Shown: positions 1-64,000 of the stretch, piece after piece
Layout: every line of letters starts with the position of its first letter
Position numbering within the stretch: position 1 is the first letter of the stretch
NCBI GenBank assembly: GCA_049324835.1
Contig: JBMOMT010000060.1
Location: 126,517 to 190,516 of the forward strand
Direction of reading: 5' to 3'
Length of the DNA stretch: 64,000 nucleotides
DNA from: Chloroflexota bacterium
GTDB taxonomy: Bacteria; Chloroflexota; Anaerolineae; CAYNKW01
The notes under the pieces: model-generated
The model's input: the letters and a program-made list of their open reading frames with translations, nothing else
Told to the model about the DNA's origin: nothing
Databases searched by the model: none
Program-made: the position numbers and the translations under genes

Positions 1-918
1 CCACACGCCGAACAGCCGCTGGCCTGGCAACGCCGCCAGGCTGCTCACCACACCCAGCGCCCCGATGACTCCCGCGCTGGCTCCCAAAATTTCGACGATG
101 TAAACATTAAAGAAAGGGCCAGATATATTCAGTGAGAAATTCCACAACGCGCCCACGGCACAAAAGGCGAGGAAGCCCGGATGATCGCGCAGGTGTCTGC
201 GCATTGGCATCCTGGGGGCAGGCTCGATGGTCTGAGCATCGGCCGTCGTGGCGGGCTCTTGAATGTGGGCAAAGGCCCAAGTCGAGGCCATGCCTACGGC
301 AAAAGCCAGACTCATCGCCAGTTGATAGCCGGCCAGACCGCCGGTGAAGGTGATCAACAACCCTACCAGATAGGTGACCACCATGCCGACGATGCCCATG
401 GCCATGTTACGCGCGGCGAAAAAACGGCCCCGCCACGCTACGGGCACGATATCTGCGGTGAGGGAGACCCAGGCCGGCAGCGCCACGTTGGCCAGGGCCA
501 CCCGCAACACGGCCAGTGTGATGAGCGCGTGAACGGCCAGCGGGCCGTGGAAGGCCAGCGGAACCATCGCTGCGGCCAGCAGCGCCAGCCGGGCCACGCC
601 GCCGCCACTCACCAGGCAGATGCGTTTACGATGGCCCCATCGCTCGACGATGGCCGCCCCGGATAACAGCACCAGCGCCGCGCTCAGGTTGGAAAACGCG
701 TCCATGAGGCCGATCTGGGCGCGACTGGCGCCCAGCGCCAGGGCAAAGAGCGGCAGGTAAGCCAGAACTGTCGAGTCGCTGGCGTTGGCCAGGACACCAT
801 CCAGCCAGAACCAACCCAGATTGAGCTGCACTGTCGGCGACAATGCCGCTGCCCAGTGGCCACCCATCACCAGCGGGAGCGCACCCTGCCGCAGTGACTT
901 CCAGATTGAACGTTCCAT
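1..918 (-). CDS. MFS-type membrane transporter (partial; C-terminal part lies beyond the left window edge)
   Basis: Reverse-strand translation from ATG (revcomp of cat 916-918) gives MERSIWKSLRQGALPLV... then long hydrophobic stretches (LAYLPLFALALGASRAQIGLMDAFSNLSAALVLLSGAAIVERWGHRKR...) with no stop down to position 1. It is missing from the ORF track only because its stop is outside the window. Same strand and 54 nt downstream of the M16 peptidase gene. The + strand ORFs 181..666 and 626..994 in the track are compositional junk. Confidence 0.5.
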   Translation of the reverse strand, partial: MERSIWKSLRQGALPLVMGGHWAAALSPTVQLNLGWFWLDGVLANASDSTVLAYLPLFALALGASRAQIGLMDAFSNLSAALVLLSGAAIVERWGHRKRICLVSGGGVARLALLAAAMVPLAFHGPLAVHALITLAVLRVALANVALPAWVSLTADIVPVAWRGRFFAARNMAMGIVGMVVTYLVGLLITFTGGLAGYQLAMSLAFAVGMASTWAFAHIQEPATTADAQTIEPAPRMPMRRHLRDHPGFLAFCAVGALWNFSLNISGPFFNVYIVEILGASAGVIGALGVVSSLAALPGQRLFGVW

Positions 919-972
919 GCTGCCTGCCAGTCTCAATGGGGCGAGCCTGGTGCCCAGAGGTGCTCCAAAGTG

Positions 973-2256
973 TCAGGCCTCTGGCGCGAACCAACCGATG
1001 GTGCGGTTGGATGGTTTGAGGTAGGTCTGCGCCACACGCTGCACATCTTGCTGAGTGACTGCTGAAAGGTTCTGCAAAAAAGTCGACAGCCGCCGGTAGG
1101 ATTCTACCAGCTCCATGCGTCCCAGCCAGTAGGCGCGATTGCTGACGCTTTCATTGGCGAAAACAAATTGGGCGCGCGCCTGCTTGAGCGTTTTGGTCAA
1201 CTCATCACCGGACACCGGTTCGTCGATGACCCGCTGGGTCTCGGTCAGCATGGCCGCCTCTACCTCCTCCAGCGTGCGACCGGCGCGCACCGTGGCAGAA
1301 AAGGAAAACAGGCCTGGGTCCAGGTTGCCGCCAAAGCTGCTGCCAACCGAGCTGGCCAGCTCGGTCTCGACCAGGGCGCGGTAAAGCCGCGCGCTCTTGT
1401 TGGTCACGGATGGACTCGAAAGGCTCATGGGTTTGGCCCCAGAGAGCACCGCATCCAGCACGAGCAGCGGGTAAAAATCGGTATGGCAGGAATCTGGCAC
1501 GTGATAGACGGCCTGGAAATAGGCTGTGGTGCCCGGCTGACGCAGCGTCACACGGCGTTCGGCCCGCTGGGGCGGTTCGACGATGCCCATCGGCGGCGGT
1601 GGCGGCCCGGCGGGGATAGGCCCAAAATGGGTTTGAATCGAGGCCATCATGGCCGCTGTCTCGAAATCGCCCACCACGGTCAGAATGGCGTTGTGCGGGC
1701 CGTAATAGGTGCGGTAATGCTGCCACAGATCGTCGCGGGTGATGCGTTGTAAATCCTCGCGCCAGCCGATCACCTGGTGGCCGTAAGGATGCACCCGGAA
1801 AGCAGCGGCGGCCACCTCTTCGTAGAGCAAAAAGGCAGGCGAGTTTTCTGCCCCCTGCCGCTCGGAAAGGATGACCGTACGCTCGGATGTGACCTCCTGC
1901 GGATCGAACACCGAATTGGCCATGCGGTCGGCCTCGATGCGTAACCCCAACTGGATACGATCCGCAGGCAACGTCTCAAAGTAGACGGTCTGGTCTTGCG
2001 ACGTAAAGCCGTTGAGCACGCCGCCGTTTTTGTTCACCAGGCGCATGATCTCACCCTTGGGAAAGGCTGGCGTGCCCTTGAACATCATATGCTCCACCCA
2101 ATGCGAGATGCCGGTGAGGCCGGGCCGTTCGTTTCGCCCGCCGACACGATACCAGACCCAGCAGGTGGCTACCGGCGCGGTGTGCACCTCTTGCGACAGC
2201 ACCGTCAGGCCGTTGTCCAACACTGTGCGAGTGACATGGTCCGCGATATGACTCAT
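973..2256 (-). CDS. M16 family zinc peptidase (insulinase/pitrilysin-like)
   Basis: Inverted zincin motif HxxEH (HWVEHMMFKGT). Two-lobed length of about 425 aa. Start moved from the track value 2496 to the internal ATG at 2254-2256 (MSHIADHVTRTVLDNGLTVL...), which overlaps the M20 stop by 4 nt (ATGA coupling). The 80-aa upstream extension is Arg/Gly/Pro-rich read-through of the M20 gene. Confidence 0.75.
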   Translation of the reverse strand: MSHIADHVTRTVLDNGLTVLSQEVHTAPVATCWVWYRVGGRNERPGLTGISHWVEHMMFKGTPAFPKGEIMRLVNKNGGVLNGFTSQDQTVYFETLPADRIQLGLRIEADRMANSVFDPQEVTSERTVILSERQGAENSPAFLLYEEVAAAAFRVHPYGHQVIGWREDLQRITRDDLWQHYRTYYGPHNAILTVVGDFETAAMMASIQTHFGPIPAGPPPPPMGIVEPPQRAERRVTLRQPGTTAYFQAVYHVPDSCHTDFYPLLVLDAVLSGAKPMSLSSPSVTNKSARLYRALVETELASSVGSSFGGNLDPGLFSFSATVRAGRTLEEVEAAMLTETQRVIDEPVSGDELTKTLKQARAQFVFANESVSNRAYWLGRMELVESYRRLSTFLQNLSAVTQQDVQRVAQTYLKPSNRTIGWFAPEA

Positions 2257-3464
2257 GCCTTTTCCTTTCCCAGCTCCAGGGCCAGCCCCATGTAACCCAG
2301 CATGCCCTCGATCAACAGGTCCAGCGGCACGTTTTCGCGCACGGTGTGCAGCGTGGGCGCTTCTGCCGGCCCAAAGCCGATGGTGGGGATGCCGGCCGCC
2401 ATCAGGTGGCCGCCATCGGTGGCAAAGGGCCACACGATCACTTTGACCGGGCGGGCCAGGGTGCGGGCCAGCACCTGCTGGCCTTTGAGCACCCACGGAT
2501 CGTCGGCGGCCAGCGCAAAGGAGGGAAAAACCGCCGGCAACGTTTCTTTCTGGCCGGTGTGGGTGCGCAGCTCATGGCTGTAGAGTGATACCTCACCCTG
2601 ACTGCCCTCGACCTCGGCCAGGCAGCTCTGCAACAAGGGCTGGAGCTGAGCCAGCACGTCGGCGGCCGTTTCTCCTGGGATGTTGCGCCAGTCCAGGTGT
2701 AGCCGGATTTCCCCCGGCAGCACGTTGCCGCTGCTCTGATCCGAGAGGTACAGCGTGGGCGCCACCGAAGAATGACCAAAGGTCTCGTCGTGGGCCAGCG
2801 GCAGCGATTCCAATCGTTGGATGAAACGGGCCAGCACGGCATGGGGATTCACCCCCTGGCGCGGCACGCTGGCATGCACCGACCGGCCCCGCACAGTGAT
2901 CACCGGCTCCACCCGGCCACGGTGGCCGCGAGCCAACTGATTGCTGCTGGCCTCACCCACCACGGCGCAATCGGTGCGCAGGGTCTGAGCCAGCTTGATG
3001 GAGCCCAGCCCACTCACCTCTTCCTGGACGACGGCCGCCACGTAAACGTCGCCGGCAGGGCGGATTTTCTCTCGCGCCAACGCGCCGACGGCGTGGATCA
3101 TGGCCGCCAGCGGGCCTTTCATATCCGCAGTGGCCCGGCCCCATAGCCGGCCATCGTGAATCTCAGCGCCGAAGGGTGGATATAACCAGTCGGCGGCGTC
3201 ACCGGGATCGACGTGATCCATGTGGCCGTTAAACAGGATCGAGCGCCCACTGCTCTGGCCGCGCAGCAGGCCGATGACGTTGCCCCACTCGTCGATCCAG
3301 ACCTCGTCGTAGCCCAGGCGCGCCATCTCGTCGTGTACGAGGTTGGCCACCGGGCCTTCTTCGCCGGGCAGGCTGGGTGTGCGGACGATCTGTTGACAAA
3401 AGGCGATCAGTTCGGCGCGATAACGCGCCGTGAGAGCGGTCAGTGTCTCGTGCAACTCTTGCAC
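2253..3464 (-). CDS. M20 family metallopeptidase (ArgE/DapE/acetylornithine deacetylase-like)
   Basis: M20 metal-binding block ...SILFNGHMDHVDPGD... and a length of about 400 aa. Forms a tight co-directional string M20 -> M16 -> MFS. Confidence 0.7.
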   Translation of the reverse strand: MQELHETLTALTARYRAELIAFCQQIVRTPSLPGEEGPVANLVHDEMARLGYDEVWIDEWGNVIGLLRGQSSGRSILFNGHMDHVDPGDAADWLYPPFGAEIHDGRLWGRATADMKGPLAAMIHAVGALAREKIRPAGDVYVAAVVQEEVSGLGSIKLAQTLRTDCAVVGEASSNQLARGHRGRVEPVITVRGRSVHASVPRQGVNPHAVLARFIQRLESLPLAHDETFGHSSVAPTLYLSDQSSGNVLPGEIRLHLDWRNIPGETAADVLAQLQPLLQSCLAEVEGSQGEVSLYSHELRTHTGQKETLPAVFPSFALAADDPWVLKGQQVLARTLARPVKVIVWPFATDGGHLMAAGIPTIGFGPAEAPTLHTVRENVPLDLLIEGMLGYMGLALELGKEKA

Positions 3465-3559
3465 AATTTTTATCCCCCTCGGCAGTTCGAGTTTTCGGCG
3501 AGTTTACCTCGCCGCCCAACTCGAAGCCATGACCGGTCTGGGCGATCCGGGACGGATGG

Positions 3560-5005
3560 TTACAGCGGCATGTTGCCGTGTTTTCTGGGTGGTGAGGGCG
3601 TCTGTTTGCTGCGTAAAACTGCCAGCGCGCCTACCAGCCGGCCACGGGTTTCCCCAGGCCGGATGATTTGATTGATCAGGCCGGCCTCGGCAGCTTCGAA
3701 GGCTGGCCTGTCGCCGAGCCGAGCCCACGGCCAGGCAAAGGTCAGATCGGCGGTGCGTCCCGGACAGCCCAGGGCTGCGTACAGGCTGCCGGATAGACGA
3801 TGCGTCACCACGGCGATGCGCGGCACTGTGGCCTCGGCGTAGGCAAAGGCCAGGCGCGCCGCATGGCGCACCAGGCCGCGCCTGGCCTGGTCTTTGTCGG
3901 CGGCAAAGCCGGGTGCATCGATCAGCGTGATCAGTGGGATGTTAAAGGCGTCGCACAGGCGCACCAAACGGGCCACCTTGTCGCTGGCATCTATTCCCAG
4001 CCGGCCATCGGTTTCTGCCGATTGCCAGGCCACCACGCCCACGGTGTGACCACTGAGCCGGGCAAAACCAACCACGATGGCAGGGGCAAAGTGGCGGTGC
4101 AGCTCGAAAAAGGTGTCCCGGTCGAAGAGATGGCCGAGCAGACATCGGGCTTCAAGAGGCGAGAAATTGGCGGTGGACAAGAGCGCGTCGAGGGTGTTGC
4201 CGTCTGGTTCGAGGTCGGGGTTGGACGGTGCAACGGGTGGCGCCTGGCGATTGCTGGTGGGCAGGTAACTCAACAGCCGTCGGCAGAGTGTGAGAGCCTC
4301 GGTCTCGTCGTCGGCGACCAGGTGGGCCACGCCGCTCATGCTGGCGTGGGCCATCGCCCCGCCCAGCGTCTCAAAATCGACCTCTTCGCCGGTGACGGTA
4401 CGGATGACATCGGGGCCGGTGATGAACATGTGGCTCAATCCACGCACCATGACGATGAAATCGGTCAGGCCAGGTGAGTAGACCGACCCCCCGGCGCACG
4501 GGCCGAGCATCAGCGAGATCTGGGGCACCACGCCGCTGGCCTGGGTGTTGCGCCAGAACAGATCGGCGTAACCGCTCAGGCTGCGCACCCCTTCCTGGAT
4601 GCGTGCGCCCACCGAGTCGTTGAGGCCGATGATCGGGTGGCCGCTTTGCAGGGCCAGTTCCATGACGCGGGCTACCTTGAGGGCCTGAGCTTCGGAGAAG
4701 GAGCCGCCAAAGACGGTAAAGTCCTGGGCATAGACGCACACCAGGCGGCCATCGACTGTGCCCGCGCCGGCGACGACGGCGTCGCCTGGCACGCGCCGCC
4801 CGGCCATATCGAAATCGGTGGCGCGGTGGGTCAGGTAGGGGTCTAGTTCCTGAAAGCTGCCCTGGTCCAGGAAACGGTCGATGCGCTCACGGGCGGTGAG
4901 CTTGCCCCTGGCGTGCTGGGCGTCGATCTGCTGCCTTCCTCCGCCCTGGCGGGCCTGGTCGCGGTAGGCCTCCAGTTTCTTCAGGTCATCTGCGGCTAGT
5001 ATCAT
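3560..5005 (-). CDS. acyl-CoA carboxylase carboxyltransferase (beta) subunit, PccB/AccD5-like
   Basis: N-terminus MILAADDLKKLEAYRDQARQGGG...HARGKLTARERIDRFLDQGSFQE and tandem carboxyltransferase N/C halves. 481 aa. Confidence 0.8.
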   Translation of the reverse strand: MILAADDLKKLEAYRDQARQGGGRQQIDAQHARGKLTARERIDRFLDQGSFQELDPYLTHRATDFDMAGRRVPGDAVVAGAGTVDGRLVCVYAQDFTVFGGSFSEAQALKVARVMELALQSGHPIIGLNDSVGARIQEGVRSLSGYADLFWRNTQASGVVPQISLMLGPCAGGSVYSPGLTDFIVMVRGLSHMFITGPDVIRTVTGEEVDFETLGGAMAHASMSGVAHLVADDETEALTLCRRLLSYLPTSNRQAPPVAPSNPDLEPDGNTLDALLSTANFSPLEARCLLGHLFDRDTFFELHRHFAPAIVVGFARLSGHTVGVVAWQSAETDGRLGIDASDKVARLVRLCDAFNIPLITLIDAPGFAADKDQARRGLVRHAARLAFAYAEATVPRIAVVTHRLSGSLYAALGCPGRTADLTFAWPWARLGDRPAFEAAEAGLINQIIRPGETRGRLVGALAVLRSKQTPSPPRKHGNMPL

Positions 5006-5027
5006 GGTTTTCTCTCTGAGTACAGGC

Positions 5028-6434
5028 TCAATACGCGCCTCGACGGCGTAACACCGCGCCGATGGTGCGCCACAGGATTTTGAGATCCAGCAGGAGCGAA
5101 TAGTTTTTGATGTAGAACAGGTCTTCTTCGGTGTGCAGGTGCAAGGGTTTCTCGGAGCGGCCGTTCACCTGCCACCAGCCGGTGAGGCCCTGGGGTACGG
5201 TGAAGCGTTTGAGCTGCCAGTTTTCGTACCGATCTACCAGCCAGGGCAGTTCGGGGCGCGGCCCCACCAGGGTCATATCACCTTTGAGCACGTTGAACAA
5301 CTGGGGCAACTCGTCCAGGCTAAAGGCACGCAGAAAGCGACCCACGCGGGTGACGCGCGGGTCATCGGGGTGTTTGTGGATCATGTCGCCTTGGGCTGTG
5401 GTGCGGATCATCTCTGCCGAATGTGCCTCGGCGCCTCTGACCATGGAGCGGAATTTGAACATCCAAAAGAGCCGGCCGTTTTCTCCCATACGCTGCTGTT
5501 TGAAAATGACCGGTCCGGGCGAGTCGAGTCGGATGGCGAGGGTGATGAGGCCCATCAACGGCAGGCTGACAAGGGTCAGGACGCTGCCCACCACCAGATC
5601 GAAGGCTCGCTTGACCAGCCGTTGGGTATCGGTCAGCACCGGCTCGCGCAGGGTGATGAGTGGCATGCCGCCGAAATCCTCCACGGCTGCCCGCACAAAG
5701 ACCAGATTAAAATAATCCGGTACCACGCGGATGTTCACCGGTGTCTGCTGCAGGGCATAGGTAACCGCTGCCAGTCGCTCGTGATCTCGCAGGGGCAAGG
5801 CCAGCACCACCTCGTGAACGTCCAGTTGCTCTACCAGCCGGGGAGCATCCTGCGGTGTACCCAGAACGGGCAGACCGTTTTCGCGCAATTGGGGGTCATC
5901 GTCCAGGTAACCCACCACCTCCAGGCCTACCCAGGCGTAACGGCGGATCGTGGCCGCCACTTCTTGACCCACGGTTCCGGCGCCTACGATCAACACCCGC
6001 CGCGACTGATCGCGGTGGCCACCCTGCCAGAAAAAGATCAGCCGCAGAATCAGCCGCAACCCGACGAGGCAGATCAGGTCGAGGATGGCAAAATAGATCA
6101 CCTGCAAACGAGAGATATCACGAAAGGTAAAGTAGAGCATGCCGGCAAAGATAAACGTGGAAGTGAGAACGGCTGCTACGAGCTGTTGCAACTCGTCTTT
6201 CAGGCGCAGCATACGTTGAGGAGTATAGACGGCATAGATTTGGAACACCACGATCCAGATAGGGATGGCCATCAGGTAGATGTAGGCGCTGAGTTGGACG
6301 CCATAGGGCTTGATGGCGGCTCCCCATGGCAGCCAGAGGCGCGCAATGCCGGAAAGACGCAGGGTCGCTGCCGTGAGAGCCAGATCGGTCAGCAGCAACC
6401 ACAAGGCGAAACGCAGACTAGAGCGCTTCAGCAT
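5028..6434 (-). CDS. polyprenyl-phosphate sugar phosphotransferase (bacterial sugar transferase, WbaP/CpsE-like)
   Basis: N-terminal multi-TM region, Rossmann-like stretch VLIVGAGTVGQEVA, and C-terminal sugar-transferase block DELPQLFNVLKGDMTLVGPRPELP...GLTGWWQVNGRS. Start set to internal ATG 6432-6434 (MLKRSSLRFALWLLL). Confidence 0.8.
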   Translation of the reverse strand: MLKRSSLRFALWLLLTDLALTAATLRLSGIARLWLPWGAAIKPYGVQLSAYIYLMAIPIWIVVFQIYAVYTPQRMLRLKDELQQLVAAVLTSTFIFAGMLYFTFRDISRLQVIYFAILDLICLVGLRLILRLIFFWQGGHRDQSRRVLIVGAGTVGQEVAATIRRYAWVGLEVVGYLDDDPQLRENGLPVLGTPQDAPRLVEQLDVHEVVLALPLRDHERLAAVTYALQQTPVNIRVVPDYFNLVFVRAAVEDFGGMPLITLREPVLTDTQRLVKRAFDLVVGSVLTLVSLPLMGLITLAIRLDSPGPVIFKQQRMGENGRLFWMFKFRSMVRGAEAHSAEMIRTTAQGDMIHKHPDDPRVTRVGRFLRAFSLDELPQLFNVLKGDMTLVGPRPELPWLVDRYENWQLKRFTVPQGLTGWWQVNGRSEKPLHLHTEEDLFYIKNYSLLLDLKILWRTIGAVLRRRGAY

Positions 6435-6620
6435 TGAGCCTATCTCCCCCTTTGACTGGATGCGAACGCTGGCAGGCATTATATCACAAAGGTACCAGGG
6501 CGGCAAAGTGGAGGGGCGGCAGCGGGGGTATTTTACTTTTCACTCCAGTTGATATACAATAACCTCCAGCCCGATGTGATTTCACGTCCGGGAAAGTCAA
6601 ACAGTTGGAGGCGACAGCCA

Positions 6621-9071
<2,451 letters not shown>

Positions 9072-9092
9072 GTCTACCAGGAGGGGCAGTAG

Positions 9093-10166
9093 ATGAGGCA
9101 TGGCGGCAGGCTGTTAGGGCTGACATTGGCGTTGGCGGCGATGCTGCTGTCGGCGTGTGGCCGTCGAGATCTGACAGCACAGACGGAAATCGACCTGGCG
9201 CAAATCTTGCCTGCCTCATTGCGCGCCAAGAGTATCCAACGCCTCGATCCGGCAGCCGGAATAACCCGCCAATGGCTGGTGCTGTATGAATATGACTTTA
9301 CCGGAGAGTTCAGCCCCATCGCCGGGGTGGTGTATCGCGCCGATCGGGGGGGCAGCAACCGGCCGCCGGTGGTTTACCCTTATCCCCTTCAATTGCCAGA
9401 TCGAGACTACCTGGGCACTGACCAGGTGACCGTGGAGCCGCGCGACGTGCTCACCGCCCAGCCTGGCGCCGAGCTGGTGGTGGAGAACAGAAACGCCGCC
9501 GGCTTTGTGACCGAGGCGGCCATCTTTCGCTGGCACGATCCTTTTGCCGATGAAGTCTGGCGCGATCATAACCTGGAAGAGCGTTATTACGAGTGTATGG
9601 GGTTCTTTCGCAGCAATGGCCAGGTCACGGTGGGGTCGGATCTGGTGACTGTCGAAGAGTGGGTGGGTGATCGCAGCCAACTGGCTCGTATTCACACCTA
9701 TAAACCGGATGAACGAGGTTCTTACCTTGTTGATGGCATCACGGTCAGAGCAGCAGAGCGCTCCTACATCAATTTTGCGTTTGGTCAGAGCACCGACATC
9801 CTGGCCTCGCCTTACCCGGAAAAGATCGTCCTCGCCTTTTACAATGCTCTGGGTGGCCCCACCGAAGCGCTCAAACCTTATCTGAGCCAGGCCGGGCAGG
9901 AATTACTCGGCGCCGGGCTTGTGGGCTACGGATGTGTCTGGCCGCCGAGCCAGGTGGCCAGAGCCAGCGTATACGAAATCTCTTATTACCCTGGTGTGGA
10001 AACTCAGGCCAGGCAGGATGAGGCTCGCCGGGCGCTGGTGGAACTCAAGGTGCAGTGTTGGTCTCGAACGGGCCAGGCTATGCCGGAGGAAGCCCACGTC
10101 GGGTGGTTCCTGGTTCGAGAAAAAGGGAACTGGAGGATGGATCAGGTGTATCGGCCGGCGCAATGA
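9093..10166 (+). CDS. hypothetical lipoprotein
   Basis: Signal peptide with lipobox (LALAAMLLSACGRRD). 357 aa with no recognisable catalytic motif. GGAGGGG RBS at 9079-9086. Confidence 0.5.
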   Translation: MRHGGRLLGLTLALAAMLLSACGRRDLTAQTEIDLAQILPASLRAKSIQRLDPAAGITRQWLVLYEYDFTGEFSPIAGVVYRADRGGSNRPPVVYPYPLQLPDRDYLGTDQVTVEPRDVLTAQPGAELVVENRNAAGFVTEAAIFRWHDPFADEVWRDHNLEERYYECMGFFRSNGQVTVGSDLVTVEEWVGDRSQLARIHTYKPDERGSYLVDGITVRAAERSYINFAFGQSTDILASPYPEKIVLAFYNALGGPTEALKPYLSQAGQELLGAGLVGYGCVWPPSQVARASVYEISYYPGVETQARQDEARRALVELKVQCWSRTGQAMPEEAHVGWFLVREKGNWRMDQVYRPAQ

Positions 10167-10173
10167 CCGGTTG

Positions 10174-10305
10174 GCGCCTGCTCACCCTCCCGCAGGTTTT
10201 TGTAGCGGCGCGGCATGCCGCGCCGCTTATACTGCTACAGTTTGCAGACTTGGCAGGTCCAGCCGGCCAGATTTTAGCCTGCGGGAGGGTAGGCTGAGCA
10301 GTTAC
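10174..10305. repeat. MITE-like repeat element, copy A (reverse orientation relative to copies B/C), flanked by 8-bp direct repeat ACCGGTTG
   Basis: Termini ..CTGCTCACCCTCCCGCAGG / CCTGCGGGAGGGTAGGCTGAGCAGTTAC match copies at 21368, 44119 and 61347. Direct repeat ACCGGTTG at 10166-10173 and 10306-10313. Internal palindrome GCGGCGCGGCATGCCGCGCCGC. Fills the whole gap between the lipoprotein gene and the rsfS 3' end. Confidence 0.75.
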
Positions 10306-10314
10306 ACCGGTTGT

Positions 10315-10677
10315 TTATTGCATCTTGACCACCACCGGTGCGTCCGACCAGAGAGCTTCTAGCTGATAATAGTCTCGCGTGGCGGGCGAGAAAATATGAA
10401 CGATCACCCCGCCATAGTCCATCAACATCCAGCCCGAGGCCGATGTGCCCTCGATGCGCAGAGGGATGATACCCAACTGTTTTTTCACCTGAAACCGGAT
10501 CTCGTCCACGATTGCCTGAATCTGCCGATCGCTCTCGCCACTGCAAATGACAAAGTAATCTCCCAGCAACGAGACCGGGCGAATGTCGAGTATGACCGTG
10601 TTCAAGCCCATCTTTTCCGCGATGGCGTCCAGGGCCAGGTGGGCCAATTCTTGCGAGTCTACCGTATTCAGTGACAT
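10315..10677 (-). CDS. rsfS: ribosomal silencing factor RsfS (Iojap family)
   Basis: MSLNTVDSQELAHLALDAIAEKMGLNTVILDIRPVSLLGDYFVICSGESDRQIQAIVDEI...VIVHIFSPATRDYYQLEALWSDAPV is the typical RsfS sequence. Start at internal ATG 10675-10677. The track extension is junk. Confidence 0.85.
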   Translation of the reverse strand: MSLNTVDSQELAHLALDAIAEKMGLNTVILDIRPVSLLGDYFVICSGESDRQIQAIVDEIRFQVKKQLGIIPLRIEGTSASGWMLMDYGGVIVHIFSPATRDYYQLEALWSDAPVVVKMQ

Positions 10678-10693
10678 CCTCCTAGAGTTTTTA

Positions 10694-12340
10694 TCACGTT
10701 CCCTGATTTTTGCCAGGCAGGTTGTTCCGTACAGCCGAACTATCTGCCTTGTTCCGCTCACAAATCTCCAACCGATCCCCTCCCCGGCGCTTGGCGGCGT
10801 ACATGGCCTGGTCGGCGGCTTCCAATAACAGGCCGGCATCCTGGGCATCGTGAGGCAAAACCGCCAGCCCGGCGCTGATGGTGACGGGCGGCAAACCCTG
10901 TTGAACCAGACTCTCTGAAACCGAGTGGCGTACCCAGGTTACCACGTCTCCGGCAACCGTTTGCGCTTCGATTTTTTCCCTTCCTGGCAGGATCATCACA
11001 AACTCGTCGCCACCGTAGCGCGCCACCACGCCCTGCCACTTTTCAGCGCAGAACTCGAGCGCCCGGGCCATGGTCGTCAGGACGGTATCACCCTGACGGT
11101 GGCCGTAGGTATCGTTAAAGTTTTTAAAGCTATCCACCTCGATCATCAGCAGCGCCAGGGGTTGGCTCTGTTGCTGGCTTTTTTCGACGTGCTGCCTCAG
11201 GGCCTGTTGAAAGAAACCGTGGTTATACAGGCTGGTCAGGCCGTCGTGGTCGGCCCGCCATTGCACCATCTTGTGAATCTGGGCGTTCTCGATGGCCAGC
11301 GTGGCCGAGTTGGCCAGCGCCGAGAGCACCTCCACGTCGGTCTCGGAGACGCTTTTGCGATCGTCGCAATCCACCACCAGCACCCCGATGGGGCCCGATG
11401 GCGTGCGTAACGCGACAGCCAGTTCCAACAGCGGTCGGGCGGCCATCATCTCCATGCCCTGCGAGCCGTCCACCACGAAAGGCCTGTCGGCCTTGAGCAT
11501 AGCCTCGAAAAGGCGATGATCAAAGTGCAATGGCGACAACTCTTCTTCAGCCTCGCTTCCTTTGCGGGGGCGAAAGCTGTAATACCGATCTGGCATGCCC
11601 TCTTGTTTCTGGCTCAGAAACAACGCCGCGCGTCGAAAATCCAGCACCTTGGTACACACCTGGACGATGCTCTGGAGCGTGTCGTCCGACTTGAGATCGT
11701 AGACGGCATTGTTCACCTCCTGGATGACGGCCAGTTCGGTGAGTCGCTGGGCCAGCCTGTGTTCGCGTTGTTGCCCCCCCCGCAACCAGGACTTGACCTG
11801 GTGGGCAAACTGGCCCAACAGCAGTCCGGCCAACAGCAATAGCAGGCTGGGGTAGAAAAGCTGGCTGCGCAGGTCGTCCGGCAGACCATAGGTCAACAGG
11901 AAAACCGACATCAACCCACTCCAGGCGACAAAGGCCAGCACCAACGTTCCTCGGAAGCCAAAGCGCATGGCGGCTGTCGCCACGACGGGCAGGTACAGGT
12001 GGGCGTAACGGTTGGCGGGGCCCTCCAGTGAGAGGACAAAGCCGCTGAGCAAAACCACATCGATCAACGCCGATCCATAACCCCACCAGGTGGGTAATCG
12101 CTGGCGTACGCGCAGGTCACGATCCAGCAGTAGATTGATCAGCCCGGTGGCGACCGCCATGCCCAGCAAGAGGCCAGGCGTGGCCACCAGTCCGGCAACC
12201 CAGGCCAGGATCGCCCCGCCCCCCAATGCCGCCCAGCGCAGATACCAGATGGTTCGCTCGACCTGGAGCGCGCTGCCAAAGAAAAAAGAGTCATCTTGTG
12301 CTGCGGGTTCCGCTCTCACCGGAGAAAAGCCGCTTTGCAT
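10694..12340 (-). CDS. membrane-anchored GAF-GGDEF diguanylate cyclase
   Basis: N-terminal TM helices, central GAF-like region, and C-terminal GGDEF domain with RYGGDEFVMILPG and an upstream RxxD-like I-site region. Confidence 0.8.
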   Translation of the reverse strand: MQSGFSPVRAEPAAQDDSFFFGSALQVERTIWYLRWAALGGGAILAWVAGLVATPGLLLGMAVATGLINLLLDRDLRVRQRLPTWWGYGSALIDVVLLSGFVLSLEGPANRYAHLYLPVVATAAMRFGFRGTLVLAFVAWSGLMSVFLLTYGLPDDLRSQLFYPSLLLLLAGLLLGQFAHQVKSWLRGGQQREHRLAQRLTELAVIQEVNNAVYDLKSDDTLQSIVQVCTKVLDFRRAALFLSQKQEGMPDRYYSFRPRKGSEAEEELSPLHFDHRLFEAMLKADRPFVVDGSQGMEMMAARPLLELAVALRTPSGPIGVLVVDCDDRKSVSETDVEVLSALANSATLAIENAQIHKMVQWRADHDGLTSLYNHGFFQQALRQHVEKSQQQSQPLALLMIEVDSFKNFNDTYGHRQGDTVLTTMARALEFCAEKWQGVVARYGGDEFVMILPGREKIEAQTVAGDVVTWVRHSVSESLVQQGLPPVTISAGLAVLPHDAQDAGLLLEAADQAMYAAKRRGGDRLEICERNKADSSAVRNNLPGKNQGT

Positions 12341-12345
12341 TGAAA

Positions 12346-12897
12346 CTATTCCCCCCTGTCGGCAACTGGCTGCTCCGATTTGCCCTCCATGATACCCCGA
12401 TCAGGGGGCAAAGTCAAGTCTTGCCAGCGGTTCATCATCTGCTTCATCTTTTCCCAGTGAGTGCCTCGCCAATAGACACGCTGGCACACCGGGCAGAGGA
12501 AAAATGCCTGCTGGGTGCGGTGGACGTGGCGCGGCACACGATTGCCCGCCTGTTCGTGGCTCAACGCCAACAGAGGCTCGTTGCACACCGGGCAGCGCGA
12601 AAAAGCGCCCTCCATCGGAGGCCCCACCGCCAGTATCACCTGCCGCACCTGGTCTTCCAGAGCCTGGCTCTGGATCAACAGCGCCTCCAGGCCGCGCCGG
12701 GCCGCGAGCTGACGATCGCGCGTGAGGAGCAAACGCCCTTCGGCGCGGGCGCGACGAACCAACACCCAGTCGTCGGCGCCGGTTTCCAGGGCTGTATCGT
12801 AGCCCAGAAGGCGCAACCAGCGGGCCAACCGGCCGAGCATGCCATCGGCCAACAATCTCACGTTTTGAACGGCTTTCAGGCTTGTGTTATTCATCAT
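12346..12897 (-). CDS. Mut7-C RNase domain protein (DUF82-like) with C-terminal zinc ribbon
   Basis: N-terminal block ADGMLGRLARWLRLLGYDT typical of the Mut7-C/PIN-like family. Two CxxC pairs (CPVCNE...CPVCQ). Confidence 0.55.
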   Translation of the reverse strand: MMNNTSLKAVQNVRLLADGMLGRLARWLRLLGYDTALETGADDWVLVRRARAEGRLLLTRDRQLAARRGLEALLIQSQALEDQVRQVILAVGPPMEGAFSRCPVCNEPLLALSHEQAGNRVPRHVHRTQQAFFLCPVCQRVYWRGTHWEKMKQMMNRWQDLTLPPDRGIMEGKSEQPVADRGE

Positions 12898-12910
12898 TCT
12901 CTGGTATGAT
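12882..12910 (+). promoter_or_regulatory. putative sigma-70 promoter with extended -10 (TTGTGT-17-TGGTATGAT) upstream of the Amt-like gene
   Basis: -35 at 12882-12887, spacer 17, TGG + TATGAT at 12902-12910. Lies in the divergent gap between the Mut7-C and Amt-like genes. Confidence 0.35.
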
Positions 12911-12983
12911 CCAGCACGTTTGGCGTGTTCTGGTTACCCAGCACGCCGCACACAACCAGCTCGTTTTGCCTGGCGGAGGAAAT

Positions 12984-14366
12984 ATGCCCGAAAGCAGTGA
13001 ATCTCTGGCGTTGACCATCGTGGGCCTGCTGGTTCCTCTGGGGTTGGCGCTGGTCGCCGTCGGTGGCGTGCCGGAAAAGCGAGCCGGGTCGGTGGCGCTC
13101 TCGGCGTTGGCGGCCATTGGCCTGGGCGGCTTTGCTTACCTGGCGCTGGGCTTTGCCCTCCAATTCGGTGGCCTGAGTTTGCATTACGATGTGCCGGGCC
13201 TGGAGAGGTTGGTGTGGGAGCGCCCCCTGCTCACCACCAGCAACCTGGCCCGAGTAGGCACGGCAGGTTATTTTCTGCAAGATGAGGCCAGCACACCGGC
13301 GGCCTATGGCCTATTTCTCTCCCAATTGCCCCTCGTCGCCACGGCCACCCTCATCCCGTTGGCCGCCTTACGAGGCCGGACGCGCGGCTGGGTACCCTTG
13401 TTGGGCGGCTTGCTCACCGCCGGTCTGCTCTACCCCGTGCTGGCCCATTGGGCCTGGTTCGACGATTGGCTGGCGCAATTGGGCCGGCTGATGGGCCTGG
13501 GCCACGGCTACGTCGATTTGGTCGGCGCGGGCGTGGTGCACTTGCTGGGCGGCACGGTGGCTCTGGCAGGATTGGTGGCCTTTCGACTGCAGAGCGAACG
13601 GCGCACAGCCACCGTTTCAGGTTACGATTCCCGCCAGAGATCGCTGCCCCGTATGCCACAACCCCAGAAATACGAGCCCTTGCCGCCTACGCACCAGCCG
13701 CTGCTGGCCTACACGGGCGCGCTGCTGGCGCTCGTTGGCTGGGCCGGACTGGCGCTACAGATGCCTCGCCTGGGTCAGCCTGCGATCTCGGCGGCCCAGG
13801 TGTTGCTCAATCTGATCCTCAGCGCCGCCGGGGCCGGTACGTTGTGCATGCTCTATACCTGGCTGGTGGCAGGCGCTCCTTCACCGCTGATGGCGGCCCG
13901 GGCTGTCGTTGGTGGATTGGTGACAGCCAGCGCCGGCGCAGCTTTTGTGCCACCCTGGGCATCGCTGGTCGCTGGCGCCGCTGTGGGTCTGTTCATCGTG
14001 CCGCTGCATTATTTACTCACCGTCGTGCTGCGCCTGGGCGACGAGACGGCTGCCGTGAGTGTCCATCTGCTGCCGGGCGCATGGGGCCTGGCTGTGGTCG
14101 GCCTGCTGGCCGATGGTCGCGCCGGTGCAGGCTGGAACAACACCGGCCTGCCGGGCCAGGGTGTGACCGGCGCGCTGGTCGCATCTGGCCTGACAGCCGA
14201 CTGGCCGGGTCAGTTGCAGGCGCAGTTGGCCGGCGCTGGCGTCATCTTTATCGTTGCTTTCGCGCTCGCTGGTGTGCTGTTTGCCCTCAGTGCGGGTTTT
14301 GTCGCCGCCTGGGAGGGCCGTCACCTGCCGACCGGCGCCCCGGTAGATTCTGAGGCAGTGGATTAA
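12984..14366 (+). CDS. ammonium transporter family protein (Amt/MEP/Rh-like, divergent)
   Basis: About 11 TM segments. Block HGYVDLVGAGVVHLLGGTVALAGLVAFRLQSER resembles the Amt signature (D-FAGG-VVH...G-AL-GA---G-R). Start at ATG 12984 preceded by GGAGGA. Family call is tentative. Confidence 0.5.
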   Translation: MPESSESLALTIVGLLVPLGLALVAVGGVPEKRAGSVALSALAAIGLGGFAYLALGFALQFGGLSLHYDVPGLERLVWERPLLTTSNLARVGTAGYFLQDEASTPAAYGLFLSQLPLVATATLIPLAALRGRTRGWVPLLGGLLTAGLLYPVLAHWAWFDDWLAQLGRLMGLGHGYVDLVGAGVVHLLGGTVALAGLVAFRLQSERRTATVSGYDSRQRSLPRMPQPQKYEPLPPTHQPLLAYTGALLALVGWAGLALQMPRLGQPAISAAQVLLNLILSAAGAGTLCMLYTWLVAGAPSPLMAARAVVGGLVTASAGAAFVPPWASLVAGAAVGLFIVPLHYLLTVVLRLGDETAAVSVHLLPGAWGLAVVGLLADGRAGAGWNNTGLPGQGVTGALVASGLTADWPGQLQAQLAGAGVIFIVAFALAGVLFALSAGFVAAWEGRHLPTGAPVDSEAVD

Positions 14367-14962
14367 CGATCGGCTCCCAGCGGCAGCCGGGCCAGGGTGC
14401 TATAGACTGCGCCCGTGGGGCGCAGATCGCTCCGCTTGAGGAAAACCGCGTCGGCGGTCATGCGGCCCAGCGTCTCTACTTGGCTGTTCGTAATCAGCTC
14501 CCCCAATTGCTGCTGATCGCTCCAACTGGCCGAGCGTTGCACCCGGCCCAGGGTGAGGTGAGGGCTGAAAGGGCGTGCCTCCGGCGGGTAGCCCAGTGCG
14601 GCCAACTGACGCCCCACGCTTTTCTGAAGGCGCTGCAGAGCGCCTGTGGCCTCCTCGACCCCCACCCATACCACCCGAGCGCGACGCACATTGGGAAAGC
14701 ACCCCAGGCCGTGCACCTGGAAAGCAAACGGCCCCACGTCGCGGCTGGCGGTTTCCAGCGCCCGTGAAATCTCGGCCACCCGCGACGCGGGTATATCACC
14801 CAGGAATTGGAGGGTGAGGTGAATGCCTTCTGGCCCCACCCAGCGCACCGACCGCGGTGGGGCCTGGCGTTGCAGCCGCTCCTGGAGTTGTGTCAGCCGA
14901 TTCAGGAGCTCGCGGTTCAACTCGATGGCCACAAAGGCGCGTATCTGTTCCACGGGCATCAT
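14363..14962 (-). CDS. thpR: RNA 2',3'-cyclic phosphodiesterase ThpR/LigT (2H phosphoesterase)
   Basis: Two H-x-T/S-x motifs (GIHLTLQFLGD and SPHLTLGRV), about 190 aa. 4-nt overlap with the upstream amidohydrolase gene. Confidence 0.75.
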   Translation of the reverse strand: MMPVEQIRAFVAIELNRELLNRLTQLQERLQRQAPPRSVRWVGPEGIHLTLQFLGDIPASRVAEISRALETASRDVGPFAFQVHGLGCFPNVRRARVVWVGVEEATGALQRLQKSVGRQLAALGYPPEARPFSPHLTLGRVQRSASWSDQQQLGELITNSQVETLGRMTADAVFLKRSDLRPTGAVYSTLARLPLGADR

Positions 14963-15816
14963 CCTTTCAGACCCAGCAGGCGCGCGGCGTTGGCGCCCTC
15001 GATCTTGGCCAGTGTGGATCGGGGCAAACCGGCCAGCACCAGGCGGGCGTGCATCTTGCGCTGGTCGATGAGGGGATAGTCGGTAGCGAAAAGAATTTTG
15101 TCCGGCATGAGTGTACCGGCCAGAAAAAAGATCTTGTCGCGGTAGAGATAGAGTGAAGCTGCCGTGTCGTAATAGACGTTGCGGAATTGGCGCATCACCT
15201 CCGGCATCAGTTCGTAGAACGGCAGGCCGCCGCCCCAGTGGGCGCAGACGAGGATGGCCTCCGGGAACAATTCGACGAAACGGTAGACGGTTCCCGGATC
15301 GACAGTGCCCTTGCCAGGGTAGAGATGGCCCACCGGCTCGCTGGTGTGGCTCAAGATGAGCATGCGGTGCGCCGTCGTCAGCTCGACGATGGGCCGCATG
15401 GCGCGTTCGTCGTCCAGGGCAAAACCCTGACCGTTCGGCATCAGCTCGCCCAGGCCGCGCAGGCCGCCTGCCGCGCAGCGTTCCAATTCTTTTACTGCCA
15501 GTTCTGTGTAGGCCGGGTTGACAATGCCAAAACCAACCATACGATCCGGATAACGACGCACGGCTTCCATCACGTAATCGTTGGACTCGCGCAGCAGCCC
15601 CGGATCGCGCCAGCCGAAGCCAAAGGTCACCGAAACGTCCACACCGGAGCGATCCATCTCTTCGATGAGCTCGTCGGCGGTGATGAGCCGGGCGTTGGGA
15701 TTGCCGTAAAGCTCCTCGAACCAGATATCGCGGCTGAGGAATTTCTCCCGGTTCTGAATGATGGTCGGTGGTGTGATGTGGGTGTGAAAGTCAATGATCA
15801 TCGTGCGGCCTCCCAC
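14959..15816 (-). CDS. amidohydrolase-2 family metal-dependent hydrolase (TIM barrel)
   Basis: MIIDFHTHITPP N-terminal HxH motif plus downstream His/Asp ligands. Confidence 0.7.
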   Translation of the reverse strand: MGGRTMIIDFHTHITPPTIIQNREKFLSRDIWFEELYGNPNARLITADELIEEMDRSGVDVSVTFGFGWRDPGLLRESNDYVMEAVRRYPDRMVGFGIVNPAYTELAVKELERCAAGGLRGLGELMPNGQGFALDDERAMRPIVELTTAHRMLILSHTSEPVGHLYPGKGTVDPGTVYRFVELFPEAILVCAHWGGGLPFYELMPEVMRQFRNVYYDTAASLYLYRDKIFFLAGTLMPDKILFATDYPLIDQRKMHARLVLAGLPRSTLAKIEGANAARLLGLKG

Positions 15817-15841
15817 CGCAATCGAACAGAATGGTTTCCAA

Positions 15842-17701
15842 TCATGGCTGTTCCACTCGCACCTGGCCGTTTGTGATCACGAGCAACAGTTCCTCGCCAG
15901 GGTCGTTCACCTCACATTCCAACGCCAGACCGGCCGAGCCTGCTGGGGCCACACTAAAGGCGTTCAGGTAGAGGTGATAGGCGCCGTTGGGCAGTTCACC
16001 CAGCGCCATTCCCCTGTCTCCCGGGCCAAAATCTCGCCGACGCAGCGGAACAAGATGCGATGGTTCGGCCAGGGCGAATTCGGTGTTGTTCCAGCCGTAC
16101 ACGGTCAGACCGTCCTCCCCGGTCAACCCGATCTGGTAAAAACCCAGCGGCGGCGAGGCTGACGGCTCAAAGGTTCCGGGAATGACCGGCGATGGGGTCC
16201 AGGTCAACTGCACCCCTGCCGCGACCACCTCGGCTCGGACGTTGCTGGGCGGGTCTGGCACGCTGCCGCCGACATACACATCGCTGGCGGTCATGCCCGG
16301 CACAGGCACACCGTCGGCGTCGAGCAGGGTAAAGGTATAGACGCCGCCCGCCAGGGGCATCGCCTGGATGTAACTGGAGAAGCGCTGGTCCCATTCAAAG
16401 AGGTCGGCGTAACGCGGCAGGGTGATCGTCTGGCCGGCGGGTGTCTGCACCACCACCTGCATACGCAGGCCGGCTCTGACGTTGGCATCAAAGACCGTCT
16501 CGGCGCTGCGTGAGGCCGCGCCTGCCGGGCCGAACAACCGGCACCAGACGTCGGCCGAGTCCCAGGTGACGTCGCGTACCCTTGGCAGTTCACCCGGCGC
16601 GATCGAGTAAACGGCTTGCACGGCGTCCAGCTCGGCGCCGGCGCTGCCCGTTTCTGCCTGTTCGGTGCTGCCGTCGTCTGTGATGCGAATGAATTTGACG
16701 TAACGTAAACCGGCGTCAGACAGGTTCAGACTGCCCGGCTCACCGCTGTTGCCCAGCGACTGAAACGTCAGCCCATCGACGCTCACCTCGACGATGACCG
16801 ACTCGTCGTTGTCCGGACCGCCAAACAGGCGGATGTCGGGGCCAGGGCCGTCGACGGCCAGGTTGTTGGAGAAGGCCAGGGTGATGTGCCCGCCGATGCC
16901 CAGGTTCACCAGACCGCTCAGTTCTGGCTCGGTGGCCCAATCGGGTGCGCCCAGGGCGGCAGAAGGGTCGACATAATCGACCCAACCCGGGCTGCCCTGC
17001 TGATAGTCGATCACCTGATCGGCAAAGGCATCGGCCACCGGCTCTGGGGTTGGGCTGGGTTTGGGCGGCGCCATGTGGGGCATGTCACCCTCGGTGGCCC
17101 ACAGGGTGCGTTCGTCGTCGCTCATCGGTTGCGAGGGGGCGGGGGGCTGGCCGTCTACCACCGTCGATTGCTGGCCGGCAGAGACGGTCACCGTTTGTTC
17201 CTGGGCGGTCAACTCGACCGCGCCCTCGGCCACAGAGACGAGTAGCGTGCCATCGCTCACCGCCACGCAAAAGTGTGTGTCGCGTACGGCGGCCACAGCC
17301 GCGCCGGTGTGCACGGCGAACTCGTGGGGCTGGTCGGTGGTCAGGTTGATCCACAGCCGCCCTGCCTCCAAGACGAGGGTCGTCAGCAGGTTGCCCCGGC
17401 GCGTGGTGCTTTTTTCGATGGTGAACACCGTCTCGGCGGAGAGGCGCACCACGCCTTCCAACAACTCCAGTCGCGCAAAAGATTCGGCCCCGGTGCGCAC
17501 CTGGCCGCCACTGTGCACGGCCAGGCCCACGGCAGCAGGTTGCCAGTCGTCGTTGGGGCGCGGGTGGGTATCTACCTGCCCGATGGTTTCTATCACCGTT
17601 GCCGGATGTTCCTCGCCCGCCGATGAAACCAGGACAACGGCAGTGACTATCAGGGCCAGCATCACTATCAGAACACCGATGATCCAGATTTTTTTGCTCA
17701 T
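15842..17701 (-). CDS. FecR-domain protein, membrane-anchored, large extracytoplasmic C-terminal region (paralog of 17742..18590)
   Basis: N-terminal TM anchor (KIWIIGVLIVMLALIVTAVVLV). FecR-like beta-sandwich block VGLAVHSGGQVRTGAESFARLELLEGVVRLSAETVF...DQPHEFAV. About 60 percent identical over about 190 aa to the next gene. Start at internal ATG 17699-17701. Confidence 0.7.
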   Translation of the reverse strand: MSKKIWIIGVLIVMLALIVTAVVLVSSAGEEHPATVIETIGQVDTHPRPNDDWQPAAVGLAVHSGGQVRTGAESFARLELLEGVVRLSAETVFTIEKSTTRRGNLLTTLVLEAGRLWINLTTDQPHEFAVHTGAAVAAVRDTHFCVAVSDGTLLVSVAEGAVELTAQEQTVTVSAGQQSTVVDGQPPAPSQPMSDDERTLWATEGDMPHMAPPKPSPTPEPVADAFADQVIDYQQGSPGWVDYVDPSAALGAPDWATEPELSGLVNLGIGGHITLAFSNNLAVDGPGPDIRLFGGPDNDESVIVEVSVDGLTFQSLGNSGEPGSLNLSDAGLRYVKFIRITDDGSTEQAETGSAGAELDAVQAVYSIAPGELPRVRDVTWDSADVWCRLFGPAGAASRSAETVFDANVRAGLRMQVVVQTPAGQTITLPRYADLFEWDQRFSSYIQAMPLAGGVYTFTLLDADGVPVPGMTASDVYVGGSVPDPPSNVRAEVVAAGVQLTWTPSPVIPGTFEPSASPPLGFYQIGLTGEDGLTVYGWNNTEFALAEPSHLVPLRRRDFGPGDRGMALGELPNGAYHLYLNAFSVAPAGSAGLALECEVNDPGEELLLVITNGQVRVEQP

Positions 17702-17741
17702 GACATTTTTCCTTTTGCGGCAAACCAACTATCATGGCGGA

Positions 17742-18590
17742 TTATGGCCCCTCAATACGAATCTGACTGGGTGTGGCCGATGGCGTGTGTGTCACTGTGG
17801 ACGCGCGTGTGGCTGTGGCTGTCACGATCGGGTCAGCCGTCGGGTCTTGGGTGATCGGAGGGGTGGGGACAAGGGGGTGTGTGGTAGAGCCGCCCGGCGT
17901 GGGCGGTATGATCGGTGGGGTAATTGGCACCGGTGTGACGGTTGGCGTGGGTGTGGACGGGGCCATTTTGGGCATCTGCCCCTCAGTGGCCCACTGGGTA
18001 CGCTCGTCGTCGCTCATCGGTTCCGGCAGCGATGGCATCTGACCGTCCACGGCGGTAGATTGCTCTCCCGCCTTCACCGTGACCATTCTGCCCTGCGCCG
18101 TCAACGTGACGCTACCCTCAGCCACAGAGACGCGCGTCGCGCCGTCGAATGCCGCCACGCTAAAGCGTGTATCACGCACGGCTGCGATGGCCCCGTTGGT
18201 CTGGACGGCGAATTCGTGAGGCTGATCGGTCGTCAGATTGATCCACAGGCGGCCTTTTTCCAGGTCAAGCGTGGTCCAGAGTTTGCCCTGGCGTGTGGCG
18301 CTTTCTTTGACGGTGAACACACAATCGGCTGCCAGGCGCACCCGGCCTTCTGGCAGTTCCAGGCTCGCCCAAGAATCCGCTCCCGTGCGCAGTTGACCGC
18401 CGCCAAACAGTTTCATGCCCACGCGGGCGGGCTGCCAGGCGTCTTTGGGACGCGGGTGGGCATCGACTTGGTTCACTGCTTCCACCACCGTTGCCGGCTG
18501 GGCCTCGGCGGCGGGTGCTCGTAACAAAAGCGCCACCCCCATCGCTGCCAGCAATGTCAGACCAGCGGCCATCCACAATCCACGTTTCAT
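17742..18590 (-). CDS. FecR-domain protein with C-terminal Pro/Thr-rich tail (paralog of 15842..17701)
   Basis: Signal/TM (LWMAAGLTLLAAMGVALLL), FecR block VGMKLFGGGQLRTGADSWASLELPEGRVRLAADCVF...DQPHEFAV, shared motif MSDDERTQWATEG. Start at internal ATG 18588-18590, overlapping the cyclase stop. Confidence 0.7.
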   Translation of the reverse strand: MKRGLWMAAGLTLLAAMGVALLLRAPAAEAQPATVVEAVNQVDAHPRPKDAWQPARVGMKLFGGGQLRTGADSWASLELPEGRVRLAADCVFTVKESATRQGKLWTTLDLEKGRLWINLTTDQPHEFAVQTNGAIAAVRDTRFSVAAFDGATRVSVAEGSVTLTAQGRMVTVKAGEQSTAVDGQMPSLPEPMSDDERTQWATEGQMPKMAPSTPTPTVTPVPITPPIIPPTPGGSTTHPLVPTPPITQDPTADPIVTATATRASTVTHTPSATPSQIRIEGP

Positions 18591-18591
18591 C

Positions 18592-20445
18592 TCAGCCCTC
18601 CGGCTCCGATAACCCCAACACGCGGTAGACGCGGATCGGCTCGGCCTTGCCTCTGGCCTGAAAGGGCAGCACGTCGGCATCGACCTGCACCTGCCGCTGA
18701 ACCTGCTCGTAGGTGGCCTGGGTGATCAACACCGTGGCGCAGGGCTGCTCGTCGTCTCCGTCGCGTTCCAGGCGGCGGGCCAGCACTTCTTTGGTATAGT
18801 CCTGCACCCGCGCGGCGGTGTTGACGGCATCGCCGATGACGGTATACTCGACGCGACGGCCCCGGCCCACGATGCCGTCCATCAGCCGCCCGCTGTGAAT
18901 GCCGATGCCCACACGCAGGGGGTGCTCGTCACGCAGGGGCCAGATGGCGTTGAGTTCGGGCAACAGGGCCGCCATGCGCAGCGCGGCCCGCACCGCCAGC
19001 AGGGCGTGATCTGGCGCTGGCTCTGGCGCGCCAAAGAGCACCAACAGACCATCACCTAACATTTTATCCAACACACCCTGCTCGGCAAACGCAGCCTCGA
19101 CCATGGCGTCGGCATAGTGGTTGAGGAAACGGAGCACCTCGCCGCCGCGCCCCTGGCTGGTGAGGGTCTCGGTGGCCGAGGTAAAACCACGGATATCGGA
19201 AAAGAGGACGGTCGCTTCCACCTCCGGTCGGTCTTCGGTCACCAGCTCTTCCCAACTGTCGAGCACCACCGCCAGCCGCTCCGGGGCCATGAAACTCTGG
19301 AAGCGATCTCGCAGGCGGCGGCGCTCCTGCTCTTCGATGAGCACCCGTTCCACCAGGCCGCCGGCCATCGTCAGCGTGGCCAGGCCCACCGGCGATACGA
19401 CCGACAGCCACAGATCGGCCTGGGCAAACAACAAAAAGGCCGTCACCAGGTAGAGCAACAGCCCGCCCCCCACGCCAGCCGTGGCCTGCAGGGGTGAGAG
19501 ACGCCAAAAGGCGGTTGCTGTCAGGGCCACGGCCAACAGACTGATGGCCGCGTCGAGCCAGCCCGGCGCGTGGGTGATGGGATCGTTGTTGAGCAGGGTG
19601 GCGATGACATTGGCGTGCACTTCGACGCCGGGTGTCAGGCCGGCCTTGTCAAAAGGGGTGACGTGCAGGTCTTGCTCCAAAAAGGTGGTAAAACCAATGA
19701 GCACAACCTGATCCGTAAAAGTGGCGGCAGCTATCTCGCCGTTGAGCACCTGGTACATGGGCACCGTGCGAAAGGTATTGCCCCCGCCCCGAAAGTTGAT
19801 GAGCAGATCGGTCGTGTTGTGAGGTGCCATGGCCGATGTCTCCCCGCCATGGGCCTGGGCCACCGCCAGGCCAAACGCCGTGTACCAGGTGTCGTTGTGG
19901 AAGCGGTGCAGCGCCACCCGCCGCACCACGCCGTCGGTATCGAGGGCCACGTTGGCCAGCCCCACGCCGTTCACCGACTGAATCAGCGTTTCTAACGGCG
20001 CGGTGTAACGATCGTAGGCGTAGCCAGGCCCTTCCTGGTGTTCGATGAGACTGGCCAACACTGTCGGTGGGGCTTGCTGCAGGCTCTGGGCCAGGGCATC
20101 GTCGCCGCCTGGGTCGCTGCCGGGGTGTGTCCAGGCCACGTCTACTCCGATGACCGATGGCCCTCCGGCAGCGATGGCGTCGATCAGGCGGGCGTATTCG
20201 GCGCGCGGCCAGGTGCGCAGGTTCTGGTTGAGCACGGTAAAACTCTCGTCGTTGATGGCGACGATCACGATGGGCGCGTCGGCCGGGCGCTCACCGCGCA
20301 GCCGGAAGCGTAGATCGTAGATGGTCAGCTCGAGGGTTTGGGGAATGCCAAAGCCGTTGAGCAGCAGAACCAGGACCAGCCCTGCGACCAGCATGAGCGC
20401 CAATCGGTGGGAGCGGGTGAGTTCGGATCGGAGTTGCTTTAGCAT
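18592..20445 (-). CDS. CHASE2 sensor domain adenylate/guanylate cyclase (class III)
   Basis: N-terminal TM, large extracytoplasmic CHASE2-like region, a TM cluster, and a class III cyclase domain (VLFSDIRGFTSATETL...MLGDGLLVLFGAP...GIGIHSG). Start at internal ATG 20443-20445. Confidence 0.8.
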   Translation of the reverse strand: MLKQLRSELTRSHRLALMLVAGLVLVLLLNGFGIPQTLELTIYDLRFRLRGERPADAPIVIVAINDESFTVLNQNLRTWPRAEYARLIDAIAAGGPSVIGVDVAWTHPGSDPGGDDALAQSLQQAPPTVLASLIEHQEGPGYAYDRYTAPLETLIQSVNGVGLANVALDTDGVVRRVALHRFHNDTWYTAFGLAVAQAHGGETSAMAPHNTTDLLINFRGGGNTFRTVPMYQVLNGEIAAATFTDQVVLIGFTTFLEQDLHVTPFDKAGLTPGVEVHANVIATLLNNDPITHAPGWLDAAISLLAVALTATAFWRLSPLQATAGVGGGLLLYLVTAFLLFAQADLWLSVVSPVGLATLTMAGGLVERVLIEEQERRRLRDRFQSFMAPERLAVVLDSWEELVTEDRPEVEATVLFSDIRGFTSATETLTSQGRGGEVLRFLNHYADAMVEAAFAEQGVLDKMLGDGLLVLFGAPEPAPDHALLAVRAALRMAALLPELNAIWPLRDEHPLRVGIGIHSGRLMDGIVGRGRRVEYTVIGDAVNTAARVQDYTKEVLARRLERDGDDEQPCATVLITQATYEQVQRQVQVDADVLPFQARGKAEPIRVYRVLGLSEPEG

Positions 20446-20535
20446 GGAGCCCTCGCTTTCCGAGTGGGGGAGACCTGAATCCATTATAATGGATTTGTAA
20501 GGTTTTGTGAAGTGCCCCTCTGTGACGGCTGCGTT

Positions 20536-21351
20536 TCAGTTTGGGGCCGGGTTGTCATTCTCTGCCGGGTTTTCAATGGGCAGGCTCAACGGTCGCGGTT
20601 CGGTTGGATCGCTTGTTTGGTGGGTTCGCTCCACGGCTCGCCAGAGATTGATCTTGACCTTGGGATAACTCTTTTCTACCGTACGCAAGAGCTGTGCCAT
20701 CAGAGCCCGGCGTGAGGCCTGGCCGTTCACACAGGCAGCCGGCGGCGGGGGAAAGCCGCAAACAGCCGCCAGACGCACCAGCTCTTTCTCCGGTACATAG
20801 ATCAGCGGGCGAATCAGGGTCAGTCGATGGTCAAAAAAGGACACACGGGGGCGCATCGACTCCAGTCTGCCCTGGTAAAACAGGTTGAGCAGGGTGGTCT
20901 GGGCGGCGTCGTCGGCGTGATGGCCCAGAGCCACCTTGTTGCAGCCCATGCGGTCGGCGGCCAGGAATAGCGCTTTGCGCCGCCGCCAGGCACAGTGAAA
21001 ACAAGGCGACCGTTCCCGTCCTTCAGGCAGACTATCCACCTCTTGCATAGGGGTCAGGATGTATTCTACCGCCTCACTTTGCAGCCAGGCCTCCAGCGAG
21101 GTGGTATTCTGACCCGACCCGCAGGGCGCATCGGCAGCCGGTATGACGTGCACGGCCACCAAGTCGTACCGTTCGCGGGCCACACATTGCCGCGCGCCGA
21201 GCAGGTGTAACAACGAGAGGCTGTCTTTGCCGCCCGATACAGCCACAGCAATTCGATCCCCCTCGGCGATGAGGTTGTGTTGCCGGATGGCCTGGTTGAC
21301 CTTTTTGAGCAGGAAAAAGGTTTGTCGGTTATGCGTGGGTTGTTTGGCCAT
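20536..21351 (-). CDS. ttcA: tRNA 2-thiocytidine synthetase TtcA-like PP-loop ATPase
   Basis: PP-loop SGGKDS (VAVSGGKDSLSLLHLL), the TtcA-type block ALGHHADDAAQTTLLNLFYQG, and CxxC (SPCFHC). Confidence 0.7.
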   Translation of the reverse strand: MAKQPTHNRQTFFLLKKVNQAIRQHNLIAEGDRIAVAVSGGKDSLSLLHLLGARQCVARERYDLVAVHVIPAADAPCGSGQNTTSLEAWLQSEAVEYILTPMQEVDSLPEGRERSPCFHCAWRRRKALFLAADRMGCNKVALGHHADDAAQTTLLNLFYQGRLESMRPRVSFFDHRLTLIRPLIYVPEKELVRLAAVCGFPPPPAACVNGQASRRALMAQLLRTVEKSYPKVKINLWRAVERTHQTSDPTEPRPLSLPIENPAENDNPAPN

Positions 21352-21367
21352 GGTCGAATCTCTTTTT

Positions 21368-21487
21368 GTAACTGCTCAGCCTACCCGCCCGCAGGCTAAA
21401 ATCTGGCCGACTGGACCCGGCAGATCTGCAAACTGTGGCAGCAGGGACACGGCCCCTACAAGAACCTGTGAGAGGGTGAGCAGTTAT
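21368..21487. repeat. MITE-like repeat element, copy B (shorter; internal hairpin lost), flanked by TCTTTTT direct repeats
   Basis: GTAACTGCTCAGCCTACCCGCCCGCAGGCTAAAAT...CCTGTGAGAGGGTGAGCAGTTAT. Flanks tctttttGTAAC...CAGTTAtcttttt. Located in the ttcA/LysM divergent gap. Confidence 0.7.
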
Positions 21488-21567
21488 CTTTTTTTGATCG
21501 TATTTGCCCCAAGCGAATCTGCGTTGCGCGGCGTCGATTATACCACACTTTGCGTTTTTGCTTTTGT

Positions 21568-21596
21568 TTGCTCCTGCTCCCAACCTGTGGTAGAAT
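21568..21596 (+). promoter_or_regulatory. putative promoter TTGCTC-17-TGGTAGAAT (extended -10) for the LysM gene
   Basis: -35 at 21568-21573, TGG at 21588-21590, TAGAAT at 21591-21596, about 11 nt before ATG 21607. Shares the string CTGTGGTAGAAT with the promoter at 61432..61460. Confidence 0.45.
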
Positions 21597-21606
21597 GTAG
21601 CGCAGC

Positions 21607-22602
21607 ATGTCCACCTATCACCGTTTGTACGATCCAATTGCACAGCCGTTGTTTTGGCTCCTGTTGCCGGTCATCGGCCTGCTGGCCGGTTGCGGACCGC
21701 TCATCACCCACCCCACGTCCACGCCGCCCCCGCCCACCGAGCCGGTTTCGCTGGCAACCGTGACCTCCAGAGCCACCTCTACTCCCGCCTCTTCTACACC
21801 CATCCCCACCGACTCGCCGACGCCGACTGCCACGCCGGTGATCTATGTTTTGTTGGCTGGCGACAGCCTGTGGAGCGTGGCCTGGGAATACGGCGTGAGT
21901 GTCGAGGCGTTGCAGGAGGCCAACGGCATCATCGATCCTCGCACCTTGCAGATAGGCCAGCAGCTGGTCATTCCTCGCCAGCAAGAGGCTCTCACATCTC
22001 CCGTTACGCCTACTCCCACGCCGGTGCCGTTAGAGCCGGTCAGCCTGGGTTTTTACGATACCCCTTCCGGCGGCTTGTGGTGTTTGGGTGAGGTGTGGAA
22101 TCGTTCCGGCAGCGATGCCGAGCTGGTGCAGGTGGCCGTGGCGCTTTTTGATGCCAATCGTCGCACGCTGTTGGAACGTTCGGCTTTTACCGTGTTGGAT
22201 ATCGTGCCACAGGATGGACGCGCCGCCTTTGGCGTGCTCTTGGAGCAAAAACCGGCCGATTTTGTTGCCTACCAGGTCTGGGTGGTCGGTGGTGAGCCGC
22301 TGGCCTACCAGGGCCGTCGTTACCGGGAGCTGGCGGTGGTGGAAGATCGGGGTGAATGGAGCGGTGGCGTCTATGTCGTCAGCGGGCAGGTGGAAAACTG
22401 GGGCGCGTTGCCGGCCCAGGAGGTGACGGTGGTGGTCACGGGCTACGATGCCCAGGGGCTGGTCAGTGCGGTTCGTCTGGCCGCGGTAGAGGATGAAATA
22501 CTGCCTCCAGGCGCGCTGAGCCGCTTCCGGGTGACACTCGTCCCGGCGGGTGAGGCCATCGCTTCCTACCGGGTGCAGGTGCAGGGCTGGCGAGGGAACT
22601 GA
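21607..22602 (+). CDS. LysM domain lipoprotein with Pro/Thr-rich linkers
   Basis: Lipobox LLAGCGP, PT-rich linker, and LysM domain YVLLAGDSLWSVAWEYGVSVEALQEANGIIDPRTLQIGQQLVIP. Confidence 0.75.
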   Translation: MSTYHRLYDPIAQPLFWLLLPVIGLLAGCGPLITHPTSTPPPPTEPVSLATVTSRATSTPASSTPIPTDSPTPTATPVIYVLLAGDSLWSVAWEYGVSVEALQEANGIIDPRTLQIGQQLVIPRQQEALTSPVTPTPTPVPLEPVSLGFYDTPSGGLWCLGEVWNRSGSDAELVQVAVALFDANRRTLLERSAFTVLDIVPQDGRAAFGVLLEQKPADFVAYQVWVVGGEPLAYQGRRYRELAVVEDRGEWSGGVYVVSGQVENWGALPAQEVTVVVTGYDAQGLVSAVRLAAVEDEILPPGALSRFRVTLVPAGEAIASYRVQVQGWRGN

Positions 22603-22605
22603 GGC

Positions 22606-23316
22606 ATGGCGCATCCTGTCGAGATTGCAGCCGGGCAAAAGATGAACCTGCGCTACCGGACGATGCGCCGCATCTTTGCCTGGGTCTACCGTCTGTTGAT
22701 GCGCATCGAAGTGACCGGCCTGGAGAATTTCGAGGTCGCCGGCCCCTGTCTGGTAGTGGTCAACCACCTCAGCGTTTTTGATCCACCCCTGTTGCAGATT
22801 CTTTACCCCAGGCGAGCGGTGGCTTTTGCTGCCGACAAGTATCGCCGCCACCCGGTTTTCAGTCCCATCATGGGCCTTATCGGCAACGTGATCTATATCC
22901 GACGCGGCGAGATAGACCGGCAGGCCCTGCGCGCTGCTCTCGAGGTGCTCCGGGCAGGCGGCACCATGGGCCTGGCTCCAGAGGGCACACGCAGCAAGAT
23001 CGGTCAGTTGCAGCGGGCCAGGGAAGGCGCTGCTTACCTGGCCAGCCGCACCGATGCCACCATCGTGCCTGTGGGCATCAGCGGCACAGAAACGGTTCTG
23101 AGCAATCTGAAGCGGCTGCGCCGTAGCCGGGTGCGGGCGGTCGTCGGCCAGCCGTTCAAACTGCCGCCGGTCGATGGCCCGGTCAAAGGCGCGCAGTTGG
23201 CGGCCAACACGGATCGAATCATGTGTCGCATTGCGGCCCTGCTGCCCGAATCGTATCGCGGCTATTATCGTCATCGCTGTGCGTCGGACGGCGCGCCGCT
23301 GCCGGCAGATACCTAG
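22606..23316 (+). CDS. plsC: 1-acyl-sn-glycerol-3-phosphate acyltransferase (PlsC-like lysophospholipid acyltransferase)
   Basis: HxxxxD acyltransferase motif VVNHLSVFDPPLL, a PEGTRS block, and about 235 aa. Confidence 0.75.
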   Translation: MAHPVEIAAGQKMNLRYRTMRRIFAWVYRLLMRIEVTGLENFEVAGPCLVVVNHLSVFDPPLLQILYPRRAVAFAADKYRRHPVFSPIMGLIGNVIYIRRGEIDRQALRAALEVLRAGGTMGLAPEGTRSKIGQLQRAREGAAYLASRTDATIVPVGISGTETVLSNLKRLRRSRVRAVVGQPFKLPPVDGPVKGAQLAANTDRIMCRIAALLPESYRGYYRHRCASDGAPLPADT

Positions 23317-23331
23317 AAAAGACATCCATCG

Positions 23332-24135
23332 ATGCCGATCAAAGTGGCGTCACCCTCTGGCCGGCGCTGGCTGCGACGGACCGCCGCCCTGCTGGCGGCG
23401 GCGGTCATCCTGGCCTTTCTCCTCGCGCCGCCCACATCGGTGCTGGACAAGGCAGACAACGTGGGCTTTGCCGTTTGTCACCGCATCGATCACCGATCGT
23501 TTCACGTGCAGGGACGGCAATTGCCGCTGTGCGTCCGCTGCACCGGCACTTATCTGGGCGTGCTGGCCGGGCTGGGCGCCTTTTGGCTGCGGGGACGGCG
23601 GCGGGCGGTGGGGTTTCCACCGCTCCGGGTGCTGATCGTCCTGCTTGGTTTTTGGATGGTTTTTGGTCTGGACGGTCTCAACTCTTACCTGGCTTTGATC
23701 GGCATGCCACACCTGTACGAGCCGCATCACATCTTGCGTGTGTTCACCGGTTGCCTCAACGGTGTGGCCCTCTCGACGCTGGTGTGGCCGGTGTTCAACT
23801 TTTCTCTGTGGAAACAGACCGACCCTCAGCCCGTGATCCGTAACCTGTGGGAGATGGCAGGTATCGTGGCGCTGGCCTGGGGACTGTCGTTGGTGGTTTA
23901 CACCGAGGTCGATTTTCTGCTCTACCCGGTGGCGCTGGTGAGCAGCCTGGGTGTACTGCTGATGCTGACACTGGTCAATAGCATGCTGGTGCTGGCGCTC
24001 ATCCAGCCCAATCCCATTGCCGATACCTGGCGCGATGCGGCGCTGCCGCTGGCGTTGGGGCTGGCCCTGGCGCTGATCGAGATTGGCGTGCTGGACTTTG
24101 TGCGTTTCAACCTGCTGCCGCCGCTGTCGTTTTGA
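23332..24135 (+). CDS. DUF2085-like membrane protein (CxxC...CxxC metal-binding membrane protein)
   Basis: GFAVCHRIDHRSFHVQGRQLPLCVRCTGTYLGVL then 5-6 TM helices. The DUF number is recalled from memory. Confidence 0.45.
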   Translation: MPIKVASPSGRRWLRRTAALLAAAVILAFLLAPPTSVLDKADNVGFAVCHRIDHRSFHVQGRQLPLCVRCTGTYLGVLAGLGAFWLRGRRRAVGFPPLRVLIVLLGFWMVFGLDGLNSYLALIGMPHLYEPHHILRVFTGCLNGVALSTLVWPVFNFSLWKQTDPQPVIRNLWEMAGIVALAWGLSLVVYTEVDFLLYPVALVSSLGVLLMLTLVNSMLVLALIQPNPIADTWRDAALPLALGLALALIEIGVLDFVRFNLLPPLSF

Positions 24136-24196
24136 GCCAGCCTCACGGCGGCGTATCCGGTTGCCAGAGCCGCAACCCGGCACAGGTGGGTGCGTA

Positions 24197-24225
24197 TTGT
24201 CATTGTGGTCATCCTCTGGTATAAT
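24197..24225 (+). promoter_or_regulatory. putative promoter TTGTCA-17-TGGTATAAT (extended -10) for the DUF4013-like gene
   Basis: -35 at 24197-24202, TGG at 24217-24219, TATAAT at 24220-24225. AAAGGAG RBS at 24258-24264 before ATG 24271. Confidence 0.45.
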
Positions 24226-24270
24226 GCCCGTGTTTCGGTCGAATCGACTTTTGATAGAAAGGAGCTCTCT

Positions 24271-24930
24271 ATGAACCTCGGCAAAGCGTTCACTTTTGTG
24301 TTCGACGACGAAAACTGGATCGTCAAGGTGTTGATCGGCGGCGTGTTGAGCCTCATCCCCATCGTTGGTCAGATTCTGGTCTTTGGTTACGCCATCGAAG
24401 TGATGAAAAACGTGATGCGAGGCGCGTCCGACCCTCTGCCCGAGTGGGACGACTGGGGCGCCAAGCTGGTCAACGGCATCATGTACTTTGTCATCAGCAT
24501 CGTGTATGCTTTGCCCATCATCCTGTTGGGCGTGTGTTTTGGGCTGCTGATGTCGTTGACGGGCGCGGCTGAGGCCGAGGAAGCGGCGACCGTATTGGGC
24601 TCGCTGGGCGGCATTTGTTATGGTGGCTTTGCACTGGTCTATGGTATTTTCCTGGCGCTGGCTTTGCCGGCGGCGCTGGGTCGCTACCTGGAAACAGGTG
24701 AGCTGGGCGCGGCCTTTCGTTTTGCCGATGTGTGGGCCCTGGTGCGGGCCAACATCGGCGGTTGGCTCATCGCGCTGGTACTTTCCTGGCTGGCGGGTCT
24801 GGTCGCCGGGCTGGGCGTGATCCTCTGTTTTGTGGGTGTACTGTTCACCAGTTTTTGGTCCACGCTGGTGATGACCTATCTGTGGGGTGATGCCTACCGC
24901 GAGGCCAGCGCTGGCGCGGCGTTGGTATAG
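24271..24930 (+). CDS. DUF4013-like integral membrane protein
   Basis: MNLGKAFTFVFDDENWIVKVLIGGVLSLIPIVGQILVFGYAIEVMKNV... with multi-TM. Start at internal ATG 24271. Confidence 0.5.
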   Translation: MNLGKAFTFVFDDENWIVKVLIGGVLSLIPIVGQILVFGYAIEVMKNVMRGASDPLPEWDDWGAKLVNGIMYFVISIVYALPIILLGVCFGLLMSLTGAAEAEEAATVLGSLGGICYGGFALVYGIFLALALPAALGRYLETGELGAAFRFADVWALVRANIGGWLIALVLSWLAGLVAGLGVILCFVGVLFTSFWSTLVMTYLWGDAYREASAGAALV

Positions 24931-24939
24931 GGGCGCAAC

Positions 24940-25512
24940 ATGCTCGATGTCATCAGCGGTCTGGCAACGGGTCTGGGCCTCTCGTCGTCGGCAGGGCTGA
25001 ACGCCTACCTGCCGCTGCTGATCCTGGCGCTGGCGGCGCGGTTTACCGACTGGATCACACTCAACGAACCGTGGGATGCCCTGACCAGCGGCTGGATCAT
25101 CGTTTTGCTGGCAGCGCTGTTGGCCGTGGAGGTGGTGGCCGACAAGATGCCCGCCGTGGATCACATCAACGATACGATCCAGACCTTTATCCGGCCTGCG
25201 GCGGGGGCGCTCCTGTTTGCCGCCAGCTCCGATGCTGTGGCCAACATCCATCCGGTGTTTGCGATGGCCTGCGGTGTGATCGTGGCCGGAGGGGTGCATG
25301 CTGTCAAGGCCACGGCGCGCCCGGCAGTAACCGTCACCACTGCCGGGGTGGGTAATCCCATCGTCAGCACCCTGGAGGATATCACTTCGGCGCTTGTGGC
25401 TCTGTTGTCGATCTTGCTCCCCACGTTGATGGTCCTGGTCCTGTTGCTGTTGTTTGTCCTGGCGATTGGCTGGTATTGGCGGCGACGGCGTGTGCGCGCG
25501 GCACGCGCCTGA
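24940..25512 (+). CDS. DUF4126-like membrane protein
   Basis: MLDVISGLATGLGLSSSAGLNAYLPLLILALAARF is the characteristic N-terminus. 4-5 TM helices. 9 nt after the previous gene. Confidence 0.5.
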   Translation: MLDVISGLATGLGLSSSAGLNAYLPLLILALAARFTDWITLNEPWDALTSGWIIVLLAALLAVEVVADKMPAVDHINDTIQTFIRPAAGALLFAASSDAVANIHPVFAMACGVIVAGGVHAVKATARPAVTVTTAGVGNPIVSTLEDITSALVALLSILLPTLMVLVLLLLFVLAIGWYWRRRRVRAARA

Positions 25513-25560
25513 GCCGGCGGTGTTGTTTTAATCCCTATGATTTCGAGAAAGGAGTGTTCC

Positions 25561-25776
25561 ATGGCAGAAGGCATTTATGTAGCTCCAGAGGCGGCGCCGA
25601 CGCCCAAGAAGAACAATACGCTGTTGATCGTCCTGGCCGTGGTGGTGGGGCTGATCGTCGTTTGCTGCTGCTGCGCTTTGGCTTTCTTTTTCCTGGGGCC
25701 GATGCTCCTTGGCCCAGAGATCGGCAATGTCTTTTCCAATATCGTTGAAGGCCTGGAGATGACACCCGTTCCCTAA
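25561..25776 (+). CDS. small single-TM protein with CCCC motif (hypothetical)
   Basis: AAAGGAG at 25547-25553 then ATG 25561. MAEGIYVAPEAAPTPKKNNTLLIVLAVVVGLIVVCCCCALAFFFLGP. 71 aa. Confidence 0.4.
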   Translation: MAEGIYVAPEAAPTPKKNNTLLIVLAVVVGLIVVCCCCALAFFFLGPMLLGPEIGNVFSNIVEGLEMTPVP

Positions 25777-25876
25777 CCAGCACGTTTTCGAATACGTTTT
25801 GACGGCGAGAGCGCGGCGAAGGGGCTTTTTTTCTTCGTTGTGCTCTCGCATTTTTCAGATGCAGACGGAGCGTTCG

Positions 25877-26734
25877 ATGCCTTTTGGCGCCCACATGTCC
25901 ATCGCTGGCGGCGTGGATCGGGCCTTGCTGCGCGGCCAGAAAATCGGCTGCGAGACCATTCAGATCTTTACCAAGAGCAACCGCCAGTGGACTGCTACCC
26001 CTCTGAGCGTGGACGAGATCGAACGTTGGTATCAGAACCTGGAAAGCGCGGCCATCGCCCCGGTGGTTGCACACACCGCCTACCTGATCAATCTGGCGTC
26101 CTCGGACAGGGTGGTGGCTCAGAGATCGCTGGAGGCGTTGGTCATCGAGATGCAGCGCTGTGAGACGTTGAGTATTCCCTACCTGGTGTTGCATCCTGGC
26201 TCGCACACCGGCGCTGGCGAGGAGGCTGGTCTGCGCCGGATCGCTGAGGCGCTGGATGGGGCCTACGAGCGGCTGCCGGAGGCGCGGGTCTCGGTGCTGT
26301 TAGAGACGACGGCGGGCCAGGGCACCAGTCTGGGCCACCGATTCGAGCACCTGGCGCGTATCATCCAGTTGGCTGCCGTGGGTGAGTTTTTGGGGGTCTG
26401 TTTCGACACCTGCCACGCGCTGGCGGCAGGGTACGACATTCGCACGCCGCAGGGCTACGCCGCAACGTTCGTTCAATTCGAGCGCAGCATCGGCCTGGAA
26501 CGGCTCAGGGTGTTCCATATCAACGATTCCAGGGGTGAGCTGGGCAGTCGCGTGGACCGCCACGCGCACATTGGCCGGGGACACGTTGGCCTGGAAGGCT
26601 TGGGTCTGTTGGTGAACGATCCACGCTTTCGAGAGCATCCGATGCTGCTGGAAACACCCAAAAGCGCAGACATGCACGAGGACGTGGAAAACCTGGCCAC
26701 ACTTTACAGCCTGCTGGCTAACTCGCAGCCCTGA
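25877..26734 (+). CDS. nfo: deoxyribonuclease IV / endonuclease IV (AP endonuclease family 2)
   Basis: MPFGAHMSIAGGVDRALLRGQKIGCETIQIFTKSNRQW is the canonical Nfo N-terminus. His/Glu/Asp metal ligands throughout. Start at internal ATG 25877. Confidence 0.85.
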   Translation: MPFGAHMSIAGGVDRALLRGQKIGCETIQIFTKSNRQWTATPLSVDEIERWYQNLESAAIAPVVAHTAYLINLASSDRVVAQRSLEALVIEMQRCETLSIPYLVLHPGSHTGAGEEAGLRRIAEALDGAYERLPEARVSVLLETTAGQGTSLGHRFEHLARIIQLAAVGEFLGVCFDTCHALAAGYDIRTPQGYAATFVQFERSIGLERLRVFHINDSRGELGSRVDRHAHIGRGHVGLEGLGLLVNDPRFREHPMLLETPKSADMHEDVENLATLYSLLANSQP

Positions 26735-26848
26735 TCGCCGCTGGATGCTATTGACAGTTCTGCCGTTATGTCGTATAATCTAGATGTCTTACCTGACGGT
26801 AAAATCGGCCAGGGTTGTTGTCCTCCTCAATGTGAAGGGAGAAAAACC

Positions 26849-27403
26849 ATGACATCACCAACCCCGAAACAAACGAATCGAAGCGAGTCTTTTTGGTTGG
26901 CCTTTGAAAAGTTTGCCCTCGTCTTTTCCTTTTCAGTGAACATCGTCCTGCTGGTGGCGGTTTTGGTGTTGCTGGGGTTGTTGATCCCGATCAAGAATCA
27001 AGTGGCCCGGCCCATCGTGGATCAGGTGATGGGTGAGATCCATCGCCTGGGTGATACCCACATCCAGACGACGGTAACGGTGGAGGACGAGATCCAGGTC
27101 AAGTTCGATCTGCCCCTCAACCAGGAGGTCAACGTCACCACCACCGCTCCGGTGCCGCTGACCACCGACGCCTATTTTACTTTGCCGGGCGGTGGCGGCT
27201 ACATTCGCGGCACGGTGAGCATCGAATTACCGGCCAATACCACCCTGCCGGTGCTGCTCAATACCACGGTGCCGGTGGATCAAAAAGTGCCGGTCAAATT
27301 ATCGGTGCCGGTGGACATCAACCTGGGCGATACCGACCTCAAGGCCGTTGTAGACAGTTTTGAAGAGTTACTCCAGCCTATCGACGACCTTTTGGGTGAA
27401 TGA
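26849..27403 (+). CDS. hypothetical membrane-anchored protein
   Basis: RBS GAAGGGAGA then ATG 26849. N-terminal TM (FALVFSFSVNIVLLVAVLVLLGLLIPI). Thr/Val-rich beta-like C-terminal region. Confidence 0.45.
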   Translation: MTSPTPKQTNRSESFWLAFEKFALVFSFSVNIVLLVAVLVLLGLLIPIKNQVARPIVDQVMGEIHRLGDTHIQTTVTVEDEIQVKFDLPLNQEVNVTTTAPVPLTTDAYFTLPGGGGYIRGTVSIELPANTTLPVLLNTTVPVDQKVPVKLSVPVDINLGDTDLKAVVDSFEELLQPIDDLLGE

Positions 27404-27459
27404 ACTATCGGCCGTTTTTACACCGCAACACACAGCCCCCTCGTATCACGCAGGGGGCT

Positions 27460-28104
27460 TTATTTTGGCTCGTGCTCACCTGCCCGGAGAACCTCGAGAA
27501 ACTCTTCCAGGATCATGGCCGTAGCGCCCCAGACGTGATGTCCTGTCACCAGAAAAAAAGGGATCTGTACCGTGGCGCCATAACGCGATTCAGTCTTTTC
27601 GTGCCGTGTGGTCGGATCGGCCAGGCAGCGCAGAGATACCTCCAGCACCTCGGCCACTTCAACCGGGTCGGGCGACCAGACGGGGCGGGCGTCTGTCCAG
27701 CCGACCACCGGCGTCAGGCAAAAATCGCTGGGTGGGATGTACAGCGGCGTCAGTTGGCCCAGTATACGCACCGCCAGGGGCGGCACGCCAAGCTCCTCGG
27801 ACGTTTCGCGCAGGGCCGCCTGTTCGGCAGATTCGCCTGTCTCGCGGCGCCCACCGGGCAGTGAGATCTGCCCTCTGTGATTACCCAGATTCTCGCTGCG
27901 GCGGGTGAGCACCAGATGCACCTCTCTCCGGTGAGGGTAGAGCAGTATCAGCCCGCTGCCCTGGCGGGGTGAAACATGGTTTCCGGGCAGCCAGCCCGGT
28001 CGCGGCTGGGGGGCCATGCGTCGTTGTGCTTCCAGGCCGGGTTTGGGACCCTGGAGCAGGCGCTGGATCGTTTCAGGGTTGGGGTCTTGCCAGGCGTTTT
28101 TCAT
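27460..28104 (-). CDS. NUDIX hydrolase (CoA pyrophosphatase-like)
   Basis: Nudix box LPGGRRETGESAEQAALRETSEELGV. Start at internal ATG 28102-28104. Confidence 0.75.
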   Translation of the reverse strand: MKNAWQDPNPETIQRLLQGPKPGLEAQRRMAPQPRPGWLPGNHVSPRQGSGLILLYPHRREVHLVLTRRSENLGNHRGQISLPGGRRETGESAEQAALRETSEELGVPPLAVRILGQLTPLYIPPSDFCLTPVVGWTDARPVWSPDPVEVAEVLEVSLRCLADPTTRHEKTESRYGATVQIPFFLVTGHHVWGATAMILEEFLEVLRAGEHEPK

Positions 28105-28106
28105 TT

Positions 28107-28574
28107 TTACGTTTCGGCGAAAACCTGCCAATCACCCAAAGCCTCTGTCATGCTGTCCAGCATCTCTTGAGGCATCGGCAGATAGGTGGCGGTGGCGCTG
28201 ACAGCCACACTGCCGTCGGCCAGATGTAACTCTCCCCGGGCTTCCAGCAAACGCCGCGTCTCGCGCACCGTCTCGCCGACGATAGTGAGCGGCTGGTTCA
28301 AAGGGATCATCTGTTTGTAACGGATCTCCATGCGGGCGGTGACCATCCACACCTCATGCGCTATCAGCACCCGCCCCAACGCTTCGTCGAGCAGGGCGGC
28401 GGCGATGCCGCCGTGGAGCAGGCCCGGATAGCCCTGGTGCTCTGCGCCTGGGGTAAAGGTGGCTATCACCCGACCCTCGCCGTCCTGGTAAAAGGATTGT
28501 TTGAGGCCGATTGGGTTGTCGATGCCGCAGACGAAACACATCCGCGAATTGGGTTGTTTTACCAAATTGTCCAA
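28107..28574 (-). CDS. PaaI-family hotdog thioesterase
   Basis: FTPGAEHQGYPGLLHGGIAAALLDEALG is a hotdog-fold thioesterase motif. 155 aa. Confidence 0.75.
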   Translation of the reverse strand: MDNLVKQPNSRMCFVCGIDNPIGLKQSFYQDGEGRVIATFTPGAEHQGYPGLLHGGIAAALLDEALGRVLIAHEVWMVTARMEIRYKQMIPLNQPLTIVGETVRETRRLLEARGELHLADGSVAVSATATYLPMPQEMLDSMTEALGDWQVFAET

Positions 28575-28601
28575 GAGGTCTGTCTCCTTGAGAAGGGGTG
28601 G

Positions 28602-29261
28602 TCAACTGAACAGCAGGTATAACACGCCGGCTGAGATCAGGGGCACGGTCAGGTTGTCCAGATGCCAGGGGGTGATGGCCTCGGTGAGTGTGGCTGCCAG
28701 GGCGACGATGAGCGCATAGAGCAAGCTGGGGCCCAGGGCCAGCGGTGGAAAGAGCCATAACGCCAATGCTGTGGCGGCAAAAGCGAACAACAGCATCGAC
28801 ACAGAGCCTTCCAACGAACGGCTGCTGCCCCACAGGGTGTAACGCAACTGCCCATAGCGTGCGCCCAAAACGGCTGCCAGGGCGTCGCCCCAGGTCATGG
28901 GCATCAGGCTGGCCACCAGCAGGTGAGGCCGCGACCAGAACAGGACAATGATGAAACAAAAGGAAAGAGGAAAGTAGATGGTGCCCAGGTTGCCTTTTTC
29001 GCCGGTTTCCATGGCCTTGAAGGTTTCCCGACGATAGGAGAGGTAATTGATCGGGATAAAGGACAGCGGTGGAATGACGGCCATCGTCCAGCGGTCAAAG
29101 AGCAGCACCGTGCCCACCGACCACATGCCCACGGCGATGTGAATGACCTTGCGGGTGAAATCGGTGGAGTAGCGGCGCCGTTTGCGCAGCCCTTCGGCAG
29201 CCGCGATAACGCCAAAAACATAGACATAAGACAGCGCCAGAGCCAACCAGTCAGAAGCCAT
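28602..29261 (-). CDS. CTP-dependent polyprenol/dolichol/phytol kinase family membrane protein (CdsA-superfamily)
   Basis: 6 TM helices. FTRKVIHIAVG and TWGDALAAVLGARYG blocks resemble the dolichol-kinase/phytol-kinase signature. Tentative. Confidence 0.45.
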   Translation of the reverse strand: MASDWLALALSYVYVFGVIAAAEGLRKRRRYSTDFTRKVIHIAVGMWSVGTVLLFDRWTMAVIPPLSFIPINYLSYRRETFKAMETGEKGNLGTIYFPLSFCFIIVLFWSRPHLLVASLMPMTWGDALAAVLGARYGQLRYTLWGSSRSLEGSVSMLLFAFAATALALWLFPPLALGPSLLYALIVALAATLTEAITPWHLDNLTVPLISAGVLYLLFS

Positions 29262-29270
29262 TGTCCTCCC

Positions 29271-30224
29271 TCAGATAACCAATCGATTGTAGAGATTTTC
29301 CAGGCTCAAGTCAGAGCAGACGGTGTCGCGGCACTGGAGAGTCAAGGCCGCCGCCGAGACGCCCAGACGCACCGCCTCGTCCACCGGGAAATGGTTGAGC
29401 AGGCCAAAAAGGACGGCGGCTGTCAGGGCATCGCCCGCACCGGTGAGATCCACGATCTCACATTCCATAGCCGGGATGTGGCCGCTGGCGTGGGGTGTAG
29501 CGTAGACCAGTCCCTGATCGGCCAGGGTGATGATGGCGATCTCGACGCCCAGGCTCACCAGCTTTTTGGCCGCTACCACTGCCTCGTCGCGATGGCCTGC
29601 CGGCAGGCCGCAGAGCGCCTCGGCCTCCAGCGCGTTGGGAGTGATCATGTACAGTTCTGCCAGGTGAGGGCACAAACGGGATGCCAGCGAGGTCGAGGTG
29701 GGATCGGCGCAGACGCGCAGGCCGTATTGGCGTGTCTGCCGAAAAAGCGAGTCCAGCGTTTTCGGCGAGAGGTTGGCGTCGATGGTCACCATCGACGCCT
29801 GCCGCAGCCATCTTCGTTGGCTGTAGAGGTAACGCGGCGTCACGGCCCGCATGATGCTCATATCGGCCAGCGACACCGCCAGGTTGTTTTCCCGATCCAG
29901 TATGGCCAGGTAGGCGCCGGTGGGATGGTCTGGACTGATCAGCACCTGATCCACGTTCACGCCGCTGTGTTGCGCCTGATCCAGCAGATGTCGCCCGGCC
30001 TCATCCTCACCCACCGCCGAGAGCAGCATCGTTTTGAGCCCCAGACGGGCCAGATTTTCGGCGATGTTGCGCCCCACACCACCCACGCTCACCCGCACGT
30101 GCCCGGCGATGGAGGTGCCGCTTTGGAGCGGCTCGGTGGCATAACCTTTGGTATCCATGGCTGCCGCGCCAATGACCACCACTGTGCCACTGTTTCTGCG
30201 ATCTGTTCTCATCCCGCCTGGCAT
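29271..30224 (-). CDS. PfkB family carbohydrate/nucleoside kinase (ribokinase-like)
   Basis: N-terminal VVVIGAAAMDTKGY and C-terminal DLTGAGDALTAAVLFGL (PfkB signature 2). Confidence 0.7.
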   Translation of the reverse strand: MPGGMRTDRRNSGTVVVIGAAAMDTKGYATEPLQSGTSIAGHVRVSVGGVGRNIAENLARLGLKTMLLSAVGEDEAGRHLLDQAQHSGVNVDQVLISPDHPTGAYLAILDRENNLAVSLADMSIMRAVTPRYLYSQRRWLRQASMVTIDANLSPKTLDSLFRQTRQYGLRVCADPTSTSLASRLCPHLAELYMITPNALEAEALCGLPAGHRDEAVVAAKKLVSLGVEIAIITLADQGLVYATPHASGHIPAMECEIVDLTGAGDALTAAVLFGLLNHFPVDEAVRLGVSAAALTLQCRDTVCSDLSLENLYNRLVI

Positions 30225-30272
30225 AGTCCCCCTTTTCCAGAGCCTGGCATTATGGGCCAGGGATGGCCAGAC

Positions 30273-31220
30273 TCACTTGACGAACGTCCACCAATCGCGC
30301 ACATCGATGGCGCGGATGCGACCCCACATATCGGCTGTGATGGCCCAGCGGGCCACCGTGCCCTTTTCGTCCGATTCGCTGATCCTGGCCTCTTTGGTGC
30401 GGGTGGCGGTGAGTGTACCTGCCGGGCGGTTGATGGACACAGAGGCCGTGCCGGTCTTTTCCGTGGTGCTTTCCGTGCGCCTGAGGCTGATGACCACCTG
30501 GATGCCGGCGTCGGCGGTGCGCTCGATGTTTTCGATGGTTGGCTCTGCGTCGAGGCCCAGTTGCTGCCTGGCCGATTTCAGGACGATGTTCAACAAACGG
30601 GCGGTGTTGGTAAAAACCGGCTGAGGCATGATCCCGTCCAGGGCGCGCACCTCGGCGTTGACCATCATGCCGGTGAGGGCCAGGGTGATCAGGACGAAAA
30701 ACAGGCTGTAGACGATGGATGCGATCAGTTTTTCCATGAACCCTGGCTCTTGCGGCGGCAGGATCCAATACTTCATCATGATGAGCGTGACCATGCCCAT
30801 GCCCAGGCCGACGAAAAAGGCCCCCAGCTCGATGAGCTCCAGCGAAATGCCAAAACCACTCTGGAACGGTTTGGCCCAGTTGGCGATTCGAAAGGCGGGG
30901 GCTTTGTTCTTCAGGATGACAAAGGCCACCAGAGAGAGCACGATAGCCAGCAGCCCGCCCACCCAGTGCGGCTGGTTGCCCGTGACGCCGAGGACGAGCG
31001 CCACCAGCGGCAGCACGAGCGGGGAGAGTTTGCCCAGTTTTTTGAGCGGGCTTTCTTTTTTGTCTTTCTCCCGCCAGCCATAGATATCCTCCTGGCAGCG
31101 TGGGCAGCAGCAGCGCTTGCCATACAGATCGGTGGGCTTTTCTTTGCCGGTTGGCGTATAACCGCTGCATTGGAGCTCGATCAGCGCATATTGACCGTGG
31201 CACACTGGACAGGTGGGCAT
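30273..31220 (-). CDS. zinc-ribbon membrane protein (hypothetical; possible flotillin partner)
   Basis: N-terminal double CxxC (MPTCPVCHGQ...CCCPRCQ), 4-5 TM helices, and a soluble beta-rich C-terminus. The overlapping 30250..31299 frame is Arg/His-rich junk. Confidence 0.55.
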   Translation of the reverse strand: MPTCPVCHGQYALIELQCSGYTPTGKEKPTDLYGKRCCCPRCQEDIYGWREKDKKESPLKKLGKLSPLVLPLVALVLGVTGNQPHWVGGLLAIVLSLVAFVILKNKAPAFRIANWAKPFQSGFGISLELIELGAFFVGLGMGMVTLIMMKYWILPPQEPGFMEKLIASIVYSLFFVLITLALTGMMVNAEVRALDGIMPQPVFTNTARLLNIVLKSARQQLGLDAEPTIENIERTADAGIQVVISLRRTESTTEKTGTASVSINRPAGTLTATRTKEARISESDEKGTVARWAITADMWGRIRAIDVRDWWTFVK

Positions 31221-31252
31221 GGCAGTTCACTCCTTTTGCCAGGAATGCCGAT

Positions 31253-32803
31253 CTATTCTTCCGACTCTGATTCTTCTGAACTGCTTTCTGGCGATCCAAA
31301 ACCTAGTTTGGGAAGGCCCCTTTGCTGAAGAAGCAGGTTGAGTATTCTCCTATCCGCAGGCTGCAAAGCCCGGATCACCTCGACTACCGCTCGGATGCGT
31401 AGCTCGTCATCCTTGATACTCGATAGTTGATCCAGCATCACTCCTAACGTGCGTTTGAACTGTTCTTCCCAGGCCTGAGCCTTACCAAGCTCCGCCTGGT
31501 AGGTACTATGTCGTTTCCCATCAGCAGTTAAAACCGATGCCTCTGCATCTAGCCTGGCAATTTCCACTTTTTCCCGGGCCTTCTGTATCTCTCGCCACCC
31601 CTGCCACGGCGCACTCCAGCGCTTCAAAAACTCGGCCTGCGCCTCCGGCGGCATCTCGATGGCCGTCACGTTGAGTCCGTTAAGGGTCACGCCCCACTTG
31701 GTGGCTGCCTTGATGGCGTTCTGTTTGGCCTCCTCCAAGATCTTTTGTAAGGCCGCCGGCTCCGGGCTCACCCGATCCCCCTCGTCGACGACGAAAATCT
31801 CGTCCACGCGGTAGCGCCGGATGGCCACTGCCACCTGCCCGGCGGCCATGCCCTGCAATTGACTGCTCAAAGTCTTGCCCGCCGTCAACGCATAGACGGC
31901 CCGATACACCGTCCGCTGATACACCGGGTAGCGTCCGCTCACCATGCCTGGGAACCCCTGGGTTTCAATATCTCCCTTGTCGTCCCTGTCGCGGGCTTCT
32001 TGCCACAATTCGATGCGAAAAGAGAACACCCCTTTTACTTTGAGCGGCACATTGTCCTTGGTCAGCACCTCCAGTTCCGGAGGGAAATTACCGCCTTGGG
32101 GTCGCAGATCGACCACCGCCTTGATCCCCTCGCCGGCCTGCAAAACGTGCAGCCCCTGGCCCACGATGCGCGAGACCTCGTCACCCTGTTCCAACACCAC
32201 TGCATGGTAGGGTTTGACTCGTAACAGCAACGGCGCGCCGAACCGGGCCAGATCGCCGTCGGGCGACAGTTTGCCCTCGTCGGCCACCAGCACCGCGCCG
32301 CTCTTGCCCAGCAGCACCGACCGAATGAGCTTTCGAGAGGTTTTGTGATCCAGGCTATAGATCTGACGCAACCCCAGCATCAGGTTGATGCTCAAGGAAA
32401 AGGATAGCTCCAGCGAGCCACAAGTCGCCATTCCACCGGCAAGCAGCCCTGTCAGCACGGCCAGACCCACCTGCACGGCAGGCCAATCCATCAGCGGGCC
32501 GATCAGCGGCAGGCGGCGCATTGCCTCCACCACCGCCGGATCGGTCAGCCGGGCGTAGATCAGCCCGCCGACAAACAGGCCGACTGTGGTCAAAAGGTAG
32601 AGGAGCAAAAAGCGGTAGCGATGCCTGCCGGCGAAAAAGAGGCCAAAGAGGAGTCCAAACAAAACCAGAGTGAGGTACGCGATGCCCAGCCCACCCAGCC
32701 ACAGACCAAGTATCCCGATAGACAGGGCCAGGGCGGCAAAGAGAATCACCTGGCTCCTGCCTGGGTCGTGCTGGTGGGTTTCTCTTGCACCATCAACGCC
32801 CAC
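31253..32803 (-). CDS. SPFH/band-7 (flotillin-like) membrane protein with C-terminal acidic tail
   Basis: N-terminal TM helices, PHB block VLTKDNVPLKVKGVFSFRI, a long coiled-coil, and SESSSEESESEE tail. Confidence 0.7.
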   Translation of the reverse strand: MGVDGARETHQHDPGRSQVILFAALALSIGILGLWLGGLGIAYLTLVLFGLLFGLFFAGRHRYRFLLLYLLTTVGLFVGGLIYARLTDPAVVEAMRRLPLIGPLMDWPAVQVGLAVLTGLLAGGMATCGSLELSFSLSINLMLGLRQIYSLDHKTSRKLIRSVLLGKSGAVLVADEGKLSPDGDLARFGAPLLLRVKPYHAVVLEQGDEVSRIVGQGLHVLQAGEGIKAVVDLRPQGGNFPPELEVLTKDNVPLKVKGVFSFRIELWQEARDRDDKGDIETQGFPGMVSGRYPVYQRTVYRAVYALTAGKTLSSQLQGMAAGQVAVAIRRYRVDEIFVVDEGDRVSPEPAALQKILEEAKQNAIKAATKWGVTLNGLNVTAIEMPPEAQAEFLKRWSAPWQGWREIQKAREKVEIARLDAEASVLTADGKRHSTYQAELGKAQAWEEQFKRTLGVMLDQLSSIKDDELRIRAVVEVIRALQPADRRILNLLLQQRGLPKLGFGSPESSSEESESEE

Positions 32804-32923
32804 TGTTCACCTCCAGCGCGTCACCCCCTTCCGCGCCAGCCCTATATTACCACAGTTTTGAGCAAAAGAAAAGATCAACTTATGTAGTGCTGTGGTCGTC
32901 GCGGCCAGCGCCGGGGCCGGGCC

Positions 32924-35374
<2,451 letters not shown>

Positions 35375-35500
35375 CTGTTCGACTCTCCCGCCCGGCGGTC
35401 TTTTATGATGGGGGCAACTTTAGCATATTGTCTGGTGGATGTCAAGGTGTCTGGCTCGCGGTAGATTCGTTCTATGATCCGACCCTGCCGGATGACCGAC

Positions 35501-35541
35501 AAAAAAAAAAGACCCCCTGGGCAGGTTGTTGCCCTGGGGGC
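35501..35541 (-). terminator. rho-independent terminator (hairpin GCCCCCAGGGCAACAACCTGCCCAGGGGG + T10 on the minus strand)
   Basis: Plus strand shows A10 (35501-35510) then an imperfect GC hairpin at 35513-35541. On the minus strand this is a hairpin followed by a U-run, 22 nt after the EFR1 ferredoxin stop. It is the only clean intrinsic terminator downstream of the GntR-headed unit. Confidence 0.6.
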
Positions 35542-35562
35542 CGCACGGCGTCGCAGGCGCGT

Positions 35563-36624
35563 TTATCCCAGGTCTTTGAGTGTCGTCTCGGGTTCGTGAT
35601 AGCGGCGGTAATAGTGGGTGAGGGTGGCGTGGGTGAAGAAACGGTTGACCCACCCGATCCGCAGCAGGCGATGGAAGACGGGGTAGGCCAGTCCAAGGGC
35701 GATCAGGGGGTAAACCCACTCCAGCGCCTGGCGGGGTGTACCGTTCAACAAGGCCAGCAGGGGCGCGCGAGCCACTAGCCAGCCCAGGAGAGCCGAAAGG
35801 GGAAACACACTCGGCAGCAGGTAGATGCCCACGGCCAGTAAATGGCTGGCTTCCACTGCCTGCGTGGGACAAAAGACCATGCAGCGCATACAGCTCTCGC
35901 AACGAAAGGTCCAATACGGGCGAGGTTTGCTGCTGCCGCGCATCTCGATGGCCCCGTTGGGGCAGTGTGCGGCGCACAGCCCGCAGCCGGTGCAGCGTTC
36001 GGAGGCAAAGAACAGCTTGCCCAAAAACAGTCGCCCGATCAGCAAATAAGCCAGCGAGATAGGCAGAACCAGCAGGCCGATCAGAAAAGTGGTCCAATGG
36101 CCCAGGTGTCGTCTGCCGGACAGGAGTGTATCCATCAGACGGGTGGTTTTTCTCCGCGCCCGGGCCACGATGCCGGCCACTGTTTGGGGACGGAGGGCCG
36201 GATGCAGCGCCATCCAGTTGGAGGGCATGTCGATGCCTGCCGTGCCACGGATGCGATAGCCTTTCAGCGCCAGGATGAGCGCCACCAGCAGCGTGGCCGT
36301 GCCTTCGAACCCCGGCGTGAAGAATCGGCCGATGCGGCTGCCGGCGCGGGTGGCCACGGCCACGGCGTGGGTTCCGGCGCGGCGCGGCAGGCGCAGGGCA
36401 AAGCGCAGCACCGCCCAGGGCGCGGTGAAACCGTGAGTGGGCATGGCCAGGCCCAGCAGCGCCGTCTCGCCCGCGCCGATCTCTTCCGCCGGGCCGGCCG
36501 CCGCGATGGGCCGCACGGTGACGGTCGCGCCCGCCTCGCGGGCCGCCTCGGCCATCCAGGACGTGACGCGGTACGAGTTGCCGGTGCCGCTGTAAAAGTA
36601 AAACGTCGCCTCACGGTAGTTCAT
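35563..36624 (-). CDS. EFR1-type ferredoxin: flavodoxin-like N-domain + 2x[4Fe-4S] + C-terminal membrane domain
   Basis: N-terminal FYFYSGTGNSYRV (flavodoxin-like). CTGCGLCAAHCPNGAIEM and CESCMRCMVFCPTQAVE cluster motifs. C-terminal hydrophobic helices. Confidence 0.55.
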   Translation of the reverse strand: MNYREATFYFYSGTGNSYRVTSWMAEAAREAGATVTVRPIAAAGPAEEIGAGETALLGLAMPTHGFTAPWAVLRFALRLPRRAGTHAVAVATRAGSRIGRFFTPGFEGTATLLVALILALKGYRIRGTAGIDMPSNWMALHPALRPQTVAGIVARARRKTTRLMDTLLSGRRHLGHWTTFLIGLLVLPISLAYLLIGRLFLGKLFFASERCTGCGLCAAHCPNGAIEMRGSSKPRPYWTFRCESCMRCMVFCPTQAVEASHLLAVGIYLLPSVFPLSALLGWLVARAPLLALLNGTPRQALEWVYPLIALGLAYPVFHRLLRIGWVNRFFTHATLTHYYRRYHEPETTLKDLG

Positions 36625-37042
36625 GTTGTCTCTCCTTTGACCGTTTGCCGCACTTGCAGAGATAAACGATCAGCACCAACAACAGGGCGTCGCCGGCCGG
36701 GATGAGCCACGGACGGACGACATGGATGTGGCTGATGTCTTGCACCGTCAGGCCGGGGTTCATCGCGGCGGCGATCACGTCCAACAGGCCGTGGACAAAG
36801 ATGAGGCCGACAATCCCGCCGGCGCGCCAGCGGATGAGGCCGAAAAGCAGGCCGAAAAGACCCGTCCCCAACGCGCCCAGCGGTCCCTGCCAACAGATAC
36901 GCGGCGATCTGAGCCGACATCTGCCAGACGGTGTCCGTCACGTTGGGCCACAGCCACAGGTAGGCCGGCAGAAACAAAAGGCCAACCTCGGCGAGGGCCT
37001 TCGATCCGGGCCGAGTGCGCTGCCACACGATCGCACCTCGCG

Positions 37043-37882
37043 TCACGGCTCGGGGCCAGCCGCCCTCTCGGCGCGGCGAGTGGCCCACAGGATGGCCACG
37101 CTGCCCAACGAGAGAACCGCCAGCGCTGCCTCGGCGGCTTTTCCGCCCCACGCGCCGTTGATATAAACGGCCACGGCGTTGAGCAGCGCGTGCCAGCCGA
37201 TGGCCGCCCACAGCGGCCACAACCGCCCCCGCAGGAAAACCTGCATCACCAGCGCCGCCGCCGAGAGGTGAAACAGCATGGCCATCAACCGTTCGGCGGC
37301 GGCCAGCAGCGGCATGTAGGCCGGCGTGGCCCAGAATGCTTTCACCTGACGGGCGGCCTCGGCGGCCTGCTCGGCGGGCAGGCCCAGCGCGGTCACGTCG
37401 ACGCCGCGCATGGCGGCCATGTTCAGCAACGTGACCCCCACCAGCAGCCCGGTGAGCATCGCTTCCACCCCGCCGTGACCCGCGCCAAACATGAGCGCCT
37501 GCCGCCAGGTGCGGGCCTCCTTGAGCCAGAAGCGATAGACCAGGTAGCGGGCCGTCTCCTCGCACAGGCCGGCGGTGAGGCCCAACACGACGGCGTTAAA
37601 GGGTAACTGCCACGCCTCCGGCGGCTTGGGCATCCAGTCGAGATTAAACAGCGCGGTCAGCCCAAAGTTGAGCGGCAGATGCACCACCTGCGAGCCGACA
37701 AAGGCCACCGCCCCGGCGAAAAAGAGCGTCCACGGCAGCCGCCACCGTCGCCAGAGGAACAATCCCAGCGCTACTGGCGCGCCGAGCATGATGGTGATTT
37801 CGATGAGAAAAACAACAGTGAGCAGAGATGACCTCCCTCGGCTGGTAGTTGGTAGATGGGCGAGTCGTTTCCCAGTTACCAA
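37043..37882 (-). CDS. YhfC/CPBP-type intramembrane metalloprotease
   Basis: EExxR (GLCEETARYL), GxGHGGxE (FGAGHGGVEAM), and HxxxN (WHALLNAVAVYI) within a polytopic membrane protein. The true start may be an internal or alternative codon. Confidence 0.5.
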   Translation of the reverse strand: MVTGKRLAHLPTTSRGRSSLLTVVFLIEITIMLGAPVALGLFLWRRWRLPWTLFFAGAVAFVGSQVVHLPLNFGLTALFNLDWMPKPPEAWQLPFNAVVLGLTAGLCEETARYLVYRFWLKEARTWRQALMFGAGHGGVEAMLTGLLVGVTLLNMAAMRGVDVTALGLPAEQAAEAARQVKAFWATPAYMPLLAAAERLMAMLFHLSAAALVMQVFLRGRLWPLWAAIGWHALLNAVAVYINGAWGGKAAEAALAVLSLGSVAILWATRRAERAAGPEP

Positions 37883-37898
37883 TCTCCCAATGTACCAG

Positions 37899-39227
37899 CT
37901 ATTCGTAGCGCAATGCCTCCACCGGGTCGAGCCGCGCGGCGCGGTTGGCCGGCAGCAACCCCGCCAGCAGGGCCACCCCCGTGCTGAGGACGATGACGGT
38001 GATCACCAGCCACGGCGGGAAACGCGAGATGTTGAACGTGGGATAGTCGCTCAGGAACGTGGCGCGAGCGGCCAGGTTGATGATCTGGCCGACGACCCAG
38101 GCGGCGGCGACGCCAACCAGGCCGCCGAAAAAGCCGATGCTGCCCGCCTCGACGGTGAACAGGAAGCGGATCGTGCCTCTGGACGCGCCGACGGCCTTCA
38201 TGACGCCGATCTCGCGTGTGCGCTCATAGATGGCCATGATGAGCGTGTTGACGATGCCCAGGCTGGCCACGGCCAGCGCGATCAGCCCCACCACACTCAG
38301 CACGCCTTCGATGACGGCAAACACGCCGCGCAGCTCGCCTGCCGCATCGTCGGCGGTGTCGGCCTCGAAATCGCCCAATTCTTCGATGGCGCGGGCTACG
38401 GCATCGGTATTTTTGGGATCGTCGACCGTCACCGCGGCGGCAAAGCCCATGTTCTGGTCGGTATAGTACTCGTCGTCCTCGTTAAAGTAGCGCGCCATCT
38501 CCACGCCATCCTCGTAGGGCACGACGACCTCGGTCGAGGCGATGCTGTCCTCCAGCACGCCGACGATCTCAAAGGTGTAATCCTGCCCCTCCGGCTCCTT
38601 GCTCGAAAAGGGGTTGACCTGGTAGCCCTGGCTCACCCGCACTTCGATCTCTCTGCCCAACGCCTCCTCCGGCCAGGACAGTCCCCACACGTCCAGGTAG
38701 GCATAGGCCACGACTGCCTTGCCCCGGTCGCCATCTTTCAGGCTCCGCCCGGCGGCGATGCCTCGCGTTTCCAATTCGTTGGGTGACAGCGACTCCAGCG
38801 AGACCTGGAAGCGTTTGTCTTGCCCCACCAGCCTGACCCAACGCGCCAGGACGACGATCACCGGGTCGACGCGCTCGACGTGCTCCAGCGCGGCGATGCG
38901 GGCCAGGTCTTGGCCGGTGAAGGTTTTGAACGCGCCGATGGGGTTCAACTGGCCCTCCTGCACTTCCTGTGGCTGCCCGCCAAAGCCGGTGGTGCTCAGG
39001 ATCAGGCCCAGCGTGCCGCCGGCCATCCTGGGTTGCACGGAAACGATATCCGGCGCTTGCAGTGAGCTGAACTGGGCGGTGATAAAGTTCTGCGCCCCCG
39101 CACCCAGGCTGACCAGCAGCGCCACGAGCGTCGCGCCGATGACCACCGCCATGACTGTCAACAGCGTGCGTAGTTTACGCCGCCACAGGTTGGTGATGGC
39201 CGTCCGCAGATAGTCTCTAAACAGCAT
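37899..39227 (-). CDS. ABC transporter permease, FtsX/MacB-type
   Basis: [46 protein letters not shown], a large periplasmic loop, and C-terminal FtsX 3-TM block. Start at internal ATG 39225-39227, overlapping the ATPase gene by 11 nt. Confidence 0.8.
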   Translation of the reverse strand: MLFRDYLRTAITNLWRRKLRTLLTVMAVVIGATLVALLVSLGAGAQNFITAQFSSLQAPDIVSVQPRMAGGTLGLILSTTGFGGQPQEVQEGQLNPIGAFKTFTGQDLARIAALEHVERVDPVIVVLARWVRLVGQDKRFQVSLESLSPNELETRGIAAGRSLKDGDRGKAVVAYAYLDVWGLSWPEEALGREIEVRVSQGYQVNPFSSKEPEGQDYTFEIVGVLEDSIASTEVVVPYEDGVEMARYFNEDDEYYTDQNMGFAAAVTVDDPKNTDAVARAIEELGDFEADTADDAAGELRGVFAVIEGVLSVVGLIALAVASLGIVNTLIMAIYERTREIGVMKAVGASRGTIRFLFTVEAGSIGFFGGLVGVAAAWVVGQIINLAARATFLSDYPTFNISRFPPWLVITVIVLSTGVALLAGLLPANRAARLDPVEALRYE

Positions 39228-39909
39228 GGGCCGCCTCCCCGTTGTCCTGCACGATCCGACCGTCGCGCAGGGCGATGTGCCGGCCGGCAAAGGCGGCCAC
39301 GTCAGGATCGTGCGTCACCACGATCACCGTCAGGCCGCGCTCGCGGTTGAGCCGGACCAACAGCTCGACGATGCCCATGCCGGTGGTGCTGTCCAGGTTG
39401 CCCGTCGGTTCGTCGGCCAGCAACAGCCTGGGCTGGTTGGCCAGCGCGCGGGCGATGCTCACCCGCTGCCGTTCACCGCCGGAAAGCTCTGTTGGCTTGT
39501 GACGCATCCGGTCGGCCAGACCGATGGCCTCCAGCGTCTCGCGTGCCCGGGCCAGCCGCTCTTTACGCGGCGCGCGGGCAAAGACCAGTGGCAGGGCCAC
39601 GTTCTCCAGCGCGGTGAGCGTCGATTGCAGGTTGAACGTCTGAAAGACAAAGCCCACCTGGGCGTTGCGATACCTGGATAGCTCGCGGTCGGTGGCCCGG
39701 CTCAGGTCCTGGCCGTTTACCACGATCGTGCCGGTGGTGGGGGTATCCAGCCCGCCGACGACGTGTAATAGCGTGCTCTTGCCGCTGCCCGAAGGCCCCA
39801 ACACGGCCACAAACTCTCCCTCGGCCACCGTCAGACTCACCCCATCCAGCGCGTGGATCGTCTCGTGGCCCATTTTGTAACTGCGTGTGACATCTCGCAA
39901 TTCGATCAT
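39217..39909 (-). CDS. ABC transporter ATP-binding protein (MacB/LolD-like)
   Basis: [28 protein letters not shown], Walker [25 protein letters not shown], Walker [13 protein letters not shown]. Start at ATG 39907-39909 rather than the GTG 39921 of the track. Confidence 0.85.
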
Positions 39910-39919
39910 ATCCAACCTC

Positions 39920-39968
39920 ACGCCTCACCTTTGACGTTTGACGTTTGACGTTTGACGCCCCACGCCTC
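39920..39968 (-). repeat. heptanucleotide tandem array 1 (ACGCCTC ACCTTTG ACGTTTG x3 ACGCCCC ACGCCTC; CGTCAAA units on the coding strand) immediately 5' of the MacB-like ATPase start
   Basis: Seven 7-bp units. The core is three perfect ACGTTTG, with four consecutive TTGACGT units read in the other phase, at 39931-39958. Flanked by direct repeats CACGCCTCAC at 39919-39928 and 39961-39970. Confidence 0.85.
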
Positions 39969-40764
39969 ACTTCCACCGCGTCAAAATCGTCTCCCGCTGA
40001 AAGAGCCGCACCGCCAGCCATAACACGCCCAGGTTGACCAACGCCACGACCGCCGTCGACCACAGCAGTATCTGCACGTTGAGAAAGATCTTGCCGGCCA
40101 GCACGGCGATGCTGACGCCGATGACCGGCACGATAAAAATCGCCGTGACCTGTTGGGCGGCGCGTGGATCGTTGAGCCGCGACGAGGCGATGACGCCGCA
40201 AGACGTGGACAGCAGCGCGAACAGCGGGCTGAGCAGAGCCATGCCCAGCGTCCACACCGGCCGCACCAACTGGGCGAACACCACCCGGCTGGCGATAAAG
40301 TACATGCCCACTGCCGTGAGCGCAAAGCTGAGCCAGGCCAGGATCACCGCCGGCGTCACGGCAGCGATCGTTTTGCCCACCAGCAATTCCGCCGTGCTGA
40401 CCGGCGTGGCCAGCAGCGGCTCCAGGCTGCGCGTCTCTTTTTCGCCGATGATGCTGTAGGCGGCGATATAGACGGGCAGGGCCATGGGGATGAGCAGCAG
40501 GTAAAACATGTACTGGTCGTTCATCAGCACGATAAAGCCGTCTTTGGCGCCCAACGCGGCCAGTTCGGGCGGCAGGCCAAAGGAACTGCTGCCCGTGTCG
40601 AGGTTGAGCTCCTCCTCCGGCGCACGCTGCATGAAATAGGTCGTGCCCAGGATCATGCCCACCATCAAGATGGGCAGCAGGGCCATCATGATGACCACCA
40701 TTTTGTTCTTGCGCATGTCGAGCCATTCTTTTTCGACGATGGCCCAAATTCGGTCTCCGTTCAT
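39967..40764 (-). CDS. ABC-2 type transporter permease
   Basis: MNGDRIWAIVEKEWLDMRKNKMVVIMMALLPILMV then 6 TM helices, typical of ABC-2 exporters. Confidence 0.75.
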   Translation of the reverse strand: MNGDRIWAIVEKEWLDMRKNKMVVIMMALLPILMVGMILGTTYFMQRAPEEELNLDTGSSSFGLPPELAALGAKDGFIVLMNDQYMFYLLLIPMALPVYIAAYSIIGEKETRSLEPLLATPVSTAELLVGKTIAAVTPAVILAWLSFALTAVGMYFIASRVVFAQLVRPVWTLGMALLSPLFALLSTSCGVIASSRLNDPRAAQQVTAIFIVPVIGVSIAVLAGKIFLNVQILLWSTAVVALVNLGVLWLAVRLFQRETILTRWK

Positions 40765-40944
40765 CGTTGTATCAGACTCCTATCCCAGACGAGCCGGAAT
40801 CGAAAAAAGCCAGAGCATTTCACCACCAGGACACAAAGACACCGAGCTCTTTACTTTTCTTCTTTGGGTCTTGGTGGTTAATCATCTCGCCAAGCGGGCA
40901 GCGATTTCACCGGCAAGGCACAGCTTTGTCGCAGAGACGACGCG

Positions 40945-41394
40945 CTATTTCCGGTTTTCCAGCCAGCGGCCGATGACGGCATAGTTAAAGTCGTGGCCGC
41001 CCAGGCAGCGCACTGCGCCCCACAGCCCGTAGAGCACCGTCAGGCCCATGATGCCCAGGGGCAGGATCATCAGGAACAGGCCGAACCACAACCCCGCCGG
41101 CGGCGTGGTCTGATATACATCGGGGTTGGCCATGAGCGGCGGCAGCAACAAGGCCATCCAGGCACAGCCCCAGCACGCCCACAAGACCCAGGTCAGCACC
41201 ATCGTTGCGATCTGGTAAACCAGCGCCTGGAGCGCCTGGCCGGCCGCGTAGGCCGATCTGTCCTTCTGCGTCACCCAGACCACCAGCGCCGCGGCGATGC
41301 CGCCGATGCCGTTGGTGAAAACCCCCAGCAGGATGCTGCCATGGGCCAACCCGGCAAGCACACGTTCCTCTTGGCTGGTCACCTTTGTCTCCAC
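40945..41394 (-). CDS. DUF4870-like small membrane protein
   Basis: QEERVLAGLAHGSILLGVFTNGIGGIAAALVVWVTQKD pattern (ER-x-A-x-L-x-H-x-S) with 3-4 TM. Embedded between the ABC ATPase and permease genes. Confidence 0.5.
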   Translation of the reverse strand: METKVTSQEERVLAGLAHGSILLGVFTNGIGGIAAALVVWVTQKDRSAYAAGQALQALVYQIATMVLTWVLWACWGCAWMALLLPPLMANPDVYQTTPPAGLWFGLFLMILPLGIMGLTVLYGLWGAVRCLGGHDFNYAVIGRWLENRK

Positions 41395-41406
41395 GTTGAG
41401 CCTCCT

Positions 41407-42321
41407 TTAGCTCTGCGATTCTTTCATCAGGTCAAAGTAGACCTGTTCCAGCGAGTGTTCTTCTTTTTCCACAAACTGCACCGCGCCGCCGGCCTCCACC
41501 AGCGCCCGCACCACTGCCGGGTTCTGCGATTCGGGATCATCCAACGCCACGCGGATCTGGCTGTCGAATTGCGAGACGCTTTTGACAAAGGGCAGCGCCT
41601 CCACGGCAGCGATGAGTGCGGGCGTGACCTCTGGCAGCCGGATGAGCACCGACTGCCCGTACAACCCGCGGCGCAGCGCCTCTGGCGTATCCACACGGAT
41701 GAGGTGTTGTTTGATGACACCCACGCGGTCGCACAGCCGGTCGGCCTCATCCAGGTTGTGGGTGCAGACAAAGATGGTGCGTCCCTGGCCACTGAGTTCC
41801 TCGACGAAATCGCGCACCACGCGGGCCGCCTCCGGATCGAGCGCGGAAGTCGGCTCGTCCAAAAACAGCACCGGCGGTTCGTGGAGCAACGCCCGGGCGA
41901 TGGCCAGCTTTTGGCGCATGCCTTTGGAAAAACCGCCCACCGGCTCGTGCCGCCGCTCCCACAGGCCGAGCATGGTCAGATACTTTTTCACCTGGCCGGG
42001 CGCGTCGTCCACACCGTAGAGCCTGGCGAATAGGCGCAGGTTTTCCTCCGCGTCCAGGCGTGGATACAGCCCCGGCGTCTCGGTGAGGATGCCAGCGCTG
42101 GCGCGGATGGCGTCGTCTTCGGCGCCGATCTGGTGGCCGTTGACCCAGGCTGTGCCGCTCGTGGGTGCGATGAGTGAGGCCAGCATCCGCACGGTCGTCG
42201 TTTTGCCGGCGCCGTTGGGGCCGAGGAAACCAAAAACTTCACCCTGACGCACCTCAAGCGTCAGGCTGTCTACGGCCAGGATGCCGTTGAAACGTTTGGT
42301 CAAACCTTGTGTTTGGATCAT
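41407..42321 (-). CDS. ABC transporter ATP-binding protein (ABC-2/DrrA-like)
   Basis: MIQTQGLTKRFNGILAVDSLTLEV, Walker A GPNGAGKTTT, signature FSKGMRQKLAIARAL, Walker B VLFLDEPTSALD. Confidence 0.85.
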   Translation of the reverse strand: MIQTQGLTKRFNGILAVDSLTLEVRQGEVFGFLGPNGAGKTTTVRMLASLIAPTSGTAWVNGHQIGAEDDAIRASAGILTETPGLYPRLDAEENLRLFARLYGVDDAPGQVKKYLTMLGLWERRHEPVGGFSKGMRQKLAIARALLHEPPVLFLDEPTSALDPEAARVVRDFVEELSGQGRTIFVCTHNLDEADRLCDRVGVIKQHLIRVDTPEALRRGLYGQSVLIRLPEVTPALIAAVEALPFVKSVSQFDSQIRVALDDPESQNPAVVRALVEAGGAVQFVEKEEHSLEQVYFDLMKESQS

Positions 42322-42330
42322 CCCTGTCTC

Positions 42331-42537
42331 CTAAAACCAGCGGTCGCCAGGCTCGCGGCGACGCGCCCCGCCCACGGGCCGCTTGAGCACGGCCACGAAT
42401 TCACCCTGAAGGCGCGTCGCGGCGATCACCTCCCACCCCTCTTCGCCCCACAGATTGAGCTCTTCTTCGATCTCTTCGGCGCGAAAGCCTTTGATCCCGA
42501 TGCCTGTTTTCAGCACTTTGTATTCCCACCTGGTCAT
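42331..42537 (-). CDS. DUF4177-like small protein
   Basis: MTRWEYKVLKTGIGIKGFRAEEIEEELNLWGEEGWEVIAATRL matches the M-x-WEYK start typical of DUF4177. RBS GGTGGAGGGAGC before the ATG. Confidence 0.55.
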   Translation of the reverse strand: MTRWEYKVLKTGIGIKGFRAEEIEEELNLWGEEGWEVIAATRLQGEFVAVLKRPVGGARRREPGDRWF

Positions 42538-42544
42538 GCTCCCT

Positions 42545-42607
42545 CCACCTCACGTTTGACGTTTGACGTTTGACGTTTGACGTTTCACGCTTCACGTTTC
42601 ACGCTGT
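42545..42607 (-). repeat. heptanucleotide tandem array 2 (ACGTTTG x4 then ACGTTTC ACGCTTC ACGTTTC ACGCTGT) immediately 5' of the DUF4177 start; distal units encode the stomatin C-terminus
   Basis: Four perfect ACGTTTG units at 42552-42579 plus four degenerate units to 42607. The last units overlap the stomatin stop (..SVKREA*). Same downstream context (CGTGAGG..GGAG..ATG) as array 1. Confidence 0.85.
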
Positions 42608-43577
42608 CAGACCCCATCGGAGCCATGCCTGCCAGAGATGTTACCCCGGCCAGCCCGCCCAGGTTCATCGTATCCACCGCGCTGCTGGGCACGATGACCA
42701 GCGCGCCGCGCTCTTTTAAGCCCTCGAAGAGCATGTTCATCGCCCGCAGGTGCAGCGCCACCGGGCTGTCTGCGTACGCCTCGGCCGCCTCGCGGAAGCT
42801 GTGGGCGATCTGCTTCTCGCTCTCGCCCAGGATGACCCGCGCCTGACGCTCACGCTCGGCTTGAGCCTGACGGCTCATGGCATCTTCCAGCGCCTCCGGG
42901 ATGACGACATCGCGGATCTCGACCGATTGCACCGTCACGCCCCAGGGGGTGGTGCGCTCGTCGATGATCTTTTGCAGCTCGGCGTCCATGGCGGCGCGAC
43001 CCACCAGGATGGCTGCCAGGTCCATCTGGCCGATGATCTCACGCAACGCCGTCTGCGCCGCCCAGGCGATGGCCACGCGATAGTCTTCCACTTCCAGGGC
43101 CGCCTTTTCGGCGTCCCACACCACCCAAAATAGCACGGCGTCCACATCAACGGGCACGGTGTCTTTGGTGAGCGTCTTTTCGGCGTTAAAGGGCGTGACC
43201 ATCACGCGGTGATCGATCCAGGCTGGAATGCTGTCCACGACGGGGATGACCCAGAACAGCCCCGGCCCTTTCAGGCCGCGAAACCTGCCAAAGCGCAGGA
43301 CGATGGCCTTTTCCCACTGGTTGGCTACCTTGATGGCGAACAGGAAAGCGAGACCCACCAGCGCGCCGGTCAGGACGATTGCTGCCAGGAACCAGTCGGC
43401 TGCGTCGATCAGGACGTCCAAAACAAGGGCCGTGACGATGCAGAGTGTCAGCACGATCACAAACACCGTCGTCGAGACGCCATTGACCATTTTCGAAAAA
43501 TTGTAAGCTTGTTGGGCAGATATACCTGACCTGTCTGTGCGTCGGGCCTGGACGCGAAGATACTTTGAGCTTTGCAT
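42585..43577 (-). CDS. stomatin/slipin-type SPFH (band 7) protein
   Basis: N-terminal TM, then IVLRFGRFRGLKGPGLFWVIPVVDS (the stomatin-type PHB start), then a coiled coil. Confidence 0.8.
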   Translation of the reverse strand: MQSSKYLRVQARRTDRSGISAQQAYNFSKMVNGVSTTVFVIVLTLCIVTALVLDVLIDAADWFLAAIVLTGALVGLAFLFAIKVANQWEKAIVLRFGRFRGLKGPGLFWVIPVVDSIPAWIDHRVMVTPFNAEKTLTKDTVPVDVDAVLFWVVWDAEKAALEVEDYRVAIAWAAQTALREIIGQMDLAAILVGRAAMDAELQKIIDERTTPWGVTVQSVEIRDVVIPEALEDAMSRQAQAERERQARVILGESEKQIAHSFREAAEAYADSPVALHLRAMNMLFEGLKERGALVIVPSSAVDTMNLGGLAGVTSLAGMAPMGSDSVKREA

Positions 43578-43586
43578 GTTGTCCTC

Positions 43587-43982
43587 CTAATGTGCTTTCA
43601 CGCGGCTGAATACTTTTTCCAGTTTGTTCTGGAAGGTCTGTTCCACTTCTCGACGGCTGTACCCCAGGTTGGCCAGTTCATCCAACGCCGTGACGATGAT
43701 GAGCCTCATTTTTTCCTCTCGCATGTGGGTCAGTGACTCCTCTTCGGGGCTATCGGCCACAAACGTGCCCCGCCCCCGTTGGGTAGAGATGAGCCCTTCC
43801 CGTTCGAGTTCAAAATAAGCCCGCACGACGGTGTTAAAGTTGATGCGCAGGTCGGTGGCCAGTTGCCGGATGGTGGGCAGTTGATCGCCTGGCTTGAGTT
43901 GTCCCGCTGCGATCTGGGCCTTGATCTGCTCCGTGATCTGGGCGTATATCGGCAACCGGCTTTCGGTGTCGATCTGGACCAC
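43587..43982 (-). CDS. GntR family transcriptional regulator, short YtrA-like subtype
   Basis: winged HTH LPIYAQITEQIKAQIAAGQLKPGDQLPTIRQLATDLRINFNTVVRAYFELEREGLI. Only about 130 aa (short C-terminal domain). GTG start at 43980-43982 with AGGAGG RBS. Confidence 0.8.
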   Translation of the reverse strand: MVQIDTESRLPIYAQITEQIKAQIAAGQLKPGDQLPTIRQLATDLRINFNTVVRAYFELEREGLISTQRGRGTFVADSPEEESLTHMREEKMRLIIVTALDELANLGYSRREVEQTFQNKLEKVFSRVKAH

Positions 43983-44013
43983 GCCTTGCCTCCTATTGTA
44001 ATACTAATACATT

Positions 44014-44053
44014 ATTGTACTAGTATTATAGTACAATTTTGGGAAAATGTCAA
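44014..44053 (-). promoter_or_regulatory. consensus sigma-70 promoter (TTGACA-17-TATAAT) overlapped by a 9-6-9 palindrome ATTGTACTA-N6-TAGTACAAT: promoter and likely operator of the GntR-headed unit
   Basis: On the minus strand TTGACA (plus 44048-44053), 17-nt spacer, TATAAT (plus 44025-44030). Palindrome at 44014-44037 covers the -10 and transcription start. The region is sharply AT-rich in a GC-rich genome. Confidence 0.65.
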
Positions 44054-44118
44054 GGCCCAAAAAAGTCATCGAGTCTTTGCCGTTGCAGATTGGCTGCTCT
44101 ATGCTATAATGGACAAAC

Positions 44119-44267
44119 GTAACTGCTCAGCCTACCCTCCCGCAGGCTAAAATCGTTTACCCTGTCCCACAATCTAGTCGACTGGACGCTGGCGAATCGG
44201 CAAATTGCGGCAGTGGGCACGGCATTGCCGTGCCCCTACAAGAGCCTGCGGGAGGGTGAGCAGTTAC
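44119..44267. repeat. MITE-like repeat element, copy C (most complete), flanked by 8-bp target-site duplication GGACAAAC
   Basis: Termini GTAACTGCTCAGCCTACCCTCCCGCAGGC ... GCCTGCGGGAGGGTGAGCAGTTAC (terminal inverted repeats). Direct repeat GGACAAAC at 44111-44118 and 44268-44275. Internal hairpin GGGCACGGCATTGCCGTGCCC. Confidence 0.8.
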
Positions 44268-44353
44268 GGACAAACATGGAACCAGGTGTTGGTTTTGACC
44301 GTCTATGAAACAGGTATCACACTTTTGCTGCCATGACATTCAAGGAGGAGAAC

Positions 44354-45310
44354 ATGAAACAGCTACGTCCCCCCAGCCCTTTGCCTGTTCTGTTGATCCT
44401 GTTGGCGGCAGCCCTGATCGTCGCCGGCTGCGCCAAATCGCCCTCAGAGAGGACCGAACAGGTTGTGCGGGAGATGGTCAGAGAGACGGTGGTCGTCGCC
44501 GGCACGCCGCAAGTGGCGGAAAAGGAAGGCGTGCCCGCGCCGACCATGCCACCCCAGGCAGGAGACGGCGTGGCTCCGCTGCCGGTGGCCTACCGCGTCA
44601 ACCGTATGATCATCAAAAACGCCGAACTGCGCCTGCAAGTGACCGACACCGACCGCGCCATCGATCAGGCGACCCAGATCGCCGCCGACACTTTTGGTTA
44701 CATCCTCTCTGCTCGCACCTGGTACCAGGCCGATTATAAATACGCTACTGTCACCATCGGTGTGCCGGTGGACGAGTTCGAGAACGCCGTGCGCCGCTTG
44801 CGGGCGCTGGCCCTCAAGGTGCTGGACGAAAACGCCTCCGGCAGCGACGTCACCGACCAGTACGTCGATCTGGAGTCGCAACTGCGCAACCTGGAGGCCA
44901 CTGAAGCCCGTATCCGCTCTTTCCTCGACAAGGCCACCACCGTCGAAGAGGCGTTGCTGGTCAACCAAAAGCTGGCCGACATTACCGCTCAGATCGAACA
45001 GATCAAGGGTCAGATGAATTATCTCCAGGATCGGGCGGCCTACTCGACCATCACCGTTCACCTGGAACCGGATGTTCCCACACCCACCCCCACACCCACA
45101 CCCACCCCCACACCCACGCCCACGCCAGAGGCCTGGCGTCCGGCGGAGACCTTGGGCAGCGCCACGGGTGTACTGGGTGCCATCCTGCGGATTCTGGGCG
45201 ATCTGATCATCTGGGTCACGGTGGTGTTGGGGCCGTTCATTCTGCTGCTGGCCTTCATCATCTGGATTGGCGTCCGTCTGCGGCGGCGCTGGCGCAAACC
45301 AGCCGCGTAG
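44354..45310 (+). CDS. DUF4349-like lipoprotein with coiled-coil region, (PT)10 linker and C-terminal TM anchor
   Basis: RBS AAGGAGGAG then ATG 44354. Lipobox LIVAGCAKS. Coiled-coil block ([21 protein letters not shown]...[28 protein letters not shown]). C-terminal TM. Confidence 0.5.
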   Translation: [318 protein letters not shown]

Positions 45311-45329
45311 CCAGGTGTATCGGATAGGA

Positions 45330-45370
45330 GACCCGCCCGCAGGTTGAGCCAACCAACCCGCGGGCGGGTC
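45330..45370. repeat. GC-rich perfect hairpin (GACCCGCCCGCAGG-N13-CCCGCGGGCGGGTC) between convergent genes; arms match the MITE terminal core
   Basis: 11-bp perfect stem plus 2 further pairs. Arms ACCCGCCCGCAGG equal the terminal core of MITE copy B (TACCCGCCCGCAGGCT). No T-tract. May act as a bidirectional stop/RNA-stabilising hairpin for the DUF4349 (+) and GT4 (-) genes. Confidence 0.6.
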
Positions 45371-45414
45371 GGGTACGCCTCACAGATGACGACTGCTCTC
45401 GATGGCCCTGTGGT

Positions 45415-46527
45415 TCACAGACCCAACATCTGGCAATAGATGGCATGCGTGGCCTGAGCCACTTGCGCCTGAGTGAAATGGGCCAGTACGCGCGCCCTTC
45501 CCCTCGCGCCCAGATCTGCCCGCAGGCCGGGCTCGGTCAACAGCCGCGCCAGACAAGATCGTAGTGCGGCGGGGTCTCCCTGGGCAAAGATCAGACCCGC
45601 ATCGCCGATGACGTGTGGGATCTCGCCCGAATCGGAGCCAATCACCGGTATGCCGCAGGCCATGGCTTCTACCAGTATCCGGCCAAACTGCTCTTTCCAG
45701 TTGGGCCGGTCGATCGAAGGCAGCACCAGGACGTCCAGCGCCCGCAGGCGGGCGGGCATCTCGGAGGAGGCCACCCACGCCTCAAAGCGCACCCGATCGG
45801 CCACGCCGAGATCCGCCCCTTGCTGTTCCAGAGCCTCCTTTAGCGGTCCGCTGCCGATAAAATAGAGCTGCCAGTTGACCGCCTCGCCCAGGCCTGCCGC
45901 TGCTTGCAGCAATGTCTCCACGCCCTTTTCCCTCACCAGCCGACCAGCATAACCGATGACAAAGGCCTCTTGAGCCGGTTCAGGTTCGTTCGCCGGAGAA
46001 AAACGGTCGGGATCGACGCCGAACTGTGGGATCACCGTTACCGGGCCGATGTAACCTTTGGCTCGCAACACGGCCTCGGCCTCACGGTTGCCTGCCAGGG
46101 CGTGGTTGGCGTGACGCAAGGTGTAGCGCTCCATCCAGCAAAAAGGGGGGGGATAGCGCCGCTTTAGATTCTGCCAGGTGAAAAAGAGCGTCCGGGCGCT
46201 GGCGCGACGCGCCAGGCGCATGGCTTGAAAAGTGGCCAGATTATAAGGCTCTTCGTCGATGTGCAGCAGGTGGGGGCGCACGCGCCGCACCAACCGACCC
46301 AGTTGCGGGTAAAAATGCAGATGAAACTGCCCATTAAGCGTAATGGGTGTTTCGATCAGGTTGTAACCCTGGGTGTGAAGGCGCTCCAGCCGCAGCACGC
46401 CCCGTTCGTCGCGCCAGGCGGGCGGCACGACGACGGTCAACTCGATGTCCGGCAGGCGGGCCAGTGCTTCCAGCTTGGTCTGGTAGGTGCCGACGACGCC
46501 GGCTTTGGAGAGCATCAGAACGCGCAA
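45415..46527 (-). CDS. glycosyltransferase family 4 (GT-B, group 1)
   Basis: MRVLMLSKAGVVGTYQTKLEAL N-terminus, C-terminal block EAMACGIPVIGSDSGEIPHVIGD, 370 aa. Confidence 0.75.
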   Translation of the reverse strand: MRVLMLSKAGVVGTYQTKLEALARLPDIELTVVVPPAWRDERGVLRLERLHTQGYNLIETPITLNGQFHLHFYPQLGRLVRRVRPHLLHIDEEPYNLATFQAMRLARRASARTLFFTWQNLKRRYPPPFCWMERYTLRHANHALAGNREAEAVLRAKGYIGPVTVIPQFGVDPDRFSPANEPEPAQEAFVIGYAGRLVREKGVETLLQAAAGLGEAVNWQLYFIGSGPLKEALEQQGADLGVADRVRFEAWVASSEMPARLRALDVLVLPSIDRPNWKEQFGRILVEAMACGIPVIGSDSGEIPHVIGDAGLIFAQGDPAALRSCLARLLTEPGLRADLGARGRARVLAHFTQAQVAQATHAIYCQMLGL

Positions 46528-46559
46528 CAGCCTTCCTCCGTGCGGATCGGTTGACCCGA

Positions 46560-48869
46560 TCAGTCAGGCTCGACCAGCGCCGCCAGCTCTTCCGATAAGG
46601 CGGCGATGTCATCGTACGAACGGCGGGCGGCAGCCAGCAGGCCCTCCATCTCGGCGATGCGACGCCGCAGATCGGCTTCGGAGTAACTTTCCAGCCAGGC
46701 GTCGCGGATGAGCTGCTCAAAGCTGCGCGTATCGTCTATGGCTCCCAGGATCAGGTCCAACTCGCCGACCACCAGCTCGAACAGGCGGATCTTGTTGGCC
46801 AGCAAGTCCAGAACATAAGCCTCGATGGTGTTTTGCGCCACCAGGTTCAAGACCACCACTTCTTGCTCCTGGCCCAGGCGGTGCAAACGACCGATGCGCT
46901 GTTCCACTTTCATCGGGTTCCAGGGCAGATCGTAGTTGATCAGCACGCGACAGAATTGTAAATTGTGTCCCTCTGCGCCCGATTCCGTGCTGACGAGGAC
47001 TCTTGTTCCTTCACGAAAGGTACGCACCGCCTCCTCTTTGGCGGCAGCATCCAGGCCACCGTGGAAGACGACCGTCTCGTGGCCGTGAGCCTCGAGTGCG
47101 GCCTGTAGCGCGCGTAGCGAGGGCAAAAACTCGGTGAAAATCACCACCTGATCTGGAAAACGCTCCAGCAGATGCAACACCGCCTGGGTTTTTCGTCCCA
47201 GTGCAATACCCTGGGCCAGGTTCAGAAACCCCGCCAGCCGGTCGCGGGATTCGTCGTTCTGGCGCGGATCGGCCACCATCTTTTCCAGGGTGGCGGCCAC
47301 AGCCTGGGGGCTGCTGCACAGCTCTTTTTGCAGCGTCATCAGTGTCAGCCGCAGGTGGCGCGCCTCGGGTTGACCGGCCAGCTCGTGGCGGATAAAGCCC
47401 GTAACGCCGTCGTAAAGCGCCCTTTCCGCCGGGGTGAGCTGCAGATGGTAGATTGCCGCCTGCCGCGGTGGTAGTTGCACGCTCACCTGGCTGCGTCGAT
47501 GGCGGATCATCACCTCGGCCAGCAGGCGGCGTAGCGCCGGCGTGTTCTGCGGCGTGAGGTTGCGCTGCCGGCGCTGAGGGCGCTCGGCCTGCCGGCGGCG
47601 TGCGGTTTCCCTGGCGGCCTCACTCAGCCGCAGCCGGGCGACGAACTCGTATCGTGCGCGTCGCAGCAGGGAGGAGGTTTCCAGCAGTTCGAAATCGAAC
47701 ACCTCGTAGCCCTGCTGGATCAGCGCCAGAATTTCCTGGCGGGCTTGTTCTCGTCTGCCGGAAAGCGAAAGCGCTGCCAGTTGCGCCAGATCGTGGCTGC
47801 GCCGCCATCTCTTGCGCACCCAGGTGCTGCTCGTCGAGTCCCAGTATCGATCTCGCCACTCCCGCGAGCGGCCCAGGTAACTCCACCACGGATCGCTGCG
47901 CACCGTCCGCCGTGCCGCCCGGCGGGCGCCAGGCTGCTCCAACTGGCGCCGGGCGATAAAATCGCGCCGAAAAGCGCGAGCGGTGCCCAGGTGGCCGGGT
48001 CGCAAGATGTTGATCAGGCCATAGAGTTCCATCAAATCGTTGTGCACCGGCGTAGCGGTGAGCAACAGCACATAGCGTTTGCGGATCTGATTCACAAAGC
48101 GGTGCACCCTGGTGGCGCGATTCTTGAGCTTGTGAGCCTCATCGACGATGAGCAGGTCGTACTCGCGCGCCAGCAGGCTCGAGGCGTACTCGGCCCGCCT
48201 GGCCCGACTCAGAGAGACCAGCCAGCGCAGGCGCGTTTCGCCAGCCGGTAGTTCCAGGTGACCAGGATGGCGGACGACGGTGAACGTCTCGCCGAACTTG
48301 GTTTGCATCTCTTCGCGCCATTGGGCCGTCAGCGAGGCAGGCACCAGGATCAGCACACTCTGGGCCAGCCCCCGTTCGATGAGCTCTTTCATGACAATGC
48401 CGGCCTCGATCGTCTTGCCCAGGCCGACCTCATCGGCCAGCAGGGCGTGACCTCGCATGTCCCGCAGGGCGCGCAACGCGGCCTGGAGCTGGTAATCGTG
48501 ACGGTCGATGTGGATGTCATCCAGGCAGATGAGGCGATCAAAGCCGGTGGATAGACGCAGGCTCTCAGCTCGCAGACGTAGATCATAGATGGCGGGAGAG
48601 TCGGAGGGCATGGTTTGTAAGCGGGCGCGCAGATCGGCTTCCGGCTCGACGATGCGAGGCAGGGGAGCCGCGTCCAGCTCATCAAAGGCTGTGGTCAGGT
48701 CAATGGCCTCAGCCAATGGACGGCCACAGCGGACGCAGGTGGCCTCTTGCAAGGGGTTGGGCCAGTCGCAAAACGGACAAGGCCGCACGGTGATGGAGCG
48801 GGCCGTGCGGCGGGTCGAGGGCGAGCCGGGCTTGAAAGAGGTGGTGAGCCACTCCAGATGTTCGCTCAT
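46560..48869 (-). CDS. SNF2-family DEAH-box helicase with N-terminal zinc ribbon and large Arg-rich insertion
   Basis: CPFCDWPNPLQEATCVRCGRPL zinc ribbon. Walker A ADEVGLGKTIEAG. DEAH (LLIVDEAHKLKN). Helicase-C block (LVSTESGAEGHNLQFCRVLINYDLPWNPMKVEQRIGRLHRLGQ). About 170-aa low-complexity insertion between the lobes. Confidence 0.8.
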   Translation of the reverse strand: MSEHLEWLTTSFKPGSPSTRRTARSITVRPCPFCDWPNPLQEATCVRCGRPLAEAIDLTTAFDELDAAPLPRIVEPEADLRARLQTMPSDSPAIYDLRLRAESLRLSTGFDRLICLDDIHIDRHDYQLQAALRALRDMRGHALLADEVGLGKTIEAGIVMKELIERGLAQSVLILVPASLTAQWREEMQTKFGETFTVVRHPGHLELPAGETRLRWLVSLSRARRAEYASSLLAREYDLLIVDEAHKLKNRATRVHRFVNQIRKRYVLLLTATPVHNDLMELYGLINILRPGHLGTARAFRRDFIARRQLEQPGARRAARRTVRSDPWWSYLGRSREWRDRYWDSTSSTWVRKRWRRSHDLAQLAALSLSGRREQARQEILALIQQGYEVFDFELLETSSLLRRARYEFVARLRLSEAARETARRRQAERPQRRQRNLTPQNTPALRRLLAEVMIRHRRSQVSVQLPPRQAAIYHLQLTPAERALYDGVTGFIRHELAGQPEARHLRLTLMTLQKELCSSPQAVAATLEKMVADPRQNDESRDRLAGFLNLAQGIALGRKTQAVLHLLERFPDQVVIFTEFLPSLRALQAALEAHGHETVVFHGGLDAAAKEEAVRTFREGTRVLVSTESGAEGHNLQFCRVLINYDLPWNPMKVEQRIGRLHRLGQEQEVVVLNLVAQNTIEAYVLDLLANKIRLFELVVGELDLILGAIDDTRSFEQLIRDAWLESYSEADLRRRIAEMEGLLAAARRSYDDIAALSEELAALVEPD

Positions 48870-48909
48870 GTCTCAGGGCCGGGGACATGCCGGCTTGGGG
48901 CCACTTGGC

Positions 48910-49443
48910 TCACCAGCGAACCGGCGCCTTTTTCAGTCGATAGGATCGATCCAGAAACTGTACAAAGCCGTTTTGCCTGCCAAACTCGTACAGCTCTTTG
49001 GTGACCTTGACGTCCTGTTTGCAGTATTCGATGATTTTATCGATCTGGCCGCTTTTGTACCAACGCACGGCGGCCAGGCCGTCGGCAGATTTTTGTGCGC
49101 CCAGCGTGGCGCTGGCCAGGCTATCCAGACTCACCCGAAAGCCCAGCGCGCGGTGAATGTGATCCAGCATATCGATGGTGGGGATCTGCTCGAAGGGGTG
49201 TTCGCTGTAGGCGCGCAGCACCTCGTAATCGAAACGGATCACGTTAAAGCCCACCACCAGCTCGGCCTGGCTCAGGTCGCGCACCAGTGAGGTGACATCG
49301 GCCTCGGTGTAGACGTGGTAGGCCTGGTCGAGAGTGTTATACGTGACGCCAACGGACAGGCCCAGCTGGCGTGTGTTGTGCCGCCCGCCCACGTCATCGA
49401 AGGTTTTTTGTGTTTCCAGATCGAAAAAGAGAATAGGGTTCAT
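48910..49443 (-). CDS. DEDDy-type 3'-5' exonuclease (RNase H-like fold, RNase D/WRN-exo-like)
   Basis: Motif I FFDLETQ (D-x-E), motif III YCKQDV (Y-x3-D). 177 aa single domain. 40 nt upstream of the SNF2 helicase gene on the same strand. Confidence 0.6.
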   Translation of the reverse strand: MNPILFFDLETQKTFDDVGGRHNTRQLGLSVGVTYNTLDQAYHVYTEADVTSLVRDLSQAELVVGFNVIRFDYEVLRAYSEHPFEQIPTIDMLDHIHRALGFRVSLDSLASATLGAQKSADGLAAVRWYKSGQIDKIIEYCKQDVKVTKELYEFGRQNGFVQFLDRSYRLKKAPVRW

Positions 49444-49468
49444 CAGGCTTCACCAGGGTGACATACTA

Positions 49469-50488
49469 TCAGATGGCGAGCTGGGCGTTCAGCGCGTCCA
49501 GCACCAACTGGATGGGATTGATGAGTGTCGTCGTCTCGGAACCGGCGAAAAGCAGGCCAACGATATAACCCTCGTCGTCCAACACCGCCGATCCGGAATC
49601 GCCGCCGGCGCTCATGGCCCCGGCCATCAACTGGTCGGTAAAGGTGGCCAAACGGCTGCCATAGGCCACCTGCACGGTGACGTCGATCTGGACGATGCGG
49701 CCCGTCGTGTAGCCGGTAGTACGACCTGACTTGCGCACGGTTGTGCCCAACGTGGCCTGGCGCACGCCCTGGGGCAGCCCGATCTGCAAGATCTCTTTGC
49801 TCACCAGGTCGGCTGAAAGGGGCAGCGCCAGCGCACAATCCACCTGGTTGAGACCGTCCGATTCCTGAAAGGCCGAGAGGCGATGCCTGGAGCCCACAGC
49901 CCTGGCAATGGCATTGAGTAACTTTTCGACGCCGGTGGCGACGCCGCACACGGCTGGAGTATCGCCAAAATCGATGGGCACGAACTCGGCCAGTGTGGCG
50001 ATCTGATCCGCCGTCGTGCCGCCGTCGTGCGGCCCAGGTTGAAGGATGGCATCACCGACCCTGGCGTCGTTCGAGTTGGCCAGCACATGATTGTTGCTCA
50101 GGATATAGTCGCGGCTGTTTTTGGTCACCAGGCAGCCCAGCGTGCCGGCGGTAATGGCGTAATGGCCGATAGACACGCCGCCGGGGGCGGGCCGCCATTT
50201 GTCCTGAGGGCCTTGAAAAGCCCGGATCTGGCCCACCTCCACCACGTCGCTCTTGACATCCTGGGCGATGACTTTGGGGATCAGGTCCTGGGCGGTCAAC
50301 TGGGCCTGGGGCACCTTTTTGGTCACGCCGACGACGACGCATGGCTCGTCGGTGACGATGCCCTGGCTCTCTTTGAAACCCACGCCGCAGGCCACCACGT
50401 TGGGTTTGCTCAGTAAAAATCTGGCATACTCTTGTCTCACGCCGCGCACCAGTTTGATAGCATCGAGCAGCGTCTGGTTCATGTACAT
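49469..50488 (-). CDS. trypsin/chymotrypsin-like (S1) serine protease with ~90-aa N-terminal pro-like domain, no signal peptide
   Basis: Catalytic His in SNNHVLANS, Asp in GDAILQPG, Ser in GDSGSAVL, and substrate-pocket GY/GT motifs. The N-terminal 90 aa is paralogous to the product of 50517..50783. Confidence 0.75.
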   Translation of the reverse strand: MYMNQTLLDAIKLVRGVRQEYARFLLSKPNVVACGVGFKESQGIVTDEPCVVVGVTKKVPQAQLTAQDLIPKVIAQDVKSDVVEVGQIRAFQGPQDKWRPAPGGVSIGHYAITAGTLGCLVTKNSRDYILSNNHVLANSNDARVGDAILQPGPHDGGTTADQIATLAEFVPIDFGDTPAVCGVATGVEKLLNAIARAVGSRHRLSAFQESDGLNQVDCALALPLSADLVSKEILQIGLPQGVRQATLGTTVRKSGRTTGYTTGRIVQIDVTVQVAYGSRLATFTDQLMAGAMSAGGDSGSAVLDDEGYIVGLLFAGSETTTLINPIQLVLDALNAQLAI

Positions 50489-50516
50489 GGCTCCTCCCCC
50501 CGGCGACTGGCTGGTT

Positions 50517-50783
50517 TCAGCTCAGCGCTCGAATTTCTCCCACTTCCCGCACGTCCACCGGCACCCCTTCCAGTTCGGCAGGGATGAGATCGGCGCCTCC
50601 GATCTCGTTTTGGGGAAGTTTGTGTTTGACCGATACCACGATGGCTATCTCGTCGGTCAATTGTTGATTTTTCTCCTTGAATCCGATGCCCACACCCACG
50701 ACATTTCTTTTGCCCAGTAAGGCAGCCTGGTGCCGGCTCATCACCTGTCGGATCCAGTCCAGGTCGATCTTGGAAACCATCAT
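50517..50783 (-). CDS. small protein paralogous to the N-terminal (pro-like) domain of the adjacent S1 protease
   Basis: NVVGVGIGFKEKNQQLTDEIAIVVSVKHKLPQNEIGGADLIPAELEGVPVDVREVGEIRAL aligns at about 45 percent identity to protease residues about 28-95 (NVVACGVGFKESQGIVTDEPCVVVGVTKKVPQAQLTAQDLIPKVIAQDVKSDVVEVGQIRAF). RBS GAGGAGG. Confidence 0.6.
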   Translation of the reverse strand: MMVSKIDLDWIRQVMSRHQAALLGKRNVVGVGIGFKEKNQQLTDEIAIVVSVKHKLPQNEIGGADLIPAELEGVPVDVREVGEIRALS

Positions 50784-50827
50784 CCACCTCCTCGCCTCCG
50801 AAGGCCAAAACCGGAGGCCCGGGCTCC

Positions 50828-50870
50828 ATTATAGCACAGATTTGACAGCCTCACAAGGCTTTGCTATACT
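50828..50870. promoter_or_regulatory. face-to-face overlapping divergent promoters: minus TTGTGA-17-TGCTATAAT (small protein/protease operon) and plus TTGACA-17-TATACT (CooC-like gene)
   Basis: Minus-strand -10 equals plus ATTATA at 50828-50833 with TGC extension; -35 equals plus TCACAA at 50851-50856. Plus-strand -35 TTGACA at 50842-50847 and -10 TATACT at 50865-50870. The elements interdigitate. Confidence 0.5.
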
Positions 50871-50922
50871 TTGCCGCGCTGTGTGGCGTGACACACCGCG
50901 CCGAGTGAATCACACCTGTTGG

Positions 50923-51732
50923 ATGGAGGGTATTGTGGCAATAACCATCGCGGTAGCTGGCAAGGGTGGGGTGGGCAAAACGCTCATCTCGGCTCTGCTC
51001 ATCAACCATCTGGCACGCCGGCGCAATGGCCCGGTGCTGGCCATCGACGCCGATCCCAGCACCAATTTGCACCTGGCGTTGGGCGTCAAGGTCAACTTTG
51101 ACCAACTGGAAACGGTCGGCGGCATCCGCGAAGAGACGGCTGTCGATGTGCAGGGCGGCAGCAACCTGGGCGGCATGAGTAAACCCGATTATTTCGACCT
51201 GCGCATCCAGCAGGCCATCTGGGAAGAGGACGATTTTGATCTGCTGGCTATGGGTCGCCCGGAGGGGCCGGGTTGTTACTGCGCCGCCAACAACATGCTG
51301 CGTATCTCCATCGACCGGCTCTCGGCCTCTTATCGTTACCTGGTCATCGACAACGAGGCTGGGTTGGAGCACCTCAGCCGCCGCACCACGCGTGATGTGG
51401 ACGTGCTGCTCATCGTGGCCGATGCGTCTATGCGCAGCATTCTGACTGCCGGCGGCGTGGCCAGGCTGATCGACGAGTTGCGCACCCACGTGGGGGCCAA
51501 ATATCTCATCGTCAACCGTGTGCCCACAGACGAAAACGGCCAGCCCAAACTGCCGGAAGCGTTGCGTCAGGGCATCGAAGCGCAGGGCCTTCGACTGGCC
51601 GGCATGATCCCCATGGACCCTGTGGTGGCCGAGTTCGACGCGCTGGGCAAACCGGTGGGGGATATCCCCAGCACGTCACCGACTCGCCGCGCTTTTGATC
51701 GTATCCTGGCCGCGATCCCCGAGCTGAATTGA
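50923..51732 (+). CDS. CooC/AcsF-like P-loop ATPase (MinD/ParA superfamily nickel-insertion accessory protein type)
   Basis: Deviant Walker A AVAGKGGVGKT and the CooC-type block GLEHLSRRTTRDVDVLLIVADASMRS. The start is probably GTG 50936 (RBS GGAGGG at 50926-50931) or ATG 50923. The track ORF from 50677 is over-extended. Confidence 0.65.
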   Translation: MEGIVAITIAVAGKGGVGKTLISALLINHLARRRNGPVLAIDADPSTNLHLALGVKVNFDQLETVGGIREETAVDVQGGSNLGGMSKPDYFDLRIQQAIWEEDDFDLLAMGRPEGPGCYCAANNMLRISIDRLSASYRYLVIDNEAGLEHLSRRTTRDVDVLLIVADASMRSILTAGGVARLIDELRTHVGAKYLIVNRVPTDENGQPKLPEALRQGIEAQGLRLAGMIPMDPVVAEFDALGKPVGDIPSTSPTRRAFDRILAAIPELN

Positions 51733-51744
51733 CCCTGGCCTATC

Positions 51745-51782
51745 AAAAAGCCAGCGGGCTTCTGTCCGCTGGCTTTTTTTGT
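51745..51782. terminator. bidirectional rho-independent terminator (AAAAAGCCAGCGG-loop-CCGCTGGCTTTTTTT)
   Basis: 10-bp stem at 51748-51757 and 51766-51775, with an A-run on one side and a T-run on the other. Between the convergent CooC-like (+) and REC-GAF (-) genes. Confidence 0.7.
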
Positions 51783-51784
51783 TG

Positions 51785-52945
51785 TCAGGCTTGCGCCGGG
51801 GGTTTGGGTTCGAGGTTTTGGGCCAGTTGATCGGCCTCGGCAGCCAGCGCGCGCAGTTGCCTGGCCAGTTGGGCAGCCCGGCTGTGGCAGGCGTTCAGCT
51901 CGGCCTCGGTGATCCAGGGCTGTGGCGGCGCCTCTTTTGCCGGAGCGGGAGGGGCGCTGGCTGCCGGCTGATCTTCCAGCAACCGGGCCAGCTTTTCGGC
52001 GCGCTCCTGCGCCTGGCGGTAGAGACGGGCGTTCTCGATGGCCACGGCAGCATATTCGGCCAGCGTGCACAATTGGCGGCTGTGTTCCTCGGTGAATTCG
52101 GTGCGCTTGACGATGTTATCCACCGAGAGCACACCGATGACTTCTTTTATGCCTTTGATGGGCACGGCCAGCATCGACTTGGTGAGGTGGCCCGTTTTGA
52201 GTTTGTGGCGCGCATCGCCGCTGGGCGGCGGCTTGAGGATGACCGGCTTGCCGGTTTTTACCACCTGGCCGGTGAGGCTATCCTCTACCTTGAGGCGAAA
52301 CCCCTTGGCGTGTTTGTCGCCATAACTCCAGGCCGAGCGCAGATAAAGCTCGCCCGTGGGTGAGTCCAGTAGCATCAAGTAACCTTCTTCGGCTTTGGAG
52401 AGATACACCGCCGCTTCCACGATGCGCGATAGCAGTTGTTCCAGGTCGAGCAGCGAGGTGACAGCTTTGCCGATGTCGAGGATGGTGCTCAATTCGGTCA
52501 GTCGACGCTCCAACACCTGTTGGGGGGCATCGGCGGGGGTAGGGCCAGGTGCAACAGGCGGTGTGGCCTTTGGCGCCTGCCGGGCCAGCGCCCGCTCCAC
52601 AGCTCCTAGAATCTCTTCCACGGTGAACGGCTTGATGATATAGTCGGTGGCGCCAGCGCGAAAAGCTTCGATGGCGGTGCGCTCAGAACCGTGAAAGGTG
52701 GTGAGAATGACGGGCGTATCGTAGCCCCGTTCGCGCAACGCCTGGATCATTTCGTCGCCGTTCATCTTGGGCATCTTGCGGTCGGTGATGATCAGATCCG
52801 GTTTTTCTTCCAGCGCCCGCTGCAGGCCCTTTTCACCGTCTCTGGCGGTGATGACTTCGTAACCCTGAGGGATCAGAATGTCGCCGGCCAAAAACTGGAT
52901 GTTCTCGCGCCGATCGTCTACGACGAGAATTTTTGCCCCTGCCAT
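51785..52945 (-). CDS. response regulator with receiver + GAF domains and C-terminal coiled coil (no DNA-binding domain)
   Basis: REC domain ILVVDDRRENIQFLAGDILIPQGYEVITARDGEKGLQ...DLIITDRKMPKMNG, then a GAF-like domain (GELYLRSAWSYGDKH...LAVPIKGIKEVIGVLSVD). Start at internal ATG 52943-52945. Confidence 0.75.
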   Translation of the reverse strand: MAGAKILVVDDRRENIQFLAGDILIPQGYEVITARDGEKGLQRALEEKPDLIITDRKMPKMNGDEMIQALRERGYDTPVILTTFHGSERTAIEAFRAGATDYIIKPFTVEEILGAVERALARQAPKATPPVAPGPTPADAPQQVLERRLTELSTILDIGKAVTSLLDLEQLLSRIVEAAVYLSKAEEGYLMLLDSPTGELYLRSAWSYGDKHAKGFRLKVEDSLTGQVVKTGKPVILKPPPSGDARHKLKTGHLTKSMLAVPIKGIKEVIGVLSVDNIVKRTEFTEEHSRQLCTLAEYAAVAIENARLYRQAQERAEKLARLLEDQPAASAPPAPAKEAPPQPWITEAELNACHSRAAQLARQLRALAAEADQLAQNLEPKPPAQA

Positions 52946-52979
52946 GCCACCACCCCTTTCCGAACCCGATCCTGCCATC

Positions 52980-54734
52980 TTATGGCTGTATGGCTGCCGC
53001 TCGCTGGCGGTAAATGGCCAACATGCGTTGAACGCGTTCGGGCGCCAGAGGGCCTCTCATGCTGGGTGTGTCAAAGAACCTCTGGGGGATTGGAACCTGG
53101 GTGGGATCGTAACCCAAACGACGTTTGATATCCAGCCGCAGCGCATAGATCTTGCGGCCTAACTCATCCAGTTGCGCATCGCTCCAGGGCATGCCCACCG
53201 ACGCCAGGCACGCCTTGACGGTCTGGCGGTCGTAAACCTTGCGCGCAAAAAGACAGATCGATAACGAGGTGAGCATGGCCCGCTCTTGCTCTTCGGCGAT
53301 GAGCGCCTCGACTGTCTCTTCGTCGGTCAGATCGGCCGATTTCTGGTCGATGGCGTAACCGGCATTATCCAGGTGCGAGTGGCGCGCGCCGATGTGATGT
53401 CCTACCACGTTGGCGTAACCGGTGTGATAACCGGCCATGCCGTGCCCGCCACCCAACGCCACGGCAAAATCTTGCCCACCATAGTGCTGCGCCGCGTAGA
53501 GCGAACCACGGGCCAGCCAGCGGGCCAGATCGGTCTCACTCTCGGCGATGGCGCGCACGGCGTGGCGATAGGCCGGCGCGTCGCCAAAGCGCAGCTCGAC
53601 GCCCAACTCGGCGGCAGAGATGAGCCCGCGCTGCATGGCCTCGGTGGCCCAGGCCAGGGTGACGCCGGTCGAGATGGCGTCCATGCCGGCCACATCGGCC
53701 TCCTCGATGAGCATCAGCAGGTCTTGGCGCTCACCCACGCCCAACATCGAGCCCAGCGCATAGATCAATTCGTGGTCGTAGGGCACCAGCGACGAGTCAA
53801 AGTGATACCAGTCTGGCTCGCCGAAGGGCTGGCGCAGCAGCGCCACGTGGATGCAGCCGATCTGGCAGCCGGCGCAGGCGCGGGTGAACATCAGGTTCTC
53901 GCGGGCCAGGCTCTCGCCGCTGATGGCTTCTGCCCCCTCGAAACGGGTCGCCTGCAAGTTGCGTGTGGGCAGCGCGCCCAGCTCGTTGAGCGGCGCCACG
54001 TTCATCGGCGTGCCCAACTCGTGATATTTTTCCATGGCGTCGGTCTCTGTGACCTTGCGGTAGACCTCGGCGTAAACCTTGCGGTAACTCTGGGCCAGGT
54101 CACCCAGCGGAAAATGATGCGTGCCGATGGTGACGATGGCTTTGAGGTTTTTGGCCCCGAAAACTGCGCCCAGTCCCAACCGTCCAAAGTGACGGTAGGT
54201 CTCGACGTTGACGTTGGCAAAGCGCACCAATTTTTCGCCCGCCGGACCGATGCGGATGATACTGCGATGTCCTGGCGCCGTGTGCAGGCTGCGCAGGATG
54301 CGGCCTGCCTCCAGAGTGTCGGTGCCCCAGATCACACCTGCGTCGCGCACCTCGACGCGGTTGTCGTGGATGAGCAGGTAGCTGGGATGCTCCGCTTTGC
54401 CGGTGACCACCAGTGCGTCGTAGCCGGCGTGGCTCAGGGCGTAAGCGATGCGTCCACCGGCGTGGCTCTCGCCATACTCGCCTGTCAGCGGCGAGCGAAA
54501 GGTAGCGGCGGCCTTGGTGATCACCGGAAAGATGGTGGAAAGCGGCCCGATGGCGATGATCATGGGTTGCGCCGGGTCGAAAACATCCCTCTCGGTCTGG
54601 ATGGTCTCGGCGAGCAACTTGACCGCCACACCCGAACCACCCATGTACGCCACCAGGTCCTGGCGCTGTTGCACGTCCACCCGCCGGCTGGAGAGATCGA
54701 TATACAGAACCCGGATGTAGTCTTTACCCAACAT
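52980..54734 (-). CDS. aldehyde:ferredoxin oxidoreductase family (tungsten/molybdopterin AOR-type) enzyme
   Basis: N-terminal AOR domain MLGKDYIRVLYIDLSSRRVDVQQRQDLVAYMGGSGVAVKLLAE plus the 4Fe-4S/pterin-binding central and C-terminal domains. 584 aa. Confidence 0.8.
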   Translation of the reverse strand: MLGKDYIRVLYIDLSSRRVDVQQRQDLVAYMGGSGVAVKLLAETIQTERDVFDPAQPMIIAIGPLSTIFPVITKAAATFRSPLTGEYGESHAGGRIAYALSHAGYDALVVTGKAEHPSYLLIHDNRVEVRDAGVIWGTDTLEAGRILRSLHTAPGHRSIIRIGPAGEKLVRFANVNVETYRHFGRLGLGAVFGAKNLKAIVTIGTHHFPLGDLAQSYRKVYAEVYRKVTETDAMEKYHELGTPMNVAPLNELGALPTRNLQATRFEGAEAISGESLARENLMFTRACAGCQIGCIHVALLRQPFGEPDWYHFDSSLVPYDHELIYALGSMLGVGERQDLLMLIEEADVAGMDAISTGVTLAWATEAMQRGLISAAELGVELRFGDAPAYRHAVRAIAESETDLARWLARGSLYAAQHYGGQDFAVALGGGHGMAGYHTGYANVVGHHIGARHSHLDNAGYAIDQKSADLTDEETVEALIAEEQERAMLTSLSICLFARKVYDRQTVKACLASVGMPWSDAQLDELGRKIYALRLDIKRRLGYDPTQVPIPQRFFDTPSMRGPLAPERVQRMLAIYRQRAAAIQP

Positions 54735-55176
54735 GACTGTGCTCGCTGAACCATTGGGGCAGTTCGGCCACGTCTACCATCTCCAGGCAATCGTGGGGGC
54801 AAAACTTGACGCATTGGCCGCAAAACACACACACGATAGGCCGCTCGGCCTCGCCATCCCAACCGATGACCTTCACCGGACAGGCCTCGACGCACAACTC
54901 GCAGCCGATGCATTTGTTCTTGAAGAATTTCATGCCTCGCCCGCCCTCACGGGTGACGAGCGCCCCGGTGGGGCAGGCCACCACACATGGCACCGGCTCT
55001 GGGCAGGCGCGGCAGATATCGGCCACCAGCCGACCGTTCATGCCGCCGACGGTGCGAATCTGAATGGCGCTCTTGTGGGGTGAAAAATCGCCGTAAACCA
55101 TGCGGGCACAGGCCAACATGCAAGAATAACAGCCGATGCAACGGCCCATACCAGGATCGGTCAGTACCTTGGGCAC
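54724..55176 (-). CDS. 2x[4Fe-4S] ferredoxin-domain protein (AOR electron-transfer partner)
   Basis: Cys clusters CIGCYSCMLAC...CRACPEPVPCVVACP and CIGCELCVEACP...CVFCGQCVKFCP. Start at GTG 55174-55176 (RBS GAGGAGA 7 nt upstream) or ATG 55149. The 307-aa track ORF is an Arg-rich over-extension into the activase gene. Overlaps the AOR start by 11 nt. Confidence 0.7.
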   Translation of the reverse strand: MPKVLTDPGMGRCIGCYSCMLACARMVYGDFSPHKSAIQIRTVGGMNGRLVADICRACPEPVPCVVACPTGALVTREGGRGMKFFKNKCIGCELCVEACPVKVIGWDGEAERPIVCVFCGQCVKFCPHDCLEMVDVAELPQWFSEHSHVG

Positions 55177-55227
55177 AGTGGGGTCTCCTCGACAGGCAAA
55201 ACGTGTTTCATACCTGGCACTCGGGGC

Positions 55228-55260
55228 ATTATACCACAAAGCCCTCAGGCCTCCAACTCT
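55228..55260 (-). promoter_or_regulatory. putative internal promoter with extended -10 (TGGTATAAT on the minus strand) in the activase-ferredoxin gap
   Basis: Minus strand reads ...AGTTGGAGGCCTGAGGGCTTTGTGGTATAATGCC. The -10 is plus 55228-55233 with TGG at 55234-55236. Weak -35 (TTGGAG). About 45 nt upstream of the ferredoxin start. Confidence 0.35.
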
Positions 55261-56018
55261 TGGGCAATGAGTGCCGCGCCAATGGCGCCGGTGATCTGGG
55301 CCTGCGGCAGTACCAGGATAGTATGGCCCAGTTTTTCCTCCAGTAAACGCACCACACCAACGTTGCGGGCCACACCGCCGGTCATCAGCACCTGATGCCG
55401 CACAGTGATGCGACCCACCATGCCGCTGACGCGCGCGGCGATGGCCTCGTGAATGCCGGCGATGATGACATCTTTGGGCTGACCGGCAGCGATGTGCGAG
55501 ATGACTTCCGATTCGGCAAAGACGGTGCAGGTGCTGCTGATCTGCGCCCGCCGTGGTGCAGCCAGGCTCAGCTCGCCGAACCGATCCAGGTCTTCTTCCA
55601 GTGCGCGGGCCATCACTTCCAGAAAGCGACCCGTTCCGGCGGCGCATTTGTCGTTCATCACGAAATCCAGCACCCGACCCTGACCGTCGATGGCGATACC
55701 CTTACTATCCTGACCGCCCACGTCGATGACGGTGCGCGCCTGCGGGTGCAGCCAATGAGCGCCGCGGGCGTGGCAGGTGATCTCGGTGATTTGTCTATCG
55801 GCGCCTGGAACGCGCACGCGGCCATAGCCGGTGGATACCAGGCGGCTGATGGCCTGCCGGGGCAGAGCGGCTGTGTTCAGGGCCTCTGCCAGCACCCGTT
55901 GGGCTGTCTCGGCGCTGTTGTAACCGGAAAAGCCAATGGCCGAGGCCACGATCTGTCCGTCACCGATGATCACGGCCTTGGTGGTGATCGAGCCCAGGTC
56001 TATACCGGCAAAAAACAT
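55245..56018 (-). CDS. BadF/BadG/BcrA/BcrD-type ATPase: CoA-substrate-specific enzyme activase (HgdC-like)
   Basis: MFFAGIDLGSITTKAVIIGDGQIV (ASKHA-fold phosphate-1 motif), about 255 aa, helix-cluster Cys region. Start at internal ATG 56016-56018. Confidence 0.7.
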   Translation of the reverse strand: MFFAGIDLGSITTKAVIIGDGQIVASAIGFSGYNSAETAQRVLAEALNTAALPRQAISRLVSTGYGRVRVPGADRQITEITCHARGAHWLHPQARTVIDVGGQDSKGIAIDGQGRVLDFVMNDKCAAGTGRFLEVMARALEEDLDRFGELSLAAPRRAQISSTCTVFAESEVISHIAAGQPKDVIIAGIHEAIAARVSGMVGRITVRHQVLMTGGVARNVGVVRLLEEKLGHTILVLPQAQITGAIGAALIAQELEA

Positions 56019-56168
56019 CGGCCACCTTTCACGCACAGGGTCGGGTCATACTATAGCACAACTCAAAAGATATAGCAATCGTTGTCGTTCGTGGGGTGCA
56101 ATTTGACGAAAATGCCAATATGCACTACAATTGCTCACCACATTCCAGACCCAGCGGAAAAAGAGACG

Positions 56169-57497
56169 ATGTTTGAGAGCCTGACGGAAAAACTTCAGGG
56201 AGTATTTGACCGGCTCGGCAAGCGAGGTAAGCTTGGCGAGGCCGACGTTGACGCGGCTTTGCGTGAAGTTCGGCTGGCGCTGTTGGAAGCAGACGTCAAC
56301 TTTAAGGTGGTCAGGGATTTCATCAAACGGGTCAAAGAGCGGGCGGTGGGCCAGGAAGTGATGCGTAGCCTCACCCCGGCCCAACAGGTGATCAAGATCG
56401 TCCATGAAGAGCTCATTGCCACGCTGGGTGAGCCGGCCCGTCTCGATTTTTCCGGGCCGACACCGCACGTGATCATGTTGGTGGGTTTGCAGGGCTCCGG
56501 CAAGACGACTATGACCGCCAAGCTGGGGGTCAGGCTGCGTAAGGCCGGTCGGCGGCCGCTGCTGGTGGCTGCCGATACCTACCGCCCGGCAGCGGTGACC
56601 CAACTGGAGGTGCTGGGCAAGCAGGTGGATGTGCCGGTGCATAGTGAGGGCGCCGGCCCGCCGCCGCCTCAGATCTGCGTCAACGCGGTCAAACGCGCCC
56701 GTGAGGCGGCCTATTCCGTGGTGCTGTTAGACACCGCCGGCCGGCTGCACGTCGACGACGAGATGATGCGCGAGCTGGAAGAGATCAAGGCGCGCACCAA
56801 ACCGCACGAAGTGCTGCTGGTGGCCGACGCCATGACCGGTCAGGATGCCGTGCGTGTGGCGGGCGAGTTCCACGAGCGGCTGGGCCTCACCGGCCTGATC
56901 CTCACCAAAGTGGATGGTGACGCCCGTGGGGGCGCGGCCATCTCGATGCGGGCCGTGACCGGTGTGCCGATCAAATTCCTGGGCGTGGGCGAAAAAACCG
57001 ATGCCCTGGAAGACTTTTTTCCGGATCGACTGGCCTCGCGCATTTTGGGCATGGGCGACGTGCTGACGCTCATCGAGAAAGCGCAGACCTCGCTGGATCA
57101 GGAACAGGCCGTGGGTATGGCCAAAAAGCTGGTCAAGGGTGAGTTCGATCTGGAAGATTTTTTGCAACAATTGCAGCAGATCAAAAAGATGGGGCCGATC
57201 AGTCAGTTGCTGGATATGATTCCGGGGCTTTCTCGCATGGCACAGAACGTGGCGCCAGAGGTCACCGACAAGCAGATGAAGACCATCGAGGCCATCATTA
57301 ACTCGATGACGCGAGAGGAGCGACACCATCCACGCATCATCAACGCCAGCCGCAAGCGACGCATATCCAGAGGCAGTGGTACCACAGTCCAGGAAGTGAA
57401 TGCCTTGCTGGCTCAGTTCCGGCAGACTCAGCGTCTGATGAAGCAACTGGGCAACCGCAAAGGCATGGGAGGGCTACTCTCCCAGTTGTTCCGTTAG
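56169..57497 (+). CDS. ffh: signal recognition particle protein Ffh
   Basis: MFESLTEKLQGVFDRL start, NG domain GLQGSGKTTMTAKL, DTAGRL, and Met-rich M domain. Start at internal ATG 56169. Confidence 0.93.
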   Translation: MFESLTEKLQGVFDRLGKRGKLGEADVDAALREVRLALLEADVNFKVVRDFIKRVKERAVGQEVMRSLTPAQQVIKIVHEELIATLGEPARLDFSGPTPHVIMLVGLQGSGKTTMTAKLGVRLRKAGRRPLLVAADTYRPAAVTQLEVLGKQVDVPVHSEGAGPPPPQICVNAVKRAREAAYSVVLLDTAGRLHVDDEMMRELEEIKARTKPHEVLLVADAMTGQDAVRVAGEFHERLGLTGLILTKVDGDARGGAAISMRAVTGVPIKFLGVGEKTDALEDFFPDRLASRILGMGDVLTLIEKAQTSLDQEQAVGMAKKLVKGEFDLEDFLQQLQQIKKMGPISQLLDMIPGLSRMAQNVAPEVTDKQMKTIEAIINSMTREERHHPRIINASRKRRISRGSGTTVQEVNALLAQFRQTQRLMKQLGNRKGMGGLLSQLFR

Positions 57498-57558
57498 CCA
57501 TCACCCAACCTGTCGATAGGAAAACGTCAGGAGTTTGAAAGGAGTTCGAAAGAGAAAC

Positions 57559-58017
57559 ATGGTTCGCATCAGACTGCGCCGCGTCGGCGCCAAGAAACAG
57601 GCTAGTTATCGTGTGGTGGTCGCCGACTCGCGCTCGCCCCGCGATGGGCGTTTCATTGAACGTGTGGGCTGGTACAACCCACGCACCGATCCACCCAGCT
57701 TCGAGATCGACGAAGGCCGAGTGTTACATTGGTTGTCATTGGGCGCCCAGGCCTCTGACGCAGTGATACGCTTGCTCAAAAAAGCGGGCACGCTGGAGAA
57801 ACTGGAGCGTGTCAGAACCGGGGCCACCATCGACGAGGTTCTGGCCAAAACGGCAGAAGCCGCACCAGGTGGTGCTGGGGCCCAGGTGTCTTTTCCCACA
57901 GAGGAAGAGATCGCAGCAGAGGAACCGGACGACGAGACTGAAGATGCAGGAGTATCCCTGGAAGCTGAAGAGGCTTTTGAGGATAGCGGGGGTGAGGAGG
58001 AGGACGAAACGGTCTAG
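57559..58017 (+). CDS. rpsP: 30S ribosomal protein S16 with acidic C-terminal extension
   Basis: MVRIRLRRVGAKKQASYRVVVADSRSPRDGRFIERVGWYNP. RBS GGAG at 57541-57544. Confidence 0.92.
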   Translation: MVRIRLRRVGAKKQASYRVVVADSRSPRDGRFIERVGWYNPRTDPPSFEIDEGRVLHWLSLGAQASDAVIRLLKKAGTLEKLERVRTGATIDEVLAKTAEAAPGGAGAQVSFPTEEEIAAEEPDDETEDAGVSLEAEEAFEDSGGEEEDETV

Positions 58018-58166
58018 TCCGCGGAGCGTCCCGCGCAGGCAGGCTGGAGAGAGTGGCAGCTTTCCGGGGCTTGTTACCGGCGCATACCTCTTCCTGAATG
58101 ACCATCATCTTTTGAGATTATCTCTCAAACCCGTCACACCTTCTCGAATCTGGAAAGGAGATCCAC

Positions 58167-58394
58167 ATGAAGGAACTGATCGAGTACATCGCCAAGTCTT
58201 TGGTAGACGATCCCTCCCAAGTCAAGGTCAACGAGATCGAGGGCTCCAACTCGGTCATCTTCGAGCTGAGCGTAGCGCCAGAAGACATGGGACGTGTCAT
58301 CGGCAAAAGCGGGCGTGTGGCCAATGCCATCCGAACGCTGCTCCGGGTGGCCGCGGCCCGACAGGGCAAACGCGTGACACTGGAGATCGTCTGA
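58167..58394 (+). CDS. KH-domain RNA-binding protein (YlqC/UPF0109)
   Basis: MKELIEYIAKSLVDDPSQVKVNEIEGSNSVIFELSVAPEDMGRVIGKSGRVANAIRTLL. RBS GGAAAGGAG. Confidence 0.85.
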   Translation: MKELIEYIAKSLVDDPSQVKVNEIEGSNSVIFELSVAPEDMGRVIGKSGRVANAIRTLLRVAAARQGKRVTLEIV

Positions 58395-58467
58395 CGTTCT
58401 CGATATGCCATGAGACAGATGGCGGGGGCCCAGTCGTGCCCCCGCTTCTGTTTGGAGCCACCGCGCC

Positions 58468-58986
58468 ATGAGCCAGCCATCAGCCGAACCTCGTTTTCTG
58501 GCCATCGCTCACGTTTTGCGCCCCTGGGGCGTGCGTGGCGAGGTCAAAGCCGAAATCCTCACCGAAGACCCCAATCGCTTCCAGTGGTTGGAAACGATCT
58601 ATCTGTCGCCCGATTTCCAGGCCCATCGGCTGGAAGGCGCACGACTGCACGGCGGGGCGGTGTGTCTCAAACTGGTCGATTGTAACGACCGTGACGCCGC
58701 CGAGCTGCTGCGTGGACGGACGGTGTACGTGCCCATTGAGGACGCGTTGCCTCTGGAGGAAGGTGAATTCTGGGTTCACCAGATTCTGGGACTGGAGGTT
58801 TGGTCTACCGATGGTCAGTTGCTGGGTGTGGTGCAGGAGGTTCTGGACACGTCGGCCAACGATGTGTACGTCGTTCGCAGCCAGCAAGGACGAGAGGTGC
58901 TCATCCCGGCTCTGATGGATGTGGTGCTGGACGTCGACCTGGAGAGCGGCCGGATGCTGGTGCGGCTGCCGGAAGGGCTGATCTGA
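58468..58986 (+). CDS. rimM: 16S rRNA processing protein RimM
   Basis: FLAIAHVLRPWGVRGEVKAEILTEDPNRF and a PRC-barrel C-terminus. Confidence 0.85.
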   Translation: MSQPSAEPRFLAIAHVLRPWGVRGEVKAEILTEDPNRFQWLETIYLSPDFQAHRLEGARLHGGAVCLKLVDCNDRDAAELLRGRTVYVPIEDALPLEEGEFWVHQILGLEVWSTDGQLLGVVQEVLDTSANDVYVVRSQQGREVLIPALMDVVLDVDLESGRMLVRLPEGLI

Positions 58987-59002
58987 GGCCGTTGTCGGCG
59001 CG

Positions 59003-60127
59003 GTGCGGAGAGAAGCGGTGAGTGAGAGCAAGTATTGGATCGGGTTCAACATGGTGCGCGGCATCGGCCCGGCCAAGGTGCAGGCGTTGCTGGATCACTT
59101 TGGTGACCTGCGGCTGGCCTGGCAAGCCACCGATGACGAGCTGCGTGCTGCTGGCCTCGATAGTCGGGCTTTGCAGAGCTTTTTGACCGCCCGCCTGGAA
59201 CTGGATCTGGATGCCGAACTGGCGCGCCTGGAAAGGGCCGGCGTGCGGCTGATCACCTGGCACAGCCCTGACTATCCGGAACTGTTAAAAAACGTCTACC
59301 ATCCACCGCCGGTGCTCTATCTGCGGGGCGCGCTGGCGCCTGCCGATGCCTGGGCTGTGGCTATTGTGGGCACACGCCGGGCCACTGCCTACGGCAAAGA
59401 GGCCGCCCGCCATCTGGCAGATAGTCTGGCCCGCGCCGGTGTGACGGTCGTCAGCGGTCTGGCGCGCGGCATCGACGCGATGGCGCATCAGGCCGCCATT
59501 GAAGCTGGTGGGCGCACCATCGCCGTGTTGGGCAGCGGGGTCGACGTGGCCTACCCGGCGGAAAACCGCCGCCTGATGCAACGCATCGCCGAACAGGGTG
59601 TGGTGATGAGCGAGTATGCCCTGGGCACGCCGCCGGAGGCCAGTAACTTTCCGCCGCGCAATCGTATCATCAGCGGGCTGTCACTGGGTGTGATCGTCGT
59701 CGAAGCGGGCGAGCGCAGCGGCGCGCTCATCACCGCCGACTTTGCTGCCGAGCAGGGTCGTGAGGTGTTTGCTGTGCCGGGCAACATGTTCAACCGTGGT
59801 TCGGTGGGTTGTAACCGCCTCATCCAGCAAGGCGCCAAGCTGGTACTCGGCGTCGATGATGTTCTGGAAGAACTCAACCTGACCCAGGCAGCCCAACAAT
59901 TGGAGCTGCACACCGTCGTTCCGGAAAACGAGACCGAATCGCGCCTGTTGGGCTTTTTGTCCGGCGAACCGACGCATGTCGACGAGATCGTGCGCCAGTC
60001 TGATCTCAACATTGCGCAGGTCAGTTCCACACTGGCGCTGATGGAGCTGAAAGGTATGGTGCGTCAGGTGGGGGGCATGAATTACGTGCTGGCCCGCGAA
60101 ACCGGCCCGGCCTATATCGTCGATTGA
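59003..60127 (+). CDS. dprA: DNA processing protein DprA (Smf)
   Basis: Rossmann-like DprA core (AVAIVGTRRATAYGKEAARHLADSLARAGVTVVSGLARGIDAMAHQAA...GSGVDVAYP) and C-terminal winged-helix region. Confidence 0.85.
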   Translation: MRREAVSESKYWIGFNMVRGIGPAKVQALLDHFGDLRLAWQATDDELRAAGLDSRALQSFLTARLELDLDAELARLERAGVRLITWHSPDYPELLKNVYHPPPVLYLRGALAPADAWAVAIVGTRRATAYGKEAARHLADSLARAGVTVVSGLARGIDAMAHQAAIEAGGRTIAVLGSGVDVAYPAENRRLMQRIAEQGVVMSEYALGTPPEASNFPPRNRIISGLSLGVIVVEAGERSGALITADFAAEQGREVFAVPGNMFNRGSVGCNRLIQQGAKLVLGVDDVLEELNLTQAAQQLELHTVVPENETESRLLGFLSGEPTHVDEIVRQSDLNIAQVSSTLALMELKGMVRQVGGMNYVLARETGPAYIVD

Positions 60128-60150
60128 TGTTTTTTCAGAGGGAGGTCTCG

Positions 60151-61218
60151 ATGTACGCACTCATCATGGCCGGCGGCGTGGGCTCGCGCCTCTGGCCTCG
60201 CAGTCGCAAGCCAACACCCAAACAACTGTTGAACCTGACCTCCGAGCGGACGATGTTCCAGGAAGCGGTAGCGCGCCTGGAGCCGCTCTTTGAACCCCCA
60301 CACGCCTTTGTGGTGACCAGCGCCGAATACGTGCCTGCCATGCGCCATCAGGTGCCGGCGCTGCCTGCTGAAAATTACGTGATCGAGCCATCGGGGCACG
60401 GCACCGCACCGTGTATCGGGCTGGCGGCTCTCTATTTGCGCCGCCTGGATCCGGACGCCATCATGGCCGTGCTCACGGCAGATCACTATATCGAAAAGTC
60501 GGATGCCTTTCGCGAGGCGCTGGCAGCCGCCGGCCAGATCGCCAGGGAAGGCTACCTGGTCACGTTGGGCATCAAGCCCGCCTTTCCCTCCACCGGTTAC
60601 GGTTATATCCTGCGCGATCAAAAATTGACCGAGGTGGGCAATCTGGAAAGCTATCGCGTCAAACGCTTCACCGAAAAGCCAGATCTGCCCACTGCCCGCA
60701 AGTTTGTGGCCACCGGGCGTTATTACTGGAACAGCGGCATGTTCGTCTGGCGTGTGGCCGAGATCATGGCCGAATTCCAGCGTCAGATGCCGGCCCTGTT
60801 TGCGCAACTGACCGAGATCGACCGGGCCATCGGCACGCCGCAGGAAAAGGACGTGCTGACGCGCGTCTGGGCCGAGGTGGAGAATCAGACCATCGATTAC
60901 GGCATCATGGAGGGCGCGCGCAACGTGGCCGTCATCCCGGTGGACATCGGCTGGTCTGATGTGGGCAGTTGGGCCACGCTGCTGGATATCCTGCCCGGCG
61001 ACGAGAGCGGCAACGTGGTCACCGGGCAACACCTGGGCATCGACACACGGCGCACGCTGGTCTACAGCCCCCACAGGCTGGTGGCGACAGTGGGCCTGGA
61101 AGACATGATCGTCGTCGACACCGGTGATGCGTTGTTGGTTTGTTCCAAAGAGCGGGCGCAAGACGTGAAAAAGGTCGTCGATGCGCTCAAAGCGCAGGGC
61201 ATCGAGAGCCTGTTGTAA
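60151..61218 (+). CDS. manC: mannose-1-phosphate guanylyltransferase (GDP-mannose pyrophosphorylase, nucleotidyltransferase domain only)
   Basis: MYALIMAGGVGSRLWPRSRKPTPKQLL (G-x-G-x-R-L), 356 aa. RBS GGAGG at 60141-60145. Confidence 0.8.
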   Translation: MYALIMAGGVGSRLWPRSRKPTPKQLLNLTSERTMFQEAVARLEPLFEPPHAFVVTSAEYVPAMRHQVPALPAENYVIEPSGHGTAPCIGLAALYLRRLDPDAIMAVLTADHYIEKSDAFREALAAAGQIAREGYLVTLGIKPAFPSTGYGYILRDQKLTEVGNLESYRVKRFTEKPDLPTARKFVATGRYYWNSGMFVWRVAEIMAEFQRQMPALFAQLTEIDRAIGTPQEKDVLTRVWAEVENQTIDYGIMEGARNVAVIPVDIGWSDVGSWATLLDILPGDESGNVVTGQHLGIDTRRTLVYSPHRLVATVGLEDMIVVDTGDALLVCSKERAQDVKKVVDALKAQGIESLL

Positions 61219-61346
61219 CCCCGGCCCCCTCACTGCCTGCTGCGTCAAGTGCAGGGCCAAACACGAGATAAAAGACCCCCGGCCAGTTTTCACCGCCAAT
61301 GACAGCCCGGCCACACGCGGCTCTTGCCTGTCTGCCGCGCTGCGAT

Positions 61347-61384
61347 GTTCCCCGAACCTGCGGGAGGGTAGGCTGAGCAGTTAC
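61347..61384. repeat. MITE-like repeat, copy D terminal arm (CCTGCGGGAGGGTAGGCTGAGCAGTTAC); upstream body (about 61214-61346) appears degenerate
   Basis: Identical to the right arm of copy A. A possible degenerate left terminus GTAAC at 61214-61218 overlaps the manC stop codon. Confidence 0.55.
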
Positions 61385-61431
61385 CCCGGAATGGAACGAA
61401 TGTTGCAAGATGCATCTCAAAGAAACGTTTG

Positions 61432-61460
61432 TTGCACTTTTTTGCCTTCTGTGGTAGAAT
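61432..61460 (+). promoter_or_regulatory. putative promoter TTGCAC-17-TGGTAGAAT (extended -10) upstream of the RpiR-family regulator
   Basis: -35 at 61432-61437, TGG at 61452-61454, TAGAAT at 61455-61460. Lies immediately 3' of MITE copy D. Confidence 0.4.
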
Positions 61461-61596
61461 ACATGCACCTCGCCCCCCTCGTCCCGATCACCGATCTTGA
61501 ATCTGGATGCCATCCCATTGTCTTCCATTTGAGCACGACCGGTCTCTGCGCTGTGTTGTACATTCGGCGTCAGGTGGAGCTGAAAGGTGACGGCTG

Positions 61597-62478
61597 ATGA
61601 AAAAGCTGCCAGGACTTTTCACCGAGCAAGCTGCTCTCCAAGACCGCATCGCGGCTGCCTTGCCTCACATGAGCAAAAAACACAAACAGATCGCCAGCTT
61701 TATCCTCGATAACCGCGATTTTGTGGCCTACGCTTCGGCGAGTCAGGTAGCCGGTAGGGCCGAAACGAGCGCAGCCACCGTGGTGCGTTTCTGCCAATCT
61801 CTGGGTTACGACGGTTACCTGCACTTGCAGGAGGCAATTCGAGGGCGGGTACCCGTCCGCCAGACGCCGGCCCAACGCATCAAAGGCCAACTGACCAGCC
61901 CTGTTCCGCAGGAAGACCTGCTGATGCGGGTTTTCGCGACCGATGTTCACAACATCGAACAAACAGCCGCGCTGGTGTCGAACGGTCGTTTGCAGACCGC
62001 CGTGGCCGAGATACGCCGCGCCCGCCGGATTCTGGTGATCGGCGATGGTATGGCCGGGGCGGTGGCTCATTTTTTTGCCCACGCCCTGCAAGTGATCGGC
62101 CTGCCGGCGCAGCGGATCACTTGTGGTGGAGAGCCGTTGGCGCTGGCGCTGGCCTCTGTACAATCGCAAGATGTGGTGATGGGCATTGGCTTTTGGCGTA
62201 ACCTGCGCGACGTGGTCACGGCTATCCGTCAGGCGCGGCAGGCAGGTGCGTCGACCATCGGCATCACCGATAGTTACCTTTCTCCTCTGGCTCGTTTGCC
62301 GGATCATCCTTTTTTGGTGGTCACAACTGGCATGGCGCACAGTCTATCGCTGGTGGGTGTCGTGTCGCTGCTGAACGCATTTCTGGTGGTGTTGTCTTTT
62401 TCCATCCCGGATCAAGTCGTCGAGTCTTTGCAGCGGCTGGATGCGGCTTACGAACGGTGTAATCTGTTGGCCGAATGA
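61597..62478 (+). CDS. MurR/RpiR family transcriptional regulator (HTH + SIS domain)
   Basis: HTH region HKQIASFILDNRDFVAYASASQVAGRAETSAATVVRFCQSLGYDGY and a SIS domain (RRILVIGDGMAGAVAHFFAHALQVIG). Confidence 0.8.
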   Translation: MKKLPGLFTEQAALQDRIAAALPHMSKKHKQIASFILDNRDFVAYASASQVAGRAETSAATVVRFCQSLGYDGYLHLQEAIRGRVPVRQTPAQRIKGQLTSPVPQEDLLMRVFATDVHNIEQTAALVSNGRLQTAVAEIRRARRILVIGDGMAGAVAHFFAHALQVIGLPAQRITCGGEPLALALASVQSQDVVMGIGFWRNLRDVVTAIRQARQAGASTIGITDSYLSPLARLPDHPFLVVTTGMAHSLSLVGVVSLLNAFLVVLSFSIPDQVVESLQRLDAAYERCNLLAE

Positions 62479-62572
62479 CGTACGAAACGGAAGGAGGTGA
62501 TGTGACGGATCAGAAACGGTGTGTCTCAGATCGATCTAAACAGCGCTATGTAATCGAAAAAGGAGGATCAAC

Positions 62573-64000
62573 GTGCGAAACCCCAAGAGAAAATTGATGA
62601 GCAGCGTAATGGTGCTGCTGTCGCTGGCCCTCCTGGCAGGTTGTGCGACCCCCACCCCCGAGGTCGTCGAAAAAGTCGTGGAGAAGGTCGTCACGCAGGT
62701 GGTCAAAGAGACGGTCATCATCGAGGGCACGCCCCAGGTGGTGGAAAAGGAGGTGACCAAGGTTGTCAAAGAGACGGTACAGGTCGAAAAAGTCGTCACG
62801 GCAACCTCTGCACCCGAGCGAGATGTGATCATCGTCGCTCTGTCGTCTGCACCGGACACCCTCGATCCGGCCGACCACCGCAACCGCCAGTCAGAGACGG
62901 TGATCCGCAACATGTTCGATGGCCTGGTCACTCGCGATAGCACCAGCGGCGTGCATCTGGAATTGGCCGAGGCCATGAACTGGCTGGACGACACCACACT
63001 GGAAGTCAAGCTGCGCCAGGGGGTCAAGTTTCACGATGGCGTCGAGATGACGGCCGACGACGTGGTCTTTACCTTCGAGCGCATCATCCAGGAGAACAAG
63101 ATCGAATACCCGGAGGCGCACACGTCGCCGCGCAAGGGTCTCATTGCGCCCCTGGAGTCCATCGAAAAAACAGACGACTATACGGTGGTCATGCGCTTTA
63201 GCGCTGCCTGGCCGCCGGCGATGCAGATGATCGTCCACCAGCAGATCGTGCCCAAGCATTACCTGGAGGAGGTGGGCACTGAAGGCTTTGTTGCCCATCC
63301 TATCGGTACGGGCCCCTTTAAATTCGTCTCGGCCGAAGGCCTGGAAGAAATCGTGCTGGAACGCTTTGACGACTATTACGGCGGCGCGCCAGATCTGGCG
63401 CCCGTGGGCTCGGCCTGTGTCAGGCAGGTGGTCTTTCGTGTCATCCCGGAGGCTTCTACACGGGTGGCCGCCTTGCTGGCCGGTGAGGTAGACATCATTC
63501 AGGCCGTGCCGGCAGGGCTGGTGGATACGCTGGCCCAGACGCCGGGCATCCAGGTCAAGGGAGCGGCTGGCACCCAGCCCAAGTGGATGGAGATGAACGT
63601 CAACCTGGCGCCATTCGACGACGTCCGGGTGCGCCAGGCGATGAACTATGCCGTGGACAAAGACCTGATCATCGAAGCCATCTATGGCGGTCGCGCCGTG
63701 GCCTTGCCCGGCGCGCTCTCGCCCTACAACAACTTTGTCAACAAGAGCCTCTCGCCCTATGCCTATGACCCCGACGAGGCCCTGGCCTTGCTGGCCGACG
63801 CCGGCTGGACCGACTCGAACGGTGATGGCATTCTGGACAAAGACGGCCAGAATTTCACCTTCACCATCGACACGCTGGAAGAGTGGCGACCCCTGGCCGA
63901 AGCCGTGGCCGGGCAATTCCGGGCCATTGGCATCGATGCCAGCGTGCGTTTCTGGGAGTACAGCGTTGTCAAGCCGATGCTCCAGGCTGGCGAGCGCCAG
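62573..64000 (+). CDS. ABC transporter substrate-binding lipoprotein, family 5 (peptide/nickel type), 3'-partial
   Basis: RBS AAAGGAGGA then GTG 62573. Lipobox LLAGCATP. Repetitive VVEKVV(T/K) linker. SBP-5 core (DVIIVALSSAPDTLDPADHRNRQSETVIRNMFDGLVTRD...). Runs off the window end, so it is absent from the ORF track. Confidence 0.75.
   Translation, partial: MRNPKRKLMSSVMVLLSLALLAGCATPTPEVVEKVVEKVVTQVVKETVIIEGTPQVVEKEVTKVVKETVQVEKVVTATSAPERDVIIVALSSAPDTLDPADHRNRQSETVIRNMFDGLVTRDSTSGVHLELAEAMNWLDDTTLEVKLRQGVKFHDGVEMTADDVVFTFERIIQENKIEYPEAHTSPRKGLIAPLESIEKTDDYTVVMRFSAAWPPAMQMIVHQQIVPKHYLEEVGTEGFVAHPIGTGPFKFVSAEGLEEIVLERFDDYYGGAPDLAPVGSACVRQVVFRVIPEASTRVAALLAGEVDIIQAVPAGLVDTLAQTPGIQVKGAAGTQPKWMEMNVNLAPFDDVRVRQAMNYAVDKDLIIEAIYGGRAVALPGALSPYNNFVNKSLSPYAYDPDEALALLADAGWTDSNGDGILDKDGQNFTFTIDTLEEWRPLAEAVAGQFRAIGIDASVRFWEYSVVKPMLQAGERQ

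Follow-up and report, generated by a model that had tools for sequence, protein, structure and literature searches.

An apparent GntR-slipin-ABC exporter operon of uncultured Anaerolineae as a lineage-specific version of envelope-stress operons already known

As far as its sequence and relatives can tell, a gene cluster that opens with a short GntR regulator and a slipin is a genuine operon, and it is conserved among uncultured Anaerolineae (Chloroflexota). It represents a lineage-specific version of envelope-stress operons that are already known, e.g. ytrABCDEF of Bacillus, and no new type of system. The arrangement recurs in dozens of independent genomes and on that ground is not an accidental neighbourhood. 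We find it fairly probable that the unit, about 8.5 kb long (44053-35497, minus strand), is autorepressed and defends against membrane stress or antimicrobial peptides. The window is a 64 kb stretch of an Anaerolineae contig, in which families were assigned by Pfam, NCBIfam and PDB searches. From its 5' to its 3' end the cluster contains:

44025..44053, minus strand: sigma-70-type promoter, TTGACA-17 nt-TATAAT, matching 12/12 consensus positions
43997..44036, minus strand: putative operator-like repeats, a palindrome and a further repeat, both in the ~35-nt leader
43587..43982, minus strand: YtrA-subfamily GntR, 131 aa (Pfam GntR 5.3e-18), a winged HTH and a C-terminal part of ~55 aa
42585..43577, minus strand: slipin (stomatin-type SPFH/Band_7), 330 aa (Pfam Band_7 2.8e-37), with a hydrophobic N-terminal anchor region
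42552..42603, minus strand: heptad repeat 1, GTGAAAC/GTCAAAC, 7.4 copies, covering the final codons of the slipin gene and the spacer up to the ribosome-binding site of DUF4177
42331..42537, minus strand: DUF4177 protein (Pfam), 68 aa, a soluble beta-alpha-beta-beta mini-domain
41407..42321, minus strand: DrrA/ABC-2-type ABC ATPase, 304 aa (Pfam ABC_tran and DrrA1-3_C; NCBIfam drrA subfamily 264 bits)
40945..41394, minus strand: DUF4870 (HOTT/MamF-like, Tic20 superfamily) membrane protein, 149 aa (Pfam 6e-14)
40765..40944, minus strand: 180-nt spacer with a 10-bp-stem hairpin, between DUF4870 and the ABC-2 permease
39967..40764, minus strand: ABC-2 family permease, 265 aa (Pfam ABC2_membrane_2/_3/ABC2_membrane/_4)
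39930..39957, minus strand: heptad repeat 2, (GTCAAAC)x4, between the ABC-2 permease and the MacB ATPase, just 5' of the ribosome-binding site of the latter
39217..39921, minus strand: LolD/MacB-type ABC ATPase (Pfam; NCBIfam LolD 254 bits, MacB 249 bits)
37899..39227, minus strand: FtsX-family permease with a MacB periplasmic core domain, 442 aa (Pfam FtsX and MacB_PCD)
37043..37882, minus strand: YhfC-family putative intramembrane metalloprotease, 279 aa from TTG 37882 (Pfam YhfC 2.3e-29)
36611..37028, minus strand: CPBP (Rce1-like) intramembrane protease pseudogene, between YhfC and EFR1
35563..36624, minus strand: EFR1-family ferredoxin, 353 aa, with a hydrophobic C-terminal extension (NCBIfam NF038196 108.7 bits, cut-off 75; Pfam Fer4)
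35497..35541, minus strand: intrinsic terminator, GC-rich hairpin and T10, with the gyrA promoter just downstream

The original prediction had eight genes running from 43982 down to 37899 on the minus strand, and that order holds, with every family borne out by Pfam. The tiny gaps or overlaps that it described are found at most junctions, but not between DUF4870 and the ABC-2 permease; from GntR to YhfC the gaps are 9, 47, 9, 12, 180, 45-57, -11 and 16 nt. Two junctions overlap, the MacB ATPase with FtsX by 11 nt and the CPBP frame with EFR1 by 14 nt, and most of the start codons that were read have a ribosome-binding site 5' of them. The MacB-type ATPase probably starts at ATG 39909 (230 aa) and not at GTG 39921 (234 aa), since this is how its start is called in two relatives (L088 and L093). 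The FtsX reading frame can be extended to 39290, and the relatives begin at the position of ATG 39227; the true start of YhfC may be later than TTG 37882. Beyond FtsX the unit goes on through YhfC, the CPBP pseudogene, which had been overlooked, and the membrane EFR1 ferredoxin to a terminator. The latter, predicted near 35501..35541, is real (centroid stem at ~35541-35509, T-run to ~35497), and was passed over by our rule-based scan because of an internal mismatch. The same scan gave a promoter-like site downstream of it, at 35445-35417, and no second sigma-70-like promoter within the cluster besides the one at 44053-44025.

A perfect 22-bp palindrome, TTGTACTA-N6-TAGTACAA (44036-44015), overlaps both the -10 box and the predicted start of transcription and is the single such site in the 64 kb; it is followed by a TGTATTAGTATTACA repeat at 44011-43997. 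In 55 of 64 related loci the promoter recurs, as CTTGACA and a TA(C/T)AAT -10 element, 5' of the GntR orthologue. At the same promoter position the relatives carry the TACAA/TTGTA half-site, either in a palindrome or in 3-6 tandem repeats of 8 bp, and a search of both strands of related loci (1.24 Mb) placed all TACAA arrays with at least three exact copies at an 8-bp period (29/29) at the orthologous promoter. Regulons of YtrA regulators usually consist of a single autoregulated ABC operon (PMC4494728), and the confinement of these arrays to the operon's own promoter agrees with this rule. The GntR protein of the window may bind its operator-like repeats, although most relatives have tandem 8-bp repeats and the window has the palindromic variant, which counts against the repression model. 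That the regulator is a short GntR of YtrA type, as had been proposed, is upheld by its 131 aa and by its best solved relatives, 4ham, 6sbs and 3neu, which are YtrA-subfamily proteins of 121-134 aa. Among short NCBIfam models of YtrA size the nearest are PmtR and Rv1152, both below cut-off, while two MocR-type models score slightly above PmtR by matching the N-terminal HTH alone. An orthologue of PmtR it is not, the 78.5 bits being far under the equivalog cut-off of 200 bits.

The neighbourhood survey, seeded on the slipin, covered 80 species-level Chloroflexota genomes, of which 78 could be tested for an upstream GntR gene. That gene lies directly 5' of the slipin in 74 of the 78, so that the predicted GntR-headed, co-directional unit is indeed conserved elsewhere. 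Among the exceptions, L040 and L051 have GntR, ATPase and permease before the slipin in the same cluster, and in L037 the GntR gene is ~2.3 kb upstream. The slipin itself is 67-80% identical across the class. Counted as co-directional genes in 55 loci, an ABC-2 exporter is part of the tail in 28, DUF4177 in ~22, YhfC in ~20, an SdpI-like gene in 19 and CPBP in 11; DUF4870 is rare (~4/55), and MacB/FtsX was found in one of the 55 only (L014). The full order, slipin-DUF4177-ATPase-(bPH_2)-DUF4870-permease-MacB-FtsX-YhfC-CPBP-EFR1, is present in L088 and L093/L094, and ATPase-permease-MacB-FtsX again in L006 and L014, an order that mirrors ytrB-CD-E-F (PMC12772383). The expected co-conservation is thus strong for GntR and slipin but does not extend to all eight genes as one fixed unit, because beyond the close clade DUF4870 and MacB/FtsX are seldom present. 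By these counts the unit has a fixed, class-wide GntR-slipin head and a modular, often reshuffled tail drawn from a small repertoire. The suggested extension to YhfC and EFR1 is valid in the close clade (L088, L090/L091, L093/L094), and across the class YhfC is among the most frequent members. EFR1 has the same position in L088, L090 and L093/L094, but was not found in the more distant loci.

The genes could also be several independent units that merely lie next to each other, each with its own promoter: GntR-slipin(-DUF4177-ATPase-DUF4870), the ABC-2 permease, MacB/FtsX as a separately controlled cassette that was inserted recently, and YhfC-EFR1. The 180-nt hairpin spacer 5' of the permease gene fits this, and so does MacB/FtsX, rare class-wide and missing in L090/L091, where YhfC is directly 3' of the permease. 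Further, the MacB ATPase of L093 is preceded by a junction of 219 nt that contains terminator-like hairpins, and in L002 and L092 a promoter-like TTGACA...TAGGAT lies in the interval from slipin to DUF4177. We nevertheless consider independent units unlikely. The window cluster has no internal sigma-70-like promoter by the rule-based scan, a promoter that splits an ATPase from its own permease would be unusual, and the 45-57 nt at the permease/MacB junction of the window are repeat units and a ribosome-binding site. The MacB/FtsX and CPBP/EFR1 overlaps suggest translational coupling, and the identical order recurs in independent contigs. The spacer has no significant fold (z-score -1.4), no Rfam match and no promoter-like site; it is almost identical in L088 and no longer than 34 nt in L090. 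We infer that the genes are co-transcribed, and the spacer and the hairpin-rich permease-to-MacB junction of L093 would still allow transcripts to start or end inside the unit.

One of the closest known systems is ytrGABCDEF of B. subtilis, i.e. YtrA, YtrB2CD and YtrE2F2, which like the window starts with a short YtrA-type GntR autorepressor followed by an ABC-2-type and then a MacB/FtsX-type exporter, and whose architecture and induction by cell-wall antibiotics are described (PMC12772383). The likeness of the ABC-2 half is one of layout, whereas the other half has family-level homology: YtrF (9o9x, 5e-28) is the best PDB match of the FtsX permease by E-value, with S. pneumoniae 5xu1_M matching over the full length, and the ATPase matches 5xu1_A (1.9e-70) and YtrE (1.5e-55). 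Unlike ytr, the window has a slipin gene directly after the repressor as its most conserved member, extra DUF4177, DUF4870, YhfC, CPBP and EFR1 ferredoxin genes, one ABC-2 permease in place of YtrC and YtrD, and no YtrG-like small gene upstream, and only a minority of the Anaerolineae operons have the MacB/FtsX half. The two different ABC exporters of the original prediction are thus both present, but under a YtrA repressor they are not new, as this is the published layout of B. subtilis (PMC12772383). Its claim that the unit had not been described holds only for the slipin-headed version, since we found no published description of a GntR-SPFH-ABC operon, nor of a slipin paired with a dedicated transcription factor.

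In the window the DUF4870 gene sits between the ABC-2 ATPase gene and that of its permease, as it does in L088, L089, L090/L091 and L093/L094 (for the family, see PMC11628618), and in related loci too the permease gene comes after the ATPase gene. The permease also has a weak match to the NCBIfam family of ABC permease/CPBP protease fusions. The pmtR-pmtABCD operon of S. aureus likewise has a short GntR at the head of an ABC-2 exporter operon, and PmtR is the nearest short YtrA-sized model to the window regulator; it has two ATPases and two ABC-2 permeases and, unlike the window, no SPFH, protease or MacB/FtsX genes. It offers a tested mechanism of release, in which amphipathic peptides bind the repressor (PMC5080381). 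A cognate peptide toxin belongs to the PmtR system, whereas none is evident at the window operon.

The leaderless 68-aa DUF4177 protein could itself be such a toxin, bacteriocin-like and exported by the adjacent ABC transporter(s), with immunity from CPBP, YhfC, SdpI-like and bPH_2 proteins and a GntR that senses the product as PmtR senses phenol-soluble modulins. CPBP proteins are classic immunity proteins, which speaks for this, and in the window clade DUF4177 lies 9 nt before the ABC ATPase. An immunity role of SdpI/YfhL is documented (PMC8144471), PmtR is a YtrA-type repressor that is released by its own exported toxin (PMC5080381), and recombinant PEG 446 of Clostridium tyrobutyricum (66 aa, DUF4177-only) was reported as antibacterial, but from unpurified material (PMC11322243). 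We hold a toxin and self-immunity cluster to be improbable: the window protein is compact and rather acidic, has neither a signal peptide nor a leader and is not amphipathic and cationic, and it is 63-94% identical among the relatives found, unlike fast-evolving bacteriocins. In some relatives it is fused to a membrane segment, and it is part of ~22/55 operons while slipin and GntR are constant. Its basic tail is conserved in the alignment (end ...RRREPxDRWF), and a search with its AF2 model (pLDDT 78) gave no informative fold match.

Named a slipin family protein by NCBI, the SPFH protein has PDB matches to PH stomatin (4e-40), human stomatin and QmcA (3.5e-29). As in the stomatin/slipin-NfeD (STOPP) and HflK/C-FtsH systems, it is encoded beside membrane proteases. 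SPFH cages that control a protease are established for HflK/C-FtsH and are a general feature of the family. The window has proteases of the YhfC and CPBP types, unlike the partners in those systems, and the slipin may act together with them. The Bacillus sigma-W regulon (yqeZ-floA-yqfB, yuaF-floT, yfhLM, ydbST, yknWXYZ) shares SPFH, an SdpI paralogue, bPH_2 and MacB/FtsX with the Anaerolineae operons; this correspondence of families draws on YdbS and YdbT, which we take to be the type members of bPH_2. In Bacillus these antibiosis genes, i.e. FloA/FloT, YfhL, YdbST and the MacB-type YknWXYZ, are induced by membrane-active antimicrobials (PMC8144471). They are scattered and under an ECF sigma factor, whereas the Anaerolineae genes are in one operon with a YtrA-type repressor, and the SPFH genes of Bacillus have NfeD partners, as is usual for prokaryotic stomatins; NfeD genes are absent from the window cluster and from the annotated recurrent co-directional clusters of the 80 related loci.

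We hypothesize that a dimer of the YtrA-subfamily GntR binds TTGTACTA-N6-TAGTACAA and the adjacent half-sites and so blocks the -10 box and leader of its own promoter, and that its release would lead to production of the entire set of membrane proteins. The likeliest trigger would be damage to the envelope, or a compound or peptide that acts on membranes, compare YtrA of Bacillus and PmtR of Staphylococcus; lipid-II-cycle inhibitors induce the ytr operon (PMC12772383), and amphipathic toxin peptides release PmtR (PMC5080381). The DrrA-type ATPase and the ABC-2 permease would form an exporter, with the DUF4870/HOTT protein as a likely accessory subunit, and the MacB/FtsX pair a type-VII ABC machine equivalent to YtrEF. 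Further products would be the small DUF4177 protein, the YhfC protease (CPBP now being dead) and the membrane-anchored EFR1 ferredoxin. The slipin scaffold may organise proteases and transporters in the membrane, and together the products would export agents that damage the membrane or render them harmless. No role is obvious for the EFR1 ferredoxin in this defence model, which counts against the model, and ytr mutants of Bacillus have weak and inconsistent antibiotic phenotypes (PMC12772383).

Defence against phages, by an island around the SPFH protein and the ATPases, is very improbable. HEPN/nucleotidyltransferase toxin-antitoxin pairs are found inside the operon in L002/L003 and L090/L091, and a restriction-like gene set is upstream in L002, but the pairs are on the opposite strand and confined to some relatives, and the flanking genes are housekeeping genes that differ between genomes. 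PADLOC models match the ABC ATPases and FtsX generically, and none matches GntR, slipin, DUF4177, DUF4870 or YhfC.

In this genome the unit is decaying: it has lost the bPH_2 gene by deletion and keeps CPBP only in truncated form, so parts of it are dispensable, a further point against the defence model. Residues 1-48 and 158-253 of the intact CPBP protein remain, in two different frames, and a 326-nt internal deletion has taken out both the EExxxR and the FxxxH motif; L088 and L093/L094 carry an intact copy of the gene.

The heptad arrays that were thought to precede each exporter module are real and not random, with 7 overlapping matches to (GTCAAAC)n against 0.33 expected and both arrays inside this cluster, but they are not a design feature. 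They vary between strains: L088, at 95-97% DNA identity, has 0 and 2 copies against 4 and 4 in the window, and at repeat 1 the array is absent there, with only three degenerate seed units. The more distant L002 and L004 have no heptad arrays at the corresponding junctions. A third heptad repeat, of CTACCAA type, lies near the YhfC start (~37860-37840), and its copy number also differs from that of L088.

The operon in the window is a class-wide form of the YtrA-regulated exporter operon, headed by a slipin gene and carrying a modular tail of membrane-protein genes; as a system it is of a known type. The gene list was checked by ORF listing together with Pfam and NCBIfam scans of the minus strand.

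Genes of the operon in the window
43982-43587, minus strand: GntR regulator (ORF, Pfam)
43577-42585, minus strand: stomatin-type SPFH protein, slipin (ORF, Pfam Band_7)
42537-42331, minus strand: DUF4177 protein (ORF, Pfam)
42321-41407, minus strand: DrrA-type ABC ATPase (ORF, Pfam/NCBIfam)
41394-40945, minus strand: DUF4870 protein (ORF, Pfam)
40764-39967, minus strand: ABC-2 permease (ORF, Pfam)
39921 (39909 likelier)-39217, minus strand: LolD/MacB-type ATPase (ORF, Pfam/NCBIfam)
39227-37899, minus strand: FtsX permease with MacB periplasmic domain (ORF, Pfam)
37882-37043, minus strand: YhfC (ORF, Pfam)
37028-36611, minus strand: CPBP (Rce1-like) intramembrane protease pseudogene, between YhfC and the EFR1 ferredoxin
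36624-35563, minus strand: EFR1-family ferredoxin (passes the NCBIfam cut-off)

The first eight genes were in the original prediction, and their identity, order and strand are all borne out by the ORF listing and the scans. It also described tiny gaps between them, and with junctions of 9, 47, 9, 12, 180, 45-57, -11 and 16 nt from GntR through YhfC this is true except at one place, the 180-nt spacer at 40944-40765. The unit starts at a perfect TTGACA-17-TATAAT promoter (44053-44025), the sole sigma-70-like site found by a scan of the cluster, and ends at a GC-rich hairpin (stem about 35541-35509) followed by T10, with the T-run reaching to about 35497; the gyrA promoter and gene lie directly beyond this terminator. 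The genes are probably co-transcribed. That they instead are separate transcription units that happen to lie side by side is rather unlikely, as no internal promoters were found, genes overlap and the gene order recurs, although such an arrangement would fit the 180-nt spacer and the way in which MacB/FtsX behaves as a cassette. The fold of the spacer is no better than that of shuffled sequence (z -1.4, not significant), which gives no ground for calling it an attenuator or RNA element, and Rfam, scanned over 35000-44600 with E<=1, spacer and heptad arrays included, gave no RNA family. Upstream of GntR, and divergent from the operon, is a DUF4349 gene (44333-45310, plus strand) that is not kept there in relatives; its protein has a (PT)n linker, encoded by a CCCACA hexamer repeat (45077-45123), and a C-terminal membrane segment.

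The regulator has 131 aa, consisting of a GntR winged helix (Pfam PF00392, 5.3e-18, residues 13-75) and about 55 further residues. In the YtrA subfamily the C-terminal domain is reduced to two helices, about 50 aa in all, and the total length is about 120-135 aa (PMC4494728). The best solved relatives (4ham, 6sbs, 3neu, 3by6 and 4r1h) are YtrA-subfamily proteins of 121-134 aa, and residues 2-115 align with one of them, the 134-aa Lmo2241 (4ham). Among short, YtrA-sized regulators the nearest NCBIfam models are PmtR and Rv1152, both far under cut-off (78.5 bits against 200 for the PmtR equivalog, NF047563), and the regulator is thus best classified, from its sequence, as YtrA-type but not as the orthologue of any named one.

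One half-site, repeated, makes up the -10 box of the GntR promoter and the leader of roughly 35 nt. It forms a perfect palindrome, TTGTACTA-N6-TAGTACAA, at 44036-44015, followed by TGTATTAGTATTACA at 44011-43997. The 22-bp palindrome overlaps the -10 box and occurs once in the whole 64 kb, and no second operator was found in the window, either as a palindrome with up to three mismatches or as an array of TACAA. When upstream regions were aligned, CTTGACA followed by a TA(C/T)AAT -10 box was present in 55 of 64 related loci, and 3' of the promoter these have palindromes of the TGTACTAG type or, in most cases, three to six tandem 8-bp units with the core TACAA. The tandem-repeat promoter reads CTTGACA-17-TACAAT, where the first TACAA unit is the -10 box itself, and the repeats are occasionally 9 bp long. 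A strict test, which asked for three or more exact TACAA cores with an 8-bp period over both strands of 1.24 Mb of related loci, found arrays at the GntR promoter (29/29) and none elsewhere, which means that at least 29 of 80 loci have them (L009, L016, L017, L020, L021, L023, L033, L042, L054, L087 and others). They lie about 350-750 nt 5' of the slipin start, for example at about 9500-9600 in L016. A period of 10 bp was also considered and gave no arrays; the period reads 8-9 bp.

Direct repeats would be an unusual kind of operator for a regulator of the YtrA type, and the operator of the window is the palindromic variant of the TACAA repeats of its relatives. The genes of the YtrA subfamily typically lie in, and autoregulate, one ABC transporter operon with a long palindromic site in front (PMC4494728). 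With GntR as the first gene of a cluster that holds two ABC systems, and a palindrome over the -10 box, the window has this layout. Its promoter is what would be expected of an autoregulated, single-operon YtrA regulon (PMC4494728), and we infer that GntR binds there.

The slipin gene is the most constant companion of the regulator. The protein (Pfam Band_7, 2.8e-37) is nearest to archaeal and human stomatins and QmcA, with PDB matches to PH stomatin (4e-40) and human stomatin (1e-39) against 3e-9 for HflK, and carries the NCBI name slipin family protein. A Chloroflexota MAG encodes a protein 100% identical to it, and its identity to hundreds of Anaerolineae proteins is 67-85%. From a slipin-seeded scan of one genome per GTDB species, 80 loci were kept of 570 matches, all from Chloroflexota, and were analysed by tblastn with ten proteins of the window, all-against-all clustering of ORFs and Pfam scans of the cluster representatives. 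As a test of whether the genes predicted to form a unit are kept together elsewhere, the result is divided. The GntR gene is directly 5' of slipin in 74 of the 78 loci with enough upstream sequence, and two of the exceptions (L040 and L051) have the order GntR-ATPase-permease-slipin-YhfC, still in one cluster. Slipin is far better conserved (67-80% identity) than GntR (41-59%). The tail, by contrast, is variable. In the co-directional run after slipin, scored at the 55 loci where the sequence goes on for 5 kb or more beyond it, the ABC ATPase and ABC-2 permease were found in 28, DUF4177 in about 22, YhfC in about 20, an SdpI/DUF1648 protein in 19 and a CPBP protease in 11, but DUF4870 in only about four and MacB/FtsX in one (L014; a separate look-up also found it in the metagenome contig L006); as the heuristic that calls the runs is crude, all these counts are lower bounds. 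NfeD, the STOPP partner, was absent by Pfam from the genes of the cluster and from the 20 recurrent neighbour ORF clusters with Pfam-scanned representatives in the 80 loci. A literature search for operons of GntR with SPFH proteins found nothing.

Contigs of the close clade, with 80-98% slipin identity, carry an intact version of the operon. L093 and L094 have the order slipin-DUF4177-ATPase-bPH_2-DUF4870-permease-MacB ATPase-FtsX-YhfC-CPBP-EFR1, followed by a response regulator and a histidine kinase, and L088, which has 95-97% DNA identity to the window, keeps this order up to the end of the contig. L090 and L091 are without MacB/FtsX and have YhfC and then EFR1 directly after the permease, so the suggestion that the unit might extend to YhfC and EFR1 holds for this clade. 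MacB/FtsX is a cassette inserted after the permease, and DUF4870 is probably an accessory subunit of the ABC-2 exporter, since in the close clade it is always found between the ATPase and its permease. The EFR1 ferredoxin scores 108.7 bits against a cut-off of 75 (NCBIfam NF038196, model positions 2-231 of 242) and is extended at its C-terminus by a hydrophobic region of about 90 aa.

Compared with these relatives the window has no bPH_2 gene, a loss of about 680 nt, and its CPBP gene is shorter by 326 nt; this copy of the operon is therefore eroding. The bPH_2 gene encodes about 200 aa with a YdbS/T-like PH domain (YdbS/T are bPH_2 proteins), and its place in L088, L090/L091 and L093/L094 is after the ABC ATPase and before DUF4870; its absence from the window is clean, at about 41422-41382 when compared with L088 2176-2858. 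The CPBP gene is intact in L088 and L093/L094. What is left of it in the window is a pseudogene that the original prediction had missed, and the two stretches that match the intact L088 protein, residues 1-48 and 158-253, are not in the same frame: the internal deletion shifts the frame and removes EELLFRG and FGLYH (the catalytic motifs EExxxR and FxxxH; an intact CPBP protease also has HxxxD/N), and the pseudogene frame overlaps the start of the EFR1 ferredoxin by 14 nt.

Other changes are seen around the tail in relatives. In some of them the interval from DUF4177 to the ABC ATPase holds a HEPN/nucleotidyltransferase toxin-antitoxin pair, inserted in the opposite orientation (L002 11443-12211, L003 4591-5359, L090 6033-6783, L091 2299-3049), and after it only a truncated 147-aa ABC ATPase and no ABC-2 permease was called in L002 and L003, where the tail thus appears eroded. 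A response regulator and histidine kinase, or a GAF-histidine kinase, often come next after the operon on the same strand (L090 12212-14091, L093 9082-10961), with GAF-histidine kinase ORFs in 11 of 55 species loci (e.g. L085 12541-13791); the window has the terminator and gyrA at this place. In L092 a DUF4177-ABC-CPBP-DUF4870 run first seemed detached from GntR-slipin, but this was rejected, as a run of N (9639-9739) in the "complete" 4.87-Mb MAG chromosome CP070818 splits the slipin gene, the last codons of which are still visible.

The exporters place the operon beside a known system. The ABC-2 part consists of a DrrA-type ATPase and one permease, with DUF4870 between them. The second pair fits the MacB-type (type VII) set, having an FtsX domain (Pfam FtsX, 1.7e-22), a MacB periplasmic core (MacB_PCD, 4.1e-21) and an ATPase that matches the NCBIfam models LolD and MacB. 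By E-value the top PDB match of the FtsX permease is YtrF (9o9x_C, 5e-28), although only over its C-terminal half (residues 213-442), while its alignment with the MacAB-like permease 5xu1 of S. pneumoniae covers the whole protein; the ATPase matches YtrE (1.5e-55), with higher scores for LolD, MacB and 5xu1 (5xu1_A). The resemblance to YtrE/YtrF is one at family level. No HlyD/MFP-family gene, that is no MacA-like adaptor, was found by Pfam in the cluster, and YtrEF of Bacillus likewise has none. [quoted passage not shown] Cold shock is another inducer. As the window has this same layout, and YtrF as best PDB match, the duplicated exporter modules, which had been thought undescribed, are a known arrangement (PMC12772383). 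What differs is that slipin is locked to the repressor, that protease and accessory genes are present, that there is a single ABC-2 permease and that ytrG is missing; no gene for a small membrane protein like ytrG lies 5' of GntR in the window, because the promoter, about 40 nt from the GntR start, leaves no space for it. There is also a likeness to the sigma-W antibiosis regulon of Bacillus, with floA/floT, yfhL, ydbST and yknWXYZ (PMC8144471), which the Anaerolineae operons mirror with SPFH, an SdpI paralogue, bPH_2, MacB/FtsX, an ABC-2 exporter and CPBP.

The DUF4177 protein could be thought of as the product of a bacteriocin and immunity cluster, since antibacterial activity has been reported once for a DUF4177 protein (PMC11322243). 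The protein here is however acidic, compact and highly conserved, which makes this quite improbable. A shallow, word-indexed protein search seeded with it gave 23 close relatives, all inside Chloroflexota, and the invariant core in the clade is W4, Y6, K7, E24, E26, L27, W30, G31 and G34 (alignment A1, of DUF4177 proteins from the window and relatives). The match to the NCBIfam "Sp36 family" model is weak and sub-threshold (31 against 50 bits), the AF2 model is a generic beta-alpha-beta-beta fold, and Foldseek found no PDB match to it below E 0.078. A conserved basic tail, ending in RRREPxDRWF and disordered in the AF2 model, looks like a docking peptide. A role in anti-phage defence is extremely improbable, as the PADLOC models gave no defence-system signature among the operon proteins, only generic cross-matches to the ABC ATPases and FtsX.

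The explanation we lean towards is an autorepressed operon that protects the membrane. A GntR dimer would occlude the strong promoter, membrane-active agents or envelope damage would release it, and the operon would then yield a slipin scaffold, two exporters and intramembrane proteases. The slipin, YhfC/CPBP, SdpI-like and bPH_2 neighbours point to membrane and antimicrobial defence as a shared theme. An effector-less YtrA-type repressor released by amphipathic peptides is known in PmtR (PMC5080381). It is a bolder and distinctly doubtful thought that the Anaerolineae slipin has swapped NfeD for YhfC/CPBP-type proteases as the core of a stress regulon, with an effector-less YtrA regulator released not through a small ligand but by membrane capture, as in SdpI-SdpR, or by amphipathic peptides that bind it directly, and with the tandem TACAA operator giving graded, cooperative repression; if true, SPFH proteins would have a new kind of protease partner and YtrA regulators a new route of signalling.

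In digesters, sediments and sponges Anaerolineae are abundant, but hardly any have been cultured, and to our knowledge their regulation is essentially unstudied. The locus offers a regulatory unit that is found across the class and whose operator can be predicted, a natural experiment on the partners of SPFH proteins where NfeD is absent, and an independent, distant counterpart of the Bacillus ytr operon, which is itself still poorly understood; it is relevant to work on SPFH proteins, YtrA regulators and Chloroflexota.

The heptad arrays that had been noted in front of the exporter modules are real, with seven overlapping matches against 0.33 expected for (GTCAAAC)n at 42603-42552 and 39957-39930, and a third, of CTACCAA type, lies before YhfC at about 37860-37840. 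Each is placed just 5' of a purine-rich ribosome-binding string. As copy numbers vary between the window and L088 (4 and 0, 4 and 2, 2 and about 4 at the three sites), and more distant relatives have no heptad arrays at these junctions, they are not a conserved feature of the operon but hypervariable intergenic simple repeats of the lineage. They resemble the STRR repeats of cyanobacteria; a literature search for heptad repeats in Chloroflexi/Chloroflexota found nothing. Period-7 arrays of many different units are dispersed through the related loci (L088 1026-1050, 4276-4296 and 6366-6400; L018 11132-11186; L068 11125-11157), and units 5' of ribosome-binding sites include GTCAAAC, GTGAAAC, GTCAGGC, CGTGATG and CCAACTA. 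(GTCAAAC)3 is present in at least 120 metagenome contigs (L095-L174 among them), where arrays often stand in mixed runs with related heptads, and in some an inverse array, (CGTTTCA)n, follows, with which they could fold into long hairpins.

Follow-up and report, generated by a model that had tools for sequence, protein, structure and literature searches.

SSRs with a heptameric unit are over-represented in many bacterial genomes, and polymerase slippage has been proposed in explanation (Mrazek 2007, as cited in PMC4679880 and PMC4692102). Heptamer SSRs show large length variation among close relatives and can occur inside an operon, as between pecE and pecF (PMC4692102). A search for heptamer repeats in Chloroflexi found no description of such repeats in the literature library covered.

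Two heptad arrays from a Chloroflexota bacterium are described here. They lie in a 64,000-nt stretch of DNA, referred to below as the window, at two junctions between genes of a single operon. The arrays belong to the known class of heptanucleotide SSRs, along with the STRR of cyanobacteria, GGGAATC of Xanthomonas and TAACTGA of Beggiatoaceae, and are not a new regulatory device. More specifically, the probability is roughly three in four that they are microsatellites of the STRR/LSSR type, formed in situ at two junctions between cistrons of a GntR-SPFH-DUF4177-ABC operon.

The arrays and their junctions

The arrays, their perfect cores (located by pattern search) and the genes on either side (identified with Pfam) are as follows:

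39915..39970, minus strand: array 1, 8 heptads, 56 nt
39936..39956, minus strand: perfect core of array 1, (GTCAAAC)x3
39967-40764, minus strand: ABC-2 permease gene, upstream of array 1
39967..39969, minus strand: TGA stop of the ABC-2 permease gene, inside heptad 1 of array 1 (G-TGA-GGC)
39217-39909, minus strand: MacB-type ABC ATPase gene, downstream of array 1, with its ATG at 39909
39907..39921, minus strand: last heptad of array 1, GTGAGGT, with the Shine-Dalgarno sequence GAGGT, followed by TGGAT and by the ATG of the MacB-type ATPase gene
42547..42602, minus strand: array 2, 8 heptads, 56 nt
42554..42581, minus strand: perfect core of array 2, (GTCAAAC)x4
42585-43577, minus strand: SPFH/Band-7 (stomatin) gene, upstream of array 2
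42585..42587, minus strand: TGA stop of the SPFH/Band-7 gene, inside heptad 3 of array 2 (G-TGA-AAC)
42331-42537, minus strand: DUF4177 gene, downstream of array 2, with its ATG at 42537
42535..42553, minus strand: last heptad of array 2, GTGAGGT, followed by GGAGGGAGC (Shine-Dalgarno) and by the ATG of the DUF4177 gene

On the minus strand, which is the coding strand, the units of array 1 are GTGAGGC, GTGGGGC, GTCAAAC (x3), GTCAAAG, GTGAGGC and GTGAGGT, and those of array 2 are GTGAAAC, GTGAAGC, GTGAAAC, GTCAAAC (x4) and GTGAGGT. The general form of the heptad in both is GTSRRRN. The preliminary description had reported two such arrays, and reading of the sequence, TRF (array 1: 39930-39957, period 7, 4.0 copies, 100%; array 2: 42552-42603, period 7, 7.4 copies, 93%) and the pattern search agree that they exist, the extents now being refined to 8 heptads each. 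A search of the window with ACGTTTGACGTTTG, allowing up to 2 mismatches, gave 7 matches against 0.29 expected, a number reached in 0 of 100 shuffles. Runs of at least three consecutive GTSRRRN units are found in the 64-kb window at arrays 1 and 2 alone (shuffle mean 0.01). Both arrays consist of a 7-nt unit repeated head to tail in at least three copies and above chance, as heptanucleotide SSRs do. A CRISPR would have repeats of ~23-50 nt with unique spacers, whereas the 7-nt units here are contiguous and have no spacers between them. The direct repeats CACGCCTCAC reported around array 1 are present, but they are merely the GTGAGGC-GTG units at either end of it.

Independent Logan contigs from SRR32167788 reproduce the arrays exactly, L199 carrying array 1 and L118 array 2, and an assembly artefact is therefore excluded. 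Exact-protein look-ups with the SPFH protein and the ABC-2 permease matched same-sample Logan contigs only, which were identical to the window; the look-ups with DUF4177 and with P0001 gave no match.

The host of the arrays is a conserved GntR-SPFH-DUF4177-ABC transporter operon on the minus strand. The Pfam assignments confirmed the earlier placement of array 1 before the start codon of the MacB-like ATPase gene and of array 2 before that of the DUF4177 gene. Array 1 occupies nearly all of the 57-nt spacer between the ABC-2 permease and MacB-type ATPase genes. Array 2 covers the final 6 SPFH codons and most of the 47-nt spacer before DUF4177, and it had been correctly noted that its first units code for the SPFH C-terminus (VKREA*). 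As 7 is not a multiple of 3, heptanucleotide SSRs are expected in non-coding DNA, and both arrays are intercistronic apart from this overlap of array 2.

Comparison with relatives

A homologue search with the MacB-type ATPase gave L200, the informative relative. L200 has 95-97% nucleotide identity with the window over a BLAST alignment of roughly 8 kb, and the 75 gap positions in that alignment are mostly the 14-nt and 33-nt gaps at the arrays. At site 1, the junction that holds array 1, L200 has 6 heptads where the window has 8, a gap of 14 nt. At site 2, the junction of array 2, it has 3 heptads (GTGAAGC, GTGAAAC and GTGAGGC) against 8, a gap of ~33-35 nt, and zero GTCAAAC units. The number of whole 7-nt units is thus polymorphic between the window and this one close relative, by +2 at site 1 and about +5 at site 2. 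This bears out the proposal that the arrays are slippage-prone, and they are not invariant.

Orthologous operons at a greater distance have no array at these sites. The site-1 spacer is 22 nt in L201 and 56 nt in L202 (80-83% at the amino-acid level), the latter a stretch of unrelated sequence, and 8 nt in L205 and L206 (77%); at site 2 all four have a spacer of 15 nt. In L204 (80%), site 1 holds a short array of another composition, with the units GTAAAAC, GTGAAAC, GTGAAGC and GTGAGGT. A single (A/G)TGAGGT heptad is retained at site 1 in distant relatives; it contains the Shine-Dalgarno sequence, and the one in L205 contains the upstream TGA stop as well. TGAGGT is invariant at this site in 5 of 5 aligned relatives. 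Among metagenome loci with an SPFH orthologue, 0 of 80 carried heptad arrays, and none of these loci came from a close relative. Judged by these comparisons, the arrays are not conserved elements.

Promoter, operator and RNA structure

An internal promoter, a regulator-binding array and an unstructured RNA had all been put forward as candidate roles. The features upstream that bear on the first two are context and not part of an array:

43587-43982, minus strand: GntR gene
44025..44053, minus strand: operon promoter TTGACA-17-TATAAT (12/12), upstream of the GntR gene
44014..44037, no strand: perfect inverted repeat ATTGTACTA-N6-TAGTACAAT (9+9 nt, 100% complementary), overlapping the -10 box

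A consensus scan found no promoter at array 1 or array 2. In 37000-45000 the scan gave a single promoter-like site, the 12/12 match to sigma-70 that precedes the GntR gene, and this promoter architecture is kept in L201, L202, L205 and L120. The -35-like TTGACG hexamers in the arrays were rejected as promoter elements, being on the antisense strand and having no -10 partner. Orthologous operons retain the palindrome that overlaps the -10 box, and it is likely to be the operator of the YtrA-like GntR regulator. Such an operator is a GT...AC-type palindrome at the promoter, conserved together with its regulator. The arrays are direct repeats, and they are missing from orthologous operons, whereas the promoter palindrome is conserved there, which argues against a GntR-binding array.

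The RNA of the arrays is A/C-rich, as the preliminary description had stated, and has weak predicted structure, but it is not especially unstructured, as ACGU is self-complementary and can give stacked 4-bp helices. Its folding energies do not differ from those of shuffled sequences (z from -1.7 to +0.2), and a stable RNA structure and a marked lack of structure were both rejected on these scores. Covariance models from Rfam gave no match at gathering score anywhere in the window.

The unit in other genomes

GTDB species genomes contain the sequence (ACGTTTG)3 at more than 117 loci, and the window has 2 loci. The arrays are not, therefore, unique to the two sites described here, and GTCAAAC arrays are found in many Chloroflexota genomes: about 46 of the first 80 loci carry the label Chloroflexota, Anaerolineae, Thermoflexia or Caldilineae, and there are Chloroflexota MAGs, several in number, with 3-4 loci apiece. 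The loci contain 184 perfect heptad arrays, 58 of them made of other units, and the commonest degenerate unit bordering the arrays of this family is GTGAAAC.

Genes in these loci were called with a crude ORF scorer based on log-odds of amino-acid composition, which recovers the Pfam-supported genes of the window. With these calls, the family arrays in other genomes are intergenic in 74 of 89 classifiable cases. Between co-directional gene pairs, sense arrays outnumber antisense ones by 31:14 (29:14 excluding the window, binomial p = 0.03), and for 19 of 24 arrays the stop codon upstream is closer than the start codon downstream (p = 0.007). The next start is at a median of 130 nt from the array, and about 5 of 31 arrays have it within 21 nt. 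The strand bias and the proximity to stops suggest some strand-specific constraint, which counts against the microsatellite reading. A 15:0 excess of sense arrays within predicted ORFs was discarded as evidence; it is trivial, since TGA occurs in every frame of the ACGTTTG strand and the GTCAAAC strand is free of stops.

Alternative explanations

The position of both window arrays directly against a Shine-Dalgarno sequence and start codon would fit an RNA-level cis element, in which (GUCAAAC)n is bound by S1, a cold-shock-type protein, the ribosome or another factor and aids or regulates translation of the next cistron. The A/C-rich tract with its weak predicted structure and the preference for the sense orientation beside co-directional genes in other genomes point the same way, and there are hypothesised precedents (TAACTGA in Beggiatoaceae, PMC4679880; bioRxiv 10.1101/2022.06.06.494920). 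A part for the arrays as translational standby site or enhancer, as suggested earlier, may be possible, though the operon works in orthologues with no array and the wider family shows no preference for start codons. A dedicated RNA-level element is nevertheless unlikely: orthologous operons do without arrays at tight junctions (8-22 nt at site 1, 15 nt at site 2), close relatives differ in unit number, the family arrays are not start-proximal by the distances given above, a canonical Shine-Dalgarno sequence is kept 3' of each array, in contrast to Beggiatoaceae, and the modest strand bias could stem from asymmetry of replication or transcription. Binding at the DNA level, with the heptads as sites for the GntR regulator of the operon or for ParB, is very unlikely. 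For GntR, the promoter palindrome is the better operator candidate, orthologous operons with the same regulator have no arrays, and direct spacing of 7 bp would be ill-suited to a dimeric helix-turn-helix protein. For ParB, the flank unit GTGAAAC reads GTTTCAC on the opposite strand, which is exactly the half-parS heptanucleotide, and certain ParBs bind half-parS heptamers (PMC7022226); of these heptamers (GTTCCAC or GTTTCAC), array 2 has two as GTGAAAC units, a resemblance in sequence only. A full parS palindrome, GTTTCACGTGAAAC, is moreover present directly after the SPFH stop, in the equivalent spacer, in 12 of 80 orthologous metagenome loci. The core unit GTCAAAC (GTTTGAC on the opposite strand), however, departs from the parS half-site TGTTNCAC at position 6, where the half-site has C, and full parS is absent from the window, where the 16-bp TGTTNCACGTGAAACA has 0 matches at up to 1 mismatch and 1 at 2 mismatches, which is elsewhere and at chance level. 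In a comparison covering 1.3 Mb of loci, parS palindromes and heptad arrays never occurred together (56 vs 0 in one locus set and 0 vs 184 in the other). A parS link has low probability and may be kept in mind because of the likeness of GTGAAAC and the palindromes in the spacer of the orthologues. It is similarly improbable that the (GTCAAAC)n/GTGAAAC arrays form a lineage-wide family of cis elements in filamentous Chloroflexota with a dedicated nucleic-acid-binding factor, for example a ParB that recognises the half-parS-like heptads in tandem or a protein that binds the RNA transcribed in the sense direction. The occurrence of GTCAAAC across many genomes, the sense bias and the parS palindromes in the equivalent spacer are compatible with such a family. 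Were it real, rapid gain, loss and resizing of arrays at operon junctions would rewire expression or chromosome organisation.

The differing unit number of close relatives could also be taken to indicate a phase-variable contingency locus, as had been suggested, in which array slippage flips the downstream ABC modules on and off, and phase variation through 5'-UTR SSRs is possible (PMC12721329; PMC4679880). Neither array, however, is inside a downstream ORF or in any -35/-10 spacer; both are upstream of an intact Shine-Dalgarno sequence, so that changes in unit number leave the reading frame and the Shine-Dalgarno-to-ATG spacing unaltered. At the 3' end of the SPFH gene such changes touch just a few tail residues, because the GTGAxxC units have TGA in all three frames. 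The genes code for transporters of a housekeeping type in an environmental Chloroflexota MAG, and both contigs from one sample are identical to the window. An on/off switch is highly improbable on these grounds. It is scarcely credible that one local duplication, or a small mobile element inserted twice, gave rise to both arrays. They do share a common unit, an equal length of 8 heptads and similar end units and are 2.6 kb apart, but their flanks beyond the heptads are dissimilar, leaving the two sites with nothing in common outside the heptads. Terminal inverted repeats and target-site duplications are absent, and L200 has intermediates in the same register at both sites, with no GTCAAAC at site 2. 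Core units may have been exchanged between site 1 and site 2 by gene conversion.

Origin of the arrays and its implications

The preferred reading is that of microsatellites which grew in place, because L200 differs in unit number and the more distant relatives have plain or single-heptad junctions. At site 1 the starting state would have been a tight junction in which one (A/G)TGAGGT heptad served as the downstream Shine-Dalgarno sequence (and, in L205, the upstream TGA); at site 2, to judge from the more distant relatives, it would have been a plain 15-nt spacer. The site-1 heptad would then have been duplicated, replication slippage being the most likely mechanism. As the stop and Shine-Dalgarno roles were no longer required of the inner copies, these would have drifted, most likely from GTGAGGC to GTGAAGC or GTGAAAC and then to GTCAAAC, and the homogeneous GTCAAAC core would have expanded last. 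The outer copies would have remained under selection, with the result that both arrays open with a TGA-bearing GTGAxxC unit and close with GTGAGGT and the start codon. Growth from stop/Shine-Dalgarno junctions would also account for the "identical contexts" remarked on in the preliminary description. Whether the window has gained units or L200 has lost them was judged from the more distant outgroups, one close relative being compared.

The spacers would have been lengthened in this way from 8-22 nt to 57 nt at site 1 and from 15 nt to 47 nt at site 2, which would make translational coupling looser and put a leader with weak structure, rich in A and C, before an intact Shine-Dalgarno sequence. 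A dedicated function is likely to be absent, and at most the arrays would tune the downstream ABC modules in a quantitative and mutable way. Should translational coupling depend on unit number, such arrays would be a cheap and reversible means of retuning subunit ratios within operons. Drift and slippage alone do not explain why GTCAAAC dominates at the two sites as well as in many unrelated genomes, and its dominance hints at a sequence-specific bias, either mutational or selective. The recurrence of the unit bears on the question of what favours a length of 7 nt and particular unit sequences.

The locus shows the birth of an array unusually clearly, in graded relatives that lead from a single stop/Shine-Dalgarno heptad to a 56-nt array whose outer units still serve as stop and Shine-Dalgarno sequence. 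For annotation, such arrays should be labelled hypervariable heptanucleotide SSRs and not operators, promoters or RNA motifs.

Comparison with known systems

The TAACTGA repeats of Beggiatoaceae (MacGregor 2015, PMC4679880) are likewise intergenic direct repeats of a heptamer, in 2-6 copies, with a patchy spread over phyla that include Bacteroidetes, and the window arrays share with them the forward orientation immediately 5' of start codons. In BOGUAY, however, the TAACTGA repeats take the place of the ribosome-binding site or overlap with it, mostly within a few nt of the start, whereas the window arrays are followed by a canonical Shine-Dalgarno sequence. The GTCAAAC family has a different unit, usually lies far from the next start and is not in the forward orientation alone, and it does not form a start-proximal network of the TAACTGA type. 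Xanthomonas and Nostoc have repeats of G-rich units, GGGAATC and GGGGA(T/C)T, that fold into G-quadruplexes (Rehm et al. 2015, PMC4692102), which GTCAAAC is unable to do, its sole structural feature being the self-complementary ACGT core. The likeness to half-parS (PMC7022226) is confined to the flank unit, the window having no palindrome and the core differing at the C of position 6.

The closest likeness is to the cyanobacterial STRR of Calothrix and Nostoc and the long SSRs of Mrazek et al. 2007 (as described in PMC4679880 and PMC4692102). These are also intergenic tandem repeats of 7-nt units and can be intra-operon, the parallel in Nostoc being GGGGATT between pecE and pecF. In both cases several dispersed arrays are present per genome, with degenerate ends, variation in length and sequence and no established function. 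The spread of GTCAAAC in Anaerolineae adds one more filamentous lineage to Nostocales, Beggiatoaceae and some Bacteroidota as rich in heptamers. In contrast to the STRR and long SSRs, the arrays here have GTCAAAC/ACGTTTG as their unit and belong to Chloroflexota, in the class Anaerolineae and its relatives, and the birth of the array from a heptad at a stop/Shine-Dalgarno junction can be traced in relatives.

Results

Both heptad arrays lie at gene junctions of one minus-strand operon, the gene order of which is supported by Pfam. They are written here on the coding strand, where GTCAAAC is the ACGTTTG-type unit of the other strand.

Features of the operon, in the direction of transcription
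44053-44025, minus: sigma-70 consensus promoter, TTGACA-17-TATAAT (12/12), upstream of the GntR gene
44014-44037: perfect 9+9 nt inverted repeat ATTGTACTA-N6-TAGTACAAT, overlapping the -10 box
43587-43982, minus: GntR
42585-43577, minus: SPFH/Band-7
42547-42602, minus: array 2, to the next start, GACAGC GTGAAAC GTGAAGC GTGAAAC GTCAAAC x4 GTGAGGT GGAGGGAGC-ATG
42331-42537, minus: DUF4177
41407-42321, minus: ABC ATPase
40945-41394, minus: DUF4870
39967-40764, minus: ABC-2 permease
39915-39970, minus: array 1, upstream gene end to start, AAG-TGAGGC GTGGGGC GTCAAAC GTCAAAC GTCAAAC GTCAAAG GTGAGGC GTGAGGT TGGAT-ATG
39217-39909, minus: MacB-type ATPase
37899-39230, minus: FtsX/MacB permease
37043-37882, minus: YhfC

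Reading both sites on both strands bore out the preliminary description of two heptad arrays; each proved to have 8 heptads (56 nt). TRF over the 64 kb gave period 7 at 39930-39957 (4.0 copies, 100% matches) and 42552-42603 (7.4 copies, 93%) and no other period-7 array. The two-unit pattern with ≤2 mismatches had 7 matches in the window against 0.29 expected, and runs of at least three consecutive GTSRRRN occurred exactly twice, at 39915-39970 and 42547-42602 (shuffle mean 0.01). Identical copies in two independently assembled Logan contigs (L118 and L199, SRR32167788) show that the arrays are not assembly artefacts. At both, the TGA of the upstream gene falls inside a GTGAxxC heptad and the final heptad, GTGAGGT, is all or part of the Shine-Dalgarno (SD) sequence; outside the heptads the flanks have no sequence in common. 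Separately, a (CCCACA) x7.8 hexamer/18-mer tandem repeat at 45077-45123, within the plus-strand ORF 44333-45310, codes for the (Pro-Thr)n linker of a predicted membrane-anchored protein.

The arrays were compared with the same junctions in relatives. JGI contig L200 is 95-97% identical to the window in nucleotide sequence over ~8 kb of the operon, yet differs from it by whole units, in keeping with the earlier suggestion of a slippage-prone locus. Its site 1 reads TGAGGC GTGAAAC GTCAAAC GTCAAAG GTGAGGC ATGAGGT, 6 heptads in a 43-nt spacer against 8 in 57 nt in the window; its site 2 holds only GTGAAGC GTGAAAC GTGAGGC, with 0 GTCAAAC units, so that 3 heptads and a 14-nt post-stop spacer stand against 8 and 47 nt.

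Spacers in more distant orthologous operons, all without arrays
L201, 83% protein identity: site 1, 22 nt; site 2, 15 nt
L202, 80%: site 1, 56 nt of unrelated sequence; site 2, 15 nt
L205/L206, 77%: site 1, 8 nt; site 2, 15 nt

A further orthologous operon, L204 (80%), is not array-free: its site 1 holds a short array of another composition, GTAAAAC GTGAAAC GTGAAGC GTGAGGT. All 5 sequences of the site-1 alignment share the hexamer TGAGGT unchanged, and in L205 one heptad, ATGAGGT, both ends the permease gene and serves as SD for the ATPase gene. The 80 metagenome loci that have an SPFH orthologue (65-85% identity) were devoid of perfect heptad arrays. Seen across these relatives, the arrays are of recent origin and variable, and there is a clear evolutionary series in which an array is born from a stop/SD junction.

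The same relatives differ in gene content. In L200 an additional 203-aa gene (bPH_2/DUF7642, 2205-2816) separates the ABC ATPase from DUF4870, which in the window are only 12 nt apart (41394-41407). As this gene is also present in L205 and L206, it was probably lost in the window lineage.

When GTDB genomes, one per species, were searched for exact (ACGTTTG)3, more than 117 loci were among the matches listed, so the arrays are not unique to the two window sites. Of the first 80 titled records among these matches, about 46 were Chloroflexota, Anaerolineae, Anaerolineales, Thermoflexales or Caldilineaceae MAGs, and 3-4 loci came from each of several genomes. Most of the remaining matches were from Bacteroidota or Ignavibacteria, and a few from further phyla. 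Counting only perfect heptad arrays with three or more copies, the sequences of the listed matches (0.83 Mb) contain 184; the GTCAAAC type accounts for 126 of them and other units for the remaining 58. The flanking units were degenerate copies, most often GTGAAAC. The order GTGAAGC GTGAAAC (GTCAAAC)n recurs in L042, with near variants in L044, L052 and L056 (GTGAAAC or ATGAAAC GTGAAGC ahead of the core). In seven loci (L037, L060, L068, L070, L071, L090 and L103) a GTCAAAC array adjoins other tandem heptads, e.g. CAAACAC, GAGAAAC, CCAACTT-like or CGCACTA-like; these compound arrays and the 58 other-unit arrays indicate that such genomes are generally rich in heptad repeats. GTCAAAC is the dominant unit at both window sites and in many unrelated genomes.

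Many arrays in other genomes consist of (CAAACGT)n followed within ~10-40 nt by inverted (ACGTTTG)n (L001, L008, L012, L034, L048, L053, L063, L076, L077, L081, L086, L096, L107 and L117), an arrangement that would give long interrupted hairpins in intergenic DNA. By eye, the CAAACGT-first order is far commoner than the reverse (~14 to 2). Neither window array has an inverted partner.

Arrays were classed by position with our own ORF scorer, which reproduces the Pfam-supported genes of the window.

Position of arrays among the matches listed
Co-directional genes, sense: 31 (including the window)
Co-directional genes, antisense: 14
Convergent genes: 14
Divergent genes: 15
Within predicted ORFs: 15 (15/15 sense)

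The sense excess inside ORFs was set aside as trivial, since each frame of the ACGTTTG strand contains TGA and no frame of the GTCAAAC strand does. Between co-directional genes, sense arrays outnumber antisense ones modestly, 29 to 14 when the window is left out (p = 0.03). Sense arrays among the matches listed lie a median 19 nt from the upstream stop and 130 nt from the next start, and the stop is the nearer in 19 of 24 (p = 0.007). The strand and position bias is real, if modest, and start-codon adjacency, the context first described, does not characterise the family as a whole; starts are close in the window because its operon spacers are very short. In three Anaerolineae contigs (L013:790-818, L014:1230-1258 and L061, position 788, minus) a GTCAAAC array stands directly upstream of a flavoprotein GxGxxG N-terminus, apparently in frame and with no obvious start codon between; there it may be translated, as QTSNVKR-type residues.

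Discussion

We consider it likely (probability about 0.75) that the arrays are heptanucleotide microsatellites that arose in place at the two junctions. The starting state would have been that of the more distant relatives: at site 1 a tight junction with one stop/SD heptad, (A/G)TGAGGY, and at site 2 a plain 15-nt spacer. The site-1 heptad would then have been duplicated through replication slippage, its outer copies being kept under constraint (5' end as stop, 3' end as SD) and its inner copies drifting to GTGAAGC, GTGAAAC and GTCAAAC before a homogeneous GTCAAAC core expanded. Whole-unit variation between relatives is observed directly; slippage as the mechanism, and the succession of unit changes, we infer. 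On the simplest reading, the contexts of the two arrays had seemed identical because the outer heptads of both are constrained as stop and SD, and neither a shared regulator nor a segmental duplication is needed. A single local duplication would have left common sequence outside the heptads, where the two sites share none, and duplication or a mobile origin is highly improbable.

Regulatory roles had also been proposed. A scan of 37000-45000 found nothing promoter-like except the site upstream of the GntR gene, which argues against an internal promoter at the arrays. As binding sites for the GntR regulator the arrays lack the features of a GntR operator, and the palindrome at the -10 box is better placed: with the promoter it is kept in orthologous operons (L201, L202, L205 and the SPFH metagenome locus L120; 70-83% protein identity), and it is the natural candidate operator for this short YtrA-like protein, probably an autoregulatory one. 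The related half-site ATTGTAATA occupies 43995-44003. That the arrays bind any protein as DNA is very doubtful, and equally so a phase-variation switch, of which they lack the defining features. An RNA-level cis-element is unlikely, though less so than these. Spacer folding resembles that of shuffled controls (z -1.7 to +0.2), and its sole regularity, stacked 4-bp ACGU:ACGU helices, follows from the self-complementarity of ACGU.

Since relatives have the operon without arrays and unit number differs between close relatives, a dedicated, conserved function seems unlikely. The arrays do lengthen the spacers (57 against 8-22 nt at site 1, 47 against 15 nt at site 2), but the SD and the start codon are untouched. 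Termination-reinitiation coupling would be expected to weaken, and the leader to be A/C-rich with little structure, making the arrays at most a mutable quantitative modifier of DUF4177 with ABC module 1, and of the MacB-type module, relative to upstream genes.

GTGAAAC is also the half-parS heptanucleotide bound by some ParBs (PMC7022226). The full palindrome, GTTTCACGTGAAAC, occurs in the spacer after the SPFH gene at 12 orthologous loci, and in the loci sampled it never occurs together with a heptad array: one set has 56 palindromes and 0 arrays, the other 0 and 184. It is absent from the window, L001-L117 and L200-L214, and the core unit GTCAAAC departs from parS at C, position 6 of the half-site. 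The window arrays were thus rejected as parS, and a wider link between heptad arrays and parS looks improbable.

The SPFH metagenome loci (L119-L198, 0.5 Mb) carry 56 perfect palindromes (64 with ≤1 mismatch), spread over 40 of the 80 loci. With one exception they are intergenic; they often come in pairs separated by 37-124 nt, and often directly follow a stop codon or precede an SD (e.g. L143:6901-6957, L158:2421-2482, L170:2346-2359). A chromosome usually has 1-25 parS sites, a far lower density; either this operon belongs to an origin-proximal parS cluster in some Anaerolineae lineages, or a parS-like repeat is dispersed in the intergenic DNA of those lineages.

Comparison with known repeats

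Our literature search found no paper joining simple sequence repeats, heptanucleotide and Chloroflexi; these repeats are heptanucleotide simple-sequence repeats (SSRs) in a Chloroflexota lineage for which no published description was found. Rfam gave 0 matches in the whole window, so membership of an Rfam family was rejected, as was CRISPR, whose defining features are lacking.

Heptameric SSRs form a recognised class that is little understood. In many bacterial genomes they are over-represented among long SSRs, and polymerase slippage has been put forward as the explanation (Mrazek et al. 2007, cited in PMC4679880 and PMC4692102); three are described from Calothrix (cited in PMC4692102). The GGGAATC and GGGGA(T/C)T repeats of Xanthomonas and Nostoc lie between the same gene pairs in related species and vary greatly in length, one of them within an operon, between pecE and pecF (PMC4692102). 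With the heptamers in front of Nostoc recO deleted, reporter responses in E. coli shifted ~2-fold (bioRxiv 10.1101/2022.06.06.494920). The TAACTGA repeats of marine Beggiatoaceae lie just upstream of start codons and were put forward, on no experimental test, as translational control sites (PMC4679880). The window arrays lack the defining features of a TAACTGA-type network, whereas they show every defining feature examined of the SSR class.

What the first reader, a model, noticed from the sequence alone, without database searches (positions are those of the whole stretch)
44119..44267. Undescribed MITE-like repeat family with terminal inverted repeats and 8-bp target-site duplications (5 loci in 64 kb)
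A roughly 120-150 bp element recurs at five places. Copies are at 10174..10305 (reverse orientation), 21368..21487, 44119..44267 and 61347..61384, plus a mini-version at 45330..45370. The complete copy C has terminal inverted repeats GTAACTGCTCA...TGAGCAGTTAC that extend inward to (GCCTA)CCCTCCCGCAGGC / GCCTGCGGGAGGG. Copy C is flanked by a perfect 8-bp direct repeat GGACAAAC. Copy A is flanked by ACCGGTTG on both sides, and copy B by TCTTTTT. Three different flanking duplications is the hallmark of transposase-mediated insertion, so this is not a REP-like sequence conserved by function alone. The copies also share an internal GC hairpin whose sequence differs but whose pairing is preserved. 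Copy C has GGGCACGGCATTGCCGTGCCC and copy A has GCGGCGCGGCATGCCGCGCCGC. These compensatory changes imply selection on structure. All copies sit in short intergenic gaps at gene ends or between divergent genes, and no transposase is present in the window. The density suggests many copies genome-wide.
Basis: seen in the sequence. Interest (0 to 1): 0.72.

Follow-up and report, generated by a model that had tools for sequence, protein, structure and literature searches.

The report
New MITE family in Anaerolineae bacteria
The repeats are real copies of a small, non-coding "hitch-hiker" transposon (a MITE, typically 121 bp) that is common in Anaerolineae bacteria and appears undescribed, but it is an ordinary kind of selfish DNA and not a new mechanism.

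Summary
A profile search finds four family members in the window: three complete copies (A 10174-10305, B 21368-21487, C 44119-44267) and one half copy (D 61329-61384). The "mini" hairpin at 45330-45370 is not a detectable member.

The ends are two-part inverted repeats, GTAACTGCTCA followed by CCCTCCCGCAGG. One end carries an extra 5-nt spacer. The flanking 8-bp duplications are real. Across 115 unique copies from at least 18 Anaerolineae/Chloroflexota MAGs and metagenomes, 47 have perfect and 25 have 7/8 duplications, all with different sequences. An offset control gave none at 7/8 or better. Length peaks at 121-122 bp.

This is a MITE moved in trans by a transposase that makes 8-bp staggered cuts. 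GTAA termini plus 8-bp duplications match the IS66 family, which I confirmed on six enterobacterial IS66 elements. No autonomous parent and no IS66 gene turned up in 1.57 Mb of copy-bearing DNA, so the IS66 assignment is inference.

The internal hairpin is specific to the window's subfamily and is lost in copy B. The family shows no conserved internal structure and no orientation bias. There was no match in Rfam, plasmids or the searchable literature. It is a new member of a known kind, of modest interest.

The parts
44119..44267 (+). MITE copy C, complete, 149 bp. It is the longest copy and carries a ~20-nt insertion relative to A and B.
   Evidence: nhmmer E=1.5e-16; DNA fold z=-8.5
44119..44146 (+). 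Copy C 'long' terminal repeat: outer box GTAACTGCTCA, 5-nt spacer GCCTA, inner box CCCTCCCGCAGG
44245..44267 (+). Copy C 'short' terminal repeat: CCTGCGGGAGGG-TGAGCAGTTAC, with no spacer
44111..44118 (.). Left target-site duplication of C (GGACAAAC)
44268..44275 (.). Right target-site duplication of C (GGACAAAC), 8/8
44215..44235 (+). Internal GC hairpin of C (GGGCACGGCATTGCCGTGCCC). Specific to this subfamily and not a family feature.
21368..21487 (+). MITE copy B, complete, 120 bp. The internal hairpin is lost and the short end is degraded (CCTGTGAGAGGG...GTTAT).
   Evidence: (E=2e-16)
21360..21367 (.). Left target-site duplication of B (CTCTTTTT)
21488..21495 (.). Right target-site duplication of B (CTTTTTTT), 7/8
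10174..10305 (-). MITE copy A, complete, 132 bp. The long end is at 10278-10305. The short end at 10174-10196 has its tip mutated (GCGC where GTAA is expected).
   Evidence: (E=4e-18)
10166..10173 (.). Target-site duplication of A (ACCGGTTG). Its first base is the last base of the stop codon of gene 9093-10166.
10306..10313 (.). Target-site duplication of A (ACCGGTTG), 8/8
10205..10226 (.). Internal GC hairpin of A (GCGGCGCGGCATGCCGCGCCGC)
61329..61384 (-). Copy D: half element with the long end plus ~30 nt of interior (model positions 1-58). The partner end is missing. It lies in the 378-nt gap between the ManC-like and RpiR-like genes.
   Evidence: (E=1e-9)
45330..45370 (.). It resembles only the inner box and its family membership is not shown.
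   Evidence: (no hit)

Best explanation
These are copies of a non-autonomous DNA transposon (MITE) family that lives in Anaerolineae-class Chloroflexota. A canonical copy is 121-122 bp and encodes nothing.

Anatomy. Each end is a two-part inverted repeat: an 11-nt outer box GTAACTGCTCA and a 12-nt inner box CCCTCCCGCAGG. At one end the two boxes are separated by a 4-7-nt spacer. That spacer began as a tandem duplication of GCTCA.

Mechanism. A transposase supplied in trans binds the two ends, cuts the target with an 8-bp stagger and joins the element. Repair then leaves an 8-bp direct repeat on each side. The insertions and duplications are shown. The transposase is inferred. GTAA termini combined with 8-bp duplications are the signature of the IS66 family (TnpC DDE transposase), so an IS66-type element is the most likely mobiliser. 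I put this sub-claim at about 0.5.

Evolution. The ends stay nearly invariant because only copies with intact ends can still move. The ~70-nt interior drifts freely in sequence but keeps its length. Surviving copies are intergenic because insertions into genes are removed by selection.
For: - Terminal repeats and copies in the window.
- Target-site duplications across 115 unique copies: 47 perfect, 25 at 7/8, 47 different sequences, no strong target motif. Offset control: none at 7/8 or better.
- Length: mode 121 (44 copies) and 122 (19 copies).
- Asymmetric ends in 107 of 115 copies.
A further 120 metagenome stretches, also at the limit.
- At least 21, 16 and 14 loci in single MAGs.
- Short-read contigs of the window's own organism end inside copies A, B and C.
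- 104 of 107 copies are intergenic, with no orientation bias (20 vs 12, p=0.22).
- No conserved internal structure.
- IS66 link. The literature gives IS66 terminal repeats of 20-30 bp starting GTAAGCG, with 8-bp direct repeats (PMC11946415). I saw this directly on annotated elements: ISEc22, ISKpn24, ISEc8 and ISEc23 have GTAAGCGT ends with perfect 8-bp duplications, are 2.44-2.53 kb long, and have two-part repeats with a variable middle. A second IS66 copy in pAA-EA11 has GTAAGCG...CGCTTAC flanked by AGTTGAAT on both sides.
Against: No autonomous element was found.
- No end pair of IS size with a matching duplication.
- No recurrent long interior behind unpaired ends.
- No recurrent transposase-like protein family near the copies.
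- No IS66 TnpA, TnpB or TnpC by tblastn or by profile HMM in 1.57 Mb of copy-bearing DNA or in the window.

The element's tip matches the IS66 heptamer GTAAGCG at only 5 of 7 positions (GTAACTG). No orthologous empty site could be recovered. The nearest relatives of the TtcA gene next to copy B are 74% identical at most and have different synteny. Copy number in the source genome is extrapolated, not counted.
Confidence: 0.88

Rival explanations
1. It is a MITE, but it is mobilised by a transposase of another family that also makes 8-bp duplications (for example IS1595, ISL3, IS256, IS6, ISAs1 or IS1) or by an uncharacterised family, and not by IS66.
For: No IS66 gene was found near any copy. 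The tip is GTAACTG, not GTAAGCG. Several IS families make 8-bp duplications (own knowledge of the ISfinder family table).
Against: Of the families I know with 8-bp duplications, only IS66 has ends that begin with GTAA. The others begin GG..., CAGGG and so on (own knowledge). The two-part repeat with a variable middle resembles the IS66 repeats I read.
Confidence: 0.35
2. It is a REP/BIME-like palindromic element spread by a RAYT-type (IS200/IS605-like) enzyme or kept for a host function, and not a classical cut-and-paste or copy-and-paste MITE.
For: The copies are intergenic, palindromic, numerous and GC-rich stem-loops.
Against: REPs are 20-40 nt and make no target-site duplications (own knowledge). 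Here 72 of 114 copies have 8-bp duplications matching at 7/8 or better, and the unit is 121 bp with defined termini.
Confidence: 0.03
3. It is primarily a functional structured RNA or DNA element (terminator, 5'-UTR regulator, small RNA) whose copies are kept by selection on structure.
For: The whole element folds into a very stable hairpin (z=-8.5 and -6.9 for C and A). A and C carry compensated internal hairpins. Copies often lie within 10-40 nt of gene ends. Two MAGs have a copy just upstream of a glgC-like gene. Copy C lies between a promoter-like -10 and its gene.
Against: - No covariation: the 12 consensus pairs are all invariant terminal-repeat pairs.
- Interiors fold no better than shuffles.
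- No orientation bias relative to transcription.
- No promoter or terminator consensus inside the copies.
- No Rfam match, even at E<=1.
- The hairpin is deleted in copy B.

Individual copies may still have been co-opted.
Confidence: 0.05

Closest known systems
IS66-family insertion sequences (IS66, ISEc8, ISCro1, ISEc22, ISEc23, ISKpn24)
   Same: The terminal inverted repeats begin with GTAA, are ~20-30 bp long and are two-part with a variable middle. They make 8-bp target-site duplications.
   Different: The IS66 elements are 2.4-2.5 kb and encode TnpA, TnpB and TnpC. The element here is 121 bp and non-coding. Its tip is GTAACTG, not GTAAGCG. The host is Chloroflexota, not mostly Proteobacteria. 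No parent with these ends was found.
Bacterial MITEs such as Correia elements (Neisseria), RUP (Streptococcus pneumoniae), ERIC/IRU (Enterobacteria) and MITEAba12 (Acinetobacter, PMC6382973)
   Same: They are 100-150 bp, non-coding, with terminal inverted repeats and target-site duplications. They occur as many intergenic copies, fold into a long hairpin and depend on a transposase supplied in trans.
   Different: There is no sequence similarity that I could detect in the collections searched. The duplication length differs: 8 bp here, against TA for Correia and RUP and 9 bp for MITEAba12 (own knowledge and the PMC6382973 abstract). The family spans a whole bacterial class, with termini nearly invariant and interiors diverged to 37% identity.
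REP/BIME elements with RAYT transposases
   Same: They are abundant intergenic palindromes in a GC-rich genome.
   Different: REPs are much shorter and leave no target-site duplications (own knowledge). The copies here do leave them.

Membership tests
MITE (non-autonomous transposon with terminal inverted repeats) | Short (under ~300 bp) with no coding capacity | tested here: met
   Copies are 57-154 bp, with a mode of 121. ORFs that cross them are read-through artefacts.
MITE (non-autonomous transposon with terminal inverted repeats) | Terminal inverted repeats | tested here: met
   The ends are 23 and 28 nt and nearly invariant across 89 aligned copies.
MITE (non-autonomous transposon with terminal inverted repeats) | Target-site duplications of fixed length whose sequence differs between copies | tested here: met
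   47 perfect and 25 at 7/8 among 114 copies, with 47 distinct sequences. The control had none at 7/8 or better.
MITE (non-autonomous transposon with terminal inverted repeats) | Many dispersed copies per genome | tested here: met
   4 loci in 64 kb. Short-read assemblies break inside the copies.
MITE (non-autonomous transposon with terminal inverted repeats) | A cognate autonomous element with the same ends | tested here: inconclusive
   None found in 1.57 Mb around the copies. Multi-copy IS elements are often missing from short-read MAGs, and whole genomes could not be searched.
MITE (non-autonomous transposon with terminal inverted repeats) | Empty orthologous sites or insertion polymorphism | tested here: inconclusive
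   The nearest relatives of the TtcA gene next to copy B are 74% identical at most and have different gene order.
IS66 family (as the source of the MITE) | Terminal repeats start with GTAA(GCG) | tested here: inconclusive
   GTAA is present in nearly all copies. The full heptamer matches at only 5 of 7 positions (GTAACTG against GTAAGCG).
IS66 family (as the source of the MITE) | 8-bp target-site duplication | tested here: met
   for the MITE. Searches show 8-bp duplications on five annotated IS66-family copies.
IS66 family (as the source of the MITE) | A parent that encodes TnpA, TnpB and TnpC and shares the termini | tested here: inconclusive
   No hit by tblastn or by profile HMM (best E=0.27). 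The search space was limited to the window and the fetched loci.
REP/BIME | A 20-40-nt palindromic unit without target-site duplication | tested here: not met
   The unit is 121 bp and 8-bp duplications are present.
Any Rfam RNA family | A covariance-model match | tested here: not met
   0 matches at gathering thresholds over the whole window. 0 matches at E<=1 on copy C.

The most novel reading that the evidence does not exclude
This is an old MITE superfamily found across the class Anaerolineae. It would be the first clearly IS66-type MITE lineage. It has persisted through host speciation with its termini and its ~121-bp length under selection while the interior diverged to near-random. It may now be moved by a low-copy, divergent or domesticated transposase instead of a conventional multi-copy IS with matching ends. 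Some copies may have been co-opted as 5'-UTR or gene-end hairpins.
Probability: 0.2. Interest if true: 0.5.

Novelty: new member of a known kind. Interest (0 to 1): 0.3.

Why it matters
Practical value:
- The family is a diagnostic, high-copy repeat of Anaerolineae and Thermoflexales genomes.
- It visibly fragments short-read assemblies. Contigs of the source organism end inside copies A, B and C.
- It should be masked or annotated in MAG pipelines.

Biological value:
- MITEs attributed to IS66 are rare in the literature I could search, so this family would extend the known range of that IS family into Chloroflexota.
- It offers a natural data set, with invariant ends, a drifting interior and a fixed length, for asking what a transposase needs from a very short substrate.

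It does not reveal a new mechanism.

Tried and rejected
1. Autonomous parent. None of these searches found one:
- IS-sized pairs of ends, using the full ends or the outer box only with a matching duplication. The only hits were 164-298-bp composites of two small elements.
- Two distant end pairs, L051 (3.9 kb) and L001 (4.0 kb). They enclose ordinary genes: CBM11/GDSL, a 2-hydroxyacid dehydrogenase and a cyclase-TPR protein.
- Clustering of sequence behind unpaired ends. It gave only duplicate contigs and neighbouring MITEs.
- Clustering of all ORFs near copies. It gave signalling and glycosyltransferase families, not transposases.
- IS66 TnpA/B/C by tblastn and by profile HMM. A weak TnpA hit in L095 lies in an amino-acid permease ORF.
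- tblastn of TnpC against plasmids. It was saturated by Enterobacteriaceae and uninformative.
- A viral-contig scan for the ends: 0 hits.

2. More copies of the window's own subfamily. A metagenome scan for CCCNCCCGCAGGCTAAAATC returned 0 hits.

3. Empty sites. Homologues of the TtcA gene next to copy B were too distant.

4. Conserved internal RNA or DNA structure. Rejected.

5. Strand or orientation bias relative to genes. Not significant.

6. Promoter or terminator consensus inside the copies. None.

7. Prior description. There was no relevant paper for the end sequences or for Anaerolineae plus MITE. IS66-plus-MITE papers mention the two only in separate contexts.

8. A shared 12-mer, CAGGTGTATCGG, upstream of copy A and of the mini hairpin. 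I dismissed it because about 100 such 12-mer coincidences are expected in 64 kb.

Full report
**What is in the window.** A repeat search links four of them. Aligned, they give one element with a "long" end GTAACTGCTCA-GCCTA-CCCTCCCGCAGG and a "short" end CCTGCGGGAGGG-TGAGCAGTTAC. The inner-box 13-mer is enriched, with 13 matches against 3.5 expected and none of 100 shuffles reaching 13.

A profile built from 89 family members finds exactly four loci in the 64 kb:
- A, 10174-10305, minus strand
- B, 21368-21487
- C, 44119-44267
- D, 61329-61384, a half copy with the long end and about 30 nt of interior

The "mini" hairpin at 45330-45370 is not detected even at E<=10. It lacks the outer box, and its one-arm resemblance to the inner box is at chance level, so I do not count it. 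A, B and C are 86-89% identical over aligned columns.

**Flanking duplications.** C is flanked by GGACAAAC on both sides and A by ACCGGTTG on both sides, both perfect. B has CTCTTTTT and CTTTTTTT, 7 of 8.

To judge chance I scanned public genomes and metagenomes for the ends. The metagenome scan returned 120 stretches, also at the limit. After removing contigs present in both collections there are 115 unique small elements. Of 114 with readable flanks, 47 have a perfect 8-bp duplication and 25 have 7/8. The 47 perfect ones all differ in sequence and show no strong target motif. A control comparing the left flank with sequence 20 nt further to the right gave none at 7/8 or better. The duplications are therefore real insertion scars.

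**Anatomy of the family.**
- Length is sharply peaked: 44 copies of 121 bp and 19 of 122 bp. There are also a few minis (57-91 bp) and some longer copies.
- 107 of 115 copies have one short and one long end.
- The spacer at the long end is 4-7 nt. In one large subfamily it reads GCTCA-GCTCA, a tandem duplication of part of the outer box.
- The first ~30 and last ~27 positions are at least 90% conserved.
- The ~70-nt interior differs between subfamilies. In-register identity is 37% against 26.5% for a shifted control, yet interior length is 69-72 nt in 74 of 89 copies. The subfamilies therefore descend from one ~121-bp ancestor, and length appears constrained.
- Each genome tends to carry its own subfamily.

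**Structure.** Every copy folds into a long terminal stem with a 5-nt bulge. The consensus fold of 89 copies contains only 12 pairs. All lie in the terminal repeats, all are invariant, and none covaries. The interiors fold no better than dinucleotide shuffles, with a mean z of -0.5.

A and C differ there by two compensated pairs and one extra pair. B has lost one arm and the loop through a 10-nt deletion. A scan for more copies of this subfamily found none. The claim of selection on that hairpin therefore rests on two sequences and is contradicted by the third. Hairpin-templated repair of a palindrome would explain the compensation equally well.

**Context.** The window is ordinary core chromosome. 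It encodes Lon, GyrA, Ffh, S16, RimM, DprA, RsfS, acetyl-CoA carboxyltransferase, ABC transporters and similar genes, with no transposase or integrase.
- A fills the gap between convergent genes. Its duplication starts at the last base of a stop codon.
- B lies between the divergent TtcA-like and LysM genes.
- C lies between a GntR gene and a 318-aa gene.
- D lies between two co-directional genes.

Family-wide, 104 of 107 oriented copies are intergenic by a crude gene call. Orientation relative to transcription is not biased (20 vs 12, p=0.22). No promoter or terminator consensus lies inside the copies.

The window comes from an NCBI MAG labelled Chloroflexota bacterium, on a 227-kb contig. 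Short-read contigs of the same organism end inside copies A, B and C. That is what a high-copy repeat does to an assembly.

**Mechanism.** The evidence fits a non-autonomous transposon moved in trans. The supporting features are fixed ends, 8-bp duplications of unrelated sequence, many dispersed copies, subfamilies specific to each lineage, and survival only between genes.

For the transposase I rely on the family signature. A paper citing TnCentral states that IS66 elements have 20-30-bp terminal repeats starting GTAAGCG and make 8-bp direct repeats (PMC11946415). I checked this on annotated elements. ISEc22, ISKpn24, ISEc8 and ISEc23 have GTAAGCGT ends and perfect 8-bp duplications. A second IS66-family copy on plasmid pAA-EA11 has GTAAGCG...CGCTTAC flanked by AGTTGAAT on both sides. 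Their repeats are also two-part: a conserved tip, a variable ~10 nt, then a conserved CCGT box. The MITE shares the GTAA tip, the 8-bp duplication and the two-part layout. It matches the heptamer at only 5 of 7 positions. Among IS families that I know to give 8-bp duplications, only IS66 starts with GTAA. This point rests on my own knowledge of the ISfinder table.

**What is missing.** I could not find the autonomous partner.
- No pair of ends of IS size has a matching duplication.
- The two distant pairs enclose ordinary genes.
- Sequence behind unpaired ends is not recurrent.
- No transposase-like family recurs near the copies.
- Neither tblastn nor profile HMMs built from six enterobacterial IS66 elements detect TnpA, TnpB or TnpC in 1.57 Mb of copy-bearing DNA or in the window.

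This is weak negative evidence. Multi-copy 2.5-kb IS elements are commonly lost from short-read MAGs, and I could only search the loci fetched around MITE ends. An orthologous empty site could not be recovered either, because the closest available relatives are too distant.

**Comparison with what is known and novelty.**
- No Rfam family matches.
- No plasmid record matches and no viral contig matches.
- The searchable literature holds neither the end sequences in a relevant context nor any paper pairing Anaerolineae with MITEs.

The element works like Correia, RUP, ERIC or MITEAba12 elements but shares no detectable sequence with anything searched. It differs from them in duplication length. 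REP/BIME membership is excluded by the duplications and the unit size.

I file it as a new member of a known kind: a new MITE family, probably derived from IS66. It is real and apparently undescribed but mechanistically ordinary, so interest is modest. The less ordinary aspects deserve a follow-up in closed genomes. They are the spread across a whole class with invariant termini, the apparent length constraint, the fixed end asymmetry and the absent parent.

Noticed in passing
window 39930-39957 and 42552-42603; also L002 and L036 next to MITE copies: Heptamer tandem repeats (TTTGACG/ACGTTTG, 4 and 7.4 copies) sit in short gaps at the ends of ABC-transporter genes. Similar CACGTTT runs lie beside MITE copies in two other MAG loci.
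   Followed up: no
L026 ~1731-1900; L140 ~727-857; L030 2540-2703: A second MITE-like family has related ends GTAACTGCCTACC...GGTAGGCAAGTTAC around a long G/C-rich palindrome. In L030 and L140 it abuts a 121-bp MITE and the same 8-bp target sequence occurs three times. This suggests repeated insertion at one site or next to an existing end.
   Followed up: partly
window 44102-44118 and 44025-44053: Copy C begins 8 nt after an extended -10-like TGcTATAAT on the + strand. The whole 149-bp hairpin is therefore probably in the 5' UTR of gene 44354-45310. A perfect TTGACA-17-TATAAT on the minus strand serves the divergent GntR gene.
   Followed up: partly
L025 ~6786-6899 and L057 2702-2824: Two different MAGs each carry a MITE copy just upstream of a glgC-like (glucose-1-phosphate adenylyltransferase) gene, in the same orientation, 15 and 53 nt before the start codon. 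The genes are 66% identical at the DNA level. This could be an old retained insertion, a hotspot or coincidence.
   Followed up: partly
L078 (starts at window ~44240) and L203 (spans window ~10279-21417): Short-read Logan contigs (SRR32167788) of the same organism begin and end inside MITE copies A, B and C. The repeat fragments assemblies of this genome.
   Followed up: yes
family alignment A2 (89 copies): The interior is 69-72 nt in 74 of 89 copies, although subfamilies share only 37% in-register identity (control 26.5%). The long end's spacer is a tandem duplication of GCTCA that is fixed in 107 of 115 copies.
   Followed up: partly
window 20536-21351 (minus strand): The TtcA-like ORF is 271 aa here, but homologues are 238-254 aa and cover only 86-91% of it. 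The true start is probably ~25-30 codons downstream of the ATG at 21351, which lies 16 nt from copy B.
   Followed up: no
window 45077-45123: A CCCACA hexamer repeat (7.8 copies) lies inside the 3' part of gene 44354-45310.
   Followed up: no

Follow-up and report, generated by a model that had tools for sequence, protein, structure and literature searches.

A NAL1-like serine protease in Chloroflexota is encoded beside a free-standing copy of its own NAL1_N domain

In the 64,000-nucleotide stretch of Chloroflexota DNA analysed here (the window), an 88-aa protein is encoded directly upstream of a 339-aa cytoplasmic serine protease related to rice NARROW LEAF 1 (NAL1), and the small protein is a stand-alone relative of the protease's own N-terminal NAL1_N domain. 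We establish here the homology and fold of the two proteins, the conservation of their pairing, the existence of in-frame fusions between them, the retention of nucleotide-ligand residues and purifying selection. We propose, with a probability of about one half, that the small protein attaches to the protease as an additional NAL1_N module and, probably with a nucleotide bound, governs how the enzyme assembles and thereby how active it is.

Both open reading frames lie on the minus strand at the positions given in the initial sequence-only reading of this DNA (Table 1). BLASTP aligned residues 11–87 of the small protein with residues 14–91 of the protease at 35 identities in 78 positions (45%, E = 5e-17), which bears out the roughly 45% identity reported in that reading but starts earlier in the protease than the residues 28–95 it had given. 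The full H/D/S triad that had been read from the protease was also recovered, in the motifs SNNHV (H134), GDAIL (D146) and GDSGS (S298), and the three columns were invariant in a family alignment of 65 sequences. As had been supposed for the protease, no signal peptide is apparent: neither protein has a hydrophobic N-terminus (the highest Kyte–Doolittle score in a 15-residue window was 1.05 in the small protein, and the protease reached 1.47). Both genes have strong Shine–Dalgarno sequences, that of the small gene being GAGGAGG. The dN/dS of the small gene was ~0.14–0.15, marking it as a real gene under purifying selection, and that of the protease gene was similar. We found no terminator between the two genes, consistent with co-transcription, and the locus thus indicates a two-gene operon of a small NAL1_N protein and a NAL1-like protease.

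Table 1 Features of the locus, in window coordinates
Feature	Position	Strand	Description
SNF2-family helicase gene	46560..48869	-	769 aa; N-terminal zinc ribbon, partial DrmD/BrxH/DpdE-like scores
RNase H-like/DEDD 3'-5' exonuclease gene	48910..49443	-	177 aa; starts 25 nt past the protease stop
Cytoplasmic NAL1-like S1 serine protease gene	49469..50488	-	339 aa; NAL1_N domain and chymotrypsin-fold protease domain
Serine protease domain	49472..50197	-	residues ~98-339
Protease catalytic residues	H134 50087-50089; D146 50051-50053; S298 49595-49597	-	
Protease's own N-terminal NAL1_N (ABD-like) domain	50216..50467	-	residues ~8-91; end VGQIRAF
Intergenic spacer	50489..50516	-	28 nt; carries the GGAGGAG Shine-Dalgarno of the protease gene
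Free-standing NAL1_N-domain protein gene	50517..50783	-	88 aa, or 87 aa from the second ATG
Equivalents of NAL1 ATP/Mg ligands in the small protein	K36 50676-50678; K38; K55 50619-50621; D77 50553-50555	-	
Promoter-like site of the small gene	50828..50856	-	-35 TTGTGA, 17-nt spacer, TG-extended -10 TATAAT
Divergent site for the ParA-like gene	50842..50870	+	TTGACA-17-TATACT
ParA/MinD-like ATPase, mechanical ORF	50677..51732	+	351 aa

The extended -10 promoter that had been noted upstream of the small gene was confirmed and is conserved in two relatives (loci L087 and L089). The site matches 10 of 12 consensus positions and has the TG extension; four such sites were found where 0.5 were expected. 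It sits within a conserved bidirectional block of ~55 nt that serves both the small gene and a divergent ParA-like gene. L087 and L089 share this block, AGTATAGCAAAGCCTTGTGA.CCTGTCAAAT.TGTG.TATAATGGA, in nearly identical form even though their synonymous sites are saturated (dS of 1 or more). A candidate hairpin in the 5'-UTR of the small gene was rejected, as it was no more stable than shuffled sequences (z = -0.5) and is not conserved. The ORF called mechanically for the ParA/MinD-like ATPase is probably over-extended: its orthologues are 265 aa long, which places the real start near 50935 (MEGIVAITIAVAGKGGVGKT).

The domain common to the two proteins had been described as a protease pro-like domain. 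By sequence it is instead NAL1_N, the ATP-binding domain (ABD) of rice NAL1. Both window proteins matched the Pfam family PF25608 (NARROW LEAF 1 N-terminal domain, NAL1_N) at just over the gathering score, and all 33 small homologues searched also matched the family. A profile of the small-protein family had rice NAL1 as its sole match in the PDB, over a single stretch at residues 97–157 (E ~1e-6). The alpha-lytic prodomain family was matched by neither window protein in Pfam at E ≤ 1 and by 0/33 small homologues at E ≤ 10, and the family profile retrieved no pro-region chain from the PDB; sequence homology to the alpha-lytic prodomain was not seen in any of these searches.

In NAL1, residues 89–172 form the ABD, which consists of one helix, four strands and two loops that hold ATP-Mg (PMC12012508). 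The ABD packs against the protease domain of the next subunit, which yields trimers; a pair of stacked trimers makes up a hexameric cage, oligomerization is needed for activity, and the ABD is retained rather than removed (PMC12012508).

The sequence-only reading had named neighbourhood conservation as a check on the pair, and the pair proved to be widely conserved. We scanned one genome per species with the protease, which gave 80 loci from Anaerolineae/Chloroflexota, Desulfobacterales, Gamma- and Betaproteobacteria, Bacteroidales, Ignavibacteria, Calditrichia, Chlorobi, Coriobacteriia and others, and looked for partners by HMM search of six-frame ORFs. A free-standing NAL1_N-like ORF lay next to the protease gene at 72/80 loci (90%), spread over many phyla. 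The partner is upstream in Anaerolineae, as in the window, and immediately downstream elsewhere, with two loci in which it is on the opposite strand. At most downstream-partner loci, its first 4 nt overlap the end of the protease gene; this overlap, the commonest arrangement, suggests translational coupling. The eight remaining loci (L021, L022, L023, L043, L045, L055, L064 and L065) had no detectable partner within ~4 kb at relaxed thresholds with both HMMs. Separate look-ups of contigs showed the same pair in differing neighbourhoods, and an all-versus-all BLAST of flanking ORFs found no third neighbour conserved across lineages. Downstream-type partners are not recognized by Pfam, yet are homologous to the window type (hhalign 99.4%, E = 7.5e-22).

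The small protein belongs to a large family in its own right. Its 34 close homologues are all 84–108 aa long with the same ends, stopping 0–2 residues after an I-R-A-L/Q motif. Of 1.84 billion cluster representatives, its profile matched 6750, with E ≤ 1e-10 for 1582 of these, and stand-alone single-domain proteins made up 113 of the best 150 representative matches; the protease family itself comprises at least 8000 clusters at 90% identity. On a neighbour-joining tree, the protease N-domains group into a pure clade (82/84) distinct from the small proteins, which shows the duplication to be old and maintained rather than arising again and again. A recent duplication or a decaying pseudogene was excluded by this separate clade, by the fixed ends of the conserved family and by the dN/dS of ~0.15. 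We also observed NAL1_N in other architectures, namely in two or four tandem copies lacking a recognized protease domain, and in two copies within a 1011-aa protein that also has a PLD-like domain (both in the group P0158, P0156, P0159, P0215 and P0240), so the module is not exclusive to NAL1-like proteases. A further protease homologue of 681 aa, P0324, has a match to LAGLIDADG_3 (PF14528), covers only 47% of the query and looks like an intein-interrupted NAL1-like protease.

In some relatives the two proteins are joined in a single chain. In-frame fusions occur in the order small protein–NAL1_N–protease in P0064, P0065, P0076, P0079, P0143 and P0157, and in the reverse order, NAL1_N–protease–small protein, in P0155. 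An AF2 model of a fused protein folded both NAL1_N domains confidently with a disordered linker between them, with only six alignment rows covering the first domain, because MAFFT had aligned the stand-alone proteins with the fusions' second domain.

The nucleotide contacts of NAL1 are R120, R122, K123, K139 and D166-V167 (PMC12012508), and we transferred these positions onto a joint alignment of protease N-domains and small proteins. In the protease N-domains, the position of R120 was lysine in 83/84 sequences, that of K139 lysine in 84/84 and that of D166 aspartate in 84/84. Window-type small proteins had K/R at the R120 position in 36/40, lysine at K139 in 39/40 and aspartate at D166 in 40/40, whereas in the downstream-type proteins the hairpin tip is gone, together with the lysine and the aspartate of this ligand set. 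The aligned equivalents in the window are K36, K38, K55 and D77 of the small protein and K39, K58 and D81 of the protease. This retention suggests that both window proteins may bind nucleotide as NAL1 does. On average, the rice NAL1 ABD is 30% identical to window-type small proteins and 24.5% identical to bacterial protease N-domains.

At ~35 of the downstream-type loci, the partner has a Sec or lipoprotein-type signal peptide and the cognate protease has none. These loci (L025–L038, L042–L054, L063 and L068–L075; for example L074:4993-5286 and L035:5005-5295) belong to Desulfobacterales, Gamma- and Betaproteobacteria and Chlorobi. Several of the partners have lipobox-like motifs (LALAGAC, LGLAGVAC, AMGGAC). 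Their reading frame begins at the protease stop codon, and the proteases beside them begin directly at the N-domain helix, leaving no room for a signal peptide. The predicted signals suggest that these partners and their proteases may sit in different compartments.

Around the window pair, the nearest relatives (78–80% identity) keep the gene order aldehyde:ferredoxin oxidoreductase, response regulator-GAF, divergent ParA-like ATPase, small NAL1_N protein, protease and exonuclease. The gene after the exonuclease is a radical SAM gene in these relatives and an SNF2 helicase in the window. As a downstream neighbour, the exonuclease is kept in the closest relatives (L087, L089 and L090) but not in more distant lineages. 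In the closest relatives, whose locus is otherwise syntenic, the helicase is missing, and it is likely to be a solitary lineage-specific insertion; no further DISARM or BREX genes were seen near it. No PADLOC model matched the small protein, the protease or the exonuclease. The pair lies on ordinary syntenic chromosome, not in a mobile or defence island.

In the model that we favour, the small protein, an ancient free-standing paralogue of the protease NAL1_N domain, would serve the protease as a dedicated partner subunit. Docked there as a second NAL1_N module, it would complete the domain set that the fused relatives have in a single chain, and in this role it would control the folding or assembly of the protease into an active oligomer, probably in a nucleotide-dependent way. 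What we infer are the physical binding, the binding of nucleotide and the influence on assembly. The near-universal adjacency, the signs of coupling, the fusions in two orders and the purifying selection argue for a dedicated two-component protease system, as does the fact that the partner is a paralogue of the very domain that builds the NAL1 oligomer interface. As for the direction of the effect, we lean towards promotion or gating over simple inhibition. Against the model stand the 8/80 loci with no nearby partner and the loss of the K/K/D ligands from the commoner downstream-type partners. A complex that is cytoplasmic in all lineages is hard to square with the ~35 loci at which only the partner has a signal peptide.

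An alternative closer to the sequence-only reading is that the small protein acts in trans like the pro region of alpha-lytic protease, as a foldase, a tight inhibitor or both. It would bind the catalytic domain, perhaps with its conserved tail (…VGEIRAL) in the active site, catalyse folding and then keep the protease inactive until removed; in a variant, it would be a decoy ABD that sits at the trimer interface and so prevents assembly. The alpha-lytic pro region has a two-domain layout. The small protein and the protease N-domain would likewise make two tandem similar domains ahead of a protease, a layout that the fusions reproduce. After NAL1, the nearest relatives of the protease domain are in the alpha-lytic/S1E clade, the small proteins have a fixed C-terminal end, and the fold may weakly resemble the alpha-lytic pro region, with structural scores in the twilight zone. 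Scores of this kind also count against this alternative, as does the lack of any alpha-lytic prodomain sequence match among the 33 family members or in the PDB. NAL1, the only characterized relative, keeps its domain, binds ATP with it and needs it for the active oligomer (PMC12012508). Moreover, the bacterial pair is located in the cytoplasm, unlike the secreted pro-region proteases, nucleotide-ligand residues persist in the window-type small protein, most partners are encoded downstream of the protease, and the stable C-terminal fusion in P0155 is unlike a removable N-terminal pro-peptide. Taken together, we consider a pro-region-like role in trans rather unlikely, if worth keeping in mind.

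The two proteins could also be functionally linked without forming a stable complex, having only ancestry and regulation in common, with the small protein serving as a substrate or decoy, or else working with other partners as their adaptor or nucleotide sensor. The signal peptides and lipoboxes found on the partner and not on the protease in Proteobacteria, Desulfobacterota and Chlorobi keep this possibility alive, since separate compartments fit poorly with a complex formed in the cytoplasm of every lineage; the occurrence of NAL1_N in tandem or with a PLD-like domain, and the prevalence of stand-alone proteins among the best 150 representative matches, point the same way. However, the window-type protein has no such signal peptide and forms in-frame fusions with the protease in relatives, and adjacency in 90% of loci, most often as the 4-nt overlap, suggests coupled translation, so we regard an association that stops short of a complex as improbable. 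The sequence-only reading had further likened the pair to toxin–antitoxin or effector–immunity systems. A small gene beside a potentially harmful enzyme, and an SNF2 helicase with DrmD/BrxH-like similarity nearby in the window genome, would be in keeping with a selfish or defence module, but this analogy did not hold up. Besides the negative PADLOC search, the helicase is missing from the syntenic locus of the closest relatives, the flanks are housekeeping genes with no neighbour conserved across lineages, and the putative antitoxin is a paralogue of the enzyme's own domain that also occurs fused to it in both orders. We therefore consider a module of this kind very improbable. The lack of PADLOC matches, the ordinary context, the fusions in two orders and the kept ligands fit a co-subunit or assembly factor better than an inhibitor, an antitoxin or an immunity protein.

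A more speculative proposal, to which we give little credence as a whole, is that NAL1_N and the alpha-lytic pro region are distant homologues, and that the bacterial NAL1-like systems are intracellular descendants of pro-region-dependent proteases. If so, a folding catalyst would have been retained in the form of permanent, nucleotide-regulated modules, of which one acts in cis and the other is encoded in trans, and the free-standing copy would be a trans-acting foldase or assembly switch that licenses the active cage. The proteobacterial partners with signal peptides would then couple this switch to the cell envelope or to the status of export.

The partner-subunit model takes its bearings from NAL1, an agronomically important plant protease whose unusual ATP-stabilized cage was solved only in 2023–2025. 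Like the rice enzyme (PDB 7Y77, 8HAS/8HAT/8HAU and 8PME–8PN2), the bacterial enzyme has a NAL1_N/ABD domain in front of a chymotrypsin-fold serine protease domain that carries an H/D/S triad; NAL1 provides its best matches in both sequence and fold, and the predicted ATP/Mg-contacting K/K/D equivalents are conserved. The N-terminal region of NAL1 includes a strand, beta1 (residues 48–53), that joins the two trimers (PMC12012508). Unlike NAL1, the 339-aa bacterial enzyme lacks this region (NAL1 1–88) and the C-terminal extension (NAL1 459–582): its first element is the NAL1_N helix and its last the protease domain, and so it has neither the trimer-stacking strand nor the extension. A separately encoded second NAL1_N domain, as found in bacteria, is not known for NAL1.

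In the precursors of alpha-lytic protease and streptogrisin (S1E; PDB 2PRO and 4PRO), an N-terminal pro region acts as both foldase and inhibitor, and the small protein together with the protease N-domain mimics its two-domain form. The bacterial pair differs in having no detectable sequence relationship to these precursors, no signal peptide and no sign of processing, and its domain has nucleotide-ligand residues and an extra copy that is a separate gene, usually downstream in other phyla. A free-standing 'alpha-lytic protease prodomain-like protein' is known from structural genomics (4HLB; DESPIG_01740 of Desulfovibrio piger), but neither the window-type nor the downstream-type profile matched it in sequence, and we discarded the idea that the downstream-type partners are its relatives.

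The literature that we searched contained no description of a characterized bacterial NAL1-like protease or of its pairing with a small protein; the 'NAL1' of one Caulobacter paper turned out to be nalidixic acid (NAL^10), a false positive. What is new here is a NAL1-type protease with a second ABD-like domain encoded in trans; the kind of system is not itself new. The bacterial NAL1-like family is very large and almost always accompanied by a separately encoded copy of the ABD-like domain, which leads us to expect a form of the NAL1 architecture that is hetero-oligomeric or regulated by a partner. The pair thus offers a simple two-gene system in which to probe the role of the ATP-binding domain, and its weak, putative structural link to the alpha-lytic pro region suggests a testable hypothesis on the origin of the NAL1 ABD.
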